Positions 1 to 26,787 of a stretch of DNA of 26,787 bases are shown here, piece by piece. Source of the stretch: a virus (Duplodnaviria > Caudoviricetes); the IMG/VR virus record IMGVR_UViG_3300045978_000411, positions 1 through 26,787 of that record; one strand, written 5' to 3'. The position numbers and the translations under genes are program-made. Positions within the stretch are counted from its first letter, which is position 1. Every line of letters starts with the position of its first letter. The notes under the pieces are model-generated. The model worked only from the letters and a program-made list of their open reading frames with translations, had not been told where the DNA came from and made no database searches.

Positions 1-383
1 CGGAGCTTCGAGTAGTTCCGCAAGATCCATGTCGCCTCTCTACCCTCGTCCGTTTGGATGAAGGGGAGGGCGTAGTCGAGAGTCAGGTCCACATTGCCGA
101 TCGGAGCGAGGTTCAAGCGGTGTACTCCCTCTCCGTCCCGACCGGCAGCAGTTCGCGGTAGCGAATGGAACTCGGCCCACAAGATGCAGGCTCGATACTC
201 GCAGTTGAAGGACAGCAGAGGCTTATCGAGGACGTGGCAGGAGCCGTCGGTGAACTTGTCCAGGTGGATGGTGAAGTCGCACTCATCCTCGTCGCAACCG
301 CGCGGGAAGGATACGACCTCTGATGAAGAGAGCTGGTTCCGAAAGACGTCATTGGAGTAGTACTGAACACCGGGTCCTGTCAC
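1..383 (-). CDS. hypothetical phage protein, runs off the window end
   Basis: Not in the ORF track. Manual translation from GTG 383 with AGGAG ~8 nt upstream gives MTGPGVQYYSNDVFRNQLSSSEVVSFPRGCDEDEC...RNYSKL, open to position 1. A further ATG at 30 (MDLAELLEAP) may start the next gene. Confidence 0.65.
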   Translation of the reverse strand, partial: MTGPGVQYYSNDVFRNQLSSSEVVSFPRGCDEDECDFTIHLDKFTDGSCHVLDKPLLSFNCEYRACILWAEFHSLPRTAAGRDGEGVHRLNLAPIGNVDLTLDYALPFIQTDEGREATWILRNYSKL

Positions 384-394
384 CCACTTCGCTC

Positions 395-559
395 CTAGTG
401 CGGATGGGCTGAAGGTGCAGGAGAGGAGGACTGCAGCAAAGGCAGCTGCAATCCGAACAGTATTGAGGGACATCGTTGCGGTGCTCCACATGTGTAGGCA
501 GTTACAAGTACGCCGCAGATGAAGGCAACTGCTACAGAGAACAGCAGGTCAAGTCTCAT
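395..559 (-). CDS. small membrane/secreted protein (54 aa)
   Basis: ATG 559 preceded by GGAGGG; N-terminal hydrophobic helix LLFSVAVAFICGVLVTAY. Confidence 0.55.
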   Translation of the reverse strand: MRLDLLFSVAVAFICGVLVTAYTCGAPQRCPSILFGLQLPLLQSSSPAPSAHPH

Positions 560-764
560 TTGTTTTTCCCTCCGTCTGCGGCGTACGCTTTTCGCAGAGC
601 TCGATGATGGTCCGAGCCTCATCAGCGACACGCTCCCATACATGGTGGGGAATGCCGCCTTGACCGATGCCGGGTAGGTTATCTACGCAATACTTCATGA
701 TCAGCGTCGTTGCTGCCATGATACACAAGACCCGGCGTCGCTCGGTATCATCGAGGTCTAGCAT
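549..764 (-). CDS. hypothetical protein (71 aa)
   Basis: Tightly packed in the minus-strand operon, with protein-like composition. Confidence 0.6.
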   Translation of the reverse strand: MLDLDDTERRRVLCIMAATTLIMKYCVDNLPGIGQGGIPHHVWERVADEARTIIELCEKRTPQTEGKTNET

Positions 765-769
765 GGTTG

Positions 770-856
770 TCAGTCAGCTCGTTGCGCGAGTTGAACTAGG
801 GCGACTGCGACGATGAAGTAGAAGGTGCAGACGCCCAGGAAGAATAGAAGGATCAT
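770..856 (-). CDS. 28-aa single-TM micropeptide (MILLFFLGVCTFYFIVAVALVQLAQRAD)
   Basis: Manual translation. ATGA overlap with the upstream stop, GGAGG-rich RBS, one hydrophobic helix. Confidence 0.55.
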   Translation of the reverse strand: MILLFFLGVCTFYFIVAVALVQLAQRAD

Positions 857-1020
857 TCCTCCTCCTCCTCGTCGTCCTCCTCATCGGGGTCACAGCCGCA
901 GGTTCCGTCGGCGGCGATCACTTCTCCACAGTCTTCGCAGATGTCTTCGATGGTCTCCTCGATCGGCTGGTCAGGGTTGGTCACGATGGTTATCCTCCGT
1001 CCGTTGAGGTTGAAGTACAT
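853..1020 (-). CDS. 55-aa acidic protein with CxxC...CxC putative Zn site
   Basis: Manual translation MYFNLNGRRITIVTNPDQPIEETIEDICEDCGEVIAADGTCGCDPDEEDDEEEEE; RBS GGGAGG upstream of ATG 1020. Confidence 0.65.
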   Translation of the reverse strand: MYFNLNGRRITIVTNPDQPIEETIEDICEDCGEVIAADGTCGCDPDEEDDEEEEE

Positions 1021-1050
1021 AGCCTTCCTCCCTTAGAGGGGTGCGACATC

Positions 1051-2580
1051 TCAGGTGTACTTGATGGTTCGGATGATGTTGATATGAGGTGGCTCCACGT
1101 CCAGCTCGTACCCGTGCGTCGTGCTGACCCGCCAGAGGCCCCAGATCGACATGACATCCTTGAACGCGGCGAGGTTATCCTCATCCTTCATGATTGAGAA
1201 GGCGGCCTGAGGAATTTTGCACGGACGATTAGGATCATCGCGCATGCGTTCCAACAGGTCGAGCCCGATAACTTGGCGCAGCCCCGAGTTCGTGGCCTCA
1301 CCATCCATGAGGCGCCGCAGGCTATCATCCAGCGCCTCGGCACTGAGTTCGGGATGCGATGGTCCCCAGCCGTGCTCTTCGATCAGCCATTTCCGCATCC
1401 CCTCACGGATCAACCGCTCATTGAACCCGTGTTTGCGGAACAGCTCATAAAGGCGCCACAGGCGGAGAAGAGAATGCGGCGAGCCGATCTGGATCAGCCC
1501 GTCCCTTTTCGTGAACTCAGCGCCCCAACGAGCGACGTTATCTGCGCTTGCGCCTGGGATCAGCCGGGCAAGCTGGTAGGTCGCCTCGCTCGCGGTGTAG
1601 AGCCCGTCGAAGTTCCACTTGCCCGAGCCGTTGCCGAGCCCGGCAGAGGTAGTCTGCGATGGGCGTGCGCCGAGCGTTAGCCCGGACTTCGAGGCGTGGC
1701 GTACTCGCTTGGATCTCCCGAAGGCGGGGTAGCTGTTGGCGCCGCACCACTTGCACACCGCCTTGAGCGCGGGCTCGCGGCTGCTGGCGATGCCGAAGGC
1801 CGAGGCCCGTAGCGTGGGCCAGAACGCCGTCTGACCGGCCGTGACCTCGACACCGTCGCTGGTCGCGGTGCCGCCGTTTGCAGTTGGGTTGCCGTTTGCG
1901 TCGACGAAGTCATCCGCAGTCAACCGGATGCCTTCGCTGTCACTGCTACGCATCTCGCCAAGGAACGCCGCAATGTAGGCCTTCAGGCTCTTCTGGAACT
2001 TGCGCTTGTTGCGGCTGGTCTTGGCCCATAGGTAGCCAGCGAGACTGTCGTTCGCGCCGCCGAACAGTCGGTAGTTGTTGCCGAGGATGTTGCCCCACGG
2101 GCCAGTAGCGTCGAACAGGACTTGATACTTCTTGAAGATCCCGATCGCTGTGGCGGACGTGATCCCGTGACGAGCGGCGAATTGGCTGACGGTAATCGGG
2201 AACATCGACTGGCCGCCGCTGCCCGAGAGGTAGCCGATCCTGGTGTCCGCATAGATCGGCAACTCGCCCTGGCCCTGGTAGTCGGACCACTCAGTAAAGG
2301 CGAGACCGATCGCTGCTCCGGCCAGCCCGAGTGCGATCATGCCAAAACCGGTCGCGCCGATCGCCGCTGTGATGACTGCAGTGACTACACTGATCACGTC
2401 ACTGACGGTGAGCGCCTGGGCCTCGCCTGGGAGATAAGCGTAGACCACCGCACCAACAGCAAGCGTGGACGCGCTGTTCAGGAAGGCACGGCGGTCCATT
2501 ACTGGCGCTGCCGGAGCGAATATCTCAGGCTTGCGTTGGGTATGCCGCCACTGCTGACGGCTTAGCCATTGCCGGAGCAT
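1051..2580 (-). CDS. Tat-signal exported/membrane protein (~509 aa), possible toxin or cell-wall-active enzyme
   Basis: Twin-arginine motif DRRAFL, an h-region and an AQA cleavage site, followed by a Gly/Ala-rich hydrophobic hairpin. Start is 2580 or 2499; the annotated 2673 start lies inside the promoter. Confidence 0.8.
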   Translation of the reverse strand: MLRQWLSRQQWRHTQRKPEIFAPAAPVMDRRAFLNSASTLAVGAVVYAYLPGEAQALTVSDVISVVTAVITAAIGATGFGMIALGLAGAAIGLAFTEWSDYQGQGELPIYADTRIGYLSGSGGQSMFPITVSQFAARHGITSATAIGIFKKYQVLFDATGPWGNILGNNYRLFGGANDSLAGYLWAKTSRNKRKFQKSLKAYIAAFLGEMRSSDSEGIRLTADDFVDANGNPTANGGTATSDGVEVTAGQTAFWPTLRASAFGIASSREPALKAVCKWCGANSYPAFGRSKRVRHASKSGLTLGARPSQTTSAGLGNGSGKWNFDGLYTASEATYQLARLIPGASADNVARWGAEFTKRDGLIQIGSPHSLLRLWRLYELFRKHGFNERLIREGMRKWLIEEHGWGPSHPELSAEALDDSLRRLMDGEATNSGLRQVIGLDLLERMRDDPNRPCKIPQAAFSIMKDEDNLAAFKDVMSIWGLWRVSTTHGYELDVEPPHINIIRTIKYT

Positions 2581-2661
2581 CTTTATCTCTTCCGGGAGCC
2601 TATGGGTACAGCCCGCGTGCCGCTTGGCTCCGAGCGACGCGCGGTCCGATTGGGGACGATA

Positions 2662-2690
2662 AACATAACGCATTTCCGCACGGATGTCAA
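2662..2690 (-). promoter_or_regulatory. sigma70-type promoter for the Tat-protein gene
   Basis: Minus strand TTGACA (2690-2685), 17-nt spacer, TATGTT (2667-2662). Confidence 0.7.
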
Positions 2691-2700
2691 GTGAAATATT

Positions 2701-3132
2701 TCAGGTATCTTCCTTCTCCTCCTTCTCATCCGCTGTGCCGTAGAGCTGCTCGAACGCCTTGTACCCTGGAGGTTGGAAGGTGCTGTCGATTTCCTCTGCC
2801 GTCTTCATCTTCAGTGGAGACTTCTGAATAGGCGGAGCTGTGTTGTTGAGAGCAGTAGCGTAGAGCTCCTCCAGAAGGGTCTCATCTTGATGCTCGAACC
2901 GGAGGAACCAACCTCCATCCTTCCCTTGGCGTAGGCAAAGAGTCACGGGGTCCATCCAGACAGCGTCCTCGGGATGCTGGGCCATATGGTACTTCCGTGA
3001 GATGTAGAACTTAGCTCGCGCAGCAATGGCTGCTGCCTCGCTGGGGAAGGGCACGAGGACGGTTCGCTTCTCCAGCCCAACAGCGACAAGCATCTGGAAC
3101 TCCTGCGCCGATAGCCCTGGACGTTTCTTCAC
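2701..3132 (-). CDS. hypothetical phage protein (143 aa)
   Basis: GTG start overlapping the upstream stop, GGAG RBS, acidic tail. Confidence 0.75.
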   Translation of the reverse strand: MKKRPGLSAQEFQMLVAVGLEKRTVLVPFPSEAAAIAARAKFYISRKYHMAQHPEDAVWMDPVTLCLRQGKDGGWFLRFEHQDETLLEELYATALNNTAPPIQKSPLKMKTAEEIDSTFQPPGYKAFEQLYGTADEKEEKEDT

Positions 3133-3317
3133 TTTTCGACTCCGATTAGAAGGTGGTGCATGACAGTAGTGATGACTGCCTTGGCTTGATAGGTGACGAA
3201 GTCGTCCTTCATACCAGGACCAGAAGAGATCCAGTCGGCGTAGGAGGTTCGGAGAGTGTTCTTGACCTTGTCGATGAGCTTCGGGTGTATGGGATCGAAG
3301 ATGGCGAGGTTGGACAT
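3129..3317 (-). CDS. hypothetical protein (62 aa, MSNLAIFDPIHPK...)
   Basis: ATG 3317 with GAGGAG RBS, coupled to the upstream stop. Confidence 0.65.
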   Translation of the reverse strand: MSNLAIFDPIHPKLIDKVKNTLRTSYADWISSGPGMKDDFVTYQAKAVITTVMHHLLIGVEK

Positions 3318-3535
3318 CAGATGATCTCCTCGGTGTGGAAGTCGCGGAGCACGATGGCGATCCGCGTAGGATAGACGTCGCCGGTGGTATCTCTGGCCAC
3401 GGTGAAGGTCAATTCCCTGCGCCACTCGTCGGCCTCGACGAGAGCGTCTTCAGCATTGGTGGTGGCTTTGTGCTCGGTTGGCTCGCCAAGGTTCCACTCG
3501 ATCAGGGCGTACCATTCACAGAACATTACAGGCAT
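3317..3535 (-). CDS. hypothetical protein (MPVMFCEWYAL...)
   Basis: ORF-track frame; likely start 3535 (GGAG upstream), alternative 3586. Confidence 0.6.
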   Translation of the reverse strand: MPVMFCEWYALIEWNLGEPTEHKATTNAEDALVEADEWRRELTFTVARDTTGDVYPTRIAIVLRDFHTEEII

Positions 3536-3564
3536 GAGATGAGGGCTCCGTTGGAGGTGAAGTG

Positions 3565-3606
3565 GGGAATGCGTGGTCTTTTTCATGGGTCGAACCACGC
3601 ATTCCC
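3565..3606 (-). repeat. 36-bp element family B, copy 1 (13-bp perfect stem)
   Basis: Minus strand gggAATGCGTGG-TTCGACccatgaaaaaga-CCACGCATTccc. Confidence 0.85.
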
Positions 3607-3613
3607 AACTTGT

Positions 3614-3955
3614 TCAGGTCTGCATGTCGCTGAGCTTGTCCTTCTCCATGTCATCGAGATCGGGAGCCGGTTCTCTCCAGATCCTCTCGTCGATGGGCTC
3701 GCCAGAGATGACGCGGTCGAGAGCGATGGCTGCAAGCACACGATCGTACCGAGGATCCGTCTCCCAATCTTTGGGACAGATCAGAGTAATGAGCTCGCCT
3801 TGCGGGAGCTCTCCGAGCCAGTCAAGTGTGAGGTTGCAGTACAACGCAAGTCCGAGGAAGCACTTAGTGTAGTGTTTCATGTCGAACTGGGGGTACTCCC
3901 CTCGAAGCAGCGTATCCCTCATCTTGGTAAGGGCAGGAATGTTGCGGTCAGTCAT
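3614..3955 (-). CDS. hypothetical phage protein (113 aa)
   Basis: AGGAG RBS and operon packing. Confidence 0.75.
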   Translation of the reverse strand: MTDRNIPALTKMRDTLLRGEYPQFDMKHYTKCFLGLALYCNLTLDWLGELPQGELITLICPKDWETDPRYDRVLAAIALDRVISGEPIDERIWREPAPDLDDMEKDKLSDMQT

Positions 3956-3976
3956 GGTTCGCTCCTGGCGCTCTGG

Positions 3977-4402
3977 TTAGAGCTTGATGATGATCTTGCC
4001 GTCGAGGATATCGATCTCGACCCCCATGTCCGCTGCGATGGTCTCGAGCCGTCGGGCAGTGGCTCGGAGATCATCGAAGGTGTAATGCTCCTTCACCTTC
4101 CTCTGGATCCGAGCTTCGGAGAGGATCGGGATGGAAATGGTGTGCGTCTTGGTGTCGTAGTGGACGTCTCGGATCTCTGTGATCCCGCACGCTGGCAGGT
4201 CAAGTCGGTCCGATCCCCTGTAGTGACCCTCACCTTTGTTGACGAGCTTTCCCGTGGAGGAGGGAGAGAGGAGAAGGCGATCCTCCACCTTAACCACGTC
4301 GAGCCGAGCCGGATTGCCGAGCTCCTTGAGCTCCGTGTCCCCGAGGAAGATAGAGATGTTGCGGGAACCGGGGGAGCTTGAGTTGTAGCATGAGTATCTC
4401 AT
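3977..4402 (-). CDS. hypothetical phage protein (141 aa)
   Basis: GAGGGAG RBS, ATGA overlap with the upstream gene. Confidence 0.75.
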   Translation of the reverse strand: MRYSCYNSSSPGSRNISIFLGDTELKELGNPARLDVVKVEDRLLLSPSSTGKLVNKGEGHYRGSDRLDLPACGITEIRDVHYDTKTHTISIPILSEARIQRKVKEHYTFDDLRATARRLETIAADMGVEIDILDGKIIIKL

Positions 4403-4698
4403 GTGTTGTCTCCCTCAAGGGTGTGGTCGAACAAGCTCATCTCGACGTTGTCGTAAGTGTTGAACAGCATCACTGCGCAGGGGAGCGGCTCTAGCAGGCC
4501 GCGCAGGCAGAGGTATTTGAAGAAGCTCTCTACATCGAACCACTCACGTCCTTGCAGTTGCTGCTCATAGTTCTCCTTGAGAAGGGTGGCAGGATTGAAG
4601 TCCTCCATTACCCTGTAGGTTCCATCGACCGAGTGATCCTCGCCGTAGTAGAGACAGCTTGTGGCGACGATCAGCTCACCTTTCCGCAGGGTACGCAC
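4399..4698 (-). CDS. hypothetical phage protein (99 aa)
   Basis: GTG 4698 after AGGAG RBS, in the ORF-track frame 4399..4779. Confidence 0.7.
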   Translation of the reverse strand: MRTLRKGELIVATSCLYYGEDHSVDGTYRVMEDFNPATLLKENYEQQLQGREWFDVESFFKYLCLRGLLEPLPCAVMLFNTYDNVEMSLFDHTLEGDNT

Positions 4699-4729
4699 TT
4701 TCTTTTCTCCTGGTTCAAAGGGTGCGCAG

Positions 4730-4762
4730 CTCAACCGAGCGCCGTTGGCGCTTAGGTTAGAG
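4730..4762 (-). repeat. hairpin element family A (mini-attC-like), best copy
   Basis: Minus strand CTCTAACCTAAGCGCC-AAC-GGCGCTCGGTTGAG; the TAA is the stop codon of 4757..4954. Confidence 0.85.
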
Positions 4763-4954
4763 ATTGATCTCCAGAACACAAGCGGCCTCGACGACGGTCT
4801 GTGGATGACCCGTGCGGTCGAAAAAGGCGATGCGGCCGGAGTAGAGCTGCTCGACCGTCGCGCGGCACACCTCGTAGGTAACCGGCTTCGGGCCGATCAC
4901 CTCATCGCCGTTGGAGAACACTAGCACTAGGACGAACATGGCGAAGGTAGACAT
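4757..4954 (-). CDS. small secreted protein (65 aa, two Cys)
   Basis: AGGAG RBS; signal-like N-terminus FAMFVLVLVFS. Confidence 0.65.
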   Translation of the reverse strand: MSTFAMFVLVLVFSNGDEVIGPKPVTYEVCRATVEQLYSGRIAFFDRTGHPQTVVEAACVLEINL

Positions 4955-4983
4955 GGTGGGTACTCCTGTAGAGATTGCCCATT

Positions 4984-5008
4984 ACCGAGCACTTACGTGC
5001 TCAGATCA
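4984..5008 (-). repeat. hairpin element family A copy
   Basis: Minus strand TGA-TCTGAGCAC-GTAA-GTGCTCGGT, directly after the stop of 5006..5212. Confidence 0.75.
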
Positions 5009-5212
5009 CGAGATGACCTTCGTAACTCGACCATCGAGCACGAGGACTGTAGCGTACCAGGTGTGCGGTCGGGGGGAGTGAGGGCCACAAACATACTCCT
5101 TCCCGTTCAGGACGGGAGTGCCGAGGCCAGGAGCATAGACTGTGACCAGGGCTCGGGCCTTGACCGCGTCCTTCAGGTCTTTCTTCGACTTGAAGTCGGG
5201 ACGAACGTACAT
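5006..5212 (-). CDS. conserved-looking small phage protein (68 aa)
   Basis: AGGAG RBS; FKSKKDLKDAV...GPHSPRPHTWYA pattern recalled from uncharacterised phage proteins. Confidence 0.8.
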   Translation of the reverse strand: MYVRPDFKSKKDLKDAVKARALVTVYAPGLGTPVLNGKEYVCGPHSPRPHTWYATVLVLDGRVTKVIS

Positions 5213-5247
5213 CAGAGCTACTCCTTTGCTCTCGGGTGTGATATAAG

Positions 5248-5294
5248 ACCGAGCGCCTATGGCGCTTGAGCTAGAGGTCGCTTAGGTTAGAGAT
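5248..5294 (-). repeat. hairpin element family A copy plus an extra left half-site
   Basis: Minus strand TAGCTCAAGCGCC-ATA-GGCGCTCGGT after the stop; 5279-5294 cgcttaggttagagat is identical to 4749-4764. Confidence 0.8.
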
Positions 5295-5732
5295 AAGCCT
5301 GTCGAGATCCTTCCTTAGCTCCCCAAAGGGGACATTAGCTCGAAGACGGCGCAGGAAGTTGTACATGGAGGGTGCTGCTGCCATGAGCTTGGCGTTGGAG
5401 AGGTTCTGCTCGTAGGTACCTCCGTAAGCAGCTCCTATGGTCTTCCAGGGGACGAGCTCTTCCTCCGAGAGGGGCTCGATGATGTGAACCCAGCCGGAGG
5501 AGTCGATGCCTTCGGCCTGCAGCTCGGGGTTCGGATCTTGGATTGTCCAGCTTCTGGTCACTTGCTTTCCCTTTCTGGGTTGGTCGATCTCGGCCTTGTT
5601 GGCGTCCCGCTCAGCCAGCAGGTCAGCGACTACCTGCCGCAATAAACCCTGCTCTGCTGGTTCCCACACTTTGGGTAGGATCTCTCTCACCTGCACGATG
5701 ACCTCTGGCGTGAGCCGCTCGCTGAAGGTCAT
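5271..5732 (-). CDS. hypothetical phage protein with NA(K/R)L(M/I)AAAP motif
   Basis: SNAKLMAAAPSMY resembles the ANARLIAAAP motif widespread in phage early proteins; GAGGAGG RBS. Confidence 0.8.
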   Translation of the reverse strand: MTFSERLTPEVIVQVREILPKVWEPAEQGLLRQVVADLLAERDANKAEIDQPRKGKQVTRSWTIQDPNPELQAEGIDSSGWVHIIEPLSEEELVPWKTIGAAYGGTYEQNLSNAKLMAAAPSMYNFLRRLRANVPFGELRKDLDRLISNLSDL

Positions 5733-5965
5733 CAGATGTCCTCCTCTTCGTCTTGCGTGCGCAACAGGTTGCTGTCGTGCTCGAGGTCCTCCTCTTCTGT
5801 GAGGAAGGCGTCAGGCAGAACAAATCCGTAGTTCACACTGCTGGCCAAGTTGCGGTAGGTCCAGCCGAACCTCTGACCTGTCCTGATAGCCGTTCCTAGG
5901 ACGATATCTGTCTGCTTCCGTTTGAGGGTGTTGGAGTGTTTGGTTGGGATGAAGATGTGAGACAT
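5732..5965 (-). CDS. hypothetical protein (77 aa, acidic tail)
   Basis: AAGGA RBS, stop/start coupling. Confidence 0.65.
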   Translation of the reverse strand: MSHIFIPTKHSNTLKRKQTDIVLGTAIRTGQRFGWTYRNLASSVNYGFVLPDAFLTEEEDLEHDSNLLRTQDEEEDI

Positions 5966-5989
5966 CTGCGTTGGTCCTTCTTAGGCAAC

Positions 5990-6451
5990 TCAACCGAGCG
6001 CTTCGTCGTTGGAGGGAAGAGGCAGACGGCAAGCTAAGAGGATCTCCCATCGCAGCTTGAGTGAATAGGGCGGGTAGTTGTCGGCGGCGTTGATGAAGGG
6101 CCTGAGCCCTTTGGGCCGTCGACCTAGGTGTCTTGCTGCGTAGCCCCACTGGCAGGTCTCGAGGTTCAAGAGGCCAAGCGGATCACAAACTGCAGTGATC
6201 GGGCATTGGCAGAGAGGAGGAGACCCATCAATGTGGAGGACTCGGCGAATGAAGCCATTTGGGGTGAGGAACCACGGATTGGTACTCTTGTTGGTGAGCT
6301 GGCGCAGACGGGAGAGGATCTCTCGGGTTCGGACGCAGTTGGGATGGAAAGAGGTCGGCATTACTTGTCTCCCCAAGGCAGATTGATTGGCCACCGTCAA
6401 GGCTTGGTCGATACAGCGCAGCGCACGGATCTCGCGATCGGTGAGGATCAT
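5990..6451 (-). CDS. hypothetical protein (153 aa)
   Basis: ATGA overlap with the upstream gene. Its 3' end contains a family A right half-site (GCGCTCGGTTGAGT) that supplies the TGA stop. Confidence 0.65.
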   Translation of the reverse strand: MILTDREIRALRCIDQALTVANQSALGRQVMPTSFHPNCVRTREILSRLRQLTNKSTNPWFLTPNGFIRRVLHIDGSPPLCQCPITAVCDPLGLLNLETCQWGYAARHLGRRPKGLRPFINAADNYPPYSLKLRWEILLACRLPLPSNDEALG

Positions 6452-6675
6452 GGCTCAAGCCCACCGCCGAAGCCCTCGCCCTCGGGCTCCAATTCGTGTT
6501 CGTCCTCAGAGAGCTCCGCGTAGGGTTGAAGCTCCGTTGGGGAATAGGTCCGAAAGCCTGTACAGGTCCAACGTCGAGCGGGATGCGCATAAGGATCATA
6601 GATCCAGCGATAGCCGCTGGGAGAATAGACGACCTCGACGTTGGGGGGCATCTTGCCGGAGCTCATGCTGCTCAT
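6448..6675 (-). CDS. hypothetical protein (75 aa)
   Basis: Fills the gap in the operon; acidic C-terminus. Confidence 0.55.
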   Translation of the reverse strand: MSSMSSGKMPPNVEVVYSPSGYRWIYDPYAHPARRWTCTGFRTYSPTELQPYAELSEDEHELEPEGEGFGGGLEP

Positions 6676-6680
6676 AGCTG

Positions 6681-7124
6681 CTATTCCGGTATGAGGTCGG
6701 CTAGGTCCTTGTGCAAGGCTCGGCCTGTGACGCGGCTAACTCCTCTCATCCCGGGCCGCAGTTTGGTGATCTTCCCGTCGTCGAACTGTGGGCTCGGCCT
6801 AGCGCCTACCAACCGCTCGACTCTTTGGGGCGCTTTCCCGGTCTGAAGGACGTGCCAGAGCTGCTGCGGCGAGCAGACGAGGACCCGTTCGCCCGATTGC
6901 AGGATCACCGTCATGGAGTTTCTGCCTGGTATGACCTGCATCGGTTCGAGCGCTGGTTGCGAGGCTGAGGGCTCCATCTCGGCAAGGCATTCCTTCATGA
7001 CTCGGAGCACATTCTGTTCGATCTCGTTGGAGGCTAGAGGCCCTGCCCGAGCGATGCGCTGCTTTAGGCCTGCTGCGTCAGCGAATGCCCACCCGCGAGC
7101 TGCGTCTTGAAAAGGAGTTATCAT
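6681..7124 (-). CDS. hypothetical phage protein (147 aa, MITPFQDAARGW...)
   Basis: ATG 7124 preceded by GGGAGG. Confidence 0.7.
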   Translation of the reverse strand: MITPFQDAARGWAFADAAGLKQRIARAGPLASNEIEQNVLRVMKECLAEMEPSASQPALEPMQVIPGRNSMTVILQSGERVLVCSPQQLWHVLQTGKAPQRVERLVGARPSPQFDDGKITKLRPGMRGVSRVTGRALHKDLADLIPE

Positions 7125-7246
7125 GAAGTCACCCTCCCGCCTCGGCACAGGCGTCGGTGCCGACATGTTGATGGAGTCGGCCAGAAGCCATGACCCATTT
7201 CACTGGCCAGGAAACCGCGATCCTTTGAGTGATCCCTTTCGTGCAT
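7121..7246 (-). CDS. possible 41-aa first early ORF (MHERDHSKDRGF...)
   Basis: GGAG ~8 nt upstream of ATG 7246; stop overlaps the ATG of the next gene (ATGA). Confidence 0.35.
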   Translation of the reverse strand: MHERDHSKDRGFLASEMGHGFWPTPSTCRHRRLCRGGRVTS

Positions 7247-7260
7247 TGTCATTCTCCATC

Positions 7261-7286
7261 CTCAACCGAGCACTTCGTGCTCAGGC
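7261..7286 (-). repeat. hairpin element family A copy
   Basis: Minus strand GCCTGAGCAC-GAA-GTGCTCGGTTGAG, at the head of the left arm. Confidence 0.8.
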
Positions 7287-7350
7287 GTGTGGCGTTGGGA
7301 AAGCATGAAGCATCTCCGTTTGCTTATTGCCGAAGGCAAAGCGATGTTAT

Positions 7351-7668
7351 CACGTGTTGCCGCATGGGAATATGCGACATTTTGTCGCACCATGCCCAAT
7401 TTCCCCTACATGTTCCCTATGTTTCCCTAATGTCCCCTAATATCACCCTAAAGTCCCCTGTGTCCCTATGTCGATCGATTTTGGGTCCCCATCTCGGACC
7501 TTATCTCACCCTATCTTACAATACCTATATGTATAATTTTTTTTTTAAGGTAAGGGGGGGTAAGGTCCGGGGGGTGAGGGGGGCGTAAAATGGAAAATCA
7601 TAGGAACAGAGGGGATATTAGGGTAACCATAGGGGATATTAGGGTAACACGATATGCGGCAATGCGTG
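7351..7668. repeat. large imperfect inverted repeat with phased CCCT/AGGG units around an AT-rich core; putative replication origin
   Basis: Seven CCCT units at ~10-bp spacing (7401-7470) are mirrored by AGG(G) units (7599-7648). CGGACCTTA/TAAGGTCCG flank an AT-rich core with a T10 run. C-to-G skew flips here. Confidence 0.7.
7373..7389. promoter_or_regulatory. palindromic operator TGCGACA-TTT-TGTCGCA (RegA/PrrA/RegR-box-like)
   Basis: Perfect 7-bp inverted repeat, repeated at 8565-8581. Confidence 0.6.
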
Positions 7669-7696
7669 GTTCGACATAGCTGCAACATCACGTATT
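7661..7696 (+). repeat. 36-bp element family B, copy 2
   Basis: AATGCGTGG-TTCGACatagctgcaaca-TCACGTATT; a right half-site also at ~7778-7792. Confidence 0.8.
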
Positions 7697-7975
7697 CTAC
7701 ATTTCGGTAGGTTTATTGTTGTTTTAGAGGTGGGGAAGTAGCTTTGTTGTTGTTTTGGGGATGGGGAGGGAGGTGCGGAAAAGACCACGTATCGTTTGCC
7801 GGGCCATACGTGGCCGTGGGCGATGTCGGCGCCGATGGGCATGGTGGTGGCCGGAACCCGGCCGATCGCGTCCACGGTGCCCGGTGGCCCGGCAATCGCC
7901 ATTCGACCCGATCCCGGTCCCAAGAAGAAGAACGCGCGCGTGAGACAGAACCTAGCTCCATCCCGAAAATAATTC

Positions 7976-8004
7976 TTGACATGACATCTCGCTTATCGTA
8001 TGGT
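7976..8004 (+). promoter_or_regulatory. sigma70-type promoter
   Basis: TTGACA (7976-7981), 17 nt, TATGGT (7999-8004), with an AT-rich upstream tract. Confidence 0.75.
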
Positions 8005-8052
8005 CCCGATGGTGATCGGACATTGGGTCCGATCCGAAATCGGAATACCCAA

Positions 8053-8562
8053 ATGGCAACCCGTACCCGTCGCCTCTCGAAGGTGATCGACGCCAACGCC
8101 AGGTCTCTTACCCTGGTGTTCCTCGGCGAGAAGGACAGCGAAGGCAATCCGACCGTCAACGATACCCTGGTGTTCAGCCTCTCCGACTACCCCAAGGCCA
8201 TTGTGACCCATCTTGCGCTTCACGGGCTTGGGCAGGTGCTCGGTGACGAAATCTCTGGCATCGGCGCCGATGGTGGCGATCCCGTTGAGATGGTCAAGGC
8301 CCGCAACGCGCCGCTCGTGAACGGCGACTGGTCGGCCGGCCGCGAGATCGATCGCTCCATCCTGGTCGAGGCCACCATGGCAGTATTCGCCAAGGCCGGC
8401 GTGGTTCGCGAGCGGGCGAAGGTCGAGGCGTACATCAACGGGCTCGACGCCAAGGAGGTCGCGAAGTACCGCCGGCGCCCTGACATCACCGTGGCCGTCG
8501 CCGCAATCCGCGAGGCTCGCGGCCAGACCGGCGATGACTTGGGAGCCCTGATCCCGGAGTAA
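8053..8562 (+). CDS. stand-alone hypothetical phage protein (169 aa, MATRTRRLSK...)
   Basis: ATG 8053 downstream of the promoter; strongly G/C-ending codons; own terminator. Confidence 0.85.
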   Translation: MATRTRRLSKVIDANARSLTLVFLGEKDSEGNPTVNDTLVFSLSDYPKAIVTHLALHGLGQVLGDEISGIGADGGDPVEMVKARNAPLVNGDWSAGREIDRSILVEATMAVFAKAGVVRERAKVEAYINGLDAKEVAKYRRRPDITVAVAAIREARGQTGDDLGALIPE

Positions 8563-8564
8563 CC

Positions 8565-8581
8565 TGCGACAAGTTGTCGCA
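8565..8581. promoter_or_regulatory. second TGCGACA-AGT-TGTCGCA palindrome
   Basis: Same arms and spacing as 7373-7389. Confidence 0.55.
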
Positions 8582-8596
8582 TCTGCCGCAAGGCGG

Positions 8597-8630
8597 GGCC
8601 GAGCGCCGAAAGGTTCTCGGCCTTTCCTTT
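8597..8630 (+). terminator. intrinsic terminator
   Basis: GGCCGAGcgCC-GAAA-GGttCTCGGCC stem-loop followed by TTTCCTTT, preceded by a GCAA-tetraloop hairpin (8583-8596). Confidence 0.65.
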
Positions 8631-8743
8631 GTCCGCTCGGGCAGGGCATCCTCCCCAGGCGGGCGGTCGGTCCGTCATCTGTGGCCACACGGGGGAGTTT
8701 GGAGGTTTTTGGGTCTTAGCGTATTCCCGAATTCATTTTCCTA

Positions 8744-8772
8744 TTGCACCGCCTCGTGACCTCTCTTATAAT
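8744..8772 (+). promoter_or_regulatory. sigma70-type promoter ahead of the late operon
   Basis: TTGCAC, 17 nt, TATAAT. Confidence 0.7.
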
Positions 8773-8849
8773 AATCGGGACGGGGTTCTTTCGGGATTAC
8801 GTCTTGCTACGCAAAGCTAAGCTTCGCAACCCTTTCTGCGGAAACTTAG

Positions 8850-9281
8850 ATGCCTCCCTATCGCGGACCAGAGAGAAGGCAACGAAGGTCGGAGGAATAT
8901 ATGGGGGAGGAGAGAAGGGGGTTGCTGGGAAAGCTGAACGGGAATGCCCCGGTTTGGCTGGCCTTTATTTTTCAGCTCGGAACTGTCGCCTGGTACGTTT
9001 TCAACATGAGGGCGGATATAGATAACAAGGCGGATGCAGCGACGCTGGTGAAGCTGGCAGGAGTGGTGGAATATCTGGCGCAATCGAAAGCGAACCAGAT
9101 TGAAGTAGCAGGGCTGGGGCGTGATATTGCAGGATTAACGGCGGTGACGAATGCTTTAGGAGGATCGGTTAATTCGCTAGAGGATTATACGGCAAGATTG
9201 CAGGAGCAGACGAAGAACATGTCGGTGCATATCGGGAACCTGGAAGAGGCGAACAAGTCCATCTGGCGGCAGACGAGGTAA
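8850..9281 (+). CDS. membrane-anchored coiled-coil protein (start possibly 8901)
   Basis: TM segment APVWLAFIFQLGTVAWYVF followed by heptad-rich helices. Confidence 0.7.
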   Translation: MPPYRGPERRQRRSEEYMGEERRGLLGKLNGNAPVWLAFIFQLGTVAWYVFNMRADIDNKADAATLVKLAGVVEYLAQSKANQIEVAGLGRDIAGLTAVTNALGGSVNSLEDYTARLQEQTKNMSVHIGNLEEANKSIWRQTR

Positions 9282-9301
9282 GCGGAAGCCGGAGGAAAGA
9301 G

Positions 9302-9922
9302 ATGCTACCCGGAGTGAAGGCAGTTCCCATAACGGCGACGGAGGGCAGACCGCTTTCCTCGCAGAAGGCGGTGACAGCGGTCACCTCGGTCGGCCGGCGC
9401 CATCACGAGATACTGACGTATGTCCTGGCCAATCCGCACAAGCCCATCACGGAGATAGCGCAAGCGCTCGGGTACACCACGGTTTGGGTTCAGAGGGTGG
9501 TCAGGTCGGACATGTTTCAGCTGGAGCTCCGACAGCACCAAGAGGCCCACAGGGCCAGAGTCGTAGGGGCGATGGAAGAGAGGCTATACAGCGTTACCCA
9601 TCGGATGCTGGAGGATATGGATAGGAGGTTCAAAGGCGGGCAGGCATCGGAGAAATTTGTACTGGGAGCAGCACCCACGTTGCTCGGAGCAATCGGTTAT
9701 GGCAGTCAGCATCGAGGAGAGGAGCCGCAACGGCATCTACATGTCCACGTCAACGGAGACCAGCTGGCCAGGGCAAGGGAACTCCAGCGAACCAGCTACG
9801 AGGCCAGTGACGTCCCATCAAAGCCTGCTGCTGACGAAGCTCAAACGGGTCCAGTTCCAGCGCTCGAAGCACCGGCCGCAGATGCCAACTGCGCCGAAGA
9901 GAATTCGTGGGAGGTTGTATGA
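9302..9922 (+). CDS. putative terminase small subunit (HTH protein)
   Basis: GGAGG RBS; HTH-like ITEIAQALGYTTVWVQRVV; lies upstream of TerL. Confidence 0.65.
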   Translation: MLPGVKAVPITATEGRPLSSQKAVTAVTSVGRRHHEILTYVLANPHKPITEIAQALGYTTVWVQRVVRSDMFQLELRQHQEAHRARVVGAMEERLYSVTHRMLEDMDRRFKGGQASEKFVLGAAPTLLGAIGYGSQHRGEEPQRHLHVHVNGDQLARARELQRTSYEASDVPSKPAADEAQTGPVPALEAPAADANCAEENSWEVV

Positions 9923-10337
9923 AGAGCAGATTCTAGGGTGGCTCAAGCGAGGTCTCGGGGAAAGGGTGATAGATGATGCAAGACTCAGATACGAAATGGC
10001 TGACGGAGAATCAGGTGCTCTGCATCCTGATGCAATCATCCTCTGTCAGCATTCACTTATCCTGGTTGAGATCAAACTCAATGTCAGTCTCAGGTCGTGG
10101 TGGCAGCTGCGGCATGTATACGGACCTCTGCTTCGCAAGGCAATGCCAGCTGCGCGAGTTCGAGACCTCATCATTTCTGCCTACTACCCAGCAGCAGAGC
10201 TGCTCGATCAGCTACCGGAAGACCCCATCGCTGTGCGGAACCCGCTAGATGCAGGATTCACCGGGCTCAGCCTCATCGTACTGGCAGAGGACAAACCCAG
10301 GACTGGCGGTCCTACAGGCCCTCTCGGCAGCACCTAA
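9882..10337 (+). CDS. PD-(D/E)xK family nuclease
   Basis: GRLYE...HPDAII...LVEIK...Q...Y motif set; start uncertain. Confidence 0.7.
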   Translation: MPTAPKRIRGRLYEEQILGWLKRGLGERVIDDARLRYEMADGESGALHPDAIILCQHSLILVEIKLNVSLRSWWQLRHVYGPLLRKAMPAARVRDLIISAYYPAAELLDQLPEDPIAVRNPLDAGFTGLSLIVLAEDKPRTGGPTGPLGST

Positions 10338-10365
10338 GCCAAGCGCCGAGGGCGCTCGGTTGAGC
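10334..10365 (+). repeat. hairpin element family A copy
   Basis: CTAAGCCAAGCGCC-GAG-GGCGCTCGGTTGAGC spans the nuclease stop and the probable TerL TTG start. Confidence 0.85.
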
Positions 10366-11877
10366 ACAGGTCCTGACGCTCGGGAGGCTCGGACGAACCA
10401 GGTTGATGTTGAGGAGCTGGTCGAGCTGTGTGCCCTGAATCCGCAGCTATTCTGCACCACCTTCTTCCCCAAAACCTTCAGACAGGACTTTCCGGTCTTC
10501 GACCAGGATGTTTGGAGGCTCCTCGAGTCGCACAAGTACCAATTCGTCGCCCTCAAAATGTTCAGAGGGTCAGCGAAGACAACCCGCTTACGCACCTTCA
10601 CCCTCAAGAGGGCCGTGTACGGGATCTCGAGAACTTGTATTTTTGTCTCGGTTTCGCAGCGGCATAGTATTCAGTCGGTGAGGTGGATTAAGAAGCAGGT
10701 GGAGGAGAATGAACTGCTGCGCTCGGTCTATGGGGTAGAACCGGGGAGCAAGTGGACAGATGAGTGGATTGAGATATACTCGAGGGCACTTCAGCAGTCT
10801 TGTGCTATAGTTGCCCTGGGAATTACTGGACAAACTCGAGGGTTGAATATAGATGATTACCGGCCTGACCTGATTGTAGTAGATGATCCGTGCGATGAGG
10901 AGAACACTGCATCAGATGAGCAGAGAGAGAGGACGGAGGAAAGATTTTTCTCTGCGCTGGCCCAGAGCCTTGCGCCCAGGACAGAATGTCCCGAGGCTAT
11001 GATGGTGCTGTCGCAAACGCCGTTCATTGATGGGGACCTCGTATCGCAGTGCGAGAAGGATCCGACCTGGGCAAATAGGTCCTACGGTTGCTTTCTCCCC
11101 AACGGGGAAAGTAGCTGGCCCTCGAGGTTCCCCACAGAGACACTCCTGGCAGAGAAGCAAGCCCACGTTGCCAGAGGCCAGGTGATGCTCTGGATGCGGG
11201 AGAAAGAAGTTACCATCATTGCAGACGAGCTAATGGATTTCAAACCTTCGTGGGCGAGGTTTTGGGATAACCTAGATCCACAGGCTCAGCTCGTAACCTT
11301 CATCGGGATTGATCCGGTTCCGCCTCCATCGGGTAGGCAGATCGCCGAGATGTTCTCCAAGAAGGACTTCGAGGTACTGGCCGTGGTGGGCCTCTACCGC
11401 GGGATGTTCTTCGTGCTCGAGATCCAGAGGAACCGCGGGCACCAACCAGATTGGACGGAGAACACCTTCATTAACCTGGTACAGAAGTGGAAGCCCACCT
11501 CCTGTAGAGTTGAGGCGAACAACTATCAGAGGACCCTACAGTATTTGCTCGAGCGGAAGATGCGGGAGACTAGGGTCTTCGTGCCGATTAACCCTGTAAC
11601 GGAGATGAGGAAGAAGCGACACAGGATCGTGCAGACATTAGCGCAGGTAGCATCACAAGGCGCCTTCTACATGCATGCGACGCAGGTGGAGCTGATTTCG
11701 CAATTCTCCCGATATCCTCTGGTCGATCATGATGATGATCTGGACGCGGTGGCGATGGCCGTGGAGGAAGGGCTGGAGTACTACAGGAAAGGGGTCGAGT
11801 GGGACGAGGATGGGAAGCTGCAGCTTTACCAACACGATCAGATGGACTGGTCCAGTGGCATTCAGACTGCACCGTAA
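10360..11877 (+). CDS. terL: terminase large subunit
   Basis: Walker A-like FRGSAKTT; RG..RPDLIVVDD Walker B; RNase H-like nuclease motifs IGIDP, VEAN and HDDDLDA. Start probably TTG 10360 (ORF open from 10249). Confidence 0.93.
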   Translation: MSTGPDAREARTNQVDVEELVELCALNPQLFCTTFFPKTFRQDFPVFDQDVWRLLESHKYQFVALKMFRGSAKTTRLRTFTLKRAVYGISRTCIFVSVSQRHSIQSVRWIKKQVEENELLRSVYGVEPGSKWTDEWIEIYSRALQQSCAIVALGITGQTRGLNIDDYRPDLIVVDDPCDEENTASDEQRERTEERFFSALAQSLAPRTECPEAMMVLSQTPFIDGDLVSQCEKDPTWANRSYGCFLPNGESSWPSRFPTETLLAEKQAHVARGQVMLWMREKEVTIIADELMDFKPSWARFWDNLDPQAQLVTFIGIDPVPPPSGRQIAEMFSKKDFEVLAVVGLYRGMFFVLEIQRNRGHQPDWTENTFINLVQKWKPTSCRVEANNYQRTLQYLLERKMRETRVFVPINPVTEMRKKRHRIVQTLAQVASQGAFYMHATQVELISQFSRYPLVDHDDDLDAVAMAVEEGLEYYRKGVEWDEDGKLQLYQHDQMDWSSGIQTAP

Positions 11878-11935
11878 GCTGAGCGCCGCAGGCGCTAGGT
11901 TGAGTTGCGGCGCTCGGTTGAGCGGTGCTCGGTGG
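11875..11935 (+). repeat. hairpin element family A copy plus two tandem right half-sites
   Basis: TAAGCTGAGCGCC-GCA-GGCGCTAGGTTGAGT, then GGCGCTCGGTTGAGC, then GGTGCTCGGTGG. Confidence 0.85.
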
Positions 11936-11977
11936 AACCCTGTGACTCCTGGAGGCGAGTCGTTCAGTTTGGTGAGT

Positions 11978-12046
11978 ATGATAATCCTTGGTAGTATCTT
12001 TGCTTGTTTGACGCTCGGCGTTGCTCTCCATCTCGTGCTGGGATAA
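11978..12046 (+). CDS. possible 22-aa hydrophobic micropeptide
   Basis: MIILGSIFACLTLGVALHLVLG fills the gap before the portal gene. Confidence 0.35.
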   Translation: MIILGSIFACLTLGVALHLVLG

Positions 12047-12051
12047 TAGAG

Positions 12052-13959
12052 ATGTTCTCCCTCAAGATCCCCTTTGGAGGAGAGAAACATCAGAAGGTGG
12101 TGGAGGCGCTCGCCTCGAGAAGGAAGCTGGCAGATGAGGGACATGGGAAGATAGAAGATAGGCTGCTCGAGGCGGATAAGCTATATAGAGCATACAGTCC
12201 GGATACGGAAAAAGTCGCGGCAGCGAAAGCGGAACGCCGGGCAGGGGAGATAGAATATGTGCAGATTAACATTCCGTTCTCCACGGCTACGCTGTTGACA
12301 GCGCATACCTATTGGACCTCGGTCTTCCTCTCCCGCTCTCCCATCTTCCAGTATATGTCGCTGTCGGAGGGACCGGAGGATAATGTTCTGGCAGTTGAGG
12401 CCCTGATTAATTATCAGATGGCCCGAGGGAGGAGCCTCCCGCTTTGGGGCTGGCTGATGGATGTAGGTTATTATGGAAGGGGAATATTGGGTCATTATTG
12501 GGCCGAGGAGGTCAAGACTATTGCACGCTACGAAGAGCGGCCAGTGGAGGTGGAAGGTGTTCCCATCGAGAAAGCCCGACCCGAGCGAGCCATCGTTCGA
12601 GAGACGCTACCAGGGTACGCTGGAAATCGGCTCTTCAACGTTCATCCACGAGACTTTCGACCAGATCCAAGGGTCTCACTGTCCGAGCTCCAGCGGGGCG
12701 AATTCTGCGGTCGGATCGTACGACCCTCGTGGAACGATATCGTTATTGGAGAAGCTGAAGGAAGGTACTTCAACGTCGAAGAGTTAAAGAAGCGAACCTC
12801 GAGAGCATTCGGCGGCGAGAGCATCGTGAGCTCGGTGCCGGGGAAGGAATATCCGGATTTAAACCTCGGATCTGGGGTGCTGCCCGAGGGCCCAGGTTTT
12901 ATTGAGTGCCACGAATATTACGTGAACCTTATCCCAGCGCAATGGGGACTTTCGGCAGGAGCAACGACTCCGGAGAAATGGGTATTTACGTGGTGGAATG
13001 ACGAGCTGCTGATCGAGGCTCGGCCCTTTGGCCATATTCACGACCGTTACCCTTATGAGGTTCTCGAGTACGAGGTGGATCCGTATTCCATCTCCTCGAG
13101 AGGCGTGCTGGAGATGCTTGATCCGCTGAACTATCTGATGACCTGGCTCGTCAATGTGCATTTCTATAACGTGAGAGCTATCCTCAACGGGACGTTCGTT
13201 GCGGATACGGCAAGGTTGATGACCCCGGACTTTAAGAAGAAAGGTCCAGGGAGGATCTTCCGGCTCAACCCGAGCTATTCCGGGACTGACGTGCGGACGG
13301 TACTGGCGCAGCTGCCCGTGGCGGATGTGACGCAGCAGAATATCCAGGACCTTAGACTGTTGGAGGATCTGTGCGGACGCCTCATTGGCGCTTCGGCCAA
13401 TACGATGGGGGTGGTGAACCCAGGGGGAAGGAAGACAGCTACGGAGATCAGGTCGTCAACAGCTGGTGCAGCGGGCAGGATGAAGACGAATACGGAGTAC
13501 TTCTCCGCAATGGGTTTTGCCCCGCTGGGCGGAGCTTTGCTGTCGAACTCGCAGCAGTTCTACAGAGCAGAGCAGAAACTCCTCATTGCTGGGGACCAGT
13601 GGCGGAATATGGAGTTTATCCAGGTCAATCCGATGATGCTGGCTGGGGAGTTCGACTATGTGCCAGTCGATGGGACGATGCCGATAGATAGACTGGCACA
13701 GGCGACCCTCTGGCGAGAGATGTTCCAGGTCGCGGGATCTGTCCCGCAAATTGGGCAGCAATATGATATCGCAGGGATTTTCTCGTGGGTTGCACAGCTT
13801 GCAGGGTTGAGGAACATTAACAGGTTTAAGGTGCAGGTGGCTCCTCCGATGGCTCCGGGTATGTCAATGGCAGGTGCGGGGCCCGAGCTACCGACAGTGG
13901 GGAACAGACGGGAGGTACCGTTGGGAGTGGTAGGTAGGAATGTTGGGCCAGCAGCGTAA
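12052..13959 (+). CDS. portal protein (P22/podovirus-like)
   Basis: 635 aa directly after TerL; motifs G.GI..YW, DF.PDP and G...KTATE typical of podoviral portals. Confidence 0.88.
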   Translation: MFSLKIPFGGEKHQKVVEALASRRKLADEGHGKIEDRLLEADKLYRAYSPDTEKVAAAKAERRAGEIEYVQINIPFSTATLLTAHTYWTSVFLSRSPIFQYMSLSEGPEDNVLAVEALINYQMARGRSLPLWGWLMDVGYYGRGILGHYWAEEVKTIARYEERPVEVEGVPIEKARPERAIVRETLPGYAGNRLFNVHPRDFRPDPRVSLSELQRGEFCGRIVRPSWNDIVIGEAEGRYFNVEELKKRTSRAFGGESIVSSVPGKEYPDLNLGSGVLPEGPGFIECHEYYVNLIPAQWGLSAGATTPEKWVFTWWNDELLIEARPFGHIHDRYPYEVLEYEVDPYSISSRGVLEMLDPLNYLMTWLVNVHFYNVRAILNGTFVADTARLMTPDFKKKGPGRIFRLNPSYSGTDVRTVLAQLPVADVTQQNIQDLRLLEDLCGRLIGASANTMGVVNPGGRKTATEIRSSTAGAAGRMKTNTEYFSAMGFAPLGGALLSNSQQFYRAEQKLLIAGDQWRNMEFIQVNPMMLAGEFDYVPVDGTMPIDRLAQATLWREMFQVAGSVPQIGQQYDIAGIFSWVAQLAGLRNINRFKVQVAPPMAPGMSMAGAGPELPTVGNRREVPLGVVGRNVGPAA

Positions 13960-13992
13960 CCTGAGCACCTCCGGCGCTCGGCGAGTGCTAGG
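13957..13992 (+). repeat. hairpin element family A copy
   Basis: TAACCTGAGCACC-TCC-GGCGCTCGGCGAG then TGCTAGG; the TAA is the portal stop. Confidence 0.8.
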
Positions 13993-14007
13993 CGGAGGGT
14001 ACCAAAA

Positions 14008-14253
14008 ATGCTTGAGCTGACAGTAGCGGTCCTCTGGTCCGTTACCAACTGTTCTCCCTCTAGGGAGATGGAAAGACTGCTGAAGGGAAGGGGAATGGAG
14101 GTGGTGCAACAGCACCAGTTGAAGGATACCTCGGTGGGAGAGCTGTGGTATCGGGAGAAGGATCAGACGGTGATCCTGGTGCAGAGGTTTCCATCGGGGT
14201 TAAGTTGCTCGATAATGACAGGGGCAGGAGTTTACATGGGAAAGGTGACCTAG
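14008..14253 (+). CDS. small secreted protein with two Cys
   Basis: GGAGG RBS; hydrophobic N-terminus; C...ELW...PSGLSC pattern. Confidence 0.7.
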   Translation: MLELTVAVLWSVTNCSPSREMERLLKGRGMEVVQQHQLKDTSVGELWYREKDQTVILVQRFPSGLSCSIMTGAGVYMGKVT

Positions 14254-14469
14254 ATGGCGGAGATGACGGCTACCAAAGCGCAAGCAGCTGGGATCGGAGC
14301 AGGGGTGGGGAGTGCCCTGGCGAAGATCATCTCGTGGGCCTGTTGGCAGGCAGGGTTGGACACCTCCACGATTGAGGCGCCGATGGAGGTTATTATATCG
14401 GCGATTCTCGCCATGCTTACGACCTACTATGCACCGGCCAACACGTATAAGCCGGAGCAAAATAAATGA
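14254..14469 (+). CDS. putative holin (2 TM)
   Basis: 71 aa, two hydrophobic segments, two Met near the start (MAEM), upstream of the endolysin. Confidence 0.6.
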   Translation: MAEMTATKAQAAGIGAGVGSALAKIISWACWQAGLDTSTIEAPMEVIISAILAMLTTYYAPANTYKPEQNK

Positions 14470-14768
14470 AGAAGCTCAGTCTTTTGCTGCTCTTGCTGCT
14501 GCCGGCGTGCGAGCATTCGCTCGTGCCGAAAGCGACCTTGGCGCTCGGGGCAAGCTGCAAGGCGTATGCGAATGCCCTCCGAGTCCTGACCCCGATGAAG
14601 GCAGAGGGGCAGCTCACCAAGGAGCAGATCCAGCTGGTGGATAAGAGCAACTCAGCCGTTGATGAGCTCTGTCTGGGAGAGCCGCCCGAGGACATCTACG
14701 ATGCCATCTCCCGAGTGAGTGCGGCGACCAACGCAGTTCTGCTGCTGACGCTGGAGGAGAAGAAATGA
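14466..14768 (+). CDS. lipoprotein, possible spanin component
   Basis: MKKLSLLLLLLLPAC lipobox, within the lysis cluster. Confidence 0.75.
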   Translation: MKKLSLLLLLLLPACEHSLVPKATLALGASCKAYANALRVLTPMKAEGQLTKEQIQLVDKSNSAVDELCLGEPPEDIYDAISRVSAATNAVLLLTLEEKK

Positions 14769-14944
14769 ACCCCGCCTTGATTGCCTTGATCGTCGGCTCG
14801 ATCGGTCAGGCGCTTGAGTATTCTCTGAAGCTGACTGCATTGGTGAAGGAGGCGGAGGACATGTCGGACGAGGAGGTGGCTGAGAAGTACCGAGAGCTCA
14901 TTGCTGACTACAAGGCAGCGAGGGAGGAATGGAATAATGCCTAG
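14765..14944 (+). CDS. 59-aa protein with hydrophobic N-terminus (lysis accessory or spanin partner?)
   Basis: Manual translation MNPALIALIVGSIGQALEYSLKL...EEWNNA; GGAGGAG RBS, ATGA overlap. Confidence 0.7.
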   Translation: MNPALIALIVGSIGQALEYSLKLTALVKEAEDMSDEEVAEKYRELIADYKAAREEWNNA

Positions 14945-15365
14945 CAACGGACCGCCTTGGAAGCTCTCGAGGGAGTCGAAGGAGAACCTGAAGGGGGTGC
15001 ATGAGCATCTCGTCCAGGTAATCGAGCGGGCCATCGAGATCAGTCCGCTGGACTTCAAGGTACTCGAGGGCACTCGCTCGATGAAACGACAGGAGCTGTT
15101 GCTGTCCGCTGGGGCATCGACCACCCTCAATTCCCGGCACTTGACAGGTCATGCGGTGGACCTGGCAGTGCTCCTGGGAGGAGAGGTCAGATGGGACTGG
15201 CCCCTCTATCGAATCTTGTGGGCCTCGGGGGTGTATCCAGCGGCGCAGGAAATCGGGGTGCTGGTCGAGTGGGGAGGGAACTGGGAAAGCTTCCCAGACG
15301 GCGGGCATTTCCAGCTCCCGTGGATCGCCTACCCGCCAGTGAAGGAGGAGCCGCGGAATGCGTGA
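14937..15365 (+). CDS. endolysin, peptidase M15 (L-Ala-D-Glu peptidase type)
   Basis: EG.RS..RQ, SRHLTGHAVD (SxHxxGxAxD), WGGNW and DGGHFQL motifs; GGAGG RBS. Confidence 0.93.
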   Translation: MPSNGPPWKLSRESKENLKGVHEHLVQVIERAIEISPLDFKVLEGTRSMKRQELLLSAGASTTLNSRHLTGHAVDLAVLLGGEVRWDWPLYRILWASGVYPAAQEIGVLVEWGGNWESFPDGGHFQLPWIAYPPVKEEPRNA

Positions 15366-15999
15366 GCAGTTGGTAATGGCAGGGCAGTTCTGGTGTCCCG
15401 AGCCTGATCGGCAGATGGTTGAGAAGCTCGGTAATCGGGACGATGTCACCATTAAGGAGGCGATGAACTACGTCACTCACAGGGAAACAGCGGTGGATGT
15501 GGGAGCCTACATCGGCGATTGGACCCGACCGCTGTGCTTCCTGTTCGACCAGGTGTACGCGTTCGAGCCGGATCCGATCCTGGTCCATTGCCTGTATCGT
15601 AACCTGGAGATGCACACAAACGTGGCCGTGTTTCCGGCGGCTCTGGGGGAGGAGACTCGACGAGCCGGCTTTACCCATCTATCAGGAGGTCGGTCGCACA
15701 TCGGGGGAGCGAACGGGATCGCCCTTATTATCCCGCTCGATGCACTATATCTGGAGAGCGCTGGACTGCTGAAGTTCGACTGCGAAGGGTACGAGTTGTT
15801 TGCCGTGCGTGGCGCGATCGACACTATTCGGACCTTCAAGCCGGTCGTGATCTTGGAGGAGAACGACTGTGCTAGGCGGTACGGACTAAATCCGGCGCAG
15901 GCGCGGAAGCTGTTGGAGAGTGAAGGAATGGAGGTGGTGTTTCGGTATGAGTATCTTCCTGAGAACTGGGATGTGGTGATGGCATGGCCGAAGACATAG
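15358..15999 (+). CDS. FkbM-family SAM-dependent methyltransferase
   Basis: VDVGAYIG, YAFEP, ALG and LKFDCEGYE...GA motifs. Confidence 0.92.
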   Translation: MREQLVMAGQFWCPEPDRQMVEKLGNRDDVTIKEAMNYVTHRETAVDVGAYIGDWTRPLCFLFDQVYAFEPDPILVHCLYRNLEMHTNVAVFPAALGEETRRAGFTHLSGGRSHIGGANGIALIIPLDALYLESAGLLKFDCEGYELFAVRGAIDTIRTFKPVVILEENDCARRYGLNPAQARKLLESEGMEVVFRYEYLPENWDVVMAWPKT

Positions 16000-16274
16000 A
16001 AGACCAGGTCCGTACGGACATCGCTACCTATGAGGAGCTGCAGCAGCATCCTGGCTATCGGATGCTCTTGGCAACCTGGAAGGTCAGGGAGCATGCGTTG
16101 AAGAGGCAGATCGTAGAGCAAGTGATTCGCTCACAGGATCAAGCCTTTGATGTGTGTTCGCTGCAGGGGAACCTCGCTGGCTTCCAGTGGGCGATGAGCA
16201 CGGTCGAGTCGCTCCTCGCTGGACTGAGTCAGGATCTCGAGATGATGGTTGAGCAGAGGAAGATGGAGGAATAG
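15984..16274 (+). CDS. small head-module protein preceding the scaffold
   Basis: Helical 96-aa protein (HPGY...W...QG) in a position typical of podoviral head modules. Confidence 0.7.
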   Translation: MAEDIEDQVRTDIATYEELQQHPGYRMLLATWKVREHALKRQIVEQVIRSQDQAFDVCSLQGNLAGFQWAMSTVESLLAGLSQDLEMMVEQRKMEE

Positions 16275-17072
16275 ATGGCGACTGATATGCCGGACGTAGC
16301 GGCGCCGACGGCAGCAGCTCCGGAGCCGGCCGAGACTGAAGCGTTCGACCTTTCCTTCCTGGAAGAAGGAGACGAGGACGTTGCCCAAACTCCTACGGAG
16401 ACCCCGGCGGAAGTGCCGGCGGAAGTGCCTCCAGAAGAAGAGGTGAAAGAGGAGGAAGCTCCAAAGAAGGAGCCGGAGAAGAAGGAGGAGGAGAAGCCGA
16501 AGGAAGAGCTGACGCCAGATCAGAGGGCGGAACAGCTGCGCCTCCAGAAGGAAGCGTTCATTGCCGAGCTCTCGATGAACTACGAGCAGGCGGTGACGCC
16601 GGAGGAGAAGGAGACTATCGGGGAGGACACAGCCAAGGTGATGGCTCGTATGGCGGCAAAGCTTCATGCCGAGGTATACGAGTCGAGCATCAGGGCATTG
16701 TTTACTCAGCTCCCAGTTGCGGTGCTCGCGTTCGAGGCACAGCGCAGTCAACACACTTCAGCTGAAAGTCAATTTGACGAGCGCTGGCCCGAGCTCAAAG
16801 ACCGCAAGGAGGCAGTGGGACGCATCGCGAAGGTCTACAGGCAGACCAATCCGAGCGCGACCACGGAGCAAGCTATCGCCGACATCGGGGCGATCTCGAT
16901 GCAGACGTTAGGCCTCAGCACGACAGGTACTGCGAAACCGAACGGACACGCGAAGGTCCAGAAGAAGGCGGCTCCACCTGCGCCCGCGGGTGTAGGGAAG
17001 ACAGCGCCGTCTGCTCCGAAGGAGAAGAACGTGTTCGAGGAACTTTTACTGTGGGAAGAAGGAGACTCGTAA
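16275..17072 (+). CDS. capsid scaffolding protein
   Basis: Acidic, Pro/Glu-rich N-terminus, helical core, basic Pro-rich C-terminus; immediately before the capsid gene. Confidence 0.8.
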   Translation: MATDMPDVAAPTAAAPEPAETEAFDLSFLEEGDEDVAQTPTETPAEVPAEVPPEEEVKEEEAPKKEPEKKEEEKPKEELTPDQRAEQLRLQKEAFIAELSMNYEQAVTPEEKETIGEDTAKVMARMAAKLHAEVYESSIRALFTQLPVAVLAFEAQRSQHTSAESQFDERWPELKDRKEAVGRIAKVYRQTNPSATTEQAIADIGAISMQTLGLSTTGTAKPNGHAKVQKKAAPPAPAGVGKTAPSAPKEKNVFEELLLWEEGDS

Positions 17073-18275
17073 ATGACAGCCTTCGCAGGCCTCCGTGGCA
17101 CCGGTAGCTTTGCTACCGACGAGAGGCCGAAGAACTTCAGAGAGCTGATCCTATGGGCCAGCCCGAACGGACAGGCGCCACTGACGGCGCTCATGGCCAA
17201 GGCGAAGAAACAGACGACGGATGATCCGGAGTTCGCCTGGTTCCAAGAGCGGTTGAACCAGGTCCGGATCACGACCTCAGCGGATCTATCCGCGAGCTCG
17301 ACCGCGGTGACCACTGCGGCAGGCGCACTCGACCTGGTGGTGGGTGATGTGCTCCTGATGGAGAAGACGGAAGTCTCGGCCTACAACAATGAACTGGCTC
17401 AGGTCGCATCGGTCACCAGCGATACCGCGTTCACCATCACCCGAGGTGTTGCGAACACCACTGCGGCAGGCCTGGCGTCGGGCGGCTTCATGACGAAGAT
17501 CGGCAATGCGTTCCAGGAAGGTACGCAGTCGCCGAACATCTCGCAGAGAAACCCGACCAAGGTCCGGAACTACACGCAGATCTTCAAGACCACCTGCGGT
17601 ATCACCGGCACCGCCGACCACACGAGGACCAGGACCGGCGACGCCTATATGAACGACAAGAGGCGCAAGGCGTTTGACCACTCGGTCGGGATGGAGTGGG
17701 CCTGGTTCTGGGGAGTTCCGTACGAGGACCTCACCGGCACGCAGCCGAAACGGTTCACCGGCGGGCTCAGAAGCTTCATCACCACCAACGTCTCGATCTT
17801 CACCACAACGCCGACCGAGGACAACTTCATCGACTTCGTCAACGGCCTGGTGACCCATAACGGGTCAGGGACGCCGGGGAACTCGACGGGAGATGAGCGG
17901 CTGGTCTTCTGCGGCAACAGCGCGTGGACGGCGTTAAATAAGCTGGCGAGGAACTCTGCCTCGACCAGGATCAACTACGACGGCGTCATCGACATCTACG
18001 GGATGAGGCTGACGAAGTGGATCACGCCGACCTGCACGCTGGCAGTGAAGACGCATCCACTCTTCAACACCCATGCCCGGTTCAGCAAGTCGATGTTCTT
18101 CCTCGACATGTCCACGATCGTCTACCGGCCGCTCGCCGGACGCGATACGACGTTCAAGGACAACATCCAGGAGAACGACGCCGACACTCGGAAGGGCATG
18201 TGGCAATCCGAGGCAGGGCTGGAGGTGGAGCACGAATACCTGAACGGGTACATCGGGAACTTTAGCGTTCCTTGA
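17073..18275 (+). CDS. major capsid protein (SU10-MCP/DUF5309-like)
   Basis: 400 aa; AAGGAG RBS; NYTQIFK, E.A.FWG, R.TGGL..FI and EAGLE motifs; highly biased codons. Confidence 0.9.
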   Translation: MTAFAGLRGTGSFATDERPKNFRELILWASPNGQAPLTALMAKAKKQTTDDPEFAWFQERLNQVRITTSADLSASSTAVTTAAGALDLVVGDVLLMEKTEVSAYNNELAQVASVTSDTAFTITRGVANTTAAGLASGGFMTKIGNAFQEGTQSPNISQRNPTKVRNYTQIFKTTCGITGTADHTRTRTGDAYMNDKRRKAFDHSVGMEWAWFWGVPYEDLTGTQPKRFTGGLRSFITTNVSIFTTTPTEDNFIDFVNGLVTHNGSGTPGNSTGDERLVFCGNSAWTALNKLARNSASTRINYDGVIDIYGMRLTKWITPTCTLAVKTHPLFNTHARFSKSMFFLDMSTIVYRPLAGRDTTFKDNIQENDADTRKGMWQSEAGLEVEHEYLNGYIGNFSVP

Positions 18276-18318
18276 TGTGAGCTGAGAGGGGAAAGAAGAT
18301 GGAGGAGCGGTCGGGTGC

Positions 18319-18354
18319 AATGCGTGGTTCGACGCAACCCAATAACCACGTATT
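18319..18354 (+). repeat. 36-bp element family B, copy 3
   Basis: AATGCGTGG-TTCGACgcaacccaataa-CCACGTATT, extended by GCGGTCGGGT/ACCCGACCGC. Confidence 0.85.
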
Positions 18355-19093
18355 CCGACCCGACCGCCTCTTCGTCGGCATCTGCTCCAATGGCATGTGG
18401 GAGAGCTCCTTCGGGCTAAGCCTAGCCTTCCTGCTTGCCAGGTTGACGGTGCTGGTAGCGGGGAAGAGGCTCAGCAACTGGAGTCTCGACCACATGCAGG
18501 GGAGTATCCTTCCTAATCTGCGAGAGAGTTTGTTGAAGAAGGCGGAGAACTGGGATGCTACCCATGTGTTATTCCTGGACACGGACCAGGTATTCCCAGC
18601 AGACATCTACGAGCAGCTCCGACAATGGAACAAGCCGTTCGTCGCCTGCGGAGTTGCAACGAAGTCAGTACCAGCTGCGTGTACAGCCAAGCTGGCTCCT
18701 GCCGTGTCCTGGAACCCGACCACGGAGACTGAACCGCTCAGAAAGGTGTGGAGGGTCGGATGCGGAGTGGCATTGCTGCGCCTCGCCGACTTCCGCAATA
18801 TCATTAAGCCCAGGTTCCTCATGCGGTGGCGGGGAGAGACAGAGGAGTATCAGGGCGAGGATTGGGGCCTCTGTGACCGGATGGATCAGGCGGGCATTCC
18901 GATCTATGTGGATACGAAGGCCTCGTGGCAGGTAGAGCATACAGGAAGGTTCCACTACAACCTCCATATGCTTGCAGTACAGGAGGAGATGAGAAGTGCC
19001 GAGCAAGAGCGCGAAACAGGCTCGAACGATGAGGGCGGCCGCACACGATCCGAGCTTCGCGAAGAAGCTGCACATTCCGCAGTCGGTGGCTAA
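18320..19093 (+). CDS. GT-A fold (GT2-like) glycosyltransferase
   Basis: R..L, THVLFLDTD (DxD), G.G..L and GEDWGLC...G..IYVD...H motifs; start 18320 or 18299. Confidence 0.85.
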   Translation: MRGSTQPNNHVFRPDRLFVGICSNGMWESSFGLSLAFLLARLTVLVAGKRLSNWSLDHMQGSILPNLRESLLKKAENWDATHVLFLDTDQVFPADIYEQLRQWNKPFVACGVATKSVPAACTAKLAPAVSWNPTTETEPLRKVWRVGCGVALLRLADFRNIIKPRFLMRWRGETEEYQGEDWGLCDRMDQAGIPIYVDTKASWQVEHTGRFHYNLHMLAVQEEMRSAEQERETGSNDEGGRTRSELREEAAHSAVGG

Positions 19094-19160
19094 GGAGTTC
19101 GTGTCGGCCGATAAGCGGAAGAAGTCGGAGAAACAGCGAAGGTCGCGCAAGGACTACTAG
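18996..19160 (+). CDS. small basic phage protein (54 aa)
   Basis: Manual translation MPSKSAKQARTMRAAAHDPSFAKKLHIPQSVAKEFVSADKRKK...; AGGAGGAG RBS; pattern recalled from many phage head modules. Confidence 0.8.
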   Translation: MPSKSAKQARTMRAAAHDPSFAKKLHIPQSVAKEFVSADKRKKSEKQRRSRKDY

Positions 19161-19161
19161 A

Positions 19162-20013
19162 ATGCCGATCGAAAGCGCCAGTAAGATCGAGGACCTGAAC
19201 GTCCTGAACCCGCTGGTGAACGATCCGCGGAGCGAGGGAGACGATCATCTCCGGCTGATCAAGTCGGTGTTGCATACACTCCTGCCAGCGGTCCCAGGCG
19301 CGAGTGGTCCGAAGGTCTCGCAGATCTCGAGCGGGACAGCGACGGTGACATCGGCTGCGTTGATGCTCTCCTCGGAGACGCCATCGACGGCAGATGTTCT
19401 GGATAACCTGTCGCTAACAGGGGTGAACGATGGCGCGGTGGTGACGCTGAGGGCGAACTCACCGGCAGCGGAACCAATTACAGTATCAACGGTGGGGAAC
19501 CTGGAACTGCAGGGTAGCGGTGTTGTGCTATTGGATACAGCGTTCAAGTGGATTACATTCCAGAGGCTCGGTGCGACTTGGTTCGAAGTGGGTAGGTTTC
19601 CGCGGTTGCTTACGATTGAAGAATACGATCTGATGCATCCTATACGCTCCTGTTTGTTCTTCTCCACGAGCCATGATCCGAACGATGATGTTCCAGATCA
19701 TCTTATTTCTCAGGTAACGTGGTCTCTCTTGGGAGATAACGACAGGTATCTGCGGATCAACTCCAATGCAGGTGATGTGTTCGATACTGGTGGAAATGCC
19801 TCGGTTCCCGTACCGCAGCATCATCACACGAATGGAAGCCTGGAAATTACGCTGAATGCCGAGAGTACAGGTGCTGCTGGTGGTGGTTTCACAAGGGCTG
19901 AGGTAAAGACCTACAACGTTGAGGGAGAAACCGGGAACATCGTAGGAACTGTTCCGCAAATTCCAATTACCCCGAAGTTCCGAGACTTCCGCGTCTGGCA
20001 GAGGACTGCGTAA
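19162..20013 (+). CDS. tail fibre/baseplate-type structural protein
   Basis: N-terminal I.DL...NP...D..SEGDDHLRLIK fibre anchor; C-terminal P..S...DP..W..TGG..H.H..WQRTA domain. Confidence 0.75.
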   Translation: MPIESASKIEDLNVLNPLVNDPRSEGDDHLRLIKSVLHTLLPAVPGASGPKVSQISSGTATVTSAALMLSSETPSTADVLDNLSLTGVNDGAVVTLRANSPAAEPITVSTVGNLELQGSGVVLLDTAFKWITFQRLGATWFEVGRFPRLLTIEEYDLMHPIRSCLFFSTSHDPNDDVPDHLISQVTWSLLGDNDRYLRINSNAGDVFDTGGNASVPVPQHHHTNGSLEITLNAESTGAAGGGFTRAEVKTYNVEGETGNIVGTVPQIPITPKFRDFRVWQRTA

Positions 20014-22223
20014 TGTCTGGCTCTGATATCGACCCGACAGTTGTCACGCTCGGCGTGCCGATACGGAAGTCGCTGCTCCGTGAGCAGATCGAGATCATCA
20101 AGCAGGCTATTCAGGATCTCGAGGCAGGAGGTACGGGTGGTGGAGGAGTTACAGACCACGGGCTGCTGGCAGGGCTCGGGGACGATGATCATACGCAGTA
20201 CTTTACCAGTCCGAGGGCCGACGACTGGTTCCTGACAAAGACAGTTCCACTATCGCAGATCAGCCCGGCGACCACTGAGAGGAAGCTGATCGGGCGATCG
20301 GTCGGAGTAGGAGCAGGTATCTGGACAGAGATCAACGAGGTTGAGCTTCGCACCATCATTGGCCTGGCCTCTGCATCGGCGAGAGGGTTGGTGCCGGAGA
20401 CAGGAGGCTCGACAGGAAGGTTCCTCCGAGACGATTTGACCTGGACCACAGGCGCCGGTGGTGGCGGCTCGGGAGATATGCTCAAGTCTGTCTATGATCC
20501 TGGAAACATCAACGGGAGTGCCTTCGCACTGTCGCTGCATACGGGAGATGCAGGAGATCTGGTGGCGGTGCCAGGGAGCGGACTGGCAGGGACAACGATT
20601 GAGGCACAGCTATTCGAGCTGAGCATTAATCAGTCAGGTGATGGGAGGACCATCCGAGAGGGAACTGATTTCGGCATGGGTTCGAGCTCGAGCCCGACGG
20701 ATCTGGTCTGGGGAACTCCCTCTGGCAACGACGTCACGGTTACGAGCGCAGGTAATCAGCTTCCGGTCCTGATCGCAGGACAGCATGTCGAGGTGGATCA
20801 TCCCACGGCAGCCAATGATGGAGTTTATCTTGTTGTAACGTCGACTGTCGGTACGCTCAGTCTGACCAAGATCACGGGAAGTGCGCCGGTTTCAGCGGTA
20901 GCTGCGACGGTGGCGCTGACCTGGTACTATCCCATCGACCCGGCGGATGCCAGAGATCGGTGGCTCGAGGTGCTGGGATCGGTGGCGAACAGCGATCAGC
21001 TAACGGCCTCGATGATCATTCGACCAGATCCGAGAGTATCGCTGTGGGGGACCAGGCTCGGCGATGCGGCGAGAGGGTATGTTGAGAAGGGAGATGACAG
21101 CGCCTTCAGTGTGACCCTGGGTGGATTGGGCACAGCAGGTACAGTGACGAGGACGCTGAGCTCGCCAGGCGATAATCTGCATTGGGCTCGGATCACCTCC
21201 GATGCCACCTACAAGTTCGTTGTCGAGACGCATATTCCGCCGGCCGACCTCAGGACGAAATTCTTCTCCGGTGCAGGTGCAACGACACCGGCAGCGACCA
21301 ACAAAGGGGTAGTGCTGAGCACGACAGGTGCGTTCCTCGGGATCGCGCCGCTGGAGGATTTGATCCTTGCCCTCTCTGTCTCGACGGGGAAGATTGCAGA
21401 TCTAGCAGTAACGGCGGCGAAGATCGCAACGGGGGTGATTGCCGAGACCCATCTCGCTGCGGGGGTCAGCCGGAGGTTCTACGAGCCAGTTGATGGCCGA
21501 GCCGCGAATGGAAATATCACCAACCTCACCAATGCTCATTCTGGCAAGTCGATTAGAATTGACCAGGACACCACTCTCGATGCAGCGTTCGGGGCAGGTT
21601 TAACCTCGCCTGATCAGGCCTTCGTGGAGGTCTGGAATGACAGCGCCGCATCGAAGACCCTCACTCGAGGTGGTACAGGGACGATCAACGGAGCCACCTC
21701 TGTAACGATTGCGGCGGGTGGTACGATCATTGTGAACTGCCTCAGCAATGCAGGAACGTCTGCTGTCTGCATTGCCCGAGGCGACTTCACGTCCGTAGAT
21801 ATGACGAATAGGAACCTGCTGAACATCGGTGCGGGTTCCACGTTCCAGACTCCCTCGGCGACGCTGGCAGCGTTGGGTGGTGTGCCGCTCGCTGGTGGGA
21901 CGATGACGGGTGCGTTGCTCGGCGGCGGCTTTGCCATGTCGGGCTTCACCTATGGTTCGGAGTCGGTCAGCGGCACCTTGAATCAATCCCACGTTGGAAA
22001 GCGGCTCACGACTACAGGTACAGTCACCATTCCTACCAACGTAACTGGCTGGTGGGCGAAGTTTATCCTCGGAGCCGTCACCCATGACTTCACCTTCAAT
22101 TCCATAACTAAAGACTCGAGCACTCTCGGTTGGGGTGTGGGAGATCATTTCCTGTTCGAGGTAACCAGCGCTACGACTGCCCAAATGACGCGTACTCCTG
22201 CTGCGAACGTCGTGTCCTTCTAG
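20013..22223 (+). CDS. long fibre/virion structural protein
   Basis: Gly/Thr/Ala-rich; DHG.L.GL.DDDHTQY, GDMLKSVYDP, KIADLAVTAAKI and PLAGGTMTG fibre motifs. Confidence 0.8.
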   Translation: MSGSDIDPTVVTLGVPIRKSLLREQIEIIKQAIQDLEAGGTGGGGVTDHGLLAGLGDDDHTQYFTSPRADDWFLTKTVPLSQISPATTERKLIGRSVGVGAGIWTEINEVELRTIIGLASASARGLVPETGGSTGRFLRDDLTWTTGAGGGGSGDMLKSVYDPGNINGSAFALSLHTGDAGDLVAVPGSGLAGTTIEAQLFELSINQSGDGRTIREGTDFGMGSSSSPTDLVWGTPSGNDVTVTSAGNQLPVLIAGQHVEVDHPTAANDGVYLVVTSTVGTLSLTKITGSAPVSAVAATVALTWYYPIDPADARDRWLEVLGSVANSDQLTASMIIRPDPRVSLWGTRLGDAARGYVEKGDDSAFSVTLGGLGTAGTVTRTLSSPGDNLHWARITSDATYKFVVETHIPPADLRTKFFSGAGATTPAATNKGVVLSTTGAFLGIAPLEDLILALSVSTGKIADLAVTAAKIATGVIAETHLAAGVSRRFYEPVDGRAANGNITNLTNAHSGKSIRIDQDTTLDAAFGAGLTSPDQAFVEVWNDSAASKTLTRGGTGTINGATSVTIAAGGTIIVNCLSNAGTSAVCIARGDFTSVDMTNRNLLNIGAGSTFQTPSATLAALGGVPLAGGTMTGALLGGGFAMSGFTYGSESVSGTLNQSHVGKRLTTTGTVTIPTNVTGWWAKFILGAVTHDFTFNSITKDSSTLGWGVGDHFLFEVTSATTAQMTRTPAANVVSF

Positions 22224-22237
22224 GGGAGACACTGACT

Positions 22238-22681
22238 ATGCCTATCTCTGCAAATGATCGGTCGAAGATCCTGCGGAACAGCAGGGAGCCTGTCGATCGG
22301 ATGCCCTACACTAACCCGTTCACGACGGGGAATGCTCTGCTGGATAGCTCCCTCGCAGATGTCCAGAACGCCTTCGTCTTCGGACGGCGGGTGGGAGCCT
22401 TGCTCAGCGATATTGCGACCGAGATCGCCGAGGCGGGAGCAGCGAAGATTACGGCTGGACAGGAGTTGGTACCAGGGAAGGAAGTGGACCAGTTCCTTTG
22501 GGCCAGAGATTATCAGGCAGGTGACTCAGAGCTGGCGATGAAGAAGATCATCGACCACTTTGGAGAGACGGTGGCAGATGCTGCTGCCATGTATGCCAGG
22601 ACTGATGTTGAGATCCGCGCCGCATTGGTCGAGTTCGTTGTGCCTGCGCTTGCTGCTGCGGTAGCCAATAAGCGTCGCTGA
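22238..22681 (+). CDS. hypothetical protein (147 aa, possible fibre chaperone)
   Basis: ATG 22238 after GGGGAG; lies between fibre genes. Confidence 0.7.
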   Translation: MPISANDRSKILRNSREPVDRMPYTNPFTTGNALLDSSLADVQNAFVFGRRVGALLSDIATEIAEAGAAKITAGQELVPGKEVDQFLWARDYQAGDSELAMKKIIDHFGETVADAAAMYARTDVEIRAALVEFVVPALAAAVANKRR

Positions 22682-23418
22682 TGTTCTACTACGGCGCAAA
22701 TACCATCGCACCAGCGTCCGCATTCGAGGCGCGGTTTGCCGACCATGACGGCACGAATGATTGGACTGCTCGTGGTGCGGATCTGAGCGGCTCTGCTGAC
22801 GGTAACGATTGGGCGTTCTCAGTATGGTTCAAGGCTGCTACGCTTGGAGCGAACCGTACCATATTTACAAACAGTCTAACAAGCTTTGCGTTCACATGGG
22901 ATAATACCGATCTCCGAATGGAGCTGATTATTGAAGATACTGCTGGTACGCAGAGAGTACGCATGTATTGCCTGGACAGCATGGCGACTGGTGTTCCGCA
23001 TCATTTCTGTGCCTTCGGTGATGGCACGCTCAGGAATGCTTACATTGATGATGTCGCAGCGACGGTAAATCTGTACGGAAGTAATACGCTTGACTTCACG
23101 ACCCCCAACTGGAGTATCGGCGCGCAGCCGACAGGTGCTGTGAAATGGGTCGGCGGGATCGGTGAGCTATGGTTCGGGGTTGGCTCGGCGTTTGCTCTCG
23201 ACTTCGACACGACGAGCAATCGAAGAAAGTTCATCACCGCAGGTGGATTGCCAGTGGACCTCGGCGAGAATGGTGAGATCCCGACGGGATCCTCGCCGCT
23301 CTCGTACCACAGCTTCCGTACCGGTGGCTCACCGAACGACTTCGCAACGGAGAGAGGAACCTCAGGCACCTGGACCCTAAATGGTGCTCTAGCTGATGGG
23401 GGAGCTATATCGCTATGA
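22681..23418 (+). CDS. LamG/concanavalin A-like lectin-domain virion protein
   Basis: FSVWFK, HH.C, AYIDD, IGA and G.IGEL motifs. Confidence 0.8.
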   Translation: MFYYGANTIAPASAFEARFADHDGTNDWTARGADLSGSADGNDWAFSVWFKAATLGANRTIFTNSLTSFAFTWDNTDLRMELIIEDTAGTQRVRMYCLDSMATGVPHHFCAFGDGTLRNAYIDDVAATVNLYGSNTLDFTTPNWSIGAQPTGAVKWVGGIGELWFGVGSAFALDFDTTSNRRKFITAGGLPVDLGENGEIPTGSSPLSYHSFRTGGSPNDFATERGTSGTWTLNGALADGGAISL

Positions 23419-25769
23419 GCTTTTATGCAATGTCCGCAGCGACCAATGGTGGTGGAGCCTCCGCGATCGGCACTACACCGCGGGTCATACCGAATACCGG
23501 ATATTCAGAGATTGTGAACACGTTGCCTGGTGGAGCGCCGCTAGCGTACTGGCGGTGTGGTGAGCTGGGCGGATCGGTGCTGACCGATACCAGACCAGGT
23601 GCTCGGCATTTCTCTCTTGCAGGGCTGCCGCTCTACGACACGCCAGGTCTACCAGCGGACAGCGATACAGCTGTTGACATGCGGGGCATTGCGATTGCAT
23701 CGAGAGCCAGTGATACAGGGCTACAGCTGGCTGCATTCTCCCTGAGCTTCTGGTTCAGAGCGCACACAATGCCAGCGCTGATTGATCCGAACGAGTCCCA
23801 GATCATTATCGGGAAGGACGCCAGCGGACTACATGACGGCGACTTTACGGTGTTCACGGAGGAGACTGGCGTAGTTAAGGCTCAGTTCCAATCGAATACG
23901 GCGTCCTTTGCGTTGAGCTCGCCAGTAGTGGCGGAGGAAATCTACCACGTCTGCGTCCGAGCTGACAACACCGGCTTCGATATGTACGTGAATGGGAAGT
24001 ATGTCGGGAAGAATACTGCATATACGACAGCTTGGATCAACAATGTCAATCCCCTTACCATTGGAGTAGCGCCCTGGGCCATTGTCAACTACAACGGAAT
24101 TGTAGACGAGATTGCGCTCTTCCCAAGGATTCTCACGGAAGCTGAGGTCTTCTTGCTGGCTCAGCATGTCGAGCTGCCGGAGGCCGTAGGTGACAGCTTC
24201 ACGGTGCAGGAGGGTACCACAACCGTCCTGAATGTAGTGGCGAATGATACCTTCGCCGGACCGAAGTCAGGACTGACAGTGACAGTGGTTACATCTCCAG
24301 GTGGAGGAGACACCGCAACACCCGATGCGAATAAGGATATTGTGTACGTTGCAGGAGCTGTGGGAGCAACGACGGCGAGGAGCTTCGCCTATAAGATAAC
24401 CGATCCGAACGGAGAGAGTAACATAGCCACGGTGAACATGACGATACAGGATGTCGCTGCACCGCCAACCGGAGCCGAGAACTGCTACAATGAGAGCGCG
24501 GCAGATGTGGTGGAGATCGGGACAGGGAGTGGAGATATTGGAGTAGCACTGGCAGCAGCTATTCTTAATGCACCGGCAGGCAGGAACATTTTGATCCTTC
24601 CGGGGACGTATACTGGTGGAGTTCAGACATTCCGAGCCTCAGGTACAGCGGCGGCGAAGGTGATCGTGAGGCCGAAGCCTGACCCGCTTGTGGGAGATAT
24701 CGGAATTGTCACTGTCAACAACGCCAACTGGACTTTGGCAGATGGAGTTGGCTCGGAAGGAGTGTGTAAGCATCTGGTAATCTCCAAGATCTATTTCAAC
24801 CAGAGCCGGGTGGTGCTGGCAGGAGACAACAATCGCGTGGCGAGGTGCCGGTTCCGCACAATCTCTGGCACTGCACTTCAGGTGGGCGATAATAACGGCA
24901 GGCATTTCCGGAATTGTCGGATCAGTAACTGCGATTTCAGTGAGTTCACCAATGGGCTTAGTCAACATAACCCGATCAATGTTCGGAACCTCTTCGGTCA
25001 AGGCAACGCAAGGAATCTTCTAATCGATCGTTGCTACTTTCATGACGTGAACGTAGAGGGGATCAATGGAACAGAGATTATCGGTACGTATGCAAATGTC
25101 CCTGGATTGCAGAACCCGGTGAGAGGAGAGACTGTTACGATAACTCACTGTTTGTTCTCCGACTGGATATTGAGGAAGCCAGCGAGTGCGGGCGGCGAAG
25201 GCGAGCTTATCACCATCAAGAGTGCCGGATGGGTGGTGAAGTTCTGCACTTTCCTAAATACGAACCTCGAGGTTACATTCAGGACTACACGAGATACGGA
25301 GCTGCGAAGCTGTTGGTTCGAGGGCGGAGACAACATTCGGGTAATGGGAGATGATAATCTGGTGATCGGGAATAAGGTGGTCGGCCCGGACATCATGTAC
25401 ATTAGGGCTGGAAACGCTACAACGCAGGAAGCGATAGCGTTGTCAGAACCTGATGGGATCGGCGTGTACGCTCGGTGTGCAAGGAATCTCGTGGTGGGAA
25501 ACGTGATGGATACGGGAAGGATCGAGGTTGGCTTCTATCCCGATGCCGGTATCAGGCAGTCCGCCATTGATAATGTGCTCGAAGCGAATTCGAGGCTGGC
25601 AGGTGAGCCGCACTACATTCTGCATACCACGCAGTTTGGTTTCACGCCGGCGCAAGAGAGGACTACAATCCGCACAACCACCTCACATCCGTATGAGGCA
25701 CCGGTGAAGCTGCTGCCTAGCCAGGTCGGCCTCATGGTTCCTGATCAATACTGTCCGACGGGGACCTAA
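23415..25769 (+). CDS. multidomain receptor-binding/depolymerase protein (LamG + Ig-like + right-handed beta-helix)
   Basis: AYWR, SFWF, YHV, MYVNG, DEIA (LamG); LNVVAND...FAYKITD (Ig-like); A.AG..I.I.PGTY, IDRCYF and GEGELITIKS (PL6/chondroitinase B-like). Confidence 0.8.
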   Translation: MSFYAMSAATNGGGASAIGTTPRVIPNTGYSEIVNTLPGGAPLAYWRCGELGGSVLTDTRPGARHFSLAGLPLYDTPGLPADSDTAVDMRGIAIASRASDTGLQLAAFSLSFWFRAHTMPALIDPNESQIIIGKDASGLHDGDFTVFTEETGVVKAQFQSNTASFALSSPVVAEEIYHVCVRADNTGFDMYVNGKYVGKNTAYTTAWINNVNPLTIGVAPWAIVNYNGIVDEIALFPRILTEAEVFLLAQHVELPEAVGDSFTVQEGTTTVLNVVANDTFAGPKSGLTVTVVTSPGGGDTATPDANKDIVYVAGAVGATTARSFAYKITDPNGESNIATVNMTIQDVAAPPTGAENCYNESAADVVEIGTGSGDIGVALAAAILNAPAGRNILILPGTYTGGVQTFRASGTAAAKVIVRPKPDPLVGDIGIVTVNNANWTLADGVGSEGVCKHLVISKIYFNQSRVVLAGDNNRVARCRFRTISGTALQVGDNNGRHFRNCRISNCDFSEFTNGLSQHNPINVRNLFGQGNARNLLIDRCYFHDVNVEGINGTEIIGTYANVPGLQNPVRGETVTITHCLFSDWILRKPASAGGEGELITIKSAGWVVKFCTFLNTNLEVTFRTTRDTELRSCWFEGGDNIRVMGDDNLVIGNKVVGPDIMYIRAGNATTQEAIALSEPDGIGVYARCARNLVVGNVMDTGRIEVGFYPDAGIRQSAIDNVLEANSRLAGEPHYILHTTQFGFTPAQERTTIRTTTSHPYEAPVKLLPSQVGLMVPDQYCPTGT

Positions 25770-26240
25770 ATGGCTGGATTGCAGGAGCCCTTCGGTGATG
25801 ACCTGGACTTCTTCGACGACGGGACCGGGTTTCTCAATGATCCAGAGGCGCCGTACTGGGTGCTTGGTCTTGAGATCATTCCTTCCGAGGTGGAGGAGGA
25901 TATCCTGATGAGCTTCGTGGTGTCCGTGCGCGAAGGAGAAGCGAGGACGTATCTGGTGGAGGTAAAAGATCCGGCAGGAGAGCCTATAGATCTGACGGAT
26001 CAGCAGATCAAGTGGGTGGTGGCGGAGGTGGGAGGAGCCGAGTCCGTCATCGAGAAGAATGCGCCAGCGGGGGTGGAGCAGCTATTTCCAGGGATGGTCC
26101 GATTGATGCTCGCTTCGGGTGATACTCTTGGTCTGTCCGGGGTATATCACCAGGAGGTGAAGGCTACGGTCGGCGGGCTGCCGAAGACGATCAGGTCGGG
26201 GATCTTAACAGTTATACCGTCTTCGACAGGAGCTATGTGA
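25770..26240 (+). CDS. small virion protein, BppU-N/Ig-like domain
   Basis: GE..T..V.VKD..G.PIDLT...G...L.L...DT..L.G.Y..EV pattern. Confidence 0.7.
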   Translation: MAGLQEPFGDDLDFFDDGTGFLNDPEAPYWVLGLEIIPSEVEEDILMSFVVSVREGEARTYLVEVKDPAGEPIDLTDQQIKWVVAEVGGAESVIEKNAPAGVEQLFPGMVRLMLASGDTLGLSGVYHQEVKATVGGLPKTIRSGILTVIPSSTGAM

Positions 26241-26787
26241 TGAGAAGGGATGAAGCAGTTTTTCTGATCCAGTCGAGGTTCGGCGGGATGGAAGGAGAGG
26301 AGGACAGGATTATTGCCGAGCTGCAATTCGCACAGGAGCTCTACGAGCGGTCTGTGAAGAAGCCTTGGTTCCTGGTGACGACAGGGCTTCGGGACGTGAC
26401 CGAACAAGGCTCCACGTCGTTGGTAGGACTAGATCCGCAGTTCCTACAGGAGTACGAGCCTGGATCTGTGTGGGTGAAGCCGTCGCCCACGACAGTGAAA
26501 CTGTTGCAGAAGCTGAGCTTCGACATCGGGATGAACAGGCGCGGCACTGGAATGCCTACCCATTACGACCTGATCGGTGATCAGCTTCATGTGTTCCCGG
26601 TTCCAGACCAGACATATGAGTTGATCATCCGATACTACGGGAAGGACGAGAGATTGCATGGAGATATCGAGAACAAGTTCCTTCAGTATGCGCCGGATCT
26701 GCTTATTGCCAGGGCCGGCCTGAACATCGCGAAGTATGCCGAGCCCTCGATGCTCCAGGTGTTCCAAATGGACGAGCAGGAGGCTCA
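26240..26787 (+). CDS. head-tail adaptor / tail tubular A-like protein, truncated at window end
   Basis: Manual translation MRRDEAVFLIQSRF...PWFL...GMPTHY...LHVFPVPDQTYEL..RYY...APDLL; AGGAG RBS. Confidence 0.75.
   Translation, partial: MRRDEAVFLIQSRFGGMEGEEDRIIAELQFAQELYERSVKKPWFLVTTGLRDVTEQGSTSLVGLDPQFLQEYEPGSVWVKPSPTTVKLLQKLSFDIGMNRRGTGMPTHYDLIGDQLHVFPVPDQTYELIIRYYGKDERLHGDIENKFLQYAPDLLIARAGLNIAKYAEPSMLQVFQMDEQEA

Follow-up and report, generated by a model that had tools for sequence, protein, structure and literature searches.

What are the short hairpins that recur at gene boundaries in this soil phage, and do they act on DNA, in the transcript or not at all? In the window, by which we mean the whole 26,787-nt stretch of DNA analysed here, seven full hairpins of 31–33 nt each and six partial copies were recognized; the complete record of the phage (G001) is 46,649 nt long (~46.6 kb). 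The seven full copies were recovered at the positions and on the strands given in an earlier note on this DNA, and so were its half copies at 3966, 5279, 5987 and 11909–11937, with one further at 13985. All seven full and all six partial copies are oriented with transcription, in both arms of the gene map, and the sense of genes and repeats does switch, as had been claimed, at a divergent central region (7292–8052) that holds a sigma-70-like site on the plus strand (7976–8004).

The hairpin repeats are a real family. Alignment of the full copies gives 33 columns, 10 of them invariant, with a mean identity of 75%; the GGTTGAG of the previously proposed sense-strand consensus is intact in only four of the seven. 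Palindromes of the form AGCRC-N3..8-GYGCT occur nowhere else in the window or in the 46,649-nt record, and a covariance model scan of the complete record yielded no further full copy. The copies are confined to 10 kb of the 46.6-kb genome and none is reversed. The oriented pattern was observed seven times against a mean of 0.017 and a maximum of one in 300 first-order Markov shuffles, a post hoc comparison because the pattern was taken from the copies themselves. When the best of all 5-mers was taken as a control, hairpin families of 4–6 arose in 30 shuffled windows, which places the bare 5-bp core only a little above chance; it is the 33-nt likeness together with position, and not the core alone, that marks the family as real.

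In the left arm (minus strand), the outermost copy is a 5′ arm only (3966–3982), in which the in-frame TAA of ORF 3977–4402 is followed by 4 nt and AGCGC, with a Shine–Dalgarno-like AGGAG in place of the 3′ arm. Full copies stand at the TAA of ORF 4757–4954 (4730–4762, the sole copy with both AAC and GTT), the TGA of ORF 5006–5212 (4980–5011, with a 4-nt loop) and the TAG of ORF 5271–5732 (5244–5276). The 68-aa gene at 5006–5212, which lies between two copies, is of a family widespread in phages, and the element is missing from the family's other members. The 5′ arm recurs as a 16-nt tandem duplicate (5279–5294) within the last codons of ORF 5271–5732, with its TAA out of frame. ORF 5990–6451 reads through a degenerate copy with an intact 3′ arm (5989–6014) and ends at the TGA of GGTTGAG, while the last full copy (7261–7291, 3-nt loop) lies ahead of the first left-arm gene.

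On the plus strand of the right arm, a full copy (10332–10364) stands at the TAA of an ORF ending at 10337. Within the 3′ arm of this copy falls the TTG predicted to start the terminase (10360), and a GAGG lies 8 nt upstream of it, in the loop. The terminase large subunit (10360–11877) keeps the Ala-Pro-stop end of its family and carries at its TAA a full copy followed by two extra tandem 3′ arms at 11910 and 11925 (whole array 11872–11937). At the TAA of the portal protein (SU10_portal, 12052–13959) lies another full copy, with an A·C mismatch in its stem and an extra 3′ arm at 13985 (13954–13997). Directly 3′ of this last copy come ~2 kb of extra plus-strand genes (14008–15999) encoding small proteins, an endolysin and a methyltransferase, which are absent at that place in 66 of 67 relatives and have no copy at their 3′ edge.

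The family keeps a fixed register to stop codons. The invariant stem starts exactly 4 nt past the in-frame stop of the upstream gene in six of the seven full copies and in one half copy; the copy at 7261 has ACG in that slot. Of 43 hand-picked ORFs in the window, seven are followed by AGCRC at exactly this 4-nt distance (the stop is TAA in five, TGA and TAG in one each). The same register is also expected if the element carries its own stop, kept as a stop by selection. Because the terminase and one small gene retain their family C-terminus, the hairpin was inserted right at native stops: the terminase has the family end (85 of 91 distinct relatives end in Pro), and the 68-aa protein ends at the same place as its homologues. 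The coding letters before the stop are common to the copies within each arm.

Each hairpin is one stem of 10–14 bp closed by a loop of 3–5 nt, and the distance between arms differs among copies (5, 4 and 3 nt), as expected of a loop. Of the stem covariation described earlier, one pair does co-vary (in two copies), but one copy has A·C there and 207 of 500 shuffles match the score; in the unbulged register 26 of 500 reach it, which is borderline. Similarly, the reportedly retained bulged pyrimidine is bulged in one register but pairs with G in all seven copies in the unbulged one. Folding makes the sense RNA more stable in three copies and the antisense in four, and single-copy RNA z-scores are −0.9 to −1.9 for most, strong only at 4984 and 11875, and 0.1 at 13957. 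Of seven 40-nt windows after stops, the six at the stop-adjacent full copies fold at −9.2 to −24.7 kcal/mol, passing the −6 kcal/mol threshold for ribosome termination structures (RTS), but so do those of many other genes in the window. Forcing the ribosome-covered bases to be unpaired changed the predicted accessibility of ribosome-binding sites little and in no consistent direction. Rfam covariance models gave no match in the window at E ≤ 1, no promoter-like or terminator-like site was called at any copy, and a U-tract is missing 3′ of all seven, as had been stated.

The element appears to be peculiar to this phage. Exact-pattern scans of IMG/VR found it only here: in one, all 12 matching stretches came from this phage, and in a second 9 of 12 did, the other three lying inside coding frames. 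A looser scan gave 63 stretches, of which 12 belong to this phage and nearly all others lie inside a T4-like prohead protease gene, and no clusters of copies were present among the non-self matches. GTDB genomes contained four single exact-pattern matches, all in long open frames; a diverged host family could escape this exact-pattern scan. BLAST of the copies against phage and plasmid records returned nothing beyond one chance match, a covariance model run on 100 loci selected from ~230 scored at best 18 bits, and the same approach on 30 related records gave weak matches in two. No comparable post-stop repeat family was seen among terminase relatives (228 loci), and a search of the literature for repeated post-stop phage hairpins and REP-dependent stalling found no published description of this element. 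In eight of 24 listed sequencing runs (six DNA and two RNA, as contigs), no joints were listed, which is not evidence of their absence, since rare variants are lost from contigs and RNA ends cannot be read from them. One such contig covers 3920–16985 unchanged, and one low-depth entry (12548 to 4673) is not at any copy.

The terminase stop is coupled to a start codon in 79 of 91 relatives, and the portal gene lies within 26 nt of the terminase in 66 of 95; in this phage the coupling is broken, and a copy stands at the break. Inserts of at least 46 nt occur at the terminase–portal junction in 29 of the 95, and the element is absent from the 16 of these that were examined. The portal-to-capsid distance is 3,113 nt here versus 1,024–1,446 nt in 66 of 67 relatives. 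Furthermore, 62 other loci with a homologue of the 68-aa gene (40–60% identity) lack the element. The best terminase identity to any relative, among the matches listed, is 55%, and capsid and portal scans found nothing closer than 54%.

We tentatively favour, at somewhat below even odds, an RNA insulator of the kind known as a ribosome termination structure, specific to this lineage and copied between gene ends. The earlier note's option of an RNA hairpin at gene boundaries would agree with the strict orientation and with the 4-nt stop register, which, judged from sequence, lies about where the mRNA channel of a terminating ribosome ends. In the excerpted account of Bao et al. (2020, PMC7282821), the channel extends 11 nt from the first base of the P-site codon, and hairpins 11–12 nt downstream impede the ribosome. 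A ribosome whose A site holds the stop would meet the start of the invariant stem at mRNA position +11, the mouth of the channel; the stop-bearing outer helix would be melted and an inner stem of 6–8 bp would stay. Folded at the front edge of the terminating ribosome, the hairpin would block it from sliding on and restarting at the next gene, so that the downstream gene would depend on its own ribosome-binding site. The terminase, with its predicted start inside a copy, may itself be throttled. Within the lineage, copies could have spread from gene end to gene end via short homology, possibly aided by the annealing activity of a Sak4-like protein that the phage encodes.

Such a role has precedent: stable structure centred just past stop codons lowers re-initiation, and post-stop structure is enriched where genes are at least 25 nt apart (Chemla et al. 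2020, PMC7518266, in excerpt). The copies resemble RTS in being stable hairpins right after the stop at uncoupled junctions, for which that excerpt sets the −6 kcal/mol threshold. On the other hand, RTS are there a folding tendency without shared sequence, whereas here one sequence family in a fixed register is carried by a phage. The alignment has ten invariant columns, although an insulator would not call for any particular sequence, and 3′ arms turn up partnerless; nor does folding favour the sense strand or covariation reach significance. No cognate protein for the hairpin was identified.

The invariant sequence is what a rather unlikely alternative would explain: a stoperator-like site bound, on DNA or transcript, by a protein of the phage or its host. 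The protein would recognize either the palindromic core or the asymmetric 13-mer (GYGCTMGGTTGAG), and the sites, lying in short intergenic gaps, would halt or license elongation in one orientation. The genome has six exact 13-mers, each of them transcription-sense and either intergenic or at a gene end, the tandem 3′ arms at 11910, 11925 and 13985 stand without partners, and the sequence is conserved beyond what an insulator needs. In mycobacteriophage L5, stoperators are likewise 13-mers in many short intergenic spaces, oriented with transcription (PMC9283540, in excerpt), and the 13-nt asymmetric tail found here also occurs alone. Unlike in that account, the conserved part is a palindrome, invariant in 7/7 copies where the asymmetric tail is intact in only 4/7, the sites are tied to stops in an exact register that this explanation leaves unaccounted for, and the arms lie at spacings that differ by 2 nt, probably more than a rigid dimer site could accept. 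No repressor was identified: phage proteins gave no repressor family match, ORF 3977–4402 has only sub-threshold likeness to AbrB-type clusters, and two candidate binding proteins gave low-confidence models (pLDDT 42 and 50) with no fold match. There is also no sign of lysogeny, since there is no integrase.

We consider it unlikely that the family is a neutral or selfish REP- or MITE-like mini-repeat that brings its own stop, lands at gene ends and is kept as harmless. The carried stop would account for the register, the element is absent from all relatives tested, and turnover is suggested by its half copies and by those that are duplicated or decayed. In size and place it recalls GTAG/CGTC REPs, extragenic imperfect palindromes of 20–40 bp in several copies (PMC3733652, in excerpt). 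Unlike the REPs of that account, it has the GTAG/CGTC tag in none of its seven copies, a single orientation with no head-to-head dimers, no RAYT (PF01797) or other Y1 transposase in the phage, and no matching repeat family in the exact-pattern scan of GTDB. Confinement to 10 kb with no copy reversed also argues against this reading.

Less probable again is a stop-homing 30-nt element read sequence-specifically by a phage or host factor only when a ribosome is, or is not, parked at the stop. It would form a translation-sensing switch repeated through both operons, and by arriving at a stop it would uncouple core genes and so create slots in which new ones are then acquired.

We give little credence to a processing or decay signal, in which a short stem is cut by a host RNase or blocks 3′ exonucleases, splitting and stabilizing the polycistronic message at gene boundaries. 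Phage T7 has RNase III sites between genes, and the sense orientation, the location past a stop and ahead of the following ribosome-binding site, the missing U-tract and the conserved stem letters would all suit such a signal, but a mismatched stem of 10–14 bp is short for RNase III. Like the PeSL cassettes of T4-type phages, the family is a repeated regulatory hairpin between small variable genes and a possible homology for exchange; PeSLs, however, join a sigma-70 promoter to a terminator stem-loop (PMC2839356, in excerpt), whereas these copies lack either attachment and also follow core morphogenesis genes, and gene exchange is not shown.

The suggestion of the earlier note that these are mini-attC sites shuffling one-gene cassettes did not hold, and the repeats are not supported as integron sites. 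A miniature ssDNA recombination site that adds or shuffles genes through a host integrase or an unrecognized phage enzyme is highly improbable, even though two copies lie at the 5′ edge of extra DNA, the bottom strand folds better in four of seven copies, and IntI1 recombines attC sites carried by lytic phages (PMC9892861, in excerpt). Like attC sites and phage CALINs, the element is an imperfect palindrome that overlaps a stop in gene-sense orientation, with TAAC...GTT in its best copy (PMC4889954, PMC9892861, both in excerpt). Unlike attC, laid out in the first of these excerpts as a conserved AAC with complementary GTT, R and L boxes, spacers and a variable terminal structure of 20–100 nt, it is only 31–33 nt long with a single stem and no R/L two-box layout, and both triplets are intact in one of seven copies. 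The complete genome has no match to tyrosine or serine recombinases (PF00589 included), Y1 transposases or reverse transcriptases. Nor do gene and site move together: the 62 homologue loci and the 16 terminase–portal inserts examined in relatives are free of it, copies come after core genes, and neither insert here has one at its 3′ edge. Read-through or frameshift fusion into the next gene was rejected: the open frame is +1 at four junctions and 0 at two others, one junction has none, and slippery sites were not seen.

The repeats are not evidence for a new integron-like system. If the insulator reading is true, this phage would offer naturally occurring stop-codon hairpins of defined sequence, all in a single register, in genes that its relatives leave translationally coupled. 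Their seven natural variants would then allow a direct test of what post-stop structure does in re-initiation, which is debated, and the family may illustrate how coupled core genes are unhooked in a phage, making room for extra ones.

Seven full copies of a 31-33-nt hairpin repeat lie at the positions reported in the earlier note, at about 4730, 4984, 5248 and 7261 on the minus strand and 10334, 11875 and 13957 on the plus strand; no other palindrome of this kind occurs in the window or in G001, the 46,649-nt IMG/VR record of the same phage (rated complete; 99.96% identical over the full window). A further six copies are partial, and every one of them reads in the direction of transcription. 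Ten of the 33 columns in the alignment of the full copies are invariant. The oriented pattern, defined post hoc, occurs seven times against a mean of 0.017 in shuffles, and in a best-of-all-motifs control the bare 5-bp core by itself is only slightly above chance. Of the stem co-variation proposed earlier, only one pair varies together, in two copies, and 207 of 500 shuffles match the score; the supposedly bulged pyrimidine has a G partner in all seven copies under an unbulged register. The hairpin family is real, lineage-specific and anchored at stop codons; it is known from one near-clonal phage. None of its traits is without precedent, and no published description of it was found in the literature searched.

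The two arms of the genome diverge from a centre near 7300-8050, with small genes of unassigned function on the minus strand and tailed-phage genes (terminase large subunit, SU10-type portal and capsid) on the plus strand. The part of G001 outside the window carries genes for a family A DNA polymerase bearing a UDG domain, for a primase-helicase and a ParB-methyltransferase, and for a Sak4-like annealing protein; sequencing runs matching the phage are labelled soil metagenome. At the divergent centre, a low-complexity region at 7400-7650 comprises C-rich and then G-rich tracts. Contigs of one run are interrupted there and depth is higher from 7517 to 11849, a pattern not clear in other runs, which hints weakly at a packaging start or terminal redundancy. 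The conserved phage gene at 8053-8562 (plus; function unassigned) follows a near-consensus sigma-70 promoter, and its homologue lies on the opposite strand in most relatives possessing one.

The earlier note overlooked an exact register to the stop codon. Among 43 ORFs hand-picked to tile the window, AGCRC starts exactly 4 nt past the in-frame stop in seven; six of these belong to full copies and one to the half copy at 3966 (TAA in five, TGA and TAG in one each). At 5279 a duplicated 5' arm carries an out-of-frame TAA, and the true stop, 16 nt further, is again in register. Where checkable, the adjoining stops are native as judged by comparison with homologues: the terminase ends in Ala-Pro-stop as in its family (Pro is last in 85 of 91 distinct relatives), and the C-terminal end of a 68-aa gene between two copies (5006-5212, minus) coincides with that of its homologues. 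When the stop occupies the A site, mRNA position +11 would be the first base of the invariant stem, within one base of the channel mouth described by Bao et al. (PMC7282821). The fixed register would also be expected if the element carries its own stop and selection retains it as a stop.

An RNA hairpin of the ribosome termination structure kind (the model class of PMC7518266) would most simply explain why the element keeps one orientation, varies in its loop, holds a fixed register and sits at uncoupled junctions, and the element most plausibly works in this manner, although we infer function throughout. Such a hairpin would hinder re-initiation, so that the gene downstream would depend on its own ribosome-binding site. 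Against this, the antisense strand folds better in four of the seven copies, most single copies are little more stable than shuffles, predicted accessibility of the downstream ribosome-binding site barely changes when ribosome-covered bases are forced open, and sequence conservation exceeds the need of a plain insulator. The letters before the stop are common to copies within the same arm, fitting spread by short-homology copying; SSAPs are described as recombining short and divergent sequences (PMC8093625).

That excess conservation, together with tandem 3' arms lacking a partner, keeps alive a protein-binding site resembling the stoperators of PMC9283540, although spacing between the arms varies and no repressor turned up. 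The product of ORF 3977-4402 (minus) shows sub-threshold structural likeness to AbrB/SpoVT clusters (TM 0.43-0.54); its own model is of low confidence and gave no PDB match.

A host-derived repeat would be possible if its family has diverged and its host is unsampled. REP families are recognized by a GTAG or CGTC tag (PMC3733652), which none of the seven copies carries; in GTDB genomes, scanning for the exact pattern yielded four single matches, all within long open frames, and IMG/VR scans returned only this phage and coding-sequence look-alikes.

A miniature attC or cassette-shuffling site, as first suggested, is very improbable, and the element is not an attC. Working attC sites can occur in lytic phages (PMC9892861), and their hallmarks include R and L boxes, unpaired spacers, extrahelical bases, a conserved AAC/GTT triplet and a terminal structure of 20-100 nt (PMC4889954), whereas the element is a single stem of 31-33 nt with both triplet halves in one of seven copies. 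Profile searches of G001 matched no tyrosine or serine recombinase, Y1 transposase or reverse transcriptase. Nor do genes move with the element: 62 other loci contain a homologue of the 68-aa gene, and the element follows that homologue at none of them. Intrinsic termination is unlikely because the copies lack a U-tract and the ribosome is reported to suppress terminators so near a stop (PMC4824070).

Other repeats were also observed. AATRCGTGGTTCGAC-N14-ACGYATTC, with its spacer fixed at 14 nt, occurs four times, at 3589-3606 (minus), 7661 (plus) and 18319 (plus) and at a G001 position about 8.26 kb to the left of the window (plus); an 11-12 bp stem is possible and orientation is not tied to transcription. 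The operator-like palindrome TGCGACA-N3-TGTCGCA occurs at 7371-7390 and 8563-8582. The second of these starts at the ORF 8053-8562 stop codon, shares its TAA-CCTG lead-in with the 13957 copy and is followed by two further hairpins and a T-rich tail. An unrelated phage contig (L282, 1363-8172) repeats six PeSL-like promoter-plus-hairpin cassettes between small genes, and a terminase relative (L082, 1411-11589) has six GTCGC-N3-GCGAC palindromes, one at the terminase-portal junction.

None of the relatives fetched (at least about 160 loci; terminase identity 33-56% or less) carries the element. The terminase stop overlaps a start codon or lies directly beside one in 79 of 91 distinct relatives, and the portal lies at most 26 nt past the terminase in 66 of 95; in this phage the gap is 174 nt, with a copy at its opening. 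Portal and capsid are 3,113 nt apart, compared with 1,024-1,446 nt for 66 of 67 relatives; the additional 2 kb, which holds small genes, an endolysin and a methyltransferase, begins directly 3' of a copy. An 11-nt direct repeat (13985-13995 and 15869-15879) lies near both edges of this insert; its second unit falls within the methyltransferase coding sequence, perhaps by chance. No copy lies at the far edge of either the terminase-portal or the portal-capsid insert. Terminase-portal inserts of at least 46 nt occur in 29 of 95 relatives, and the 16 inspected lack the element, so copies are not required for pulling core genes apart. ORF 9915-10337, flanked by the genes for the putative small and the large terminase, has a PD-(D/E)XK-like motif on visual inspection, and homologues occur in about 50 related loci; Pfam and PHROG searches gave no match.

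The copies at the 174-nt gap and before the extra 2 kb indicate that the element marks separation points of coupled core genes in this phage. The 10334 copy contains the terminase start predicted by the gene caller and a GAGG; with both inside the hairpin, terminase would stay low.
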